Assembly: GCF_044704955.1 (NCBI RefSeq) | Contig: NC_091988.1 | Location: forward strand, 191,890,001 to 191,954,000 | Direction of reading: 5' to 3' | DNA length: 64,000 nt | From: Pristiophorus japonicus | Lineage: Eukaryota | In this document: positions 1-64,000 of the stretch, piece after piece | Layout: each line of letters opens with the position of its first letter | Position numbering within the stretch: the stretch's first letter is position 1 | Position numbers and translations under genes: made by a program | The notes under the pieces: model-generated | What the model was told of the DNA's origin: nothing | The model's database searches: none | Seen by the model: only the letters and a program-made list of their open reading frames with translations

Positions 1-98
1 TTGCGGCCAGACGGGGCTTCCATGCCGAGCACAGGTACTCTTGCCTCTCTTACGGTTACCACCCCCCAAACGGGGCGATATCGAATTTCGACACCCCC
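1..98. mobile_element. Terminal fragment of a GC-rich Harbinger-like non-autonomous DNA transposon (truncated by window start)
   Basis: GGGCGATATCGAATTTC at ~73-89 is the reverse complement of GAAATTCGATATCGCCC at ~47318, the terminus of the Harbinger-derived element; CpG-rich. Confidence 0.5.
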
Positions 99-449
99 TT
101 TTTAATAAATCAAAGACAAACAAAAGAATGAGCTGGTCAAAATATGTACATGGACTGAATAGTCGCAGATGGAAATTAATATGGACAGATGCCTGCACTG
201 AATATAGGAAGGAATAATGGCTGACATAGATGATATTTCCTACAATACAACACTGATTCTCAATGAGGTAGTGAATGTCTTCCCAATACTATGGATACTT
301 TATGAGATGACTGAGTGTTTTGCACGTTGTAGAGCTTTTCAGTGAGACAGAAAATGTAACCTTGCCATGCAGAGCACCTCAATACGAGGTGGCGAGGGTG
401 TCTGTTCCAATATTCACAGGATCGGACGATAGTCGGACGGACAATGGTC

Positions 450-650
450 GTCTAGTGTAGTGGTTATGGTACAAGATAAGCAACCCAGAGGTCATGAGTT
501 CAAATCAAATTGTGAAATTGAATTCAATAAATCTGAAAATCTGTCGGTTCGCACCAGGAAAAAAAAGACCATGAAAGCTGCTGGATTGGTGTGAAAATCT
601 AATTGGTTCACTGACGCCCTTCACGGAAGGGAACCTGCCACCCTAACCTC
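450..650 (+). mobile_element. Degraded tRNA-derived SINE
   Basis: A-box-like TAGTGTAGTGGTTA and B-box-like GAGTTCAAATC, followed by GAAATTGAATTCAATAAA...GGTTCACTGA...GGAAGGGAACCTGCC body resembling shark SINEs. Confidence 0.5.
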
Positions 651-1185
651 AGTTATGTCGCTGTGCTACAGCAAGCCTGCATTTGAGAAGGGAGGGCTGA
701 ATAGTACAGGGCTGCAGCCATTTACTACTCCTGATTACATTCAACCTCCTTGTTAACATGGCACGATTGAGTTTGAATTTTCCACGCAGTGCGGCCCATT
801 AAATTGTAGACCTATAAAGGATGCCTGAGTACAGAACTATTTATAGGATGTAAGGTGCGTTAAAAAAAAGACTCTTTCGGAACTGAGTACAGAACTTGGC
901 TGCTGCTACTGCCAATTCAGGAGCACTTGTGTATTTCGCCAGTGACCCATGACTTACAATTTCACATTTTACAAATAACACTGTACATACCGATGCAGGG
1001 GCCTTAGATTCCCAACTATTGCTCCCTGCGAGCAGCCAGCCGAGCCAGGAGTGCTCAATTGGGGAACTCAGCCTTTACCTTTGCTCTTTTGAGGAGCCAC
1101 TCAATCAGTTTTGGTGTCAGATTTCCAATATTGTGAATAATGGTCGAACATTTTTAATTCCTAACGTGGATCTCATCGTACAAAG

Positions 1186-2100
1186 CTAGGTGGGAATGTA
1201 AGTCACGAGGAGGATGCAAGGAGGCTTCAAGGGGATATACACAGGCAAAGTGAGTGGGCAAGAACATGGCAAATGGAATATAATGTGGAGAAATGTGAAG
1301 TTACCCACTTTGGTAGGAAAAATAGAAAAGCAGAGTATTTTTTGAATGGTGAGAGATTGGGAAATGTTTGTGTTCATAGGGACCTGGATGTCCCTGTACA
1401 TGAATCACTGAAAGTTAACATGCAGGTACAGCAAGCAATTAAGAAAGCAAATGTTAGCCTTGATTACAAGAGGATTTGAATATAAGAGTAAAGATGTCTT
1501 ACTACAATTTTATAGGGCACTGGTGAGAACACACCTGGAATATTGTGCACAGTTTTAGTCTCCTTATCTAAGGAAGGATATACTTGCCATAGAGGGAGTG
1601 CAATAAAGGTTCACCAGACTGATTCCTCGGATGGGGGGATTGTCCTATGAGGAGAGATTGAGTAGACTAGGCCTATTTTCTCTAGAGTTTAGAAGAATAA
1701 GAGGTGATCTCATTGAAGCATACAAAATTCTTACAGGGTTTAACAGGGTAGTTGCAGGGAGGATGTTTCCCCTGGCTGGGGAGTCTAGAACACGGGGTCA
1801 CAGTCTCAGAATAAGGTGTCGGCCATTTAGGACTGAAATGAGGAGAAATTTCTTCATTCAGAGGGTGGCGAATCTTTGGAATTCTCTACCCCAGAGGGCT
1901 GTGGAAGCTCAGTCGTTGAGTATATTCAAGACAGAGATCGATAGATTTTTGGATATTAAGGGAATCAAAGGATATGGGGACAGTGCAGGCAAGTGGAGTT
2001 GAGGTAGAGGATCAGCCATTGATCTCATTGAATGACGGAGCAGGCTCGAGGGGCCGAATGGCTGACTCCTGCTCCTAATTCTTATCTTCCGTATGTTATG
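1186..2100 (+). mobile_element. CR1 LINE, 5'-truncated (ORF2 C-terminus + 3'UTR)
   Basis: Disrupted ORFs MEYNVEKCEVTHFG and YEERLSRLGLFSLEFRRIRGDLIE...RNFFIQRVANLWNSLP; CR1 3'UTR and TATGTT tail. Confidence 0.95.
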
Positions 2101-2207
2101 TTCTTTGATTTTACTATCAAAGTTTTTAAAAATTACTGATTTGGTTTCTGAAATGGTCAATATATTATTTCAGCTGATGATAAAATGTATGAAAAAGGAC
2201 AAAGAAG

Positions 2208-2372
2208 CAATGTTCCCCCTAATTTTGGGGGGGGGTTTACGACTCCTTTAACGAGCTGCGCGGCCCATTCAAAGTGACACGCTTGCACAAAAGTTCACGT
2301 TGGAAACGTCGGTCTCGTGCTGTGCAGGACTGGCAGGCTGTTGCATGGCCACGCAGCTTGGAGATAACATTG
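2208..2372. mobile_element. hAT-like MITE
   Basis: Termini CAATGTTCCCCCT / GAGATAACATTG; degenerate 8-bp flanks CAAAGAAG/GAAGGAAC; related termini at 11501-11675. Confidence 0.55.
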
Positions 2373-2505
2373 GAAGGAACAGTCCTGCAAATAATTATTT
2401 AAAAGAAGCTTCTATTTTTAAGTAAAAAGCAGAATTGTTGGCATTATGAGCATGAGCTCATGCAGGACACTCCAGCTGCTTTTGTTTCCCTATAGTTTCA
2501 CTGAG

Positions 2506-2970
2506 TCATAGAATCATAGAATGATACAGCACGGGAGGAGGCCATTCAGCCCATCGTGCCTGTGCCAGCTCTTTAAAGAGCAATCCAATTAGTCCCGCTC
2601 CCCTGCACTTTCCTCATAGCCCTGTCATTTTTTTCCCCTTAAGTATTTATCCAACTCCCGTTTGAAACTTCCTATTGAATCTGTTTCCACCACAATTTCA
2701 GGCAGTGCGTTCCAGATCACAGCAACTTAGCTGTGTAAAAAAAATAAATCCTTAAGACTTCTCTAGTTCTTTTGCCAATCGTCTAAAATCTGTGTCCTCT
2801 GGTTACCGACCCTTCTGCCTGTGGGAACAGCTTCTGCTTATTTACTCTGTCAAAACCATTCGTGATTTTGAGCACCTCTATCAAATCTCCTCTTAATCTT
2901 CTCTGCTCCGAAGGAGAATAAGCCCAGCTTCTCCAGTCTCTCCTCATAACTGAAGACCCTCATCCCAGAT
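2506..2970 (-). mobile_element. Old CR1 LINE 3' fragment
   Basis: (CATAGAAT)2 tail, then reverse complement of CR1 3'UTR and ORF2 end. Confidence 0.85.
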
Positions 2971-3329
2971 AAATGACCAGATAAATTGTTTTAGTCATAT
3001 TGGTTGAGGGATAAATGTTCGTCATTACACCGTGAGAACTCCCCTGCTCTTCTTCAAACAGCTCCATGTCTTAACAAATTTCCACTTGGCATGGGCAGGA
3101 GGGCGCCAAAGGTGTGCTTGGACCCAACGCCAGCTTTGGCTGGATGGCTTTTGAAGGGCGTCGGTGGATGGGATCCCAGCACAGCTGCTCAGTCCGCTGC
3201 CCATGGAATTTCAAGGCCAATAGATTAGGTGGGGCAATGTAAGTCCTTGCTGAGTTCTGTCTTGTGTGTGTCCCATGTATCTCTGATAAATTTCCACATA
3301 GAAATGGGTCTACATAGTTAGCAACACAA

Positions 3330-3543
3330 GTCTCACTCCCTGCTTAAATCCCTTCAGCCCTCTAATTCCATATACGCTTTTAAAAACCTCCTTAAAACTC
3401 CCCTTACTGTCTTCCCCTTCAGTCATTTTCTCTAACCTTTTTTCCATGTCTCTACATCAGTTCCTCTTATTACTCCTTTGTAACGTGCCTTGGCATGCTT
3501 TGATTGTTAAAGGCGCTAATTGAATGCAAGTTTGTTGCTGTTA
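3330..3543 (+). mobile_element. Old L2 LINE 3' end
   Basis: Ends AAAGGCGCTAATTGAATGCAAGTTTGTTGCTGTT, an L2-type terminus. Confidence 0.55.
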
Positions 3544-3571
3544 TGAACCGACACATGCACTGGTGTTCTCT

Positions 3572-3688
3572 GAAAGAAAAGAAAGACTTGCATTTATACA
3601 GTGCCTTTCACGACCTCAGCACAGGTCACAGTGCTTTACGGCCAATTAGATACTTTTGAAGTGTAGTCACTGTTGTAATGTGGGGAAA
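3572..3688 (-). mobile_element. SacSINE1/Deu-type SINE 3' fragment
   Basis: GAAAGACTTGCATTTATA...GAAGTGTAGTCACTGTTGTAATG matches tails of the full-length copies in this window. Confidence 0.75.
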
Positions 3689-5579
3689 ATGCTTTGAAGG
3701 AAACTGTAATTTGTACCATCATTACTGTTAGGCAGGTGCAACTGTGTCAGCACAAACCAGACACCATTGCTTAATGTGCGACTGATGCTGACTCTCATAT
3801 AACAACAGCATAAGAAACTAGATTACTGATGGTCCTTAACGAAGCCATATACGCACGCTGTAATAAGCAAGTACCAGTCCTTAGTGAGGCCTGTTTCTGT
3901 GGGTTCCATTAGTACCATCTCTCTCTCTAACAGATTTGGCAGACAAACATGAGCCCTTGGTGAGGCCTAGCTCTGTGGCTCCAATATATTTCTCTAATAA
4001 ACAAGCTGAGTTAATGACAGCCCTGATAGTGAGTCCCGTCTCTGCAGGCCTCATAGTCACAGTGAAATGAGTTTTCAACAACTCGATTCAAATCCTAATG
4101 GACACCGCTCTGCACTTGAAAACCGACATGAATTTGTAAATATGCAGCTAATTTATCACCCTCAGTTTATCAGAGAGAGGAGAGTGTGGGAAATAAATGT
4201 CACATTGGCTTCTATGGAGGAGGGGGGTTAGTCTTCTGAGCTCATGGTTGAGTGCATTACTATGTTTTGTGTTACTTCTGAGGACAAGGGGGGAACATAT
4301 TTCATTTCCCAGCCTTGTGCTCCTTTGCACAAATTGCAGTAAAACTACATTGCTGGATTGTTTTTGTTTGCTTATTTTATTAAGTAAAAGTCTGACATGG
4401 TATACTACTTGTCGGAGAAATAAGACTCCAGTAAATCAGTGACTTTACTGCCATACCGGTTTCTTCACTTTTATTCTTCCTTTCAAAGATAAAGTGCACC
4501 CATTGTTAACCCCCATCTGAACTGTCTCATCAGATAGGCCCATCACACTCCAATTCACTCGGAATTTGGGTTAAATAAGACAACTTGACTAAAACCAGGA
4601 GACACAGCAGCCACCGTGCACTTCCTATGTTTGTGTTGCAACCAGTTTTTGAGGTGCCATTTCCACTTTGGTATTTTGTTTTTAATTGACTTTTTAAAAT
4701 TAAATTTGGGCATTTGATTAATGCTTGTCGTGCCAGGGTTTAAATAATTCAAACATTGACTTAATTGGGAGCAAAGAAGATTTAGAAGGTTCTGAGTTTC
4801 AGTTCCACACAACGTTAAATCAAAAGGCTCTGTTGCCTTCTCGAGAAAATACAAAATTGATCTTGTTTTGCTCAGTATGGAAATGATGCAAAGAAAGATC
4901 TGACTTTAGTGTTTGCGCACCTAATTTTCTTTTCTAGTTTTGGTAGTGACTGCTTTTAAATAATTATTCTTGAGTCGAGGTGAGATGGTCTAATTGCTCA
5001 GCAAAGTCGAGGGTTTATGATTCTGCTCTAGAAAAGAGGAAATGATCAACTTTATTTACAACTGCGCAGGTTGATATGGGGCCTGACAGGACGATATCTG
5101 CTGGCAGTACCCAAAGCAGTTACTCATACTAACCCTGACAGCTCCAGTACACACCTGAAAGTAATTAGCAAGAGCACATTTCCCTCACATTTCTATGTAG
5201 TGACCCAGAGCTGTGCACCATTATACTGGACACTTCATCATTCCCTTGTCATAACTGCTGTTCCAAACACTTCCCAGACCTGAGCCAAAACTAAACAAGC
5301 AAATAAGGGCTGGGAACTTGCCTTGTGGTTTTAGTTGTAATTTGCTGCATTTTTCTGTCCCTGTGTCGGTGGCCGATACAGTATAGGCCTGTTCGGAAAG
5401 TATCCGAGTTCATATTCCTTAATTTTAGTGCTTCAGCAACGCAGTTGCGCTTTGCAATTTTAAAATTACAACGTCTTTGATTTTTTCCAACGGGTAAAAA
5501 AAACATACAGCTTTTAACTTCCTTTCTAATTGCGCCGCAGAGCTTCTGAGCACACATGTTAGTGTGCATTCTTCCATTT

Positions 5580-5980
5580 CAACAACAACTTGCATCTGGT
5601 AGCGCCGTTAAAGTAGTGAAATGTCCCAAGGTGTTTCACAGGAGCGTTACCGAACACAAATTGACACTGAGCCATGTAAAAAGCTATGAGGACATTAGGA
5701 CAGTGACCAACAGCTTGGTCAAAGAGGTAGGTTTTAAGGAGGGTCTTAAAGGGGGAGAGAGAGGTAGAGGGGTGGAGAGGGTTAGGGAGGGAATTACACC
5801 GCTTAGGGCCCAGTCAGCTGAAGGCATGGCCACCAATCCTTGGGCGAAGGGAATTGAATATGCATAAGAGGCCAGAATTGGATGAACACAGAGTACTCGG
5901 AGGGCTGTAGGGCTGGTGAGGTTACAGAGATTGGGAGGGGTAGGTCATGGATGGATTTGAACACAAGGATGGGAATTTCA
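5580..5980 (-). mobile_element. L2 LINE 3' fragment
   Basis: AACAACAACTTGCAT tail; minus-strand translation ILVFKSIHDLP, typical of the L2 ORF2 end. Confidence 0.85.
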
Positions 5981-6439
5981 TAGCAAGCTCTTTGCAAGTA
6001 TACTTCGAGTCTATTGACTGAGGTGGCAAGTTTTCCATTATTACTTCAATATAATTTTCAACAAGCTTATAAGTTGTCCCCAGCGATCAAGCATGGCCTC
6101 TATTCAATGGGGCTCCAGGTTTTGCATTATCTTGGAACACTGTCGTAAGAAGGGACAGAGCAAGAAAATACCTTTTGCCACATCATGTTCATTCCTTCCA
6201 CCATCTAAAAGTTGATCTTCCATGAACTCTACCAATCTCACTTAACCTCCTCAGAAAATGTTCCCTACCCCGAAAGATATGCAAAGGTAAACTCTTGAAC
6301 ACATAAATAAACCTCACATTTTACACTGTGCATCTTTAATCAGCTACCTTTCTTGACATGATGGAGAGTAATTTTGTGATACTCACATAGCAATACTCCA
6401 ATTGTAATGTGGTGATCTTCCACCAAGCTCAATTTGCCT

Positions 6440-7598
6440 CCACTTCCCAGCAGTTCATTCAGACTGACCCTGAAATTAGGCAACCTTGCCATCATGTTTG
6501 ACCCTGAGCTAGCTTCAAACCACCAGCACAATGATCTATTTCTACCTTCACAGCATTACCTATCTTCCCCTTAACTCACTTGCGTCAATTCCGAAATCCT
6601 CATCCTTGCCTTTGCCATCTCCATGCACACCTTCTCCAGTGCTTTCCTCACCAGTGTCCCAGGTTTATCGTCGATAAACACCAACTTATCCAAAACTACA
6701 CTAAACCCTGCTGACCTATTACCCCGACACTCGCAAACCTCCATTGATTCCCCATCCTTCAACTTACTGAATTTGAAATTCATGTTTTTGTCTACAAGTC
6801 CTTGTACAGTTTCACTTCTCTCTATATATAAAGAAAGACTTGCATGACCACCGGACGTCTCAAACCAATTTACAGCCAATGAAGTACTTTTTAAGCGTAG
6901 TCACTGTTGTCATGTGGGAAACGCGGCAGCCAATTTGCGCACAGAAAGCTCCCACAAACAGCAATGTGATAACGACCAGATAATCTTTTTTTTTTGTTAT
7001 GTTGATTGAGGGATAAATATTGGCCAGGGCACCGGGGATAACTCCCCTGCTCTTCTTCGAAATAGTGCCATGGGGGATCATTTATGTCCAGCTGAGGGAG
7101 CAGACGGGGCCTCGGTTTAACGTCACATCCAAAAGACGGCACCTCCGAGAGCGCAGTACTCCCTCAGTACGGCACTGGGAGTGTCAGCCTAGATTTATGT
7201 GCTCAAGTCCCTGGAGTAGGACTTTGCACCCACAACGCAAGCTCTTCCAACCTTACATACCACAAGCACTCTCCATTCTTCTCACTCTGGTCTCTTTTGC
7301 ATCCCACTAGCTCTGCTGCCCATTTGGTGGCAAAGTCTGCTGGCTATCTTCTCTCCAAACTCTAGATCACTCTCCCTAAACCTTTCAACATTACTACCTC
7401 TCTGTCTTCCTTCTAAAACTTTCACAAACCTTGCCCCTTTGACCTTTGCCCTTGGTCATCTCCCCTAATTTTTTTTTTATCTTTTCACTGCTCCTCACCA
7501 ATTTCTGCCTCTGAGAAGCAACTTGGGACATTTTACTGCGTTATACAATGTAGTAAAATGTTCCAGGTTGTTCCAGCAAGACAAGCTGTTGTTGTTAT
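6440..7598 (+). mobile_element. Old L2 LINE fragment interrupted by a SINE
   Basis: Degenerate NLAIMFDPEL and EILILAFAIS motifs; ends CAAGCTGTTGTTGTT at ~7595. Confidence 0.65.
6830..7236 (-). mobile_element. SacSINE1/Deu-type tRNA SINE
   Basis: Deu-like core (GTTAAACCGAGGCCCCGTCTG...CCATGGCACTATTT...GGCCAATATTTATCCC) and L2-like tail. Confidence 0.9.
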
Positions 7599-8334
7599 TT
7601 TTTGAGTGCAATCCAATTCATTGGCAAGAAACATGAGGATTGAAATCATGATGTGCAGTATCCGTGATCTAGATCTTACTGTACTTGCATGACATTCCTC
7701 TATTATAACAAATGGCTTGGTTAAAATAGCAGAGAAAGGAATTTCACATGAACGGGTCAATGGGATCATAGCTAATATTTCACAGTGTAATTACAATTGC
7801 AGAATTTGCCTTAGTGGGCTGCTAAAGGTCACGATATGAGGGCCAAACATATTTAAAGGATATTACTTTGTAGATGTAACGAAGTTTGATACTGTCAGGA
7901 TAAATTTAGGAAATTGCACTCCTGGCAAATGCCTGCCAAGATTGCATACTGGGAATCTGTGTATAGATGGATGGAAAATGATAGGGTCTGAGCATTTGAA
8001 TCACCAATATGCAATCTCAGTGGGCGAGTCTATGGGTCGGGGTACCATTACATCATATGTGTCTCTTTCCCCTTTCACTGGGTTTACGGGACTACAGATC
8101 CTAACTTATAAATAACACTAAGTTTCGGATGCATTAAAACAGATATATTTGCATCTTAAACTTTTCTATGGTCCAATATACAGCCCAGCAACATCCACTT
8201 CCAAATGGCACTCTCCCCATGTGTCGTCTCCTTTGGAAATTTGCATCTCCCCATGCCCCACAGTGAAACTTAGGTTTAAGTTCCAGCCGCTGGAAGAGCA
8301 ACATTTGTCTCAACATATTCAAAGGGAAAAAGAA

Positions 8335-8575
8335 AAGAACACTGGCATTTATATAGTATCTTGACATGCCACTAAGAAATGCCTGGAAGCACTTCACGTA
8401 CAATGAATTATGTTGCGGTGACCATTGCTGTGAGACTGTGGCAGCCATTTCGTGCGGAGCTAAATCTGACAAGCAACAATGAGATGAATGACCTGCTGAT
8501 CTGTTTTTTGGTGATGTTAGCTTAGGTCAACAGGGAGAACTCTGTATTCTTCTTTAAATAGTGTCACGGGATTTT
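8335..8575 (-). mobile_element. Old Deu-type SINE fragment
   Basis: GCATTTATATAG tail; AATGAGATGAATGACC...GGTGATGTT core. Confidence 0.6.
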
Positions 8576-8784
8576 TTAAATCTTAAAATGTTAACTTTAA
8601 CCTCACCCCGCATCACTGGAACAAGTGTTTAAATTCTACAGAAGCCCAGTGGGGTTATCTGTTTTTCCCCTTGGCTGGCACCTATTCTTGGAGTTCTATT
8701 AATTTGCATTATAGTTACTGGCCTGGAAAGACCCCACTGTAATTGATGCTGCAACAGAGGCAGGAAGCAGACATAAGGGCTTAG

Positions 8785-9267
8785 AAAGAGAAAAGAAAGA
8801 TTTGGATTTATATAGCGACTTTCACGACCACCAGACGTCTCAAAATGCTTAACAGCCAACGAAGTACTTTTTGGAGTGTAGTCACTCTTATAATGTGGGA
8901 AACGCAGCAGCCAATTTACATATAAGCAAGCTCCCACAAGCAGCAATGTGATAATGACCAGATAATTTTTTTGTTATTTTGTTATGTTGATTGAGAGATA
9001 AATATTGGGCAGGACACCGGGGATAACGCCCCTGCCCTTCTTCGAAATAGTGCCATGGTATCTTCTACATCCACTTGAGAGAGCAGACGGGGCTTCGGTT
9101 TAACATCTCATCCGAAAGATAGCACCTCCGACAGTGCAACACTCCCTCAGCAATGCACTGGAGTGTCAGCCGACATTTTTGTGCTCAAGTTCCTGGAGTG
9201 GGAACTTGAACCCACACCCTTCTGACTCAGAGGCGAGAGTGCTGCCCACTGAGCCACGGCTGACACC
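8785..9267 (-). mobile_element. Full-length SacSINE1/Deu-type tRNA SINE
   Basis: Minus strand starts GTGTCAGCCGTGGCTCAGTGG (A box) ... GGGTTCAAGT (B box); Deu core; TCTTT tail. Confidence 0.92.
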
Positions 9268-9345
9268 ACTTAAGGCTTTTCCGACTCTGTGCCCACGATT
9301 TTCCACCCATTCATGACGAGTGCAGAATTTCAAACTCCAGCCAAA

Positions 9346-9967
9346 TGCGGTCGATTTTAATCCCTCCCACACCCGGCGGAAACGTTGCGTGAGGTGAGTT
9401 AAAATTGCCGGAGACCCGAGGTCACTCCGTTCCCGCCCGGCGACTTTTTAATCTCTGATGAATTTGACGTCGACCGAGGCTCTCGCTGCGGGCAGGCTGG
9501 GGCCTAATTTAAATCTCAACATCGCAGCCCAGCGGCCTTATCCGTGCCGCCAAGTGATTTTTACGGTGACTTAGTGGAAACCCGAGGTAGCTGGCGGGAC
9601 ACAGCAGAGTGGTTAGAAGAGGCCAAGGTCAGTCATATTTTTTTTTTTTAATTCTTCAATAGGATAGCTTGGTGGCCAAGCCGAGCAGGAATGCTCTTCT
9701 GGGCCTAGGAAGGAATCCTTGGGATACCCCTTCCCTGGCCCCGTCCACACGGGCATCTATTTGGGAACCGCCCACTTCCTCTCTCCAGCACTTGACCTTA
9801 TACCGGCAGCGCCCAATTTCCCGCCCGCAGTTCCCACTTCCACCCGCCAGCGTTGATATAATTCCCGCAGGCACCAGGCGCGGCCTCGATTCCTTCAGAC
9901 ATTCCAATAAGCTGCCCACGCTGGGCTTCCCAGACACCAACCCCGCCCTCCTGTTAAGATCTCCCCC
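9346..9967. mobile_element. GC-rich non-autonomous TIR element (Harbinger-like)
   Basis: CpG-rich block bounded by imperfect inverted ends GCGGTCGATTTTAA / TTAAGATCTCCCCC. Confidence 0.5.
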
Positions 9968-10533
9968 AGTGTTTCAATGGCTAGCAGCAATATAAACTTG
10001 AAAATTCCAGTCAGCACAAGCGCACACTATTCACACGGCATGTACGCGACCTTCATTAGCAAAGCCAATCTCCTTATAATGACTACCTAATCAGACAGCT
10101 TGAAATTGTACAGCTTTCAGGCACTACACGGGCATTGTGCTAATCTTGTCAATTTAAAATGGGATTAAAGCCGACTAGGTTCTAACCTGTCCAGAAGGAA
10201 TCCCGTCAAGTTGTGTTACTTATGTCTCTTTGCTGTTGCTCAATGGGGATTTCCTGCAGTGCTCCGCCCTCGATGGATTTGATAAATTATGAAGATAAAG
10301 AGGAACAAAGGGGGAACTACCTCCACTTTCAGCATGGTGGCAATTACATAGGCGTGCTGTCTGCTTTAAGGAGACCTGCAGTGAACAACTATCCTAGGGG
10401 CTACCAGTTGAAGTCAAGAAACCACGGCCTTCAACCTTTATGCGTTCAGGTCCTCCTAGGCTAACACAGGCAACATATGCAACATCAGCCACTTTTCTAT
10501 CTACAGATATATACATTGTACAGAAGGGTCAAT

Positions 10534-10939
10534 GAGAACACCACCGCAGGTCGGGGCTATAAATAGAGCTGGAACGCCGGGCCCTGGAACACCGTGGGCG
10601 GAGGTGCGGCGAATGAGGGTACGGGGCCCAGAAGAGCTGAGGGCCCAGGGGCAGCACAGGCCAGCTCACACTGCAATATGTGTTCGCACTAGGTCCATGC
10701 AGCAGAGCAGGTCTCCAGTTGTCCTGGTTCAACTCTTGCCACTGGATAAAGACCTAGCTCTGTCGAGCCCGTGTGGTGGCTGATGTGCAACGGTCACCAC
10801 AGGTTAAAAAAAATCCACGCACAGACATCTTCCACCCCCTCAACTGGAGTTCAGGACTGGAACATCGGGTCCTTCATTGAAACATCTGTGAACTCGTGGA
10901 AGCAAGTCATCTTCGTTCAAGGGACCGCCTATGATGATG
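10534..10939 (+). mobile_element. Non-autonomous RTE-tailed retroelement
   Basis: Ends GTGGAAGCAAGTCATC...GGGACCGCCT(ATG)n, as in the RTE LINEs here; non-coding body shared with ~52756-53075; TSD AGGGTCAAT/AGGGTGAAT. Confidence 0.8.
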
Positions 10940-11049
10940 AGGGTGAATAATGTTGTCTCCTTTCCCGCTGGGTAGCAACAACAGCAAAACAGGGCTGACC
11001 AATTAGACCCATACATACTATTGGCATCTCGAAGCAGCACTGCTAATAC

Positions 11050-11276
11050 CGGGACAGATCAGGAGTACAGCACAGTGCAGCCCTACTAGGGTCTCCAAGA
11101 TCATTGTCATCTGCTGCTTGCGCCACAACTTTGCAACACAGAAGGGCCTAAACATGGAGGAGGAGGAAGCCCACAGCCAGGCGAGACCAGAGCAGAGTGG
11201 CCAAGAAGATGCTGCTGCAGAGCATCAATATAGTCTGGAAAATGGGTGTGCCGACTGCTCTTCCAAAGAACATTGA
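11050..11276 (+). pseudogene. Harbinger/PIF transposase (HARBI1-like) C-terminal relic
   Basis: DRSG, frameshift, then TAQCSPTRVSKIIVICCLRHNFATQKGLNMEEEE; matches the Harbinger DDE C-terminal LDRSGGxLQYSPxRVSxIIxxCCxLHN motif and acidic tail. Confidence 0.75.
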
Positions 11277-11426
11277 TGTAGAATTTCAATGGGACTTCAC
11301 CTGCCTGGAATTTCGGCAGAACATCAGTGGGAAGTCAGGAGAAATGGTGTCGACAGCTGCTTACGCCAGTTCCACCAATCTTCCACTGAAGCTATTGCGG
11401 GAGAAGCCCTTGTTGAAATTCTATCC
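11276..11426. mobile_element. Palindromic (foldback) MITE
   Basis: TAGAATTTCAA (11279-11289) / TTGAAATTCTA (11413-11423) inverted ends with further internal arm pairing. Confidence 0.6.
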
Positions 11427-11500
11427 TATTTACTTGAGGACCTGTGCTGTCTCTTTAAGGAACCGTGCTCTCAAACCAGCGAAAGGAAAGTGTTTACAAG

Positions 11501-11675
11501 CAATGTTCCCCCGAAGGTGCATGACTGCGCGGCAGCGCAGAAAGCTCAAATGTACCGCGCAGGCCATTCACCGTCCTTTACGATCTAAATACCGTGCGTG
11601 CTCAGAAATTTAAAGGGACCGTGCATTAAAAGGAACAGGCCGCACAGAACAAAGCGTAGCTCACAGCGAACACTG
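11501..11675. mobile_element. hAT-like MITE
   Basis: TIRs CAATGTTCCC / GCGAACACTG; 8-bp flanks TTTACAAG/GCTACGAG (5/8 identical). Confidence 0.6.
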
Positions 11676-11691
11676 GCTACGAGCACCTTCT

Positions 11692-12015
11692 CATCGTCAT
11701 CATCATCATAGACAGTCCCTCGAAATCGAGGAAGACTTGCTTCCACTCTGAAAATGAGTTCTCAGGTGACTGAACAGTCCAATACAGGAATTACAGTGTC
11801 TATCACAGGTGGGACAGACAGTGGTTGAAGATAAGGGAGGCTGAGGAGTCTGGTTTGTCGCACACTCCTTCCGCTGCCTGCGCTTGTTTTCTGCATGCTC
11901 TCGGCGACGAGACTCGAGGTGCTCAGCGCCCTCCCGGATGCTCTTCCTCCACTGAGGGCGGTCTTGGGCCAGGGATTCCCAGTTGTCGGTGGGGTTGTTG
12001 CACTTTATCAAGGAG
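11692..12015 (-). mobile_element. RTE/BovB-like LINE 3' end
   Basis: WESLAQDRPQWRKSIREG...CPTCDRHCNSCIGLFSHLRTH; (ATG)n tail; perfect 9-bp TSD GCACCTTCT (11683-11691 / 12016-12024). Confidence 0.92.
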
Positions 12016-12594
12016 GCACCTTCTGCACCTACTGCAACACTGCCCTCAGCATTCACTCATCTACCGTCAATGGTCATCCATTGCTGCTCTGCTACCTTAT
12101 TCCCCACAATCTGAAATAAATTTTCCGGCCTACGTTCAGATACATTGCAATAAATTCACTCACCTACCTTGCGGTCATATGTCAACAATGTTCCTCTTCA
12201 GATCCTCTTCCACCTCCTCTAAAACAAAGCAGAAAGCAAAGAAAACCTAGAGTGATTCCCAGCTTCTGAATTTTGGTTACAACTTAAATGCAAGGGAAGA
12301 AAATAACCCCCAAAATTAAAAAACTAATGCACCAAAAGTTTTACAGAAAGATACAGAAATAACGAATCCAAGGGACAAAACAGTAATTACAAATACTCCA
12401 GCTCTCAAAGGCCACAATGGGCTATGCCAGCAATTCCCATTTTACATGTGCTCAGCAGAAACACAAGTCCAATATCTCCACAGAGATCTCCTCAGTCTCT
12501 TACTGTAACTTTCACAGGAAACTGGGGGAACCTCCATGGAATTTCAGTGCCACAGTGTGTTCCTAACAAGAAAGCCAGGATGTGCGACTTGAGT

Positions 12595-13652
12595 CATAAG
12601 AGCATAAGAACATAAGAAATAGGAGCCGGAGTAGGCCATTTGGCCCCTCGAGCCTGCTCCACCATTCAATATGATCATGGCTGATCTGATCATGGACTCA
12701 GCTCCAATTCTCTGCCCGCTCCCCATAACCCTTTATTCCCTTATTGCTCAAAAATCTATTTATCTCCGCCTTAAATATATTCAATGACCCAGCCTCCACA
12801 GCTCTCTGGGGCAGAGAATTCAATAGATTTACAACCCCCTGAGAAGAAATTCCTCCTCCTCTCAATTTTAAATGGATGGCCCCTTATTCTGAGACTATGT
12901 TCCCTAGTTTTATTTTCCCCGATGAATGGAAATATCTTCTCTGCACCCACCTTGTCGGGACCCCTCATTATCTTATATGTTTCGATACAATCACTCATCC
13001 TTCTGATCTCCAATGAGTACAGGCCCAACCTACTCAGCCTATCTTCATAAGTCAACCCCCTCATCTCCAGAATCAACCTAGTGAACCTTCTCTGAACTGC
13101 CTCCAATGCAAGTATATCCTTCTGTAAATATGGAGACCAAAACTGAATGCAGTATTCCAGGTGTGGCATCACCAATACACTGTACAGTTGCAGCAGGACT
13201 TCTCTGCTTTTATACTCTATCCCCCTTGCAATAAAGGGCAACATTTAATTTGCCTTCCTGATTACTTGCTGTACCTGTAACTTTTTTGTTTCATGCACAA
13301 GTACCCCCAGGTCCCTCTGTACTGCGACACTTTGCAATCTTTCTCCATTTAAATTATAAATTGCTTTTTTATTTTTTCTGCCAAAGTGGATAACCTCACA
13401 TTTTCCCATATTATACTCCATCTGCCAAACTTTTGCACACTCACTTTGCCTGTCTATATCACTTTGCAGATTTTTTGTGTCCTCCTTACAATTTACTTTC
13501 CCATCTATCTTTGTCTCATCAGCAAACTTGACTACTTTACACTTGGTTCCTTCATCCAAGTCATTAATATAGATTGTAAATAGTTGAGGCCCCAGCACCG
13601 ATCCCAGCGGCATCCCACTAGTTACTGTTTGCCAAAAGACCCATTTATCCCG
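12595..13652 (-). mobile_element. CR1 LINE, 5'-truncated
   Basis: ORFs with [17 protein letters not shown]...KFADETK and PHLEYCIQFWSPYL; (CATAAGAA)n tail. Confidence 0.95.
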
Positions 13653-14212
13653 AAATTGGTGAAAGCTAAGTTCAGCCCAAGTCCCGTCCAATGGACCACT
13701 AAGATCCTGATGGTACTTTGGGCAGAAGTTTCATGAGAAAATCTGGGAAAGTCAGCCTGGCTGCAAAAATGGGCCTTGCAAGCCGATTCTGGGCTGCAGT
13801 GGGCGGTAGCTCCCATTCTGGGCGGCAAATGCGATCTTCGGCAAAGTACCGCTGAGGATTGAGTCTGGCCCAGGGAGGGGGCAGCTGATAAAATAAAAAC
13901 ATTTCAAAACATTAAAACAATGTCTGTAATCTGGTGGGACGTTGTGAAGAAGCCTCCGTTGTTCAGACAGTTTCCAGGACAAACCCCTTCCTTTCTATTG
14001 CACGCAAGAATGCTGGCATTTAAATAACAGCTCAAGCCCTTTTATTCAGCCTTCACGGTGGAGTTGATGCCAAGCCTGCACTGGGCCACTCACTATTTAA
14101 GAGAAGATCGAATTGAATAGTCAAAATATGAAACCATGAATTCAGGAGTAAATGACCACATGAGTGCCGTCAGCAGAAACTATTAAATCGGACTGTTTAT
14201 ACCTCTTTTACA

Positions 14213-14347
14213 ACATAAGAATTAAGAGCAGGAGTAGGCCATTCGAGCCTGCTCCGCCATTGAATAAGATAATGGCTGATCTTCTACCTCAACTCCACTT
14301 TCCTGCACTATTTCCATATCCCTTGATTCCCTTAATATTCAAAAATA
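14213..14347 (-). mobile_element. CR1 3'UTR fragment
   Basis: ACATAAGAATTAAGAGCAGGAGTAGGCC tail; KGYGNSAGKWS* ORF end. Confidence 0.85.
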
Positions 14348-14429
14348 TTCCACTTCGAGCAGAATTTTTTTTACTTATTGTTTTTTTTGTCTGTAAACAA
14401 TATAAGGCTCCCATCATCGACAGATATAT

Positions 14430-17179
14430 TAGAAACATAGAAACATAGAAAATAGGTGCAGGAGTAGGCCATTCGGCCCTTCTAGCCTGCACCGCCATTC
14501 AATGAGTTCATGGCTGAACATGCAATTTCAGTACCCCATTCCTGCTTTCACGCCATACCCCTTGATCCCCCTAGTAGTAAGGACTTCATCGAACTCCTTT
14601 TTGAATATATTTAGTGAATTGGCCTCAACAACTTTCTGTGGTAGAGAATTCCACAGGTTCACCACGCTCTGGGTGAAGAAGTTTCTCCTCATCTCGGTCC
14701 TAAATGGCTTACCCCTTATGCTTACACTGTGACCCCTGGTTCTGGACTTCCCCAACATTGGGAACATTCTTCCTGCATCTAACCTGTCTAAACCCATCAG
14801 AATTTTAAACGTTTCTATGAGGTCCCCTCTCATTCTTCTGAACTCCAGTGAATACAAGCCCAGTTGATCCAGTCTTTCTTGATATGTCAGTTCCGCCATC
14901 CCGTGAATCAGTCTGGTGAACCTTCGCTGCACTCCCTCAATAGCAAGAATGTCCTTCCTCAGGTTAGGAGACCAAAACTGTACACAATACTCCAGGTGTG
15001 GCCTCACCAAGGCCCTGTACAACTGTAGAAATACCTCCCTGCCCCTGTACTCAAATCCCGTCGCTATGAAGGCCAACATGCCATTTGCTTTCTTAACCGC
15101 CTGCTGTACCTGCATGCCAACCTTCAATGACTGATGTACCATGACACCCAGGTCTCGTTGCACCTCCCCTTTTCCTAATCTGTCACCATTCAGATAATAG
15201 TCTGTCTCTCTGTTTTTACCACCAAAGTGGATAACCTCACATTTATCCACATTATACTTCATCTGCCATGCATTTGCCCACTCACCGAACCTATCCAAGT
15301 CGCTCTGCAGCCTCATAGCATCCTCCTCGCAGCTCACACTGCCACCCAACTTAGTGTCATCCGCAAATTTGGAGATACTACATTTAATCCCCTCGTCTAA
15401 ATCATTAATGTACAGTGTAAACAGCTGGGGCCCCAGCACAGAACCTTGCGGTACCCCACTAGTCACTGCCTGCCATTCTGAAAAGTCCCCATTTACTCCT
15501 ACTCTTTGCTTCCTGTCTGCCAACCAGTTCTCAATCCATGTCAGCACACTACCCCCAATCCCATGTGCTTTAACTTTGCACATTAATCTCTTGTGTGGGA
15601 CCTTGTCGAAAGCCTTCTGAAAGTCCAAATATACCACATCAACTGGTTCTCCCTTGTCCACCCTACTGGAAACATCCTCAAAAAATTCCAGAAGATTTGT
15701 CAAGCATGATTTCCCTTTCACAAATCCATGCTGACTTGGACCTATCATGTCATCTCTTTCCAAATGCACTGCTATGACATCCTTAATAATTGATTCCATC
15801 ATTTTACCCACTACCGATGTCAGGCTGACCGGTCTATAATTCCCTGTTTTCTCTCTCCCTCCTTTTTTAAAAAGTGGGATTACATTGGCTACCCTCCACT
15901 CGATAAGAACTGATCCAGAGTCAATGTAATGTTGGAAAATGACTGTCAATGCATCCGCTATTTCCAAGGCCACCTCCTTAATACTCTGGGATGCAGTCCA
16001 TCAGGCCCTGGGGATTTATCGGCCTTCAATCCCATCAATTTCCCCAACACAATTTCCCGACTAATATTGATTTGCCTCAGCTCCTCCTCCTTACTAGACA
16101 CTCTGACCCCTTTTATATCAGGAAGGTTGTTTGTGTCCTCCTTAATGAATACCGAACCAAAGTACTTGTTCAATTGGTCCGCCATTTCTTTGTTCCCCGT
16201 TATGACTTCCCCTGATTCTGACTGCAGGGGACCTACGTTTGTCTTTACTAACCTTTTTCTCTTTACCTATCTATAGAAACTTTTGCAATCCGTCTTAATG
16301 TTCCCTGCAAGCTTCTTCTCGTACTCCATTTTCCCTGCCCTAATCAAACCCTTTGTCCTCCTCTGCTGAGTTCTAAATTTCTCCCAGTCCCCGGGTTCAC
16401 TGCTATTTCTGGCCAATTTGTATGCCACTTCCTTGGCTTTAATACAATCCCTGATGTCCCTTGATAGCCACGGTTGAGCCACCTTCCCTTTTTTATTTTT
16501 ACGCCAGACAGGAATGTACAATTGTTGTAGTTCATCCATGCGGTCTCTAAATGTCTGCCATTGCCCATCCAAATCAACCCCTTAAGTATCATTCGCTAAT
16601 CTATCCTAGTCAATTCACGCCTCATACCTTCAAAGTTACCCTTCTTTAAGTTCTGGACCATGGTCTCTGAATTAACTGTTTCATTCTCCATCCTAATGCA
16701 GAATTCCACCATATTATGGTCACTCTTCCCCAAGGGGCCTCGCACAACGAGATTGCTAATTAATCCCCTCTCATTACACCACACCCAGTCTAAGATGGCC
16801 TCCCTCCTAGTTGGTTCCTCGACATATTGGTCTAGAAAACCATCCCTTATGCACTCCAGGAAATCCTCCTCCACCGTATTGCTTCCAGTTTGGTTAGCCC
16901 AATCTATGTGCATATTAAAGTCACCCATTATAACTGCTGCACCCTTATTGCATGCACCCCTAATTTCCTGTTTGATGCCCTCCCCAACATCACTACTACT
17001 GTTTGGAGGTCTGTACACAACTCCCACTAACGTTGTTTGCCCTTTGGTGTTCTGTAGCTCTACCCATATAGATTCCACATCATCCAAGCTAATGTCCTTC
17101 CTAACTATTGCATTAATCTCCTCCTTAACCAGCAATGCTACCCCACCTCCTTTTCCTTTTATTCTATCCTTCCTGAATG
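14430..17179 (-). mobile_element. Young CR1 LINE (2.75 kb; APE endonuclease + RT)
   Basis: EN motifs GGGVALLVK, VYRPP, MGDFN, SDHN (16596-17204); RT ORF 14528-15973; frameshifts near 16570 and 15981 and a stop near 16267. Confidence 0.97.
14528..15973 (-). CDS. CR1 ORF2 reverse transcriptase portion (481 aa open, separated from EN by a frameshift)
   Basis: YRPVSLTS, DFQKAFDKV, GVPQGSVLGP and FADDTK motifs. Confidence 0.85.
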   Translation of the reverse strand: MALEIADALTVIFQHYIDSGSVLIEWRVANVIPLFKKGGREKTGNYRPVSLTSVVGKMMESIIKDVIAVHLERDDMIGPSQHGFVKGKSCLTNLLEFFEDVSSRVDKGEPVDVVYLDFQKAFDKVPHKRLMCKVKAHGIGGSVLTWIENWLADRKQRVGVNGDFSEWQAVTSGVPQGSVLGPQLFTLYINDLDEGIKCSISKFADDTKLGGSVSCEEDAMRLQSDLDRFGEWANAWQMKYNVDKCEVIHFGGKNRETDYYLNGDRLGKGEVQRDLGVMVHQSLKVGMQVQQAVKKANGMLAFIATGFEYRGREVFLQLYRALVRPHLEYCVQFWSPNLRKDILAIEGVQRRFTRLIHGMAELTYQERLDQLGLYSLEFRRMRGDLIETFKILMGLDRLDAGRMFPMLGKSRTRGHSVSIRGKPFRTEMRRNFFTQSVVNLWNSLPQKVVEANSLNIFKKEFDEVLTTRGIKGYGVKAGMGY

Positions 17180-17527
17180 GCAACAGGTAGGTTGGTGAAT
17201 ACAAAATCAGATAGATTATTTCCTCATGTTGGTTCCCTCATCACCTGACATCGGGCCAGTCTTCCAGATATCCCAGCTATTTGGGAACCTTGCAGGGCTC
17301 CGCAGCTTTCAAAAATAAACCATGATCAAGTTTGGCAATTTTCTTTTAAAAGATGGGTTTGAATGAAGGTGGCTCACTGGATCTCATCGCTCCAGAATAC
17401 TGAACTCAGTATTGACTTTGTCCTTCTCCATTTTCCATCTCCGTCTTTCTATGATGTTCGGGTCTTCTTCTCTCCATGTTCCTCAACCGTGTTCTTTCCC
17501 GACACACTGCACCACCGCAATATTGAT

Positions 17528-17693
17528 TTGTTAGACAGTTTCTTAACCGATAAGGGAATAAGGGGTTATGGGGAGCGGGCAGGGAATTGAACCTGAGTTC
17601 AGGATCGGATCAGCCATGATCGTATTCAATGGCGGAGCAGGCTCGAGGGGCCGTATGGCCTACTCCTGTTCCTATGTCTTATGTGCTTATGTT
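17528..17693 (+). mobile_element. CR1 3' end fragment
   Basis: LDSFLTDKGIRGYGERAGN* followed by CR1 3'UTR and CTTATG tail. Confidence 0.85.
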
Positions 17694-18448
17694 AAATGGG
17701 TTAACGTCTCCGCTAAGAGAGTGGGCTGAGGCGCATCACAAATACTTTAAGATACATTAATAGGCCATGAGGCTTTGTTCCTCTGAACAGTAATTTTCTG
17801 GCTATTTCTCTCCCATCTCCAGTTCTCGAAAATGGCATTTCTGAATATGTTTCTGATTCTGGGCTTTAATAATAATGTGGTTTATACAAATTCCCTCTTA
17901 AACTACTTTAAAAAATCCTTAGTTCTAAAATTATAGGATACTGAACAATATTAATAGTGTTTTCTGGGAAATTTGATAGAGGACAGAGGATAAGGGAAAT
18001 ATTCGCTCATACATGCTCTTGAAAATTGCAATATCCCTTTTCCTGGATCGCTTATTATCAGCCTATTTGCAAATCTGTGGCATAAAAAAAAATCTTTCAG
18101 ATTTTCCATTGATTAATGTCTTTTGGCTTTTCTTTAAGGGAATATTTCATATTTTGGTTATTGTTCCTCCCCAGCCCAATTATTAATTATTTCCTCCCCA
18201 TGAAGCATTCCCAGACATGGAGCAGACAACCCGAGTTCCAATCCTCGACAACGCCCCATCCGTACCCAGCCACCGTTAGGAAATGCAGGACATGGATTGT
18301 TATTGGGCCCCCCCCCTGATTTTACCTCCTTTCCTGTGGGAATTCACCTGACAGTAGAGCTGAGATCATAAGGACATACCAAATAGGAGCTGGAGTAGGG
18401 CATTGGGCCCTTCGAGCCTGTTCCGCCATTCAACAGGATCATGTCTGA

Positions 18449-19233
18449 TAGAAACATAGACATAGAAACATCGAAAATAGGAGCAGCAGTAGGCCATTCG
18501 GCCCTTTGAGCCAGCACCACCATTCAATAAGATCATGGCTGAACATTCACTTCAGTACCCCTTTCCTGCTTTTTCTCCATACCCCTTAATCCCTCTAGCC
18601 GTAAGAGCCACATCTAACTCCCTCTTGAATATATCCAATGAACTGGCATCAACAATTCTCTGCGGTAGAGAATTCCACAAGCTAACAACTTTCTAAGTGA
18701 AGAAGTTTCTCCTCATCTCGGTCCTAAATGGTCTACCCCTTATCCTTAGAATGTGATCCCTGGTTCTGGACTTCCCCAACATCGGGAACATTCTTCCTGC
18801 ATCTAACCTGTCCAGTCCCATCAGAATCTTATATGTTTCTATGAGATCCCCTCGCATTCTTCTAAACTCCAGTGAATACAGGCCCAGTCGATTCAGTCTC
18901 TCCTCATATGTCAGTCCTGCCATCCCGGGAATCAGTCTGGTGAACCTTCGCTGCACTCCCTCAATAGCAAGAATGTCTTTCCTCAGATTAGGAGACCAAA
19001 ACTGAACACAATATTCCAGGTGAGGCCTCACTAAGGCCCTGTGCAATTGCATTAAGACCTCCCTGCTCCTATACTCAAATTCCCTAGCTATGAAGACCAA
19101 CATACCATTTGCCTTCTTCACCGCCTGCTGTACCTGCATGCCAACTTTCAATGACTGATGAACCATGACACCCAGGTCTCGTTGCACCTCCCCTTTTCCT
19201 AATCTGCCGCCATTCATATAATATTCTGCCTTC
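18449..19233 (-). mobile_element. CR1 3' fragment inserted into the 3'UTR of another CR1
   Basis: 180-aa ORF 18693-19235 (RPHLEYCVQFWSP...RRNFFT); ATAGAAAC tail. Confidence 0.92.
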
Positions 19234-19715
19234 ATTATACTGCATCAGCCATGCATCTTCTACCTTCCTGCATATCCCTTAATTCCCCAAAATTTATTGA
19301 CCTCTGTCTTGAATATACTCAATGACTGAGCATCCACAGCTCTGTTTGAGGGAAGAAATTTCTCCTCATCTCAGTCCTAAATGGCCGACCCCTTATTCTG
19401 AGACTGTGATCCCTGGTTCTAGATTCCTCAGCCAGGGGAGCCATTTCTCAGCATTAACCCTATCAAGCCCCTTAAAAATTTTGTATTTTTCAATGAGATC
19501 ACCTCTCATTCTTCTAAACTCTAGGGAATATAGGCCTAGTCTACCCAATCTCTCCTCATAGGGAAATCCCCTCATCCCAGGAACCAGTCAAGTGAACCTT
19601 TGTGGCACTCCCTCTAAGGTAAGTATGTCTTTCCTTAGATAAGGAGACCAGAACCGTGCACAGTACTCCAGGTATGGCCTCACCCATGCTTTGTATAATT
19701 GTAGCAAGACTTTTT

Positions 19716-20534
19716 GGGGCCGAAATTGCCCCCCGCCGGAAACGTGGCGCACTTACCGTGTTTGAGCTGTTTTCTCCATCGCAGTGGGTATAGTGGGCTC
19801 TTTCGGGAAATTCCGCTCATTGGCTTTTTTTTCCCCGAGCGGCCCGGAAGTCGGTCGTAATGGGGGGGATGTGCAGCGGAGAGTGGAAGTTCGCACACTA
19901 AAGGGGCGGAAGTTGGGGTCAGGCAGCGTGTCCACCGCTCTCAGTCATTAGCACGCATGTGCGTCACCGTGCCTCTCCCCTTCACTTAAAGGGGAGGGCC
20001 TCTGTGAGCGCTGCGATTGTTTACGTTTGGTCCACTGGGCCACCAGGGAGGGTTTCGGCTGGGCCAGAAGCCTGGCACCCAAGAGGGGGTGCAAGGCTGC
20101 CTGTTGGCAGCCCGGCCGAACCCGGGGCCATAATTGTCGGCTCGACCTGGCAGTCGGACGACATAAAAAGTAAGTTGGCGACTGTGGCAGTGCGCCCTCC
20201 CTTTAGTAGTGGCCGCATCGCCACTTTGAACAGACTGCAAGCAGAGTGCACTGACAGAAAAAGCTGCAGCAACATTTTCTCGGCAGAATTTTACATCGGG
20301 GGGTGGGGGCGGGGGAATCATCGGTGGTGCATGCTCTGATGACACACTTAGGACGGATTGGCAGCAGCGGGGCAGAAGTCAGGGGGAGCGGGTCAGCGCC
20401 AGGATACTGCATGGCAGAATTTTCAAAATGGCGGTCATTCCACAAAAAATCGGCGGTCATTGCACTCCACAGCTTGGCCGCCGATTACGGCGGTAATAAT
20501 TACGGCCTTAAGGGAAAGGGACAATTTCGGCCCC
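19716..20534. mobile_element. GC-rich non-autonomous Harbinger-like DNA transposon
   Basis: Perfect 13-bp TIR GGGGCCGAAATTG / CAATTTCGGCCCC; splits a CR1; 3-bp flanks TTT/CTT. Confidence 0.85.
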
Positions 20535-21675
20535 CTTTACTGTACCATGAACATACCCATTTGCTTTCCTAATTGCTTGCTGTACCTGCATGTTAACTTT
20601 CTGTGATTCAGGTACAAGGACACCCAGATCCCTCTGAATGCAAATATTTCCCAGTCGCTCACCATTCAAAAAAATTATGCTTTTTTTTTCCCACCAAAGT
20701 AGATAACTTCACATTGTATTCCATTTGCCATGTTCTTGCCCACTCAGTCAACCTGTCTACGTCCTCCTCACAGCTTAACTTTCCCACCTAACTTTGTATC
20801 ATCAGCAAACTTGGATATGTTAGACTCAGTCACTTTATCTAAGTCATTAATACAGATTGTAAATAGCTGAGGCCCCAGCACCGATCCTTGCTGTACCCCG
20901 CTAGTTACAGCCTGCCAACCCGAAAAAGTCTCGTTTATTCCTACTCTCTGTTTCCTGTCCATTAACCGATCCTCAATCCATGCCAATATATTGCCCTCAA
21001 TCCCATTCGTCCTAATTTTGTGTAATAACCTCTTGTGTGGCACCTTGTCGAATGATTTTTGAAAATCCAAATACACTACATCCACTGGTTCCCCCTTATT
21101 CATCCTTCTATTTACATCTTCAAAATAACTCTAACAGATCGTGATCGTACAGTGCACCATACAACATCTACTGCTTTGGCCCAATCAGTGACCAGCACTA
21201 CAGCACTGCCCTATTGGTTGGTATTGAACAGGTATTGCTAAGCTGAACTGCTGCAGCCATGTGCAGGTCTTAGTTAAGGGTCTTTCTTATGCAGGGTAAG
21301 GTTCTTCTATAATCGAATCTCAGCCAGCGCTAAGGGTTAGATTTGTTCAATGTGATGTCTGCAACAATGAGCTTTCTCTGAAAATAACCTTATAGGCAAC
21401 AATGTCATTAACAATTAAAATAAAACAAAATATCTATTCGATCAGGATTTTTCCAACTCACGTGGCTCTTGCTGTGTCATGACAACGCAGCTGTTCAAAT
21501 ACTTGCTCAATCCTCTTCCTGATGGTGAGATTGTCCTCTGGCTACACCCAATGTTTCAATCCATCAGCTGTGTCCAAGATGAGTGATGCAGATCTATAAT
21601 AGTGCCGTGTTAATTTTTCCTCCGTGGTCTCTTCGTATCTTCAGTGAGAGACTGAGAAGGAAAAATTCTAAATTA

Positions 21676-22101
21676 ACAACAACAACTTGCAGTTATATAG
21701 CGCCATCGTAGTTTAAAAATGTCCCAAGGTGCTTTACAGAGACGTAATCAGAAACAAATGCCTGAGCCTGAGGCAAAGAAGGAGATATTAGGAGGGGTGA
21801 GCAAAAAGCATGGTCAAAGCGGTGGGCTTCAAGGAGCATCTTAATGGAGAAGAGTGAAGTGGAGAGGCTGAGGGTGGGAACCCCAGAGCATGCGGCCTAG
21901 ACAGCTGAAGGCGGAGCCACCAATGCTGGGGTGAAGGGAGGGATGGATGCACAAAAAGGCCAGCGTCAGAGGAACAGAGAGTTGAAGGGGTGGGGGGTGG
22001 GGGGTGGGGGGGGGGGGAAGGGTTATAGAGCTGAAGGAGGTTACAGAAATAGGGACGGGCAAGGCCATGAAACGATTTAAACACAAGGGCGAGAATTTTA
22101 A
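21676..22101 (-). mobile_element. L2 LINE 3' fragment
   Basis: AACAACAACAACTTGCA tail; FKILALVFKSFHGLARPY. Confidence 0.88.
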
Positions 22102-23534
22102 AAGAACGACACCAGTTAGCGTAGACTGCATATGAAGGATTTGCTGGGGGTAAGGGTGCTCCAATGCAGCTATAATGTCCATCGTTACTGAAATACAAGT
22201 TTCAGGACAGAAAAAAAAGGCACATTTTAATTTGTTGCTACTTCAGGTCTCAGTCACAGGGCAGAAGTACAGATGAATCAAACCATAGTGTGAGCATCAG
22301 TTTTATTTTTAAAAAAATACACTGTGTGAAAGCTACTGTGCCAGGGGTTTGGGGCCTAAGAAGAATCTGAGCCACATTCTAGGCCATGTCCTTTGTGAAA
22401 TGACAGAGAAACTTAAACTACGTATATTCTTAACTCTCAAAGAAGATTTAAGTTATAAGATTTGAAATTCCTGACTCAACAGGAATAAATAAACCCATTT
22501 ATATCTAACTCCATGACTGCAAGGATAAAGTTAGTGAATGTGAGAGTAATATTAATGCTAGGAATGAAACATTTTTCCAATTTTTGCATCCAGTGTCAGC
22601 ATCAAGTGCTCCCAGGTTGGTATCTAGCACGGATTAGATGCAGAGCAAAGCTCCCCCCACCCCCCACCTACTCTGCCCCCATAAAGTATCCTAACCCCAA
22701 CCTTCACAGGGCTCTCCCTGTTGCACCAGTATCACATTTAATTTCCTGCGCAGGCAATCCTTCGGCCTCCAGACTGCAATGTTAGCACGGAAATATGGAC
22801 AGTTTTGTGCTGGGGACTTGCTTCCCTCTCGGAGAATTGCTCAAACGCAACAGAGACGAAAAGAAAAACTGTGAGTTCTGAAAAACTGAAAGAAAAACAG
22901 AAAATGCATGGCAGGTCCAACAGTATCGGAACAGGAAAACACCTCGGGTCAGACCTGCTTACCTACACTCAGCAGTGAAAGGAGACTTTTATCTCGTCAG
23001 GGTCAGCTGGATTGGAATCTTGCCCAAGGGTGAAAGGTCATTGCTCTAATGGACTATAGCCTAGAAATGACTTTTAATGATATTAGCCTATAAATGTTTA
23101 CCTAAAATAAATACGATAATGCTTCTGCCAAAAGAGGGGATAACCGAATGCCACAAAATGTGTTGCGTTCACTGGAAATAAATAATTGCGAACGATAATT
23201 TTTTTAGGCTTATTCCAGAAAAGTATTCGCAATTATATAGTGCCTTAACGCATCTTTTAGAAATGCTCACAGGACGTCACATGCAATCGATTATTTTGCA
23301 GAGCAGTAATTGTTGTTAACAGGCACATGTGGCAGCCATTTGTTCTTACACAGGAAGATCCCACAGGCGGTAATGAAAGAATGAGCAGTTTAATTTGTAT
23401 TCGGTTGCGGCTCTTTGATACGTGTTCGCTTACCAGAAGAAGTCAATTCGTCGGCATTGACGACAATAACTATTTATATTCACCGTGCTTATGTGGAAAT
23501 CTGGTGTAATTGGAAATGATATAGTATTTATAAA

Positions 23535-24318
23535 TTGGGTTAACCTCCCTGCCCCCCCCGTCCCCACCCTGCCCCCCGCCCCCCTATTTTCCTAAACCGC
23601 GCCCCCCTGCCCCCACCCTTCCCCCCCGCCCCTACCCTTCCTCCCCGCCCCCAGCCTGCCCCCCACCCCCTGCCTCCCCGCCCCCCACCTTGCTAAACCC
23701 CACCCCACCCTGCCCCAATACCCCGCCTCCTCGCTTTGCTAAACCCCGCCCCCCGCCCCCACCCTGCCCCCTGCCCCCTATCTTCCTAAACCGCGCCCCC
23801 CTGCCCCCACCCTTCCCCCCCCGCCCCCACCCTTCCCCTCCCGCCCCTACCCTTCCTCCCCGCCCCCCCACCCCCCCCACCCCCAGCCTGCCCCCACCCT
23901 TCCCCCCCGCCCCTATCCTTCCTCCCCGCCCCCCCACCCCCGCCACCCCCAGCCTGTCCCCCACTCCCTGCCCCCCCGCCCCCCACCTTGCTAAACCCCA
24001 CCCCACCCTGCCCCAATACCCCGCCTCCTCGCTTTGCTAAACCCCGCCCCCTGCCTCCCCTGCCCCCACCCTTCCCCCCCCCGCCCCTACCCTTCCTCCC
24101 CGCCCCCCCACCCCCTTCCCCCCCGCCCCCCACCTTGCTAAACCCCACCCCACCCTGCCCCAATACTCCGCCTCCTCGCTTTGCTAAACCCCGCCCCCTG
24201 CCCCCACCCTGCCCCCCCGCCCCCCGTCCCCACCCTGCCCCCATCCCACCCCCTACCTTGCTAAACCCCGCCCCCTGCCCCCACCCTTCCTCTCCCCCGC
24301 CCTACCTTGCTAAACCCA
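23535..24318. repeat. C-rich compound minisatellite
   Basis: Oligo-C runs punctuated by about ten CTAAACC anchors; a ~65-bp block recurs at ~23688, ~23986 and ~24133. Confidence 0.9.
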
Positions 24319-25124
24319 CTCAGTGCTCAAGGCTATTCCTGTGTGCAAATTATCAGAAGTGTTACGTTCCTGTTATTGCCTTTTGAATGCTTAAAATTAG
24401 CAAACCAACGTCACAAGACAGTGCAGCCAGCGCTGTTTCACTTCCCTCTGACTCTAACAAAACTTCCCAGGGAGGTTCGATGGTGACGCAGTGAATCTCA
24501 TAACTTTGTATCATTTCAATGTAAATGAGACGATTGTGTGAAATTGTGGCCAATCTAGAATTTGGGATTCACAGGTTTCACTCATCACAGAATATTATAT
24601 TCCAAATTTTTTGACTTTCTCGACTGTTCTCTTCGGTGTTTGCTTGGCTGGGGCGAACAGGGGGCAAAGGTCAATGGCAGCAGCCACTGGCAGCAATGGG
24701 TACATTCAGAACATGAATTAGGCCATTCAGCCCCTCAGGGCTACTCCACCTTTCGATCAGAGCATGGCTGATCTGCACCTCGATTCCATTTTCCCACCTT
24801 TGCTCCCTATCCCTTGATACCCTTACCCAACAAAAAATATCAGCTAGCTGCTCTCATATTTTATGATGCCATTGTTGTTCTGTGGTGGGAGTGTGGGTAG
24901 GAAATCTTTGAGCCGAATAAGACAGACAAAGAATGTGACAGAGTTTCGAAGGCATTCATTACTGAGAGGCACCCCCTCATGGCACCAGTGGGGGGGTGCG
25001 AGGATGTGGGAAGTGTCTCTCCCTTCGCCCCCTCCCCCTCAGTCTGGCCTAATTTTATTGTCGGCTTTATGATCCATTTTCTGAATAAGATTTTTGGGCA
25101 TTTTATCAGGTTGCACCTATCAAT

Positions 25125-25292
25125 TATGGCTTTCCTCATTGCTGTTTGTGGGAGCTTGCTGTGCGCAAATTGGTTGCCGCGATTCCTATATTACAACAGT
25201 GACTACACTTCAAAAAGTACTTCATTGGCTCTAAAGCGCTTTGGAACATCCTGAGGACGTGGAAGGCGCTATAGAAATGCAAGTTCTTTCTT
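25125..25292 (+). mobile_element. Deu-type SINE 3' fragment
   Basis: CATTGCTGTTTGTGGGAGCTTGC...GCGCTATAGAAATGCAAGTTCTTTC. Confidence 0.85.
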
Positions 25293-25548
25293 TTCCCCAC
25301 ACTCCAAGAGGGACCAGGTCTAGATATGGTGATAGTAAAGTCAGATGAAACTATCATTAAATGCAAAATGGAGGGAAGCACAAACCATGTATTTCCCTTG
25401 AACCTGGGGCCAGACTGAATAGACTGGGGGCGATTTTTAACCATCAGTTTCTCACCTGAAAAAATGGATAGTCAGCTGTTCAAAACCAGATTGGGGGTGG
25501 GGGTGCGTGGGGAGAGGGGGTAACCTGGCTACCTAATGCAATCATTAG

Positions 25549-25978
25549 AAAAGAAGAAAGAAAAACTTACATTTATATAGCGCCTTTCACGCCTACCGGA
25601 CGTCTCAAAGCACTTTACAGCCAATGAAATACTTTTGGAGCGTGGTTACTGTTGTAATGTAGGAAACACAGCAGCCAACTTGTGCACAGCAAGCTCCCAC
25701 AAACAGCAATGTGTTAATGACCAGATAATCTGATTTTGTTATGTTGATTGAGGGATAAGTATTGGCCAGGACACCGTGGATAACTCTCCTGCTCTTCTTT
25801 GACATCGTGCCATGGGATTTTTATGTTTACCTGGTTTAACATCTCATCCAAAAGGACAGTACAGCACTGCGCTGGAGCAGCAGCCGAGAGTTTTTTCTGC
25901 TCAAGTCCCTGGAGTGGGACTTGAACCCACAACCTTCTAGCTCAAAGGCAAGTGTGCTACCCACTGAGCCACAGCTGA
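25549..25978 (-). mobile_element. SacSINE1/Deu-type SINE (internal deletions)
   Basis: tRNA head TCAGCTGTGGCTCAGTGGG...GGGTTCAAGTCC, Deu core and tail. Confidence 0.9.
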
Positions 25979-26462
25979 TTAGGTGGGCTGATAAATGGGC
26001 GAGCAGTATGCATGCCCATTTGGGCAGGAGGCTGCTTAAATATCCCAAACATGTGCTGGCTGTCGGACCCCCGATTGCAATTTTTAGGAAGGTGCTTGCA
26101 CCACGCGGACACTGTCCATTTGCAGCAGACGACGAGAAGCCTAAAGCAGTGGTCACTCAAGAAAAAAGGCCTAGAAGTTTTTTTTTGGGTGGGGAGAACT
26201 TTTGTGGCATCAGGAGGAGCAGGAATGCACCAGCCTGACTCCGGAACAATACCGTGGAGCTCATACCTGTCTGAAAATCGGCCTCACTGGGTCCAAGGGA
26301 ATTACCAGTTCAGGAGAGGCGGCAGGGACCGGATCCTCCGAGAAGCTTCTAAATACAACTGGTGAAAGTTTAACAAAGTGGTCAATACATCTGTTCCATG
26401 TGACGCTCCATAGTACTTTCTCCCATGACCTCCACACTATAAGCTGTCAAGCTACATGTAAT

Positions 26463-27737
26463 GCCCTATCTCTGTAATCTCCTCCAGTCCTACAGCCCCC
26501 CGCCCCCCCCGCACCCCCGAGATATCTGCGCTCCTCTAATTCTGCCCTCTTGATGACACTATATGGCTGTGTGGTTGATAATGAAGAAGAAAGCTGCGGA
26601 CTGCAGGAAGATAGCAATGTATCGGTCAGGTGGGCAGAACAGTGGCAAATGAAATTCAATCCAGCTAAGTGTGAGGTGATGCATTTGGGGAGGTCTAACA
26701 AGGCAAGGGAATACACATTAAATGGTACAACACTGAAAAGTGTAGAGGAACAAAGGGACTTTGGAGTGCAGGTCCACAGATCCCTGAAAGTAGCAGGCCA
26801 GGTAGATAAGGTGGCTAAGAAGGCATATGGAAAACTTGCCTTTATTAGTCGAGGCATGGAATACAAGAGCAGGGAGGTTATGCTTGAACTGTATGCAACA
26901 CTGGTCAGGCCGCAAATGGAGTACTGTGTGCAGTAAAGATGAGATTGCACTGGAGAGGGTACAGAGGAGATTTACAAGAATGTTGCCTGGACTGGAGAAT
27001 TTTGGCTATGAGGAAAGAATAGAGATGCTGGGTCTGTTTTCTTTGGAACAGCGGAGGCTAAGGTGAGACCTAATTGAGATGTATAAAATTATGAGGGGCT
27101 TGGATAGAGTGGATAGGAAGGACCCGTTTCCCTTGGCAGAGGGATTAATAACCAGGGGGCATAGATTTAAAGAAATTGGGGGGCAGTTTAGAGGAGATAT
27201 AAGGAAATTTCTTCACCCAGAGGGTGGTGGGAGTCTGGAACTCACTGCCTGAAAGGGTGGTAGAGGCAGGAACCCTCATCACATTTAAAAGATACTTGGA
27301 TGTGCACTTAAAGTGCCATAGCCTACAGGGCTACGGACCAAGACCTAGAGAGTGGGATTAGGCTGGATAGCTCTTGGTCGGCCGGCGCGGACATGATGGG
27401 CCGAAATAGCCTCCTTCTGTGCTGTAAATTTCTATGATTCTATGATTCCTGAGCATTCCTGATTGTAATCGCTCAACCATCGTTGGCCGAGCCTTCTGTT
27501 GCCTAGGCCCCAAGCTCTGGAACTCCTTGCCTCAACCTCTCTGCCTCTCTTTCCTCCTTCAAGACGTTCCTTAAAACCTACCTCTTTGACCAAGCTTTTG
27601 GTCACCCGCGCTAATTTCTCCTTATGTGGCTCGTTGTCAAATTTTTAATCGCATAATACTCCTGTGAGGAATAATACGCCTTGGGACGTTTCACTGCGTT
27701 AAAGGTGCTATATAAATACAAGTTGTTGTTGTTGTTG
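26463..27737 (+). mobile_element. L2 LINE 3' end split by a CR1 insertion
   Basis: L2 sequence ...CTCTTGA | TGAGCATTCC... continues across 26553-27448; ends CTATATAAATACAAG(TTG)n. Confidence 0.85.
26553..27448 (+). mobile_element. CR1 LINE 3' fragment
   Basis: WAEQWQMKFNPAKCEVMHLG...RPQMEYCVQ; (ATTCTATG)n tail. Confidence 0.93.
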
Positions 27738-28621
27738 CGTAGTGCCATTCACCTCCCCCCGCCCCTCCCCCGATCCACCATGCTCAACACCGACATCCCT
27801 TCCGCAGCACTTACTAGCTATGTCCTATTCAGTAGATGCTATTGTGCCCTTCAACCAGTTCCTGCTCTCTGTAGTGACTAGCACCTTGTGCTGTGTCTTG
27901 CAGCGTGCACAGTGAGTAGTACCTTGTCCTCCACAGTTCTGCCATCTGTAGCATCTACTGACCTCAATAGTCTGTTGCTTCTCCTGCCTGTCAGCAAGCT
28001 AATTGACTTTTAAATGTATTTAAGAAATATGTGGAGAACTTGTTTCCTGCTAGTTAGTACATTTTCTGATTAAAAAAAAAATGGAAAGTCATAAATATTT
28101 ATGCTGCGTTGTAAAAAGCTTTTCTTCCATTGCACCACCTTCCATTCCTGCTCACTTGGAATCTATTTGTGATTGCAGATTGCAAACTCCAAAGATCACA
28201 GTGAGAAAAGGACATCTTTCCAGCACTTAATGCATCATAAATGGGTTGCACATTGAAATACAACAGAGGGAGAGCAGATAAGCTTTGCAGTTGGTCAGTG
28301 ATCTCTCCTAATGATTTTTGGGCTTTGCTGGTAAAATACTTTGTTTCTGTTTAGGGTGTTGTCTCTCTCATTTTCTTCCCTTATCTCCCCTCCGTTACTG
28401 TAAGTGCGAAGCGATGCTTATCCTCTGCTCGGTCGGTGACAGCAGCACTGCAGTGCCAAACCTGAAGGTGTGTCAGCTTAGGCAGTGTGACTTGGCAAGC
28501 TATTCAACTGTAGGGGCACAGCCAAACCCAATGCACTTCTCACCTTTCCAGCAGATAGCAATTAGGAGCAGGCTAATCCTTCCTCATTCTGGCCCAGGAG
28601 TACAGAAATTCTAGTGCTCCT

Positions 28622-29010
28622 AATAAGAACATAAGAAATGGGAGCAGGAGTAGGCCATTTGGCCCCTCGAGCCTGCTCCGCCATTCAATAAGATCATGGC
28701 TGATCTGATCTTGGTCTCAACTCCACTTTGTTGCCTGTTCCCCATAACCCTTGAAACCCCTGTAGTTCAAGAATCTGTCTATCTCAGCCTTGACAATACT
28801 CAATGACCCAGCCTCCACAGCTCTCTGGAGCAGAGAATTCCAAAGATTCATAACCCTCTGAGAGAAGAAATTCCTCCTCATCTGCGTCTTAAATGGGCAA
28901 CTCCTGATTCTGAAACTATGCCCCCTAGTTCTAGATTCCCCCACGAGGGCATCTCTTAGCATCTACCCTGTCAAGCCCCCTTGGAATCTTACATATTTCA
29001 ATAAAATCAT
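28622..29010 (-). mobile_element. CR1 3' fragment
   Basis: GESRTRGHSFRIR...RNFFSQRVMNLWNSL; CATAAGAA tail. Confidence 0.92.
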
Positions 29011-29444
29011 TCTTATAAATGGTGCTCCAGCTTAAACCAATGGACTCAGTACAGACCAGGGAAGGTCCTGGTCTATATAGCTCAGGCAGTGTATTACGCT
29101 CGAAGCCAATGAAGAAGCTCGGTGATAGGCAACAAGCAGGCTGTCCTTTACATTAACCCAGTTGGATTCCACTTGGAGTTTCTCTGCATATTGTGAAGTA
29201 GCCGTTAGGGAGAGAACAGTGAAGAGGTACGGATTGTACGGTTCCATCGGATGAACGAAGAGTGGTTAAAACACTCTTAGGTCGCTGCATTGAAGGAATT
29301 CTCCAATCCTGATTAAAAATAAAGACACGATCACTAGTCCTATTGAAGAAAATTATCTGATTAAGCTTTCCAAATCTTTCTTCTAAACTGGGCCATTTTA
29401 AATTGTTGTGCTTGCAACTTTCTGTACCATTAAACTTCTGTAAG

Positions 29445-29872
29445 TGTCAGCTGTAGCTCAGTGGGTAGCATCCTTGCCTCTGAGTCAAGTCCCACCCCAG
29501 AGACTTGAGCACATAAATCTAGGTTGACACTCCAGTGCAGTGCTGAGGGAGTGCTACACTGTCAGAGGTGCCGTCTGTCAGATGAGATGTTAAACGAGGC
29601 CCCCTCTGCCCTCTCAGGTGGATGTAAAAGATCCCTTGGTTCTATTTTGAAGAAGAGCAGGGAAGTTATCCCTGGTATCCTGGCCCACAATCAACATAAC
29701 AAAAACAGAATGTCTAGTCATTATCACATTGCTGTTTGTGGGAGCTTGCTGTGCACAAGTTGGCTGCCGCATTTCCCACATTACAACAGTGACTACAATT
29801 GGCTATAAAGTGCTTTGAGACATCCGGCGGTCATGAAAGGCGCTATATAAATGCAAGTCTTTCTTTCTCTCT
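29445..29872 (+). mobile_element. SacSINE1/Deu-type SINE
   Basis: GTCAGCTGTAGCTCAGTGGG head, Deu core, ATATAAATGCAAGTCTTTC tail. Confidence 0.9.
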
Positions 29873-30779
29873 CCAAATTTCTTTAGCCAATTCTTTTTCT
29901 TAATTCCCTTTTCTCTTCAATTCCTTTTACCTGTCCCTAATTTTCCTGATTCACTTGTTCCGCCTAGTCGCTATGCTCTCATACTTTTTATGCATATTCC
30001 TTTATCCCAACCCTTTATCTAACCTTTTATATTTCATTTATCACACTCTGTTTATCTGATTCTTCCTCACAGTGGCGGAGTGAGTGGTTTAATCAGATGA
30101 GCAGGTAGAAACTTAGCAACTCACCTGTATTTATCTCACTGCTCTTGACCTCTCGGTTCCTGGTTCTGTGATCGGAATAGTGATTCCCATATACCAGTAT
30201 TCCAAATATGCAATTCTCATATAATAGATCAACTAAGAAACAGAATATGTGGCAGGAAAGAGTCAGCTCACTTACAAAAGTATAGGATTATAAGCGATCC
30301 ATTTACATCCATCTACATCAGTGTTGTCTAATACCTTAGCCACGATTCCAACTATGGCCAATTGGGAATCCAGTTGTGGCTATTTGCATTTTTGATTCGT
30401 AAATTAAAAATGAATAATAGACGGCCTCATTGGTCATGTGATCCCAATACTCATATTTGCATGGGGTCTGCATGTGAACTTTAACCTTGTGTGTTTATTG
30501 GTAAAATGGTATGATAAAAACAAGAGCATGTGAATGTATTTTAAGCATTGTGTGTGGTTTACTTTCTTGGTTACTGCTTATTGGTATCTTTTAAAATGAT
30601 GAGTAACACACATGAAAGTTTCGGACATCAGCACAATGGAAACACCAGCAACATTTTATAGAGGGGGAAATTGTTAGCATGGTTAGCTTGACCAATCGGA
30701 ATAACCGTACCAGACCAGCAGAAGAATGGAAGTCCAACCAATAACGAGCAGCTCCAACAGGGGAAACTAAAACTAGGGT

Positions 30780-31078
30780 AGACATAGAATAAGGGGCCAC
30801 AAATTTAAAACTGAGATGAGGAGAAATTTCTTCTCTCAGAGGGTTGTAAATCTATGGAATTCTCTGCCCCAGGGAGCTGTGGAGGCTGGGTCATTGAATA
30901 TATTTAAGGCGGAGATTGACAGATTTTTGAGCGATAAGGGAGCAAAGGGTTATGGGGAGAGGGCGGGGAAGTGGAGCTGAGTCCACGATCAAATCAGCCA
31001 TGACTTTATTAAATGGTGGAGCAGGCTCGAGTGGCCAGGTAGCCTACTGCTGCTCCTGTTTCTTATGCTCTTATGTCA
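30780..31078 (+). mobile_element. CR1 3' fragment
   Basis: FKTEMRRNFFSQRVVNLWNSLPQ plus 3'UTR. Confidence 0.9.
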
Positions 31079-31427
31079 TGGTAAAGAGCATGTAGCATCC
31101 AACTGTGTTCTGGATGTGGAGCAGAGATGGGTCTGGATGGAGAGAGGTGGCGGGGGGGGGGCAGTGGTCTGGATAGGGAGCAGGGGCGAGTATTGATGGA
31201 GAGCTGGGTGGGTCGGGATGGAGAGTAAGGGAGGGTCTCGCACATCTCATTGTGCAAGTAAACATTCTTAGTAACCACTGAGGAAGTTAAAGTATCGCTT
31301 GCAACTGCTGGACAAAAACTTAGAAGCTACACGAAGGTGTGCTTTATCTAATAAATTCATGGCAGAATTCCAAACTTTGGTGTAGAAAAAGAACTGAAAA
31401 GTTTTGCACTGAGTGGCAGTAGTCAAT

Positions 31428-32173
31428 GGGGCTAAAGTTCTGGTCAGAGGCTTCCTTCGGACCAACGCCTCCAACCCAACATTTTTTGCGCAAGTACCTG
31501 GTGGCCCCGGAGACGCCTTCGATTGCGGTCGGAGGCCTTCATTCACTGCGCAGCGTACGGGGACAGGATTTTCCCGTACGTACGGACACGCTAGAGTCAC
31601 GTGGGCCTGGACCACCAATCACTCGGCAGTAATGCCATTGATAATAATGGGAACGCCGTTTCTCTGAGTTCCCATTATTATCAATGAGAATAAACCCCGT
31701 AGACAAAAAAACACAACATAATAAATAAATAAAACACCTCACATATTTAAAATTAATTAAAATTAAAGTTTTCGAGAAAAAAATATTATTTGAATTTTTT
31801 TAATGTGTTTTAATACGGTTTAAAATAAACTTGCTTTAACGGACAGGGTTTTTAACGCAAAAATGTGTTTTTAAATTTAATTTTTTTATGTTTTAAAACT
31901 CTTACACTGGTAAAAGTAGGCTGTCCGCCTGCTTTTACCAGGCGTAAGAGTTTGAAGGACTTTCTCTGGGCATGATTTGGGCAAATAGCCCAATCTCGGC
32001 CGTGCGAATGTGCTTCTCACAGGGATGCGGAGGATCTTTAAGAGAAATCTCGACAGATCGGAAAAGTTGGTTTTCGGCACATGCGCATTGTACCCCAGAA
32101 ACCGGCTTTTGCGAGGCCTCGCGGGGTCCGTGCGCTCATCGTACAGAGCTGGCAAGGCCGGAATTTTAGCCCC
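31428..32173. mobile_element. Non-autonomous Harbinger-like DNA transposon
   Basis: TIRs GGGGCTAAAGTTCTGG / CCGGAATTTTAGCCCC; GC-rich arms with an AT-rich centre; TSD ambiguous. Confidence 0.8.
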
Positions 32174-32223
32174 ATGAAGTAAATAGAGGCATAAAGTGCA
32201 TTTATTATTATGTTCAAAGTATT

Positions 32224-32750
32224 GCGGTGGCTCATTGGTAGCACTCTCGCCTCCAGAAGGCTGTAAGTTCAATTTGCCACTCCAGATACTTGAGCACAAA
32301 AGTCTAGGATGACACTCCAAGGAAGTGCTGTACAATCGGAGGTGCCGTCTTTCAGATGAGATGTTAAACCAAGGTCCAGTTTGTCCTCTCAGGTGGACAT
32401 AAAAGAATGTGAAAGGAGATCTCCCTGATGAAATCAATATTAATTCCTCAACCAACATCATTGAAACAAATTATCTGGTCTTTATCACATTGCTGTTTGA
32501 ATATCAGGTCCTTCATTGAAATATCTGCAACTCAACGCTTTTGGTGTGGAAGCAAGTCATCCTCGTTTGAGGGACCGCCTATGATGATGATGCTGTTTGT
32601 GAGATCTTCATGTGCACAAATTGTCTGCTACGTTTCCTACAATACACAACAGGGACTACACTACAAAATGACTTAATTAACTGTAAAGTGCTTTGGGATG
32701 TTCTGAGATTGTGAAAGCTGATATATAAATGGAAGGCTGTCTTTCTTTTC
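32224..32750 (+). mobile_element. Deu-type SINE carrying an RTE-tailed insertion (32500-32590)
   Basis: SINE head, core and tail present; insert ends (ATG)n and has 9-bp TSD TGCTGTTTG (32491-32499 / 32591-32599). Confidence 0.88.
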
Positions 32751-32967
32751 TATTAAAAATGGCTGTGGCTACGCCACGATTTCTGTTGGATTACACTGAT
32801 CAACATGTTCCCAGAGAACTACAGGACTATTGGGTAACAGTAAATATTGATAGCGTTTATGACCCGTTCCAGGACCTGTTTCATTGACTAAAAATGAGAG
32901 AGAAGCAGCAAAGTATAACACATGAACACCTGCCCACACTAAGAATAGGTGACTGGTAGAGTAGTAT

Positions 32968-33203
32968 TACAACAACTTGCATTTATATAGTGCCTTTATT
33001 GTAGTAAAACATCCCAAAGCGCTTCACAGGAGCGATTATCAAACAAAATTTGACACCAAGCCACATAGGGGTTATTAGGACAGGTGACCAAATGCAAAGA
33101 GATAGGTTTAAGGAGCACCTTAAAGGAGAGGGAGGTAGAGAGGTGGCGAGGTTTAGGGAGGGAATTTCAGAGCTTAGGCAGCTGAAGGTATGGCCACCAA
33201 TGG
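32968..33203 (-). mobile_element. L2 3' end
   Basis: ACAACAACTTGCATTTATATAGTGCC tail and L2 3'UTR. Confidence 0.85.
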
Positions 33204-33965
33204 CCATTGTTTAGGATGACAAGAGGAAGGGAAAGAAGTTCACAGGCCCCCTCTTGACTTCATATAAACACAATTTGAATCAAGAAATCTTTAAAATTCA
33301 CTGTCTACAATTATGGTAACACATCGCCTTTTATTGGACAGGCACTGAGTTCTGTGAATCTAGCCAGACTGACTGGAACAACCCAAGTGCTGTTAGTCTT
33401 TCCTAATCAGCTGAGGGGGGGAGTTCCTGCAAGAGGACACATCAACCCCGTAAAGATTTATAACACTTTGAAATATAAATAAGAAAGTGGATACTGGAGC
33501 GTTCCAACCACTGAAGATACTTTACTGACAGATTCTTGTCCAAGGTGTCCTTATGCAGAATTTGAAATGATTAGTCAGAGCTTTGCACAATAAATACACC
33601 AATACTCGGTAACCATGAAGATGGGCATCTCTACTGTAATGTTTAATAAGATTGCACATAACCAAATACCTGGGACAAGCTTGTAATATAAACCAATGGT
33701 TGTTGTAGAATAGTAAAACTGAGACTGAAGCTTGCGCACTTTATAGAACATTATCCGAGCCCTAAATCTGCATCGCTATCTTGAAACCTTTCCCAAATAA
33801 TTATTATTTTATGCTGTGTACAAAACATGATGGATATGTGGGGGGAAAAAAAGTTAAAATGCAAATGAAAGACTGATCTCATGGTTCCAATAACATTGTC
33901 GAGTAATCTGTATGATCTGATTTGTGATGTCACTGAGAGGGAATTACAGTCATTCGTGATATAAG

Positions 33966-35850
33966 CATAGAAACATAGAAAATAGGTGCAGGAGTAAGCC
34001 ATTTGGGCCTTCGAGCCTGCACCGCCATTCAATGAGTTCATGGCTGAACATGCAACTTCAGTACCCCATTCCTGCTTTCTCGCCATACCCCTTGATCCCC
34101 CTAGTAGTAAGGACTACATCTAGCTCCTTTTTGAATATATTTAGTGAATTGGCCTCTTCAAATTTCTGTGGTCGAGAATTCCACAGATTCACCACTCTCT
34201 GGGTGAAGAAGTTTCTCCTCATCTCGGTCCTAAATGGCTTACCCCTTATCCTTACACTGTGACCCCCTGGTTCTGGACTTCCCCAACATTGGGAACATTC
34301 TTCCTGAATCTGACCTGTCTAAACCCGTCAGAAATTTAAACGTTTCTATAAGATCCCCTCTCATTCTTCTGAACTCCAGTGAATACAAGCCCAGTTGATC
34401 CAGTCTTTCTTGATATGTCAGTTCCGCCATCCCGGGAATCAGTCTGGTGAACCTTCGCTGCACTCCCTCAGTAGCAAGAATGTCCTTCCTCAAGTTAGGA
34501 GACAAAAACTGTACACAATACTGCAGGTGTGGCCTCACCAAGGCCCTGTACAACTGTAATAACACCTCCATGCCCCGTACTCAAATCCCCTCGCTATGAA
34601 GGCCAACATGCCATTTGCTTTCTTAACCGCCTGCTGTACCTACATGCCAACCTTCAATGAATGATGTACCATGACACCCAGCTCTCGTTGCACCTCCCCT
34701 TTTCCTAATCTGTCACCATTCAGATAATAGTCTGTCTCTCTGTTTTTACCACCAAAGTGGATAACCTCACCACATTATACTTCATCTGCCATGCATTTGC
34801 CCACTCACCTAACCTATCCAAGTCACTCTGCAGCCTCATAGCATCCTCCTCGCAGCTCACACTGCCACCCAACTTAGTGTCATTCGCAAATTTGGAGATA
34901 CTACATTTAATCCCCTCGCCTAAATCATTAATGTACAATGTAAACAGCTGGGGCCCCAGCACAGAACCTTGCGGTACCCCACTAGTCACTGCCTGCCATT
35001 CTGAAAAGTACCCATTTACTCCTACTCTTTGCTTCCTGTCTGCCAACCAGTTCTCAATCCACGTCAGCACACTAACCCCAATCCCATGTGCTTTAACTTC
35101 GCACATTAATCTCTTGTGTGGGACCTTGTCGAAAGCCTTCTGAAAATCCAAATACACCACATCAACTGGTTCTCCCTTGTCCACTCTACTGGAAACATCC
35201 TCAAAAAATTCCAGAAGATTTGTCAAGCATGATTTCCCTTTCACAAATCCATACTGACTTGGACCTATCATGTCACCTCTTTCCAAATGCACTGCTATGA
35301 CATCCTTAATAATTGATTCCATCATTTTACCCACTACCGATGTCAGGCTGACCGGTCTATAATTCCCTGTTTTCTCTCTCCCTCCTTTTTTAAAAAGTGG
35401 GGTTACATTGGCTACCCTCCACTCCATAGGAACTGATCCAGAGTCTATGGAATGTTGGAAAATGACTGTCAATGCATCCGCTATTTTCAAGGCCACCTCC
35501 TTAAGTACTCTGGGATGCAGTCCATCAGGCCCTGGGGATTTATCGGCCTTCAATCCCATCAATCTCCCCAACACAATTTCCCGACTAATAAGGATTTCCC
35601 TCAGTTCCTCCTCCTTACTAGACCCTCTGACCCCTTTTATATCCGGAAGGTTGTTTGTGTCCTCCTTAATGAATACCGAACCAAAGTACTTGTTCAATTG
35701 GTCTGCCATTTCTTTGTTCCCAGTTATGACTTCCCCTGATTCTGACTGCAGGGGACCTACGTTTGTCTTTACTAACCTTTTTCTCTTTACATACCTATAG
35801 AAACTTTTGCAGTCCGTTTTAATGTTCCCTGCAGTCTTCCTCTCGTACTC
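33966..35850 (-). mobile_element. CR1 LINE, 5'-truncated, same subfamily as 14430 and 37895
   Basis: ORF 34720-35985 contains the tether and RT (catalytic FADD mutated to FAND); several indels. Confidence 0.96.
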
Positions 35851-36135
35851 AGGTTCATGATACAGTATTGCATAGCTGGTAATGGTGGATAGGAGTTGCC
35901 ACTCAAAATGGTTGATGGCAGTATTTAACCGCATAAGAACTGGAAATCCATAGGAACCATGGATGCGAAGATGGTAAATCCACATTTACCAGAATGCATA
36001 TTTACACAGTGGCAATGTACTTGTATTATTTCAATACATTGCATCAGCCCCATTGAGCATTGGCTACCTGCAGTAGATATGGATCATGCCTTGCAGTAGT
36101 TGATGTTAGTATATGCATATAATTTTACAAAGTAT

Positions 36136-37574
36136 AGTGCTGGGTTTGAGGTCCCGGTCTTCAAACATTCTCTTCCTCAGGTGACCGAAGGCTGCACTGG
36201 CACACTGAAGCCAGTGTTGGACATCCTCGTTGATGTCTGCTCTTGTTGACAGTAGGCTCCCGAGGTATGGAAAATGGTCCACGTTGTCCAAGGTCACGTC
36301 ATGGATTTTGATAACTGGGGAGCAGTGCTGTGTGACGGGTTCAGGTTGGTAGATGACCTTTGTCTTACGGATGTTGAGTGTAAGGCCCATGCTCTCGTAC
36401 GCTTCAGTGAAGCAGTTGACGATGGCTTGGAGTTCGACCTCCGATTATGCGCAGATGCAAGCTTCATCTGCGTACTGTAATTCCATGACAAAGGATAGAA
36501 TGACCTTGGATCTGGCCTGCAGTCAGCGGAGGTTGAACAGTTTCCCGTTTGTTCTGTACATTAGCTCTATTCCAGCGGGGAGCTTACTGAGGGCGAGATG
36601 GAGCATTGCAGCAAGGAAGATCGAGAAGAGCGTTGGTGCGATGACACAGCCTTGCTTGACTCTGGTCCAAATGTGGATTGGGTCTGTGGTGGATCCACTG
36701 GTCAGGATCACGGCTTGCATTTCATCGTGAAACAGGCAAAGGATGGTGACAAACTTTGGAGGGCAGCCGAATTTGAGGAGGATGCTCCATTATCCCTCAT
36801 GGTTGACAGTGTTGAAGGCCTTTGTGAGGTCGAGGAAGGCCATGTACAGGGGTTGGTGCTGTTCCCTGCATTTTTCTTGGATTTGCCACGCGCTGAAGTT
36901 CAGGACCTCAAACCCGGCACCAAGCTCATGATCTACAGGGCAGTAGTGATACCCACGCTCCTATATGGATCAGAGACATGGACTATGTACAGCAGGCACC
37001 ACAAAACACTGGAGAAGTACCACCAATGCTGCCTCCGCAAGATCCTGCAAATCTATTGGCAGGATAGGCGCACCAACGTCAGTGTTCTCGCACAGGCCAA
37101 CATCCCCAGCATCGAAGCACTGACCACGCTCTATCAGCTCCGATGGACAGGCCACATCGTCCGCATGCCCGATACAAGACTCCCAAAACAAGCGCTCTAC
37201 TCAGAACTTCGACACGGAAAGTGAGCCCCAGGTGGGCAGAGGAAATGCTTCAAGGACACCCTCAAAGCCTTCTTGAAAAAGTGCAACATCCCCACCGACA
37301 CCTGGGAATCCCTGGCCCAAGACTGTTCAAAGTGGAGGAAAAGCATCCGGGAGGGCGTCGAACACCTCGAGTTTCTTCGCCGGGAGCAAGCTGAAACCAA
37401 ATGTAGACAGTGGAAGGAGCACACGGCAACACAGGCGCCCCAACCACCTGTTCCTTCAATCACCTGTGACAGAGACCGAAAGGCCCGCATCGGACTCTTC
37501 AGTCACCTAAGAACTCATTTATTATGTGGAAGCAAGTCATTCTCGACTCCTAAGGACTGCCTAAGAAGAGGAAG
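36136..37574 (+). mobile_element. RTE/BovB-like LINE with inverted 5' segment (36136-~36893 minus; ~36894-37574 plus)
   Basis: Minus piece: RT core (VKQGCVIAPTLFS, YAD, DHFPYLGS) ending at DRDLKPST; plus piece resumes at QDLKPGTKL and runs to the 3' tail. Confidence 0.9.
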
Positions 37575-37584
37575 ACAATGTCTG

Positions 37585-37800
37585 TTAAAATGCATATTGT
37601 TTAACCGTGAATGATATGTTATCGTGCATATTGTGTTACAATGTATGCTGTGTTATAATGCATATTATATTACTTTGGAAGGTGTGTTATAATGCATATT
37701 GTGTTATAATGGAAGGTGTGTTATAATGCATATTGTGTTACAATGGAAGGTGTGTTATAATGCATATTGTGTTACAATGTGTGATATGCATTATAATTAA
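37585..37800. repeat. AT-rich 17-bp minisatellite
   Basis: Alternating TGCATATTGTGTTATAA and TGGAAGGTGTGTTATAA units. Confidence 0.85.
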
Positions 37801-37894
37801 TGGTGTGCATAATGTATATAGTGATACAGCATGTGGTAGATGTTCATTTAGGAATATCTGGCTGATGCAGATTGCATCTTTCAGGCTAGTTCAT

Positions 37895-40800
37895 AGAAAC
37901 ATAGAAACATAGAAAATAGGTGCAGGAGCAGGTCATTCAGCCCTTCTAGCCTGCACCGCCATTCAATGAGTTCATGGCTGAACATGAAACTTCAGTACCC
38001 CATTCCTGCTTTCTCGCCATAACCCTTGATCCCCCTAGTAGTAAGGACTACATCTAACTCCCTTTTGAATATATTTAGTGAATTGGCCTCAACTACTTTC
38101 TGTGGTAGAGAATTCCACAGGTTCACCACTCTCTGGGTGAAGAAGTTTCTCCTCATCTCGGTCCTAAGTGGCTTACCCCTTATCCTCAGACTGTGACCCC
38201 TGGTTCTGGACTTCCCCAACATTGGGAACATTCTTCCTGCATCTAAACTGTCTAAACCCGTCAGAATTTTAAACGTTTCTATGAGGTCCCCTCTCATTCT
38301 TCTGAACTCCAGTGAATACAAGCCCAGTTGATCCAGTCTTTCTTGATAGGTCAGTCCCGCCATCCCGGGAATCAGTCTGGTGAACCTTCGCTGCACTCCC
38401 TCAATAGCAAGAATGTCCTTCCTCAAGTTAGGAGACCAAAACTGTACACAATACTCCAGGTGTGGCCTCACCAAGGCCCTGTACAACTGTAGCAACACCT
38501 CCCTGCCCCTGTATTCAAATCCCCTCGCTATGAAGGCCAACATGCCATTTGCTTTCTTAACTGCCTGCTGTACCTGCATGCTAACCTTCAATGACTGATG
38601 TACCATGACACCCAGGTCTCGTTGCACCTTCCCTTTTCCTAATCTGTCACCATTCAGATAATAGTCTGTCTCTCTGTTTTTACCACCAAAGTGGATAACC
38701 TCACATTTATCCACATTATACTTCATCTGCCATGCATTTGCCCACTCACCTAACCTATCCAAGTCACTCTGCAGCCTAATAGCATCCTCCTCGCAGCTCA
38801 CACTGCCACCCAACTTAGTGTCATCCGCAAATTTGGAGATACTGCATTTAATCCCCTCGTCTAAATCATTAATGTACAATGTAAACAGCTGGGGCCCCAG
38901 CACAGAACCTTGCGGCACCCCACTAGTCACTGCCTGCCATTCTGAAAAGTACCCGTTTACTCCTACTCTTTGCTTCCTGTCTGCCAACCAGTTCTCAATC
39001 CACGTCAGCACACTACCCCCAATCCCATGTGCTTTAACTTTGCACATTAATCTCTTGTGTGGGACCTTGTCGAAAGCCTTCTGAAAGTCCAAATATACCA
39101 CATCAACTGGTTCTCCTTTGTCCACTTTACTGGAAACATCCTCAAAAAATTCCAGAAGATTTGTCAAGCATGATTTCCCTTTCACAAATCCATGCTGACT
39201 TGGACCTATCATGTCACCATTTTCCAGATGCACTGCTATGACATCCTTAATAATTGATTCCATCATTTTACCCACTACTGAGGTCAGGCTGACCGGTCTA
39301 TAATTTCCTGTTTTCTCTCTCCCTCCTTTTTTAAAAAGTGGGGTTACATTGGCTACCCTTCACTCCATAGGAACTGATCCAGAGTCAATGGAATGTTGGA
39401 AAATGACTGTCAATGCATCCGCTATTTCCAAGACCATCTCCTAAGTACTCTGGGATGCAGTCCATCAGGCCCTGGGGATTTATCGGCCTTCAATCCCATC
39501 AATTTCCCCAACACAATTTCCCGACTAATAAGGATTTCCTTCAGTTCCCCCTCCTTACTAGACCCTCTAACCCCTTTTATATCCGGAAGGTTGTTTGTAT
39601 CCTCCTTAGTGAATACCGAACCAAAGTACTTGTTCAATTGGTCTGCCATTTCTTTGTTCCCCGTTATGACTTCCCCTGATTCTGACTGCAGGGAACCTAC
39701 GTTTGTCTTTACTAACCTTTTTCTCTTTATATACCTATAGAAACTTTTGCAATCCACCTTAATGTTCCCTGCAAGCTTCTTCTCGTACTCCATTTTCCCT
39801 GCCCTAATCAAACCCTTTGTCCTCCTCTGCTGAGTTCTAAATTTCTCCCAGTCCCCAGGTTCGCTGCTATTTCTGGCCAATTTGTATGCCACTTCCTTGG
39901 CTTTAATACTATCCCTGATTTCCCTAGATAGCCACGGTTGAGCCACCTTCCATTTTTTATTTTTACGCCAGACAGGAATGTACAATTGTTGTAATTCATC
40001 CATGCGGTCTCTAAATGTCTGCCATTGCCCATCCACAGTCAACCCCCTAAGTATCATTCGCCAATCTATCCTAGCCAATTCACGCCTCATACCTTCAAAG
40101 TTACCCTTCTTTAAGTTCTGGACCATGGTCTCTGAATTTACTGTTTCATTCTCCATCCTAATGCAAAATTCCACCATATTATGGTCACTCTTCCCCAAGG
40201 GGCCTCGCACAATGAGATTGCTAATTAATCCCCTCTCATTACACAACACCCAGTCTAAGATGGCCTCCCCCCTAGTTGGTTCCTCAACATATTGGTCTAG
40301 AAAACCATCCCTTATGCACTCCAGGAAATCCTCCTCCACCGTATTGCTTCCAGTTTGGCTAGCCCAATCTATGTGCATATTAAAGTCACCCATTATAACT
40401 GCTACACCTTTATTGCATGCACCCCTAATTTCCTGTTTGATGCCCTCCCCAACATCCCTAGTACTGTTTGGAGGTCTGTACACAACTCCTACTAACATTT
40501 TTTGCCCTTTGGTGTTCTGCAGCTCTACCCATATAGATTCCACATCATCCAAGCTAATGTCTTTCCTAACTATTGCATTAATCTCCTCTTTAACCAACAA
40601 TGCTACCCCACCTCCTTTTCCTTTTATTCTATCCTTCCTGAATGTTGAATACCCCTGAATGTTGAGTTCCCAGCCCTGATCATCCTGGAGCCACGTCTCC
40701 GTAATCCCAATCACATCATATTTATTAACATCTATTTGCACAATTAATTCATCCACCTTATTGCGGATACTCCTTGCATTAAGACACAAAGCCTTCAGGC

Positions 40801-41222
40801 TTGTTTTTTTAACACCCTTTGTCCTTTTAGAATTTTGCTGTACAGTGGCCCTTTTTGTTCTTTGCCTTGGGTTTCTCCGCCCTCCACTTTTCCTCATCTC
40901 CTTTCTGTCTTTTGCTTTTGCATCCTTTTTGTTTCCCTCTGTCTCCCTGCATTGGTTCCCATCCCCCTGCCATATTAGTTTAAATCCTCCCCAACAGCAC
41001 TAGCAAACACTCCCCCTAGGACATTGGTTCCGGTCCTGCCCAGGTGCAGACCGTCCGGTTTGTACTGGTCCCACCTCCCCCAGAACCGGTCCCAATGCCC
41101 CAGGAATTTGAATCCCTCCCTGCTGCACCACTGCTCAAGCCACGTATTCATCTGCGCTATCCTGCGATTCCTACTCTGACTAGCACGTGGCACTGGTAGC
41201 AATCCCGAGATTACTACTTTTG
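37895..41222 (-). mobile_element. Young CR1 LINE, 3.3 kb: ORF1 esterase C-terminus + full ORF2 with a single frameshift
   Basis: ORF1 end KVVISGLLPVP...DGLHLGRTGTNVL (SGNH esterase); EN NARS/ITETWL/GDFN/SDHN; RT; TSD AGTTCAT (37888-37894 / 41223-41229). Confidence 0.97.
37992..40897 (-). pseudogene. CR1 ORF2 (APE endonuclease + RT), 1-bp deletion at ~39442
   Basis: ORFs 39422-40897 (EN) and 37992-39275 (RT) join if one base is restored in LHPRVLKE. Confidence 0.9.
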
Positions 41223-41439
41223 AGTTCATCTTATGGATATTAATAAAACTGAATGGATTCACCTGACACTTGAATTTCTGTCGGCCTAATTGTTCAGGTA
41301 ACATGTTATCATCACTGAAGCCAATTTCTCTTTGGAGAAGGCAGTGTGAAATCAGATTTGCAATTACTTCTGCACAGAATGCACAGGTTATATGCATATG
41401 CTAAATCATTGGAAGAGCCCCTATAATGTTATATGTATA

Positions 41440-42185
41440 CAAAGAAGTAGGAAGAGTTACATTTTGGATAGAAGAATAAGGAGAGGCAATGTAGCCTAAA
41501 TGGTACAATCTTTGTAGGTTGCAAGACAAGTCAATAGGACTGTTAAAAAAGCAAATGGGATCCTTAAATAGATATATAGATTACGCAAACTAAGGAAGTT
41601 ATGCAAAACCTTTATAAATCACTGGTTAGGTCTCAGCTGGAGGGTATTGTGTCCAATTCTGGGTACCACACTTTAGACAGGATGTCAAGGCCTTAGAGAG
41701 GCTGCAGAATTGGTGTATTGGAATGGTGTCAGGGTTGAGGGTCTTCAGTTATGTGGAGTGACTAGAGAAGCTGGGATTGTTTTTCAATAGAGCAGAGAAG
41801 AGTAAGGGGATACTTAATAGATTTGTTCAAAATTATGAGGCGTTTTGACAGACTGAATAGGAAGAATCTGTTTCCACTGGTAGGTGGGTCAGTAACGAGT
41901 GGACACAGATTTAAAATAATTAGCAAAAGAACCAGAGGAGAGATGAAGGATTTTTTTATGCAACATGTTGTTATGATCTGAAATGCACTGCCTGAAAGGG
42001 CAGTGGCAGCAGGTTGAATAGCAACTTTCAAAGGGGAGTTGGATAAATACTTGAAGTGGAAAACAGTGCAGGGATACGGAGGACAAGCAGGGAAGTGGGA
42101 TTTATTGAATAGCTCTAGTAAAGAGATGGCACATGCAAGTTGGGCAGAATGGCTTCCTTCTATTATGTATCATTCTATGATTCTT
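41440..42185 (+). mobile_element. Old CR1 3' fragment
   Basis: Degenerate YKSLVRSQLE/YCVQFWVPH, GHRFK motifs; ATTCTATGATT tail. Confidence 0.8.
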
Positions 42186-42319
42186 TGATTTTATACACTT
42201 CTTTACTCGTATAATGTTGTATGTATATGTTTACTAATTGTAAAAACAAGCTGAACTGTTAAACCAAAATATATTTTTTGCCAAAAATTCTGTTTTCTTG
42301 TTTGCAACTTGCTTGGTTT

Positions 42320-43500
42320 TAAGGATGAACTTATATAAGGAGAGGGCAGTGAAGAAAGAAGGTGAGGCGGAGGGAGAGAACTTCAGAGCATTGGGTCCAG
42401 GTAGCTGGAAGCGTGGGTTGAAGGGAGAGAGAAAAGCACAAGAGGCTGGAGTCAGAAGGATGGAGAGTTTGGGGAAAACAGATACAGGGAGCGATGAGGC
42501 CATGGATGAATTGGAAAACAAGGATGCAAATTTTAATTTGAAAGCTTGCGGAGGATCCGGAGCCAAGGTAGCTCAGCGAGCACAAGGGTGATGGGCGAGC
42601 AGGACTTGGTGCAAGATACGACATAGGCAGCAGAATTTTGAATGAGCTGAAGTTTATCGAGGGTGGGGGCTGGGAGGCTGACCAGGAGAATACATTGAAT
42701 ACATTGAGATAGATGTATTTGTACATTTGTAAAGGCAGAGATAAGGGCTTCAACAGCAACTGGGTTGAGGTAGGGATGGAGGAAGGTGATATAATAGAGG
42801 TGGATGTGGGTTTATGTTTAGAAGTATGGGGTTGGTAGTTCAGCTAGGATGCTGAGGTCACAGAGAGCTCGGTTCAGCCTGAGACAATGGTTGGGGAGGA
42901 AGGTGATGTCGATGGTGAACCTATGAGTTTTGTGGGGTTTGGACTTCCCAATGTTTAGCGAGAGGGAATTGTGCCTCATCCAAAACTCCAGTTGAGACAG
43001 CAGTCTGAACAAGCACAGAGGGCCGTGGAGAGGTCAAGAGGTGGTGGAGAGAGCTGTGGAAATTGATCCCATGTCACTAAAGAGCAACATATAGATGAGG
43101 AAGGTGAGGAGGTCAAGGATGGAACCCTGGGAGAGCTTTCGAAGTTACAGTGTGGGGGTGGAAAGGGAAGTCATTATTAGAGGTGGCTACAATTGAAGTA
43201 AGGGTGTAACCAAACAGGGACAGTCCCATTAAACGGGACAATAGAGGAGAAGTGTTGGAGGAAGGTGGTGTGCTTGGTTGTGTCAAAGGCTATAGAGAGG
43301 TCGAAGTTGAGAAGGGATACTGTACCATAGTCACAATTACAGAAAACGTCATTTGTGTCAGTGCTGTAGGAAGAGCAGAAACAGGAATGGAGAGATTTTC
43401 AAAGGCTGTTGTGAGAAGGGTGGAAGGTGACAACACATTCAAGGGCTTTACAGAGGAAAGAGAGATTGGAGCTGGGGCAAAAGTTTGCAAAGTCAGACGG
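42320..43500 (-). mobile_element. Old L2 LINE ORF2 fragment
   Basis: Minus-strand WMRHNSLSLNIGKS and degenerate GSILDL and FKICILVFQFIHGL-like L2 motifs. Confidence 0.7.
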
Positions 43501-43506
43501 GTGCAA

Positions 43507-44640
43507 ATAACTGCTGCATCAATGCTCTTAGAAATTCCTTTCTCCACAAAGGCCAATGTCTCTTCAAAGAATTCTAATGGGTTTATCAGGCATGACCAGC
43601 TCCGTTGGGCGGGCCACATTGTCCACATGCCCAACACAAGACTCCCAAAGCAAGCGCTCTACTCGGAACTCCTACACGGCAAGCGAGCTCCAGGTGGGCG
43701 GAGGAAACGTTTCAAGGACACCCTCCAAAGCCTCCTTGATAAAGTGCAACATTCCCACCGACACCTGGGAAGCCTTGGCCAAAGACCGCCCTAAGTGAAG
43801 GAAGAGCATCCAGGAGGGCGCTGAGCACTTTGTGTCTCATCATCGAGAGCATGCAGAAAATAAGCGCAGGCAGCGGAAAGAGCGTGCGGCAAACCAGACT
43901 CCTCATCCACCCTTTCCTTCAACCGCTGTCTGTTCCACCTGTGACAGAGACTGTGGTTCTCGTATTGGACTGTACAGCCACCTGAGAGTGGAAGCAAGTC
44001 TTCCTCGATTCAGAGGGACTGCCTATGATGATGAAAGCTATACTAACTTCATACTTCATTAGATATTTCAGGATACCCATCCTCAGGATCATTTCTAATA
44101 TAGTGGCAGATGCCATGGGCTGTAATTTCCAGGATACCTCCCTTTGTCCTTTGCGAAGAGGTGTTATGTTCCCCTTTTTCCAATCCTTTGGTACAAGTCA
44201 AATTTCTTATGACTGTCTAAAGATCCTTTCGAGAATGCAACCAATTTTATCAGCCATTTGCTTAAACACCCTTGTATGCAAGTTACGTGGTCCCGGGGCT
44301 ATATCCTACTTCAGTGTCTTCAATATTTCTGTCATTTCCTTATTACTGCCCTTAAAATTTCTTATTTCTTTCTTGGAAAATCAACCCGTACTTCTGGAAG
44401 AGAGTGTCACTTCTTCTGTGAATACCAAGAAACCCATAATTCTTCAAGTGCCCAGTAACACACTGCCCTACCCTGTACCCTTCAAAGTCCAGACTATTTT
44501 CTTGCTTCTCTGCCTACTCAGGATGTAGTTATAGAGCATTTTATATTGTTTTTTAAGATTCGTACAATCCGATCTCATTGTCTGCATGCAAGCCTGTCCA
44601 CTTTCTTCTTTTCTTTATACGTGTCCGTGAAGTTTGTAGT
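43507..44640 (-). mobile_element. Ancient CR1 ORF2 fragment split by an RTE insertion
   Basis: SCLINPLEFFEE (43507-43593) continues on the other side of the RTE as GNITPL and APGPRNLHTRVFK (cf. SPGPDGLHPRVLK). Confidence 0.7.
43594..44033 (+). mobile_element. RTE/BovB-like LINE 3' fragment
   Basis: DQLRWAGHIVHMPNTRLPKQALYSEL...CSTCDRDCGSRIGLYSH; (ATG)n tail. Confidence 0.93.
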
Positions 44641-45145
44641 TCTCTCAACTCTAGTTGATAGACTTATTCTGAGTACCACTCAGGGACATCTTGAACCTGA
44701 TTGCAGAAGTTCCATCAGAAGAATTCTCGGTATTATCTGGCAACTCTGCTCTGCAATGGAGACAGAGTGCCAGGCTTCTCACGAGGACATTAGCGCTCAC
44801 CTCTGATTGACTGGGAAACAGGAACAGCACAAGAGAGACCATTTCGAACAGTGGGTGATCCTACTTGTGCAGTTTAGTTAATAGAGTTTCCAGCCAGGGA
44901 CAGGCTGTTCTATTAATGACCTGGACCCAATGGAGATTTTCCTCACCAGGGCAGGGTTTTGGCAGACTGATGCTGATTTTCTTGGGTCTGGGCACATGTT
45001 CGGATGCACAACAGATTCCTGGCATGATTCCTGTCATCAAACGGGAAGCCACCTGTGCCAGCAAGGAAACTCTGGCAGTGCCCCCAGTGTAGTACCCCAA
45101 GAACCGATGAACCGATAACCGGGCAGTAGTGCCCTGATGATCAGA

Positions 45146-45835
45146 ATAATCATCATAAGCAGTCCCTCGAAATCGAGGAAGACTTGCTTCCACTCCAAAA
45201 GCTCAGGTGACTGTACAGTCCAATATGGGAATTACAGTCTCTGTCACAGGTGGGACAGACAGTGGTTGAAGGAAAGGGTGGGTGGGGAGTCTGGTTTGCC
45301 TCACGCTCCTTCCGCTGCCTGCGCTTGTTTTCTGCATGTTCTCGGCGACGAGACTCAAGGTGCTCAGCGCCCTCCCGGATGCTCTTCCCCCACTGAGGGC
45401 GGTCTTTGGCCAGGGACTCCCAGGTGTCGGTGGGGATGTTGCATTTCATCAAGGAGGCTTTGAGGGTGTCCTTGAAATGTTTTCTCTGCCCACCTGAGGC
45501 TCGCTTGCTGTGTAGAAGTTCCAAGTAGAGCGCTTGCTTTGAGAATCTTGTGTCAGGCATGCGAACAATGTGGCCTGCCCAACGGAGCTGGTCCTGCTTG
45601 ATAAACCCATTAGAATTCTTTGAAGAGACATTGGCCTTTGTGGATTCCCAAGAGCATTGATGCAGCAGTTATCCAACGGAGCTGGTCGAGTGTGGTCAGT
45701 GCTTCGATGCTGGGGATGTTGGCCTGATCGAGAACACTGACGTTGGTGCGTCTGTCCTCCCAGGGGATTTGCACGATCTTGCGGAGGCATCGCTGGTGGT
45801 ATTTCTCTAGCGCTTTGAGGCGTCTACTGTATATG
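45146..45835 (-). mobile_element. RTE/BovB-like LINE 3' fragment with a 79-bp internal insertion
   Basis: LEKYHQRCLRKI...DQLRW, insert, then MPDTRFSKQ...CPTCDRDCNSHIGLYSH. Confidence 0.93.
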
Positions 45836-46063
45836 CCTCCCACTGAAAGCCTCGGCTGAGACCAACACCTTCAGCAGGTAATCTCTTACCATCTGGTGGG
45901 AGACAAGGCCACTACAGAGACTTTTCCCACAATTTGGGTATTTACATGCACTTCCTGAGGGTCTACTACCACCACATGGCAGCCCTAGGACCAGTTTGTA
46001 AGTGTGGTGGACCAGGACCCCATGCCAAGCACCCCCTCCCCACCTCCCCCATTGCCATTTGGT

Positions 46064-46530
46064 AGAAAGAAAGGAAGACTTGCGTTTATGTAGCACCTTT
46101 CATGACCACCGGATGTCCCAAAGCGCTTTACAGCCAATGAAGTACTTTTGAAATGTAGTCACTGTTGTACTGTCGGAAACACAGCAGCCAATGTGCACGC
46201 AGCAAGCTCCCACAGACAGCAATGTGATAATGACCAGATAATCTGTTTTCGATATGTTGATTGAGGGATAAATATTGGCAAGAATACCAGGGTAGTAACT
46301 CCCCTGCTCTTCTTCGAATTAGTGCCATGGGATCTTTTGCGTCCACCCGAGAGGGCAGACTGGACCTCGGTTTAACATCCCATCCGAAAGATGGCACCTC
46401 TGACAGCGCAACACTCCCTCAGTACTGCACTGGAGTGTCAGCTTAGATTTTTGTGCTCAAGTTGCTGGAGTAGGACTTGAACCCACAACCTTTTGACTCG
46501 GAGGCAAGGATGCCACCCACTGAGCCACTG
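46064..46530 (-). mobile_element. SacSINE1/Deu-type SINE
   Basis: GTGGCTCAGTGGG / GGGTTCAAGTCC head, Deu core and tail. Confidence 0.9.
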
Positions 46531-46819
46531 GAAGCAGCAAGAAGGGGTAGGGGTTACGGGAATCCTAATCAGGCGGCGAGGCCTCATCACCAAAAATTCT
46601 CTGACACTCTATCCCCAATTTGGGTGGTGAATTCACCCAGACTCTTTTACACGATAAATCACCCCTTAAATCTGTGACTAACTCTTTCATCAGCCTGTTC
46701 TGATCAACTGCTCTAATTACTAATTATGATAATGGTACATATTAAAGCAGTTTCTGCTGTTTTTGTTAAATGTTTTGCCAACATCTTTCCATGTGTTTAA
46801 GAAACCACAACACAAATGA

Positions 46820-47310
46820 TTTGAATAGTCTGGGTGCCTCACTTCCAAAGCAAATTGATACGTTGTAAAGGATTCGAAGAAAGTAGCTATGCTGAGGGTC
46901 GAGCGTGAGATTCACAGAGCTGAACCGTTATTCATCAGAGAAAAGAATTGGAGTGGGGATGTAATCCAGATTTTTTAAATGGAGAGAGGTGTAGATAATG
47001 CAGATGCAATTTATTTAGCTTGTACTGTAAGTGCAGACCTAAATATAAAATGAACAAGCCTCAATCCAAATTTTGAGATTAGAAGGATTTTGCCTTCTGA
47101 CAAGAGTTACAGATCTTCCTGCGAAATAGATTACTGGACAAAGCAGTTAATGCTGTGTGAGTTAGTACATTTAAATAAAGAACTGAAGGGGAGAAATGCA
47201 CGGGGCTATGGGGAAAGAGCAGGGGGAGTGGGACTAATTGGATCACATCTTTCAAAGAGCCGGCACAGGCATGAGGGCCGAATGGCCCCCTTCTGTACCG
47301 TGTGATGCTA
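46820..47310 (+). mobile_element. Ancient CR1 3' fragment
   Basis: Degenerate CR1 ORF2 end and GGGCCGAATGGCC 3'UTR motif. Confidence 0.55.
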
Positions 47311-48957
47311 TAGGCTAGAAATTCGATATCGCCCACTTGTGATGCCGCCGGGGGGACTAACTTTAGCGCCGGGCGATGTCTACCGCTTCAAAGTGGGATA
47401 TTCACTTGTATCGCCCCAAGAAGAGAGTGGAGCGCTAAGGGAACCTTTCCCCACTCCTCCTCGGGCGCTAACGGAGCGATAGCGCAGGAGGCCGACTCAA
47501 TCTTTTGGCGCTAGGATGCCGGCAATCCTAGCGCCTGAAGATGAAAAAGAAATCCTGGTGAAAATTTCAATAAACTTCACCCACACTTCCCCACAACTGC
47601 AACAAATAAATAGAAGTTGAAAAACTGGAATATCAGCACTTACCTTGCACGATATTGCCCCGGGATCGTCGCTGGACCGAGTGCTTTCCCACCAACAACA
47701 ACCACAGCAGTAATGAAAGGCTGCACCCATCGCTCCTCCACTTTATTCTAAAACTGCCCACTGCGCCAGGTCTTGGTGACTGCATCCCTGCCTGCAGGCG
47801 GTGGCGCAGTGTTTCTCGGGTTGGTACCAAGCTTATTCTTTCGATCATCTCGGGTAATGTGCACTTCTTGATGGGGGGGCATGGGCAGGTGGTAATGTGG
47901 AAGGCCCGGCTTGGGTCTCTTCAGAGGCTGGTCTGGAGATTGTAGTGGCAGTTGATTCCATCAATGGCCGCAGGGTATGGACGTGTTCCCTTATTACAGC
48001 AGCTAACTCTGACATCCCCTCCCTCATGTGCCCCGACAGCATCTCAAATACCTGTAACATTCTCTCTCTCATGTTCACCGACAGTGTATCAAATACCTGC
48101 AACATTCCCTCCTTCATGTTCAACGACATTGTATCAGCTGCCTGAGACATTCCCTCCCTCATGTTCCTGGACAGTGTTCCCATTTCTCGTGAGAGTGTTG
48201 TTACTTCTCCCGACAGTCCCGATACCTCATCACCCACCCCGCTGATGGTGTCCAGGAGTGATCGTGTAAGGTCAATGCTCTCCCCACTCATTGCCATCGT
48301 CCGAACCACATCTGTTACATCTTGCATCTCAGGAGAGTGCTGTCGATATCTCCTTCCCCTCCTCACCCTGGGTGTAGCTCGCTGCATCCTACCGGGACCC
48401 ACAGCCTCGGATGTTGGGGCCCTGGGTGTGCCTCGCTGCAATCCCACTGGGACCCGCAGCCTCGGACTGTGCAGAACCATGGAATGTCCCAACACTTGTA
48501 CCACTCAGGAAAGGGCCGGGCACCTCAATGGGCGGCACCTGCACCTCCTCCAGAGTGAGTACAACAGTGGGGGCTTCATCCTCCGCCTCCCCCTGCCCCT
48601 CTCCCTCACCCCTATGCTCTTGGTCTGGAAGGTGGGATTGGAAGATGTTCTCCTCTTCAGGCTCGTCCGCGTCTGAATATCCTTCTGCATCGGCTTCACC
48701 CTCGTCAGGGTTGGCCTCAAGTTCTGCAAAATATAACAGAACAGACAAATGGTTAACAGCAGAGGAGGGGGCAGGGTGGGTGGTATGAGTAGGCTCACAC
48801 AGCGCAGGCAGCAGGCTCATTTGAAGGACCACGATGAATGATAGCACATTGCATCAATCGAAGCGTAGCTGATGGAGACATCCCCATGAACCGAAACATG
48901 ACTAGCCCGTGCATTTCACATTTAGCAAAGCCAGACTGTGGAATTTGCAGGACTTAC

Positions 48958-49120
48958 CCTCTCCCTCGGGTGTGGGCCCAGTTTGTGCAGTACTGATTGC
49001 TTTTCTCCAGGCAGGACCCATCAAAGCAGCAACCCTCTCTTCCAAGGGTGTCAGTGGGTGCAGATTTGCCGGGCCTCCTCCTGTTCGAGTTCTCTCTCTT
49101 TTGTTGTGTGCCACCTTCCT
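48958..49120 (-). CDS. Exon 2 of the Myb/SANT-like gene
   Basis: Acceptor TCTTTGCAG; RKVAHNKRERTRTGGGPANLHPLTPLEERVAALMG (TGGG motif of Harbinger Myb proteins); donor GTAAGT. Confidence 0.8.
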
Positions 49121-49233
49121 CTGCAAAGATAACAATATAACTTTTTAGCGAGGGTGTCTTTCTGCTGGGTGGGAGATACAGATGGTCACATTTACAATTG
49201 CAATTCCAGTGAATAAATGAAAATATTACTTAC

Positions 49234-49470
49234 ACTAACTACTTGACCAAGGTCCTGCCACTTCTTTTTACACTGGCCTCCAGACCTCGGGATGGTCACC
49301 ATTGCACAGTAATCTTCTGCAAGTTGGTTCCAGCGTTTCTTCATTTCTTTGGGTGAAACTTTAACGTGACCTCTGCTGGTGTCCAGCTTGTGCCAACTAG
49401 CCTCAGTTACAGTAACTAGTGCCTCCACTTCATCCTGTGAGAAATTCTTGGTCCTTGAGCCGCGTTGCAT
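49234..49470 (-). CDS. Exon 1: Myb/SANT-like trihelix domain
   Basis: MQRGSRTKNFSQDEVEALV...KKRWNQLAEDY...RSGGQCKKKWQDL; donor GTAAGT. Confidence 0.8.
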
Positions 49471-49524
49471 ATTGCAGCTTGGATTTTTTTTCCACTGAGA
49501 ATTAAAGTTCTCACACACAACTGG

Positions 49525-49617
49525 CTCTTTAAAGATGGCCGAATGCAGATTGGAGGTATACTGGGCACGCGTGCCCATAGCAGTCACGTAAAAAGGACTT
49601 TTTTTTGCGCATGCGCA
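49525..49617. promoter_or_regulatory. Putative promoter of the Myb/SANT-like gene
   Basis: NRF1-consensus palindrome TGCGCATGCGCA (49606-49617), 16-bp palindrome TGGGCACGCGTGCCCA (49562-49577) and YY1-like AAGATGGCC (~49532), all 60-150 bp upstream of the ATG. Confidence 0.4.
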
Positions 49618-50756
49618 GAAGGGGGGGGGGGCATCGTTTTTTTGGCGCAGACATTAGGCTCCACCCCAGAAGCTAGCTGCGTGGCGCCAATTTCAAAAAT
49701 TAGTATGGGTAAACTTTCGAGTTTTTTTTTGGAGTAGTTGGGCTCCCCAAAAGAACGGACGTAACTCTTGAAATCCGCCAAAAAACAGCATTGGGGAAAA
49801 CTGAGCCCCTTATTTTAGGAGATTAAATGGTAAAGGCAAAGTTCACGATAAATCAAATTGTAGAAGAAGCAGGTTGGATGGTCGGCACATTTTCTCAGCC
49901 ATTTCCTGCAATGCTAATTTCTTGGACAAAGTAAAGCAATTAAAAATGAGAGAAGGGTGAAGACAGCTGCAAAAAAATGCAGAGCTAAAATTTAGTCTCC
50001 AGGACCTAATTTTGGCCTCTTGGGCCATCAAATGAGATGGATTTCTTTCAGATAATCGTATTTTTGGGATACAGTACATGACTAATTTGAGAAATGAAAT
50101 TTGGTAAATGTAATCACATGCTTGGGAGGGACAGGTGACTTTGGACCTATAGTTTCCAAAGCTCACCATCACTTGGCCGTTTCCTCTCCTCATGTCAGGG
50201 TCTGGTTGTAGCCCAATTGACAGAGACTGATTGGCGTGATTAGTCAATAACTACGTTATCGTTGTATCATGCGACTACCAGGTGAACTAGATGGGCTGTG
50301 GTCTTTTTCTGTCTCGCATGTCCTATGTACCTATGCTGCACTGTTGCGCAAGCTGCTGCTTAAGCAGAAATGAGAGTTGGCAACTCAAACAGAAACCCTG
50401 CTTCAAACCATCAGCAGTGCATGCTGTTCAGACCTAAATATAGGTTTGTGCTGGTGAAGGGGTTAAGCAGAGTAACCTGCAAAAACACAGGAGTGCCATT
50501 TAGTCAGGACAAGAGAATAAAAGGTCACCTTGTATCATGAGAGCAAAAAGAAAATCGACTTCTACATTGAATTTATAAACACCTTTTCTCTTGTTCTCAA
50601 ATTGCTTTCAAATGCAAGCTTAAAGCTGAGTAACCCATGATAAAGGTCAATCAACTGGCCAGGACAAGATGGCCAAGGACATGGTGTATCCCTGGGGTGT
50701 CTCCAGCTCAAGTAACTCCAAAGAGGAACAGTGTGGAGGAATGGGAAGCTTCCCGA

Positions 50757-51060
50757 ATGGCTCGGTGGGTAAATGCATCACTTGGGGTGGTAGCAAGCCA
50801 CACAGATCATGAAGGTCCTAGGTTTAATCCTTGACCTGTGTTGAGTTAGCTGACTGTAGGTGGGGCAGTTGTGGAGCGCCATAATGTGGCTGGGGTTAGG
50901 CAGGAGAAAAAGGAGCGAGGGTTCTCATTCTAGATTGTTGTTTCATGACCTGTGTTGGAACACGTGCATTTTATGGATGTTGGGTGAAGTCAGTATCATG
51001 CTTGGTTGTGATGATGCACTCATTTGAATAGCCTACCAATACCCGCTATTGAGGCTTACA
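50757..51060 (+). mobile_element. Ancient tRNA-derived SINE (unnamed family)
   Basis: TGGCTCGGTGGGTAAA and GGTTTAATCC boxes; GAGTTAGCTGA body shared with 63318-63680 and, inverted, with 51078-51246. Confidence 0.6.
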
Positions 51061-51267
51061 CTGGAAGAAGAACAACTGAGTCTAGTCCTGTCTTCACCCA
51101 AAGTCCATACACTTCCAGAAAGGATCAGGAGTGGGACCTCTGGCTATGTTTCTTCTCCCTAACTCAGGGACGCTGAAATAACTGTACCACTGAGATGAGT
51201 TAATTCAGCACTGTGATTGTGGCTCGAACTTGGGACCTTCCTAGTCGACGTGCTCATCTTTCAACCT

Positions 51268-51648
51268 GGCTCAATTAGTCGTACTCTTGCCTCTGAGACA
51301 AAAGGTTGTAAGGTCTCAAGCGGAAATTCTAATGAAGAACTGAGGGACTGTTGCATTATCAGAAGTGCTGATCTTTCAACGAAAGGCCCTTCAGGTGATT
51401 CAGGTGCTTGTTAAAGATCCCTGAAACTATTCAAAGAAGAGCAGGAGTTTGCCCTACCTCAACCAATGCCGCCATAAAACAAATGGAGCTGTCATTCATC
51501 ATATTGCTGTGAGTGGGACCTTGCTGTGTGCAAAATGGTTGTCAAGCTAGCCATAGCAATAGTCACTTCAAAGTGACTCATTATGGGTGAAGTGCTTTGA
51601 GAGATTTCCGAGAGTCCCAATAAGATGTAATTTAAATGCAAGTCCTTT
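51268..51648 (+). mobile_element. Degraded Deu-type SINE
   Basis: TACTCTTGCCTCTGAG, AAAGATCCC...GAAGAGCAGG and AAATGCAAGTCC tail. Confidence 0.7.
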
Positions 51649-52026
51649 TTTATGTTTTGGTATGGCTTAGCTATTCATAGCTGGATAGGTTCTGAGCTAT
51701 CAGGAGAGCTTTGTATTTCCCTTTTATAAATATTTAATATTAAAATAAAACAATCACTGAACACACCGCTGCTCATTCCTTTGTGTATAAAGACAATTTA
51801 CGAAATGACAATATATGCTTAAGTGAGATAGCCAGCACGGCGAGAAGTGTGATGAGAATACAAAAGTGTTTTCTCCTGGGGTTGTGTAGCCCCAGATCAC
51901 TTGATCCAAAATTATGACCCCCATTAACATGAATGAAGCTGCTCCAGCAAGCAGGCAGCTCCTCCCCATCAGTGTAGTCATCAGAGCAGCTCTGGGCAGC
52001 AATTTATTTTTACAGTAACATTCTAT

Positions 52027-53430
52027 GGGTTGGAAATTCAGTCACGCCTCTGTTGCGGTGTTAATCCGGGCGGAGCGGTAAATTTTGCGGCGGCAAATGG
52101 TTTGCGTCTCCCGCCGCAAATTCTTCAGCTGGGCCCTGAGTTTGGAGCGGTGTGCTAAGGGAGGTGATGCACACCTGTGTTAGGGCGTTAGCCCGGCTGA
52201 GCAAGTGAAAATCCCGAGCTAAACAGCCGGCCTCGGAGCGCCCTAAGGGGGGCCTCGGGGGCAGGGGGGGGGGAAAGATCTGAAAAAAAACACCAAAAAC
52301 ATTCCCAATACATAACTCATGTCACCACAACATAAAATGCAAAAGAAAATCAATCTCACTTACCCCAGGTTGACATTACTTACCTCACTGGGGCCGCTAT
52401 AGCTTGGAACGCCAGCTTCCAAAGGCGTTCCCATCAGGTACGGGTCGGGCGCGATCCAAATATCGAGCCGGTGTTGCAACCAGGGGCGTTGCACACCGGC
52501 TCGCCACTGATGGTCTCTCGCAGGTCGGGGCCACCATGCAGTCCATGGCCGCCACTCCTGTTATGGCCTCGACCTGCCGCTGAGCCGGTCCGGGAAGGCG
52601 GTGGCTGTGAGGAGGGTGACTGGATTGGAAGTCACCAAAATCCAGGTCGGTGACTGGAGCGTGGGCAGGTACAGCAGGAGCGGCGAGTCGGGGTGCCGGA
52701 GCGGCGAGAGATTGTAGAGCGATGAGATCGGGGCCCAGGCGAGACGTGAGTTCAAGGCCCAGAAGAGGCGAGGGCCCAGGGGCAGCACGGGCCAGCCCAC
52801 ACTGCGACATGTGTGCGCACTAGATCCGTGCAGCAGAGCTGGTCTCCAGTTGTCTTGGTTAATCCTTGCCACTGGACCAAGACCTAGCTCTGTCAAGCCC
52901 GTGTGGTGGCTGGTGTGCAACGGTCACCACACGTTAAAAAAATCCACGCACAGGCATCTTCCACCCTTCAACGTGTAGTTCGGGACCTGGAATATCAGGT
53001 CCTTCATTGAAACACCTGTGAACTCATCCTTTTTTGGCGTGGAAGCAAGTTATCCTCGTTTCGAGGGATTGCCTAAGAGAGGGAGACCTCTGGGTGGTAA
53101 TGCTCCATGCCCTCTCGAATCTGGCAGCGAAAGTCCCAGTGGGACGCTGGAAGCTGGCTACCCATCCGGAAGTGCATACCATCGCCATTGCCATCTCTCC
53201 GGGGCGCTAACAGGGGCGGCAGATGGCCGAAAACCCAGCCCATTGTCTTTTTCTATTTTAGGACAGAAAGCATGTCCCAGAGGCACTCCTTTTCCTTTAA
53301 ATCATACGGGGTGACTATCCGTGGAGATTCTCCCACCCGGCCGCCGCAAATCTCGGGAAAAATTGAATAAATGAATGTTTACATTGTTTCTCCAAGGTTT
53401 CCACAGCTCTTCCATCAAAGTCGCAGCGGT
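52027..53430. mobile_element. GC-rich Harbinger-like non-autonomous element (right end unclear) with a nested RTE-tailed element
   Basis: Starts GGGTTGGAAATTC; GCTAAGGGA...GGGCG block resembles 47430-47470. Confidence 0.55.
52515..53086 (+). mobile_element. Non-autonomous RTE-tailed retroelement (second copy)
   Basis: Shares the CGCAGGTCGGGGC start and the ~320-bp 3' body with 10534-10939; ends GTGGAAGCAAGTTATCCTCG...GCCTAAGAGA. Confidence 0.75.
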
Positions 53431-53444
53431 GGGAATGCCCCATG

Positions 53445-54730
53445 TTGTGTTACAGCATGGAAGGAGGCCGTTCGACCCATCATTGCAGTGCTGGCTCTCT
53501 GCAAGAGCTCTCCACTTAGTCCCATTCTCCTGTCCTTTCCCCATTCCTTACTGCATTTTTTCAAAAGCTGCTTCCGGCATTGTTTCAGTTAGGATATTCT
53601 ATCCCCTAACAACCTTCTATATAAAAACACATTCTTCAAACCTCTCCTTCTGATCTTTTGATGCTAATCTTACATTTTATACCTTTTAGTTGCAGAGTCA
53701 ATAACCAGTGGAAATATTTTTTCCTCCAATCATCTTATCTAAACCCCCTTATCAAATCTCACATTAATCTTCTTTGTTCTAATGAAAAGAGCTCCAGTTT
53801 TTTACATCTCTCCTCATAACCAAAGCCTCTCATCACTGTGAGATCCAAGAGAATCTCGTCTTTACCCTCTCCAGGACCCTGACATGCTTCCTAAAGAAAG
53901 ATACCAATAAGTGAACACAATATTCTAACTGCAATGAATTGTAAATGTTTAACTTTAGCTCTTTGCTTTTGTACATTGTACTCCTATTTCTAAAACTTGC
54001 GATCGCATATACTTTTATTTTTACAGCTTTATTAACTTGTCATTCTAATTTTAAAGATTTGAACCCCTATATGCCTCAGCACCCCTGCTCCTTTTAATGT
54101 TTTACCATTATTCTTCCTCCCAAGATGTATCTTTTGTCACGTATATATATATATACACACGTGTAATATATATATATATACACGTGTAATTTTCATCTGA
54201 CATCAATCTGCCCGCTCCAGCGTCTAAGTCCTCCTGAAGTCACTTACAGTCCATTTCACAGTAAACCACACTTCTTATGTTTTCCTGTTGTCTGCAAATC
54301 ATTTATATTTTAGATCCCTGCTGTCTGACAAAAAAATCCATGAACAACAACTCCCTATTTTCTCTCCTTTTAACCAATTTCCTATCCACGCTGCTAAATT
54401 CCCGTTAACATCCGTGTGCCTTAATTTTATCAACAAGACTCCTATGTGGCACCTTATCAAAACATCCGCCGCATTTCCTTTATCAATACACTCGTCTACT
54501 TCCTCAAACAACAGGTTTGTCAGATGTAACTTGGCTTTTGAAAACTGTCCTTAGTTAACCCACACGTTTCTAGGGGAGTTTTAATTTTATCCCATATTAT
54601 AACTAGAAGAAGCTTACCCACTCTCGATGTTAGGCCGACTGGTCTACAGTTACCTGGGTTACCCCCTTCTCCTTTGTCAAACAGAGGTGTTACACTGGCA
54701 GTCCTTTTGCACAGCTTCCAGATCCAAGGA
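53445..54730 (-). mobile_element. Old CR1 fragment
   Basis: FEEVDECIDKGN, WIGNWL and YRPVGLTS-like remnants; 3'UTR near 53450. Confidence 0.7.
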
Positions 54731-54829
54731 CTCGAGAGTCTTTGCTGAACGGTTAAGTTAGAATATCATCAAACGCAGGTGTAGACTGTAGATGGTACAG
54801 TAGGTGGCCGCACTGCACTTTTCCTTCGG

Positions 54830-55270
54830 GGTCAGCCGTGCCTCAGTGGGTTGCACTCTCCCATCTGCATCAGAAGGTTGTGGGTTCAAGTCCCACTCCA
54901 GAGACTTGAGCATAAAAATCTAGGCTGACACTCCAGTACCGTGCTGGGGGAATGCTGCAGTGTCGGAGATGTCATCTTTCAGATGATAAAACTGAGGCCT
55001 CGTCTACTCATAAAAGATCCCATGGCACTATTTTGAAGAAAAGTAGGGGTGTCCTGGCCAATATTTATCCCTCAATCAACCTCACTAAAACAGATTATCT
55101 GCTCATTATCACATTGTTGTTTGTGGGAGCTTGCTGTTCGCAAATTGGCAGCCGCGTTTCCTACATTTCAACAGTGACTACACTTCAAAAGTACTTCATC
55201 GGCTGTAAAGTGCTTTGGGATGTCCTGTGGTTGTAAAAGGTGCTATATAAATGCAAGACTTTCTTTCTTT
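54830..55270 (+). mobile_element. SacSINE1/Deu-type SINE
   Basis: GTCAGCCGTGCCTCAGTGGG...GGGTTCAAGTCC head; TCTTTCTTT tail. Confidence 0.9.
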
Positions 55271-55676
55271 ACCTGTGATCAATTCGAGCCCAGAATGATG
55301 GAATACAAAGGCCCTGTCTCTGTTGGGTATAATGGTCATACGTGAAATAGAGTTTGAGCAATCTAGACCCAGCTCATGGTTCTTGTAGCCCACAACACAC
55401 TCTGCATGTAATTCAGCACAAACTGGCATTGGCACTCTGAGGCTTCAGAGAGGGAGTGGGAAATAGATAAACTCACACTGATTCAGTAGGGCTGAACTTC
55501 TGAGGTTGGGGGCTTCAGTGGCAGAAAAGAGCGAGCTTCAAAATGTAGCTGGCTCTGTTATGCCTGAGTGCTTGAAACTGGCATTGAGAAAGAACAAAGC
55601 GCTTGGATTTATAAATAACCTGAGCATATCCTCAGATCAACACAAAGTACTTCACAACCAGTGCATTTGTTTGTGG

Positions 55677-55848
55677 AAGGTAATTTTGATTTTGGGGGAC
55701 AGTGTAGAATGGGCGATATCAGATCAGATGCCCATTATACAGATTACATTGAGGTCACTGGACATGAAAATGGGGAAAGATATATAATGGGCGACTGATC
55801 CAATATTGAGCATTTAACACTATCGGCCAAAGTCAAAATTACACCCCC
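55677..55848. mobile_element. Foldback MITE inserted in an old Deu-type SINE
   Basis: 60-bp arms 55680-55739 and 55783-55842 match at 47/60 positions as inverted repeats. Confidence 0.8.
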
Positions 55849-56416
55849 ACTGTGCTTCAAGATCCCCTAAACAGTAAATGAGATGAATGAGCAGTGAATC
55901 TGCCTTTGGTGATGTTTGTTGAGAGAAGAATGTTGGCCAAGGTTAACTCACTACTCTTCATCACATAAAGCCATGAGATCACCTGAGCCACTGGAAAAGA
56001 TGGACAGCGCCTTGATTTACCTTATCCAAAAGATGGCACTTCAAACAATACTGTGCATCCGTCTTGAAGCCACATCCTTCTACCTGAGAGGCAAGATTGT
56101 TACCACCTCAGCCTGAGACCTTGAAATAGGAACTCGTCTCCTTCTCCAGCACTGAACATCCTCGCATTGATGAGTACAAACGTTTTGCAGCCCCCACCTC
56201 TCCAAAAACAAAGTTATAGAATCAAAACTTCCTAATATTAGTGCACTGATGGTAAGTACAAGATACGCACAGGCACAGAATATCTGCTCCATCACCACTG
56301 TTTGCAAAACCTTGACCTATAAGAATCTGAATTTTAGTGTGAGATGAAATGCTAATCATAAGTTATGATAAAAAGAGCAATTTAGCCAGAAGATCTACAC
56401 TTGAAATAAAAAAAAT

Positions 56417-57010
56417 AACATAACATAAGAATTAGGAGCAGGAGTAGGCCATTTGGCTCCTTGAGCCTGCTCTGCCATTCAATGCCATCTTCTACCTCAC
56501 TTTCCTGCACTATCCCCATATCCCTTGATTCCCTTAATATCCCAAAATCTATCTAAATGTTGATCCATCCTTTGTCTTTTGAGATGCAGATGGATCTGGT
56601 GTGTGTTTGCTGCTTTTATTTCCGAGCTCTAGCAACTACTGGTTTTTAAAATTTTGGTGAGGATCCACCCATAAGAAGATAGGAAGAGGAGTAGGCCATT
56701 GCTCTTGAACCTGTTCCACTATTTAATTCGATCATGGCTGATCTGTATCTTAATTCCATTCCTACCTTGGTGACATATCTATTAATACCCTTGCGAGACA
56801 AAAATCTATCAATCTCAATTTTGAAATTTGTGGGGGAAGACCCTTCTAGATTTTCACAACCCTTTGTGTGAAGAAGTGCTACCTGTCACCACCCCTGAAC
56901 TGCTTAGCTCTAATTTTAATGTTATGCATCTTTGTTCTGGACTCCGCTATACCCCCACTCCCACCAGAGGAAATAGTTCCTCTCTAGCTACCCCATCAAA
57001 TCCTTCAAAC
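56417..57010 (-). mobile_element. Two CR1 3'UTR fragments (56417-56555, 56669-57010)
   Basis: CATAAGAA...GGAGTAGGCCATT tails. Confidence 0.8.
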
Positions 57011-57033
57011 ATAGGTTGGAAATGACAGTTGCT

Positions 57034-57492
57034 GAAAGAAAGACTTGCATTTATATAGCGCCTTTCATGACCACCGCACGTCTCAAAGCGCTTTACAGCC
57101 AATGAAGTATATTTGGAGTCACTGTTGTCATGTGGCAAACGCGGCAGCCAATATGCACACAGCAAGCTCCCACAAACAGCAATGTGATAATGACCAGATA
57201 ATCTGTTTTAGTGATGTTGATTAAGAGATAAATATTGGCCAGGACACTGGGGATAATTCCCCTGCTCTTCTTCAAAATAGTGCCATGGGATCTTTTGCAT
57301 CCACCTGAGAGGGTAGACGGGGCCTCGGTTTAATGTCTCACCTGAAAGACATGACCTCCGACAGTGCAGCACTCTCTCAGCCCTGCACTGGTGTATCAGT
57401 CTAGATTTCTATGCTCAAGTACCTGGAGTGGGACTTGAACCCACAACCTTCTGACTCAGGGCGAATGTGTTACCCACTGAGCCACTGGCTGA
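57034..57492 (-). mobile_element. SacSINE1/Deu-type SINE, full length
   Basis: A/B boxes, Deu core and L2-like tail. Confidence 0.92.
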
Positions 57493-57755
57493 TACTAAAA
57501 GTGGGCGAATGCTTAATGTGTTTTGTGTTACATTCCACTATGTTAACAAAGACAAGAACACATTGAAAAATCTCTCTGTACCTTTTAGATTTGTTCTAGG
57601 GGATAAAAAATGCACAGCTTTGTTCTTTCATGATGATGAGACTGTCAGTGTGTGCAGTCCGATCACTAGTTTGGGGTTGCAGTGAGGAAGTTAAGCGGGA
57701 TATGTACCTGTAATGTATAAACCTGTGAGTATGCTGACAGGTTTGTAGAGCTGTT

Positions 57756-58368
57756 AAATTTCTGCAGTATGGAAGAGTCCGTGTTCCACATTTTTATTGA
57801 AAGTGCGAGATTGTAGCCCCTCTTCCAATATCCGAAGGGGTTTCACTTCAGTCCCACGCTCTTGATCTTTGGGCACCCTGTGCGGAGGGGAGCGGGCAGG
57901 TCGGAAGGCCTCCTCATAGGACTGCTCCTGGGCCTGGCCAAGAGGTCATCAGCTGGTCCAGGCAGCGGGCGGTCAAGGGGGTTGTTCAGCCCGACTGCCT
58001 GCCTCTCTTCCGCGGTTACATCCGAGCCAGGGTATCCCTGGAGATGGAGCACGCGGTGTCCACCGGTACGCTCGTGGCCGTCCGCGAGAGGTGGGCACCG
58101 GAGGGACTGGAGTGCATCATCACCCCCGGCAACCAAATTTTAATTTGATTTTATATGTTTAAAGTTTAATTTTTTTAATGTGTCGGTTTTAGTGTCCCCC
58201 CCGCCCCGACCATTTTAACCAGGGGGCACTTGTATAATTTGTGTTTTGGCGCCCTCAGAAAAAGAAAACAAAAAAACAAAATAAAACAAGGGGGCACCTG
58301 AAAAGGTTTTGGAGTGTGATCCCCCCTTTAATCAGGGGGCACTTGTTTAACGTGCACAACTAAAATAG
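57756..58368 (+). mobile_element. Tx1-clade LINE 3' fragment, copy 1
   Basis: EESVFHIFIE, LIFGHPVRRGAGRSEGLLIGLLLGLAK; 220-nt 3'UTR ending AAAATAG; flanked by TTGTAGAGCTGTT. Confidence 0.85.
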
Positions 58369-58382
58369 TTGTAGAGCTGTTG

Positions 58383-60077
58383 AAGCCTGGCCAGAGAACT
58401 GGCAGGAGCTGGAGGCCGAAGTCGCCGCTCGCCTAGGGCGCTGGACAGGACTGCTCCGAGTGCTGTCCTACAGAGGTCGAGCGACAGTCATAAACCAGCT
58501 GGTGGCCGCTATGCTGTGGTACCGGTTGGTCACTTTGACCCCGCCCCCTGTGTTTGTCGCCAAGATACAGAAGAAGCTGGTGGACTTCTTCTGGAACAAC
58601 AGGAAGCACTGGGTCTCTGCTGCGGTTTTGAGTCTCCCGCTTAGGGAGGGCGGTCAGGTGTTGGTGTGCGGCAGCACCCAGCATGCATCTTTCCGTCTGC
58701 AGACCCTGCAGAGATACCTCTACGTCGAGCCCCCTCCTAGGTGGCGTGCGCTGGCGATGTATTTCTTCCGCCAGCAGTACAGCCTCAATTATGACACACA
58801 GCTCCTGTTTGTGAGCCTGGGGGGGGCGTCAGGACCACCATGCAGGGGCTGTCTGTCTTTTACCAGAAACTCATCAGGGTCTGGAACAGAGTCACCACCA
58901 AGCGCAGCTCTCTCCCGTCTGAAGTGGCGGCTGTCCTGCAGGAGCCGCTGCTCAGGAATCCGTAACTCCATGCCGCGGTTTTAGGTGGCAGGCGGACGAG
59001 AGGGTTGTGGCTGGCGAGGTGACCAGGGTCAGGGATCTGCTCGATGGCGGAGGAGCGGGTTGGACGGCGGCAGACGAGCTGGTACGGCGCCTATCCTGGG
59101 CCGACGTCCGGCGCGCAGCCGATGCCATCGAGTCGCTAAAAACAGCTCTGGGCCCTGACTCCATTAGGTGTGTTGAGGAGGCTCAAGCACGTGGGGAGAT
59201 CCCGTCCGAACTGACCCCCGTCCGGATGGAATTCCTCAGTGGCACCAAGCCCTGAAACCTCCCTCGGGAGTCGGCGCCTCACAACTTGAGCCTCCTCGGG
59301 GAAATCTCCTCCGTGCCTTTCAGTTCTGCGCGGAGGGGATTCGTGTAAGGGCTGCTCCTGCACACTCTCCACCTTGCTATCCTCGTCTGCCGCCTGGACA
59401 CACCATGGCACACCATCTTGCCGTCCGGAGGAGGCGGGGGTCCCCAATGGAGTGTACTGTACACGGGAGTCCTCCCTCTATCTATTGGGGACTTGGCCTG
59501 GAGGGTGTTGCACGGAGCAGTCCTGTGCAATAAGTTTTTAAGTCGGTTCACGGGCTCCCAGGCCGCCTGCAATTTCTGCGGTCTGGAAGAGTCCGTGTTC
59601 CACGTTTTTATTGAGTGTGCGAGGTTGCAGCCCCTCTTGCAATATTTGATGGGGCTGCTCCTCAAATTCTGGTTGCACTTCAGTCCCATGCTCCTGATCT
59701 TTGGGCACCCTGTGCGGAGGGGAGCGGGCAGGTCGGAAGGCCTCATCGTAGGACTGCTCCTGGCATGGCCAAGGTGGCCATCAGCAGGTCCAGGCAGTGG
59801 GCGGTCGAGGGGGTCGTTCAGCCCGACTGCCTGCCTCTCTTCAGCGGTTACATCCGAGCCAGGGTGTCCCTGGAGATGGAGCACATGGTGTACACCGGTA
59901 TGCTAGTGGCCTTCTGTGAGTGGTGGGCGCCGGAGGGACTGGAGTGCATCATCACCCCCGGCAACCAAATTTTAATTTGATTTATGTTTCGGGCTAAAAG
60001 CTATATTGGTTTATTTGTCAGTTTTAGTGTCCCCTGTTAATAAGTGGGCCCTCAATTGATGGTCTCAATTAAAATGG
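58383..60077 (+). mobile_element. Tx1-clade LINE 3' fragment, copy 2 (disrupted ORF2 C-terminus)
   Basis: LSYRGRATVINQLVAAMLWY, LPLREGG, DLAWRVLHGA and CNFCGLEESVFHVFIEC (CCHC zf-RVT) of the L1/Tx1 clade; ends AAAATGG. Confidence 0.9.
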
Positions 60078-60091
60078 TTGTAGACCTGTTG

Positions 60092-60142
60092 ATTGTGCCC
60101 TTAAAAAAGGGGCACTTGATTTAAAAGTTTTACACAAAATAG
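60092..60142 (+). mobile_element. Tx1 extreme 3' end, copy 3 (51 nt)
   Basis: GTGCCC...GGGCACTTG hairpin and AAAATAG terminus as in copy 1; flanked by target duplicates. Confidence 0.7.
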
Positions 60143-62455
60143 TTGTAGAGCTGTTGAGTTGGGAGTGGCTTAGCCAGTCACGTGATGTTCACAAGACGCA
60201 ATAAAACCCTGGCCAGTTGATCCACGATGAGGCAGGTGGTTGTGAGCCTGGTGGAAGAACTGGTAATGTGCAGTGTGATGGTTAAATCTTTTGCTAATAA
60301 ACCAATTAGTTCTTAATAGAAAATGTGTTGCTACGAATACTTAAGCCAAGAACCCATAAAGCAAATACATTACAGTACCCGTCAATGCTTTAGAATTTAT
60401 CTGAGAGCTCTTCAGGGGAATTTTTAAAAACTCATTTGTTTATTTTTGGGTTTTTTTGTCTTTGAAGTTGTCGACGGATCGCTGGTCAAAACCTAAACTG
60501 TCAAAGCTACAGCCCATTGAGCGAGCCACCACTGGACTACAGACATTAAAGGCACTTTCTGCTACCTGTTTTCTGCTGAAGCCTAGCCTCTGGGCCTTGG
60601 GTTTTTTTTCCCTTCCATTTCCTGTGGTTTCTTTTCCATGAGCAGTTGTCACGATGTTTCTTTACTGCCAGACCGCGGTGCGACATCGTCAGATTCTCTG
60701 CTTCCCTTGGTTTGTTTGATAAATTGGGATCAGGGGTCACTCAGTCGGAGACTTGAGAGATTGCAGGCTCCTGACACAAACTTTATTAGTTTTTTACTGC
60801 ACATTCCATTTTTGGAGACGCACCACTTGTCCCACCGGAGAGCGACTATTGTCAGGTAACTGAGGTTTAGTAATATAACTTTTGACAGGGCTATTTTTCA
60901 CAAAAATATGCATTAATTAGCCCAGTGCAAGTGAAGGCATCACGATATAATTTCCCTCCTGTCTCGGTCACAGCCACCATCCCAATGTGGAGACGGCAGA
61001 AAATGAAACTTCCCTTCTTTCAGTCCCAGTGTGTGCAGACAATCTTCCTGTAGGGGGTTCTGCTCTCTTTTGTTCCGAGTGCTTGTCAGTTTAATTAAGT
61101 ATAAATGCATTCTTTCATTTTGTTTGCTTGCCTCATGATTATGGAAGAAAAAATGGTTCTCTCGGCGAACGTACATTTTTAATCAAGGATGTGCTGTACG
61201 GTGATTCAGTGTACCAGCCCTTCCAAGTTTTAATCCCATTCTGAGAAATTGTGGCTTCTTTTATTTTCCTCAATGAATTATTTATTGTTCTGCTTCTCCT
61301 ATTTTTAATGGAGCACTTTTAGCCACAAGTAATTTTGAATATGTCAGTATATAAGTGGATCACTGTTTGACAGTCCACTTAATGCATGCAGAAAGTAAAT
61401 GACTGGGGAAAAGAGGTTGGATTGATTAGAAAGTTAGAACCTGGTGCTTGATCATGCATGGATGCCAACTCCGACACACTGGGTTTAAAGTAATAGCAAG
61501 ACTATTAGTCTAACACAAAATGCATTAAAAGTGAAATCTATTACTTTTTCGCAGATAGGGCAAGTTAAAATGTGAGCAATGTCTTTTCTTTGTAGTCTTT
61601 TACCCAGAAGCAATGTATCATCACCAACTACATTTTAACATTTTTATTTAAGCTATTGACTTTCAGCGTTAATGTTACTTCCCCCCCCCCCACTCCCCCT
61701 GTTTCATTATACATGGACATCTTACATCATAGTCTGACTCTCAGCTTATTGACTCCACGAATTCAGTGGAACTGCCATATACGAGAGGCTCTACAGAGGG
61801 TCATTGAAGGAAGGAGTGATGGCATGAGGCGCCTGAATAGTTACATTTTCATTTTAGCATCCGAATATGCGTCCCTTGCACATTAGATTTGTATTTTTGT
61901 TTGAAGGATGCAAGAATAGGTTTTGTGATCTGCTGCACTAACCCTGTCTGTGTACACAGTAGTGCACTGGACTGGTGGAGTGCTCTTGCTTTCCTTCACC
62001 CTTTGTAGTGATGACAGCTACAACACTGGCCTCATATCTAAGAAAATGTGGGATTGAATCCAGTGAAAGTGAAGGATGGCCCCTTGTAGGTTTGAAACCG
62101 GTGCAAAGGAGAGTTGAAAGTCTTCTCCTTGTGGGTGTATGCCTAGTGTACCGAATGAGTTTCAAAAATTCAATCTGATGACTGTTATAGAGCAGGATGT
62201 TGATCACCATGGAGTAGGCAATAGCGGACATGAATCCACGGAACAAAACTGGCCCATTCATGTGACTCAGTTCAATAGGAGAAGCTCTGAAAGTGTTGAT
62301 GGATAATGGAAATACAATTAAATAAAAATGCTGCGTCCTCTTCAGAGACTGGGCCACATGGGGAGAAGAGAGGCTTCCTTCAAAGAAAGATTGCTGGGAT
62401 TATGTTTATCAAGGTATTTAACAACAGTTAACATCCAATTTGCTCTGGTTCTACT

Positions 62456-63308
62456 CATCATCATAGGCAGTCCCTCGAAATCGAGGAAGACTTGCTTCCA
62501 CTATAAAAGTGAGTTCTCAGGTGACTGAACAGTCCAATACGGGAATTACAGTTTCTGTCACAGGTGGGACAGACAGTGGTTGAAGAAAAGGGAGCCTGGT
62601 TTGCCACATGCTGCTTCCGCTGCCTGCGCTTGGTTTCTTCAAGCACTCGGCGACGAGATTCGAGGTGCTCAGCGCCCTCCCGGATGCTCTTCCTCCACTT
62701 AAGGCGGTCTTGGGCCAGGGATTCCCAGGTGAGGATGTTGTACTTTATCAAGGAGGCTTTGAGGGTGTCCTTGAAACGTTTCCTCTGCCCACCTGGGGCT
62801 CGCATGCCATGTCAGAGTTCCGAGTAGACCGCTTGCTTTGGGAGTCTCGTGTCGGGCATGCAGACGATGTGCCCACCCATCAGAGCTGGTCGAGTGTGGT
62901 CAGTGCTTCGATGCTGGGGATGTTGGCCTGATCGGGAATACTGACGTTGGTGTGTCTATCCTCCCAGTGGATTTGCAGGATCTTGGGGAGTCAGCATTGG
63001 TGGTACTTCTCCAGTGCTTTGAGATGTCTACTGTATATGGTCCACGTCTCTGAGCCATATAGGAGGGCAGGTATCATTACTGCCCTGTAGACCATGAGCT
63101 TGGTGCCAGATTTGAGGTCCTGGTCTTCAAACACTGTCTTCCTCAGGCGACTGAAGGCTGCACTGGCACACTGGAGGCGGTGTTGGACCTCCTCGTCGAT
63201 GTCTGACCTTGCTGATAGTAGACTCCTGAGGTATGGAAAATGGTCCACGTTGTCCAAGGCCGCGCCATGGATTTCGATGACTGGGGGGAGTGCTGTGTGG
63301 CGGAGTCA
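62456..63308 (-). mobile_element. RTE/BovB-like LINE 3' fragment
   Basis: DHFPYLRS...LLYGSETW...CPTCDRNCNSRIGLFSHLRTH; (ATG)n tail; TSD GGTTCTACT/GGTTTTACT. Confidence 0.93.
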
Positions 63309-63317
63309 GGTTTTACT

Positions 63318-63680
63318 GCTGACTCGGTGAGTAATTTAACTATTTGATATAGTACTGATCTGTACAGAAGGTCCTGGGTTTAACACCTGGGCAGGGTTGA
63401 GTTAACTGATCTCCGGCTGTCTGGGTGGTTGGACATCCTCAGGCTAGGGAGAGGAAAAGTCAGGCAGGGTTCCTGTTCTTTATTGCTATCAACTGGTCCC
63501 GGTTAGAAATGAGATGAACGTAGGATCAGGCTCAATTATGATGCACGCGTAGTAAGAAGCCAAGCCACGTGTCTCAACGATAAAGAATGCCCACTTGAGT
63601 GAGGTACTGGAGGGATGCCACCCCCTTTTGTAACTGTATCCCAACACCACTCACTCGGCTCAGGAGAAAGGGAGATTAAA
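63318..63680 (+). mobile_element. Ancient tRNA-derived SINE (same family as 50757)
   Basis: GACTCGGTGAGTAA, GAAGGTCCTGGGTTTAA, GAGTTAACTGATCTC and GGCTAGGGAGAGGAAAA. Confidence 0.6.
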
Positions 63681-64000
63681 ATGTGCCGGGGGGGTGGAAT
63701 CACTTTTTGCCATTTTTAAAGCACAGGGAAAATAGGTGAGTCACAGAACCAGAAGGTTTTGTTTTTATAAAATACTGTTGGAAAAATAACAGAATATTAT
63801 TAAAAGAGTCATCATTAATCGACTGCAGATCTGACATTTTGTTTAATATGAATTTCAAAATCAGAGTTAACTGCAAAAAATTTGTAAATGTCTATGGAAA
63901 AAATGAATGCCTGTATATTTACTATGGGACGTGTTCAGCAATAGGCAGAAACCACAGTCTATTCAAGAGGAAATTAAAGCCACAATGCCTCATAGTAAAA

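Follow-up and report, generated by a model that had tools for sequence, protein, structure and literature searches.

A decayed LINE of Pristiophorus japonicus carrying an inverted copy of its neighbour's flank, probably a repair-mediated duplication

In a 64-kb window of the Pristiophorus japonicus genome (NC_091988.1, 191,890,001–191,954,000, forward strand; all positions below are counted within this stretch of DNA), a copy of an RTE-type LINE, designated B, is interrupted by 79 nt that match, in inverted orientation, the DNA flanking a nearby copy of the same family, designated A. The origin that we consider probable is a repair-mediated duplication formed once A and B were both present, in which B was patched from the flank of its inverted neighbour.

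Structure of the Interrupted Element

Copy A (43594–44033, plus strand), delimited by alignment within the window, is a 5'-truncated element with a short (GAT)n tail. Copy B is 88% alike to A, has the inverted orientation, and is separated from it by 1.1 kb. From left to right, B comprises a 3' part with its own tail (45146–45578, minus strand), a 15-nt sequence (45579–45593, minus strand), the insert (45594–45672, an inverted donor copy on the plus strand), the same 15-nt sequence again (45673–45687, minus strand), and a 5' part truncated near 45835 (45688–45835, minus strand), which is in register with the 3' part. When B is set against the window copies C and D, its two halves overlap by 15 nt.

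Comparison of the insert with the reverse complement of 43507–43593, the sequence directly to the left of A, revealed 75 matching letters out of 79, with four substitutions and a single 8-nt gap that represents a deletion in the insert. The alignment score is 109 bits, while the best of 200 shuffles searched in the window reached 29.2, and the insert has no other match in the window than 43507–43593 on the opposite strand. The two copies of the 15-nt direct repeat are identical, and their sequence is that of A's first 15 letters (43594–43608) in reverse complement, from which the first copy (45579–45593) would originate; the second copy is B's own, and at the return joint, where it meets the insert at 45673, no letters are shared. 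In these respects the initial annotation, which described an inverted copy of the flank of A with an 8-nt deletion and a perfect 15-bp duplication, was accurate.

The donor (43507–43593, minus strand) is an 87-nt piece of an old CR1-type reverse transcriptase (RT) fragment. It aligns to the young CR1 copies of the window, and the alignment resumes after 44033, as expected from its description as native flank of A. The 5' continuation of the same old fragment (44034–44560, minus strand), recognised by tblastn with the ORF2 of the window's young CR1 and by DNA alignment, makes up the left part of the 1.1-kb spacer between A and B. The earlier statement that the CR1 frame resumes past 44033 applies to the sequence but not to the frame, which is decayed, and about 14 nt of CR1 are absent at the site of A (43593/44034) in comparison with the young copies; this gap represents either a target-site deletion or an earlier loss. 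Likewise, 43507–43593 is CR1-type as proposed, but the CR1 flank stops at about 43504–43514, and a different, L2-type LINE fragment lies further left. This old fragment (42303–43506, minus strand, the left limit being approximate) was recognised by its RT-like matches; its 5' (right) end adjoins the far end of the copied tract, and its left end resembles other repeats in the window.

The insert is 95% alike to the flank of A and only about 70% alike to the young CR1 copies, which identifies the flank of A specifically as the donor. At position 43589, the insert retains the base of the young CR1 copies while the donor differs; thus, insert and donor decayed apart after the copying. The young CR1-type copies themselves, three in number (14430–17179, 33959–35850, and 37893–40999), are 95–96% alike and carry long RT and endonuclease frames.

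The family names used here are our assumptions. The RTE label of copies A and B is based on motifs, for us as in the initial annotation, and not on an RT tree; the names CR1 for the donor and L2 for its left neighbour are likewise assumed from motifs. The (GAT)n tail was seen directly in the RTE-type LINE sequence. Pfam gave zero matches for copies A and B, and their leads in the Atlas scored 0.85–0.88, under its 0.9 mark, two of the three being to RVT_1 clusters. The donor and its left neighbour resemble LINE RT proteins of distinct types: the donor matches the young endonuclease-RT elements of the window, and the L2-type fragment matches other RVT_1 proteins, none of them among those in the window.

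Specificity of the Insert

Both of the other window copies that span the site, C and D, run through it without the insert, and the B segment 45673–45835 is 89% and 85% alike to them. Within the window, therefore, the insert is not a subfamily feature, as the initial annotation had expected. The search for further inverted LINE pairs of the same structure, which had also been suggested, covered the window: of its 14 inverted pairs less than 6 kb apart, one carries a two-copy flank, and this is the A/B pair itself.

Sequencing contigs from four runs of a single sample, which may be that of the window itself, were placed on the window at 85% likeness; contig depth summed in this way is not a true copy number. 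Over the donor bin, the depths summed to 10.6 and 34.9; the corresponding values were 5.7 and 11.3 in the single-copy spacer and 1–6 million over the LINE, with a family depth of 1–4 million at copy A. The bin over the insert had a summed depth of 60,000–67,000, but it holds eight LINE edge bases that could cause it. At 45673, 461–463 loose contig ends per run proceed as plain LINE. The longest left contig terminates at 43572 in all four runs. An exact 46-nt stretch common to donor and insert begins at 43543, so a 31-mer graph is expected to branch at 43572, and the contig end fits a second copy of this stretch with a different neighbour. Among the pieces listed from the four runs of this sample, no contig bridged either joint of the insert. 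Joints skipping 94 nt were present at depths of 22–64, which is above single copy, and hence probably derive from other copies of the family. A 22-nt LINE pattern found no locus in metagenome contigs. Runs X2 and X4, out of the four, show an alternative letter in single-copy contigs at each of positions 43400 and 44093, probably a second allele.

It is thus very unlikely that the insert is anything other than a local copy, whether an insert characteristic of a subfamily, a CR1 piece of unrelated origin flanked by a 15-nt target-site duplication, or a mistake of the assembly. The high depth of the insert bin leaves room for a small subfamily, but the depth over the donor bin is near single copy as against millions for the LINE, and the insert is far closer to the flank of A than to the young CR1 copies. 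A duplication created by assembly would lack the four substitutions and the 8-nt gap, nor would it predict the contig break at 43572. We conclude that the insert is most probably not a subfamily feature, is probably locus-specific, and is probably not a product of misassembly.

Divergence and Age

The initial annotation predicted a conversion tract in B near the junction. No such tract was detected: the identity between A and B is flat (66–67 of 74–75 columns per full bin), and near the joint B is no closer to A than to unlinked copies. With CpG sites set aside, 31 of 372 columns (8.3%) differ between A and B, compared with 8.1–10.6% for their distances to copies C and E. Six columns are common to A and B against C, D, and E; two of these carry states that are widespread in the family, and a third is a CpG change that departs from the family majority. 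Since no tract is visible, the point of entry onto A cannot be placed.

Insert and donor differ at 4 of 79 positions (5.1%, interval 1.4–12.5%), which is compatible with the 31/372 between A and B (Fisher p = 0.49); if the event dates from the time of B's insertion, the probability of four or fewer differences is 0.22–0.50. Judged from these divergences, the copying event is old, and its age may equal that of B or be half of it. The earlier note left open whether the copying took place in target-primed reverse transcription (TPRT) or by a switch in synthesis-dependent strand annealing (SDSA) or replication; both routes yield the structure, and age does not separate TPRT from later repair (p = 0.49).

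Three further candidates were considered and not adopted. A second template switch inside the insert was suggested by a cluster of two substitutions and the 8-nt gap matching a 9-mer in C, D, and E, but 3–15% of simulated clusters do so too. Copying of the whole 3' part of B from A would be compatible with the divergence (p = 0.49), yet the similarity ends with the element, and A and B are no closer than unlinked copies. A 3' deletion, of 13 nt in A and 6 nt in B, seemed to be shared and to start from one column; the gap in A sits between short direct repeats, and an alternative placement is possible.

Probable Mechanism and Its Alternatives

In the repair-mediated duplication that we favour, a double-strand break would have hit B some 15 nt within the stretch common to A and B. 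The plus strand of B is complementary to the plus strand of A, and the 3' strand of the left end could have paired with the latter 1–2 kb away, either through fold-back of the resected end or through strand invasion. Copy A would thereby have provided the homology as well as the first 15 copied letters: extension leftwards would have covered these 15 letters and 87 nt of the flank, at least 102 nt in all, and the extended strand would then have been released, after which end joining would have linked it to the right end of the break, which still held its own 15 letters. Donor and insert would afterwards have decayed independently. The break, the order of these steps, and the enzymes are what we infer from the arrangement described above.

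Because the right end would keep its own 15 letters, the order repeat–insert–repeat would arise with no backward step, and the length of the repeat would equal the distance between the break and the truncation point of A. The return by 15 nt postulated in the initial annotation is thus unneeded, while its central idea, that homology led a nascent strand of B onto A and past the truncation point into the flank, gains support from the donor specificity and the 15-nt repeat. The collinearity of B on either side of the insert, with the 15-nt overlap, also supports repair, and the return joint without shared letters suits end joining. Against it count the age of the event, which fits the time of B's own insertion equally well, and the absence of a conversion tract, which leaves the entry point unmarked.

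A switch during B's own insertion would yield an identical structure and is an unlikely but not negligible competitor. During TPRT, the cDNA would have left the RNA, copied the end of A and its flank, and resumed on the RNA at the point of leaving; this cDNA would have grown as an extension of the plus strand, complementary to the plus strand of A. The age is compatible, and the private changes of A (23) are not fewer than those of B (17). Templated insertions of less than 250 bp, 22 cases of which were reported within new L1 copies (bioRxiv 10.1101/2024.08.27.596794), resemble the present case in placing non-element DNA inside a LINE and are ascribed to pairing of the cDNA with nearby DNA (see also PMC11702581). 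However, these L1 insertions are known to date from the insertion of the element, unlike here, and the distance from template to site is typically no more than 15 bp, compared with 2 kb for the A/B pair (bioRxiv 10.1101/2024.08.27.596794; PMC11702581). LINE RTs are described as jumping between template ends without homology (PMC6895275), which would fit the return joint, although joints without shared letters are also frequent by chance. Moreover, TPRT requires two switches and an exposed strand of A, and no target-site duplication of B that is clear by eye ties the event to the insertion.

A template switch at replication without a two-ended break (FoSTeS/MMBIR-like), in which the nascent strand would have passed from B to A, to the flank, and back to the original template, is distinctly less probable. 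It would result in the same structure, and human germline variants commonly include insertions templated in inverted orientation by nearby DNA (PMC8421209), which are alike in the use of an inverted nearby copy and in the return to the original template. However, MMBIR in that work is defined by microhomology at both joints, while here long homology is available at one and no letters are shared at the other, even though a decay of 5% could have erased a little.

The Far End of the Copied Tract

The copying ends within about 0–7 nt of the old CR1/L2-type joint (43504–43514), and repair-mediated duplication alone gives no reason for it to stop there. The left neighbour, used as a query, matched 448 RT-like proteins at E ≤ 0.001. 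Among the 150 blastp alignments listed, 89 begin at codon 43506–43504; 123 of the 150 could be anchored, and in these the column of that codon is L in 105 and the conserved columns before it are unmatched. The CR1 DNA similarity extends to about 43504. Together, the codon at which the alignments start and the limit of the CR1 similarity place the joint at 43504–43514. The adjoining 3' remainder of CR1 was not found in 41200–47500, so the joint looks like a deletion. An inversion that moved the missing CR1 3' part to 41404–42193 is not supported, since the start of the fragment at that place lies some 120 residues beyond the expected one.

The window contains roughly one repeat end per 222 nt, which gives a probability of about 5% for a coincidence of tract end and joint. 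A weak 6-bp stem (43484–43489 with 43502–43507, plus strand) has the last copied base as its outer base; its folding energy is −3.6 kcal/mol (z −1.6), a value that 16 of 200 shuffles also reach, and such stem edges are found at 1.3% of window positions. For the 141 nt surrounding the donor, folding is no stronger than in shuffled sequence (z 0.20). The coincidence, for which the chance is 1–5%, was noticed post hoc on one case and is unexplained, and three readings remain: chance, a pause at a hairpin on a single-stranded template, and run-off at a second break healed as a deletion. A 6-nt repeat (43486–43491 and 43502–43507) spans the CR1/L2-type joint, as would be the case, we presume, in synthesis-dependent end joining.

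One could also propose a single event, in which B's cDNA passed onto A, ran off at a broken end at 43507, and jumped end to end to the remaining RNA, while the break was healed over about three shared letters as the CR1/L2-type deletion. An end-to-end jump back onto the RNA would leave no shared letters at the joint. We regard this combination as improbable; if true, the locus would preserve, in fossil form, a pair of reverse-transcriptase jumps and the deletion coupled to them at a distance of 2 kb.

Relation to Known Systems

Repair-mediated duplications (RDs) were described by Pace et al. (2009; Pace, Sen, Batzer, and Feschotte; PMC2671141), who screened for transposable elements (TEs) split by an insert of at least 50 bp with one donor. 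They reported 824 human cases within 5 kb, with a median of 147 bp, and microhomology together with a 4–21-nt duplication in 3 of 39 inspected cases; cases were found in ten vertebrates, including chicken, zebrafish, and mammals, at 0.08–0.65 per Mb of TE DNA. The interruption of B has the same features: an insert of 79 nt, halves of the same family and orientation whose overlap of 15 nt is within 30 bp of register, and a donor 2.0 kb away (43593 to 45594), that is, more than 50 bp and less than 5 kb. As in the published RDs, a poly(A/T) tail is absent, and the joints bear marks of repair, namely homology at one of them and the 15-nt duplication. The insert is an internal piece of CR1 RT lacking element ends and thus not a nested transposon insertion, although it belongs to a decayed TE, for which the filter of Pace et al. 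may differ. The insert has one match in the window, and the depth over the donor is near single copy at 85% likeness.

The class of repair scars is therefore already published (PMC2671141), and the difference here is the same-family inverted neighbour as primer. Priming homology in the published RDs is 2–9 nt, while here up to 440 nt of the inverted neighbour are available, and, unlike in those RDs, the apparent target-site duplication is explained as a copy from that neighbour. Such a subclass does not seem to be singled out in PMC2671141, whose supplements may hold cases. A literature search, biased towards open access and no proof of absence, found no title or abstract on a same-family inverted LINE as primer of a flank copy.

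An experimental counterpart of the steps proposed for B is known from yeast, where fold-back synthesis, release, and NHEJ (non-homologous end joining) with 0–5 bp of overlap produce inserts between 2 and about 150 bp long (Yu et al. 2024; PMC11724301). The similarity lies in an end that folds onto an inverted repeat, is extended and released, and is joined to the other end. However, the yeast system involves a 10-bp repeat and a 41-nt loop in an experimental, somatic setting, while the A/B pair involves LINE copies, a loop of 1.1–2 kb, and an old germline event. A comparable hybrid repair begun by homology-driven invasion is mentioned in the same paper (PMC11724301). Pairing over distance has been described as well: distant, diverged inverted repeats pair in single-stranded DNA, and Alu inverted repeats 30 kb apart interact in it (PMC10164571).

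Other Features of the Window

Several other repeats were observed in the window. Segments 57757–58199 and 59571–60034 are 84% alike over 469 columns and form a local direct repeat without further matches in the window; it lies around LINE-like frames at 58364–58984 and 59349–59906, the second with a zf-RVT match. A frame at 49192–49653 (minus strand) contains a Myb/SANT-like domain, and the adjoining open frames (47845–48853) hold a short internal repeat (48012–48177); we take these, as a guess, to be the remnant of a Harbinger-type transposon. A degenerate direct repeat (73%) occupies 37577–37828, directly after the tail of LINE copy D. A G+C-rich low-complexity repeat at 23534–24386 contains proline/glycine-rich open frames on both strands and is probably not coding.

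Implications

The insert in B is expected to be a neutral scar with no function, and a single scar of this kind in repeat DNA has little weight alone, while being a clear teaching example: the length of an apparent target-site duplication reads out how far a break lay from the truncation point of the neighbour. The truncation ends of inverted LINE pairs could in this way report, genome-wide, repair tracts that are otherwise hidden in shared homology.

Follow-up and report, generated by a model that had tools for sequence, protein, structure and literature searches.

Two nested Tx1 insertions in a solo LTR

The window, a stretch of 64,000 nucleotides from Pristiophorus japonicus, contains two truncated Tx1-clade LINE copies, one behind the other at the same 13-bp site of a Gypsy solo LTR (Table 1). 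As the sequence-only reading of this DNA had proposed, the LTR is bounded by the target duplication GTACC; its ends are 10-bp inverted repeats at 57709 and 60374, and its first part includes a short inverted repeat directly before the insertion site. The four occurrences of the insertion motif described by that reading, together with same-orientation Tx1 3' fragments, are likewise present, the one starting at 60079 having one mismatch, and three exact 12-mers of the motif fall in the window where 0.008 would be expected. Insertion A comprises the end of ORF2, with its stop at 58146-58148, and a UTR of about 220 nt with hairpin modules and no poly(A), while insertion B holds the C-terminal part of ORF2 with a zf-RVT domain, a stop at 59978-59980 and a composite UTR. 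The two copies are 87% identical and differ at both their 5' and 3' ends.

Table 1. Features of the nested locus, in positions of the window
Feature	Position	Strand	Basis
LTR 5-bp target duplication, left copy GTACC	57704..57708	.	sequence; 5 bp is the best fit over host copies
Gypsy solo LTR, first 35 nt (about 275 nt when empty)	57709..57743	+	
13-bp Tx1 target, copy 1, last base differing	57744..57756	+	
Tx1 insertion A, 613 nt, 5'-truncated	57757..58369	+	
13-bp target duplication separating insertions A and B	58370..58382	+	
Tx1 insertion B, 1761 nt, 5'-truncated, decayed	58383..60143	+	
Relic target motif in the insertion B UTR, inherited with the subfamily; no insertion site here	60079..60091	+	
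3' tail captured from a different Tx1 copy; it now closes the subfamily B UTR	60092..60143	+	
13-bp target duplication, 3' copy	60144..60156	+	
Gypsy solo LTR remainder	60157..60374	+	similarity search of host copies
LTR 5-bp target duplication, right copy GTACC	60375..60379	.	sequence

The sequence-only reading had counted three insertions at this locus, giving the second a UTR of 97 nt and treating the last 51 nt as a third copy. However, the stretch 60035-60142, which includes the copy-2 UTR, the mismatched motif and the 51-nt piece, behaves as a single unit: all 40 scored matches are 88-100% identical, 39 of them lie away from the window locus, and nearly all span the mismatched motif. Among 30 loci read with this composite UTR there are many different 5' break points. 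Given the many loci and the varied 5' ends, copy 2 is one insertion with a UTR of about 163 nt, and the 51-nt piece belongs to a subfamily UTR repeated at 40 or more loci. The mismatched motif is an old target duplication that was captured by the UTR of subfamily B, and the composite UTR at the 39 other loci shows that read-through has been captured in a UTR.

The Gypsy host and the Tx1 family

The host is, from sequence comparisons, a multi-copy solo LTR of a Gypsy-type retrotransposon whose empty copies carry the motif; the repeated LTR, the empty motif-bearing copies and the internal region anticipated earlier were all found in the genome search. Searching with the LTR remainder gave 3480 first-look candidates, among which the best 39 non-self matches are 88-91% identical. 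Over 47 host copies a 5-bp duplication fits best (8 perfect, 21 at no more than one mismatch), with only 3 and 3 for duplications of 4 and 6 bp, and the LTR has the TG...CA ends and a duplication within the 4-6 bp characteristic of such elements.

As the host is short, high in copy number and has inverted ends, it could instead be a MITE-type DNA transposon, and a common flank was absent among the first 82 right ends and 51 left ends and behind a purine-rich pattern. A primer-site pattern with 0-2 spacer bases (815 matches, 30 loci without a common flank) missed the internal region because the real spacer between the 5' LTR and the primer-binding site is 3-4 nt, and a purine-tract pattern (31 matches, zero internal) missed it because a C interrupts the real tract three bases ahead of the LTR. 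The host end combined with the primer site gave 83 matches, nearly all of one sequence, which lead into a common internal region with protease, RT, RNase H and integrase, and a purine tract precedes the 3' LTR in 4/4 copies; the MITE reading is thereby refuted. Profile matches on two broken copies (L226 and L227) give the pol order PR-RT-RH-IN, with the protease and H2C2 matches below cut-off. From its short LTR, its primer site and the look of its gag, the host is a putative Mag-clade Gypsy element.

The inserting element is most likely a Tx1-clade LINE, as originally assigned, judging by its ORF2 domains and its closest named relative, Tx1L. ORF2 is 50% identical to the Xenopus Tx1L 149-kDa protein over 99% of its length, and the endonuclease 46%. 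In an intact sister copy (L212), PF03372 and PF00078 were found while PF13966 was below cut-off; zf-RVT is above cut-off in the window copy. The full-length element has two ORFs (ORF1 of about 697 aa, ORF2 of 1298 aa) in a unit of about 7.2 kb, intact young copies of the family are present in the genome, and near full-length copies of the LTR-type subfamily exist. The element ends in AAAA(T/G)AGT, the final T being its own, and lacks a poly(A) tail. A search of sequencing runs listed no RNA run with the sequence. Contigs of four sequencing runs were also compared with the locus. Two of them, derived from other organisms, gave very deep cover of the Tx1 ORF2 part and none of the LTR or the window UTRs, which does not show that these are absent there; no joint spanning the locus appeared.

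Tx1L of Xenopus laevis (YTX2_XENLA, P0003) likewise uses a fixed site inside another transposon, Tx1D, which the available text of PMC4494074 describes as a non-autonomous piggyBac. In contrast, the shark family targets a Gypsy LTR and then CR1 ORF2, its endonuclease hairpin loop is three residues shorter, and a co-mobilised composite was not seen for it.

Target use, arrays and target switching

Insertion produces a 13-bp target duplication, TGTAGAGCTGTTG, which rebuilds the site; this 13-mer is not TATA-like. The sequence-only reading was right that motif copies flank the elements but had included the T that precedes them; off-target copies at sites without a preceding T show that it belongs to the element and that the duplication is 13 bp. 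Among the closest relatives, 25/29 end on the LTR 13-mer, so the site is strongly preferred, and the proposal that the family targets an LTR retrotransposon holds. Of 5,315 intact sites, the first 100 were counted by hand; 70 were filled, 28 empty and 2 unclear, an occupancy of about 70% of intact copies. The expectation that most genomic copies would be flanked by the LTR motif failed: in a place-ordered sample of 93 copies of the whole family, 3' flanks were CR1a in 51, LTR in 20, CR1b in 2 and off-target in 12 (one of which, L253, has lost its end), and 8 had lost their ends. The LTR share is only 20/93, since a CR1 site serves a younger sister subfamily as its target. Heterogeneous flanks, a motif confined to the Tx1 UTR, or flanks that form no multi-copy LTR had been named as grounds for doubt; none of these holds for the LTR-targeting subfamilies. 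In the available text of PMC4494074 a family is target-specific when one target makes up more than 20% of flanks, a share exceeded by the LTR in the close relatives and by CR1a family-wide. The same text reports an LTR preference in two crocodilian Tx1 families, Tx1-8_Crp and Tx1-4_AMi. An LTR target is therefore not new for Tx1. The literature searched (without Repbase and subscription papers) listed no Tx1 family of a shark that targets an LTR or a CR1 element. To the crocodilian cases as described there, the shark family adds occupancy, arrays, leader relics and an endonuclease comparison.

High occupancy might also arise by hitch-hiking, the Gypsy element having spread LTRs that already carried Tx1. 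The site lies 35 nt from the LTR 5' end, likely in U3, and would thus be copied to both LTRs, and of 30 internal-linked or PBS-pattern loci, 16 or more have a filled LTR. However, none of four two-LTR elements carries the same insert in both LTRs, the arrangement that the sequence-only reading had suggested looking for, and of 55 truncated inserts anchored in the LTR, those whose break points nearly coincide are distinct in junction, length or sequence; hitch-hiking is very improbable. In 7 loci read, no 3' transduction with a poly(A) tail had its end within the LTR.

The site stays usable after insertion, as proposed, and its reuse builds arrays. The element start is joined directly to the 13-mer in 99 of the first 100 of 122 matches, and head-to-tail arrays of full-length 7.1-7.2 kb copies reach eight units. 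Of neighbouring truncated copies, 18/33 have a common 5' break point, versus 1.7% by chance, and neighbours of this kind differ in their 3'UTRs (32-78% identity). Since neighbours with different UTRs so often have a common 5' end, differing 3'UTRs alone do not prove fully independent insertion; in the window the copies do differ at both ends. Rare alleles are shared by neighbours in 13/36 cases in the first 100 nt and 7/71 in the last 120, against a 5% background. The upstream copy is the less diverged in 14/19 arrays (p=0.007), the window being an exception (0.051 upstream, 0.034 downstream). In one locus (L385) the 5' part is identical to its own downstream flank over 1,314 nt.

New copies would mostly join the upstream side, and the homologous copy that lies 13 bp downstream would often supply their 5' part. 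Gilbert et al. reportedly described chimeric human L1 insertions, with flank duplication, in which the DNA between is duplicated when new cDNA pairs with a homologous copy close by. These are said to be rare and were seen in cultured cells, whereas homologous joining is apparently the common route of array growth in the shark family. The common break points could also be explained by later unequal crossing-over among empty, single and multiple alleles, with targeting itself real. Recombination of a filled allele with an unfilled one would give the L385 structure, and the full-length arrays are in line with this. Unequal crossing-over must, however, account for all 18 pairs, many of only 200-700 nt and about 90% identical, and for their different UTRs and the younger upstream copy, and we consider it rather unlikely.

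The family has made two changes of target: it left the LTR for a site in one CR1 family (b), and later that site for the matching one of another (a). Trees of the C-terminal region nest CR1a within CR1b within the LTR type, and terminal branches of the three subfamily types are 0.042, 0.030 and 0.006. The leaders of both CR1-targeting subfamilies contain a worn LTR 13-mer, and that of the youngest subfamily also holds a piece seen in family-b leaders. The CR1a site has at least 35,248 exact copies in the genome, all empty as the search pattern excluded the filled form.

Protein and RNA in the choice of site

The endonucleases across the three target types are 89-93% identical, decay included, and have the same hairpin loop. 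No endonuclease column separates 17 LTR-type copies (3 of them assigned from one end only) from 18 CR1b-type copies, the best separation being 0.59. I201V and I163M change in frequency between these types, and I201 aligns with L1 I204, a DNA-facing residue according to the available text of PMC1950540. Outside the endonuclease, T827, Y1187 and K1195 are found in 20/20 LTR-type copies versus 1/15, 1/13 and 2/13 CR1b-type copies. The step to CR1a brought fixed or near-fixed endonuclease changes: S159C (17/17 versus 16/16) and the near-diagnostic C67S and A74G. The endonuclease thus appears unchanged at the first switch and altered at a few residues by the second, and a first switch without fixed endonuclease change suggests that an RNA tail may help choose the target.

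We slightly favour, with a probability of roughly 55%, joint choice of the site by the ORF2 protein and a read-through RNA tail, which would pair with the cut DNA end. Target-primed reverse transcription would begin where the bottom strand is nicked, at the left edge of the 13-mer. With a transcript starting in the upstream duplication and reading on into the downstream one, the last RNA bases would match the primer strand. A copy that landed at another site would acquire a different tail and might start a subfamily with its own address; such founding by stray copies agrees with the succession from the LTR to CR1 family b and on to CR1 family a. In R2Ol and other rDNA-specific elements, read-through RNA annealing to the target raises insertion efficiency, a precedent for tail pairing from another clade and nuclease type; the available text of PMC6530143 reports this aid to efficiency and not the setting of a new target.

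In a stronger form, the tail would by itself send the same endonuclease to the Gypsy LTR or to the CR1 coding site; a switch would then need only one off-target copy turned master, and the 5' leader would record former targets in order. We hold this only tentatively, as unlikely. For the favoured reading of protein together with tail, 11 off-target sites match their subfamily's own site at +1 to +4 in 11, 11, 10 and 7 cases; against it, no match extends beyond +4 or +5. Graded pairing over 13 nt would predict near-matches, so the tail alone fails to explain the on-target excess. The differences at T827, Y1187 and K1195, the I201V and I163M shifts and the CR1a endonuclease changes also count against the favoured reading, and copies may be mosaic or have moved in trans.

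Alternatively, ORF2p may read the whole site while the tail aids priming only, and the switches would then trace to a small number of substitutions in the scaffold of the endonuclease, the thumb or the C-terminal domain. The near-diagnostic residues of CR1b and CR1a copies and the end of off-target matching by +5 speak for this, as does the available text of PMC4494074, which names the endonuclease as the main determinant of target choice. One enzyme might even read both early sites, as the LTR and CR1b sites have CAGG at -6 to -3 and T at +1. However, the two 13-mers agree at only 5/13 bases, and one enzyme for both would be expected to mix subfamilies and sites more than the observed young-UTR ends do (61 on CR1a, 1 on LTR). 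No endonuclease residue is fixed between the LTR and CR1b types, and one CR1b copy (L421) shows, at each of eight positions checked, the state that prevails in the LTR type. Protein-only targeting is a serious contender, at clearly less than even odds.

The known target switches of site-specific LINEs separate old, diverged lineages. The R2 target changes R8 and R9 fall between deep lineages in the available text of PMC5035012, whereas the shark switches occurred among copies about 90-97% identical. The literature searched, again without Repbase and subscription papers, listed no target switching with an unchanged endonuclease. Beyond LTR targeting, the shark family shows two target switches, the first without fixed endonuclease change. 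With three targets within close copies, the roles of protein and RNA could be separated by few differences. The array data suggest that site reuse makes homology-directed 5' joining routine, which affects how insertion counts are read in any nested repeat. If the tail sets the address, APE-type LINEs would be candidates for programmable insertion tools, and this family would be a compact, natural, RNA-programmed example. Ecologically, the family parasitises other parasites: having occupied about 70% of one host site, it went on to a site with many empty copies.

The host LTR and its Tx1 insertions

The anatomy described by the sequence-only reading is present in the window: a 5-bp duplication, 10-bp inverted ends, four copies of the target motif and LINE 3' fragments on the same strand, with three exact 12-mers in 64 kb against 0.008 expected. 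Its repeats, CR1-like LINEs among them, suggest a cartilaginous fish. The host of the insertions is a Gypsy solo LTR. As proposed, it is multi-copy, with empty copies bearing the motif: a genome search with its right part gave 3,480 first-look candidates, and among the best 30 loci, the window's own included, the motif carried a Tx1 3' end in 14, was empty in 14 and was in another state in 2. Empty copies are about 275 nt long and hold the motif once. The host's target duplication fits best at 5 bp (at most one mismatch in 21 of 47 copies, against 3 and 3 for 4 bp and 6 bp). A host end followed by a primer-site pattern was matched 83 times, nearly all by one sequence, with a common internal region behind. 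Broken two-LTR copies encode protease, RT, RNase H and integrase in Gypsy order, with a purine tract in 4/4; the element is putatively Mag-like.

The LINE is a site-specific member of the Tx1 clade. An intact sister copy encodes an ORF1 of 697 aa and an ORF2 of 1298 aa with APE endonuclease and RT; this ORF2 shares 50% identity with that of Xenopus Tx1L across 99% of the length. The element ends in AAAA(T/G)AGT without poly(A) and makes a 13-bp target duplication, as do all three types described below. Its targeting of the LTR site is nearly certain. The window's ORF2 end was compared with its 29 nearest non-self relatives: 25 end at the LTR site (three of them one duplicated segment), two are off-target and two have lost the end. 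A hand count of 100 sites, the first among 5,315 intact LTR sites with an exact match, mutated targets being left out, found 70 preceded by a Tx1 end, 28 empty and 2 unclear. PMC4494074 already lists Tx1 families preferring LTR elements, Mariner, Harbinger and piggyBac hosts, and the LTR preference of two of its crocodilian families is like that of the window's Tx1.

The copy-2 UTR, mismatched motif and 51-nt piece form one unit, found also at 39 further loci in a set of 40 scored hits; its 5' break points vary, and some copies lie at off-target sites. Thus the window very probably holds two insertions and not three, the supposed 51-nt third copy being part of this unit. The two copies do not have a common break point. 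The composite UTR is direct evidence of read-through in the family: an earlier master copy would have been read through its own duplication into a short downstream fragment, the whole becoming UTR. Elsewhere, inserts of just ~11-20 nt of Tx1 end lie between two target copies (L060, L139, L244), at L244 in a short tandem run.

Hitch-hiking, for which a provirus with Tx1 in both LTRs had been suggested as a sign, was not seen in four elements with both LTRs: the 5' LTR alone was filled in three, and each LTR held a different insert in one. Among 55 inserts, those at separate loci with near-equal break points are set apart by junction, length or sequence.

Repeat features of the window and positions at other loci
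Feature	Location	Strand	Remark
Host Gypsy solo LTR	57709-60374		split by insertions
Insertion A (copy 1)	57757-58369		
Insertion B (copy 2)	58383-60143		composite UTR
Short inverted repeat in host LTR	57716-57747		immediately left of nick site
CR1-like LINE fragments	14430-17179, 33960-35850, 37894-40644		~96% mutual identity
Open frames	49195-49653, 47848-48504	-	one ends in a motif presumably Myb/SANT-like, of Harbinger transposon proteins
Empty CR1 sites	13290, 20607	+	resemble CR1a and CR1b targets
Empty CR1 sites	1404, 26780	-	resemble CR1a and CR1b targets
Head-to-tail arrays, full-length young Tx1	G000:C1:9710372-9760823; L211-L224, L261-L264		
Off-target LTR-type copies	L194, L197, around 1450-1620		both at one place in a different widespread repeat, possibly a secondary target
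Truncated young Tx1	L155, around 860-930		5' end joined to sequence presumably from the 3' part of 5S rRNA

Growth of arrays

The full-length arrays have 7.1-7.2 kb units, eight of them consecutive by spacing, many with ORF1 and ORF2 intact; they were likely active recently. In 46 adjacent pairs, some drawn from one array, both copies are truncated in 33, and their break points agree within 5 nt in 18 of these (1.7% of random pairs). The sequence-only reading took differing UTRs as evidence against tandem duplication. This stands in part: UTR identity is 32-78% in the 12 measurable pairs with a common break point, so these are not plain duplications, but the 5' break point itself is common in those 18 truncated pairs. 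Neighbours have rare alleles in common in 13/36 cases near the 5' end and 7/71 near the 3' end (background 5%). In 14/19 pairs it is the upstream copy that is less diverged (p=0.007), and in 17/21 its UTR is the longer. The clearest case of a 5' part matching the downstream neighbour is L385, a young CR1a copy (named, like CR1b, for its target): over 1,314 nt compared, its 5' part shows full identity with the DNA that directly follows its own end, and within the endonuclease region it gives way to young sequence. Template switching of new cDNA to a neighbouring copy would produce such a structure; unequal crossing-over gives the same one. LTR-type ends are also joined within another Tx1's 5' region at L365 and L389, at sites beginning TGT.

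Protein and RNA in target choice

Among 17 LTR-type, 18 CR1b and 16 CR1a endonucleases, no column separates the first two types; the best, I201V and I163M, are polymorphic in both. CR1a differs at S159C (17/17 vs 16/16) and nearly so at C67S and A74G. PMC1950540 describes an L1 hairpin loop that probes target DNA; here the loop is common to the subfamilies, with a V/R polymorphism confined to LTR-type copies. Targeting by protein only is kept alive by three residues outside the endonuclease, T827, Y1187 and K1195, found in 20/20 CR1b copies and in 1/15, 1/13 and 2/13 LTR copies, none of which has all three.

At 11 off-target sites with both duplications visible, the own-subfamily target is matched at +1 to +4 in 11, 11, 10 and 7; positions further on match no more than background. 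This argues against graded pairing across all 13 bases; it agrees with a short RNA-DNA duplex at the primer end, and equally well with a four-base nuclease preference. CAGG at -6 to -3 is common to LTR and CR1b sites, and C at -6 in 5/8 LTR-type off-target sites weakly hints at protein reading on the left side. A contribution of the RNA tail, the read-through into the downstream target duplication, is slightly favoured; that the tail decides the target is doubtful.

Three targets and the probable order of switches

Exact matches to the ORF2-end 21-mer number 29,238. In a sample of 93 among the first 100 places, drawn from one chromosome end and biased to young copies by the exact-match query, 51 were at CR1a, 20 at the LTR, 2 at CR1b and 12 off-target, with 8 ends lost. 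The expectation that most Tx1 3' flanks carry the LTR motif therefore holds for the window's closest relatives and fails family-wide. The CR1a target is an antisense site in CR1 ORF2 (35,248 empty exact sites) and the CR1b target the matching site in a second CR1 family (616 exact junctions). CR1a copies are young, intact and in full-length arrays.

A C-terminal tree (FastTree, midpoint root, moderate support, half of the CR1a copies omitted) nests CR1a within CR1b within the LTR type, with mean terminal branches of 0.006, 0.030 and 0.042, respectively; LTR and CR1b copies are intermixed in the endonuclease tree. Between copies L311 and L314 and the sister copy L212, ORF1 and 5'UTR are 83-89% identical and the endonuclease 96-97%, the former diverging far faster between subfamilies. 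One additional G, possibly copied from the RNA cap, lies just ahead of the target at the 5' junction of four full-length LTR-type copies (L311, L352, L353, L362).

A literature search without Repbase and most subscription papers found no account of serial switching with an unchanged endonuclease, of neighbour-templated arrays or of relics in leaders. In LTR-type copies nothing separates the 13-mer from the element start (99 in the first 100 of 122), CR1b-context starts have a worn LTR 13-mer behind their own site in 8/8 (nearly intact in L422), and CR1a starts have it in 28/29, preceded by a six-base piece also found in CR1b leaders. The 5' ends agree with the switch order of the C-terminal tree, and we put the probability that this Tx1 family has switched targets serially at roughly 85%.
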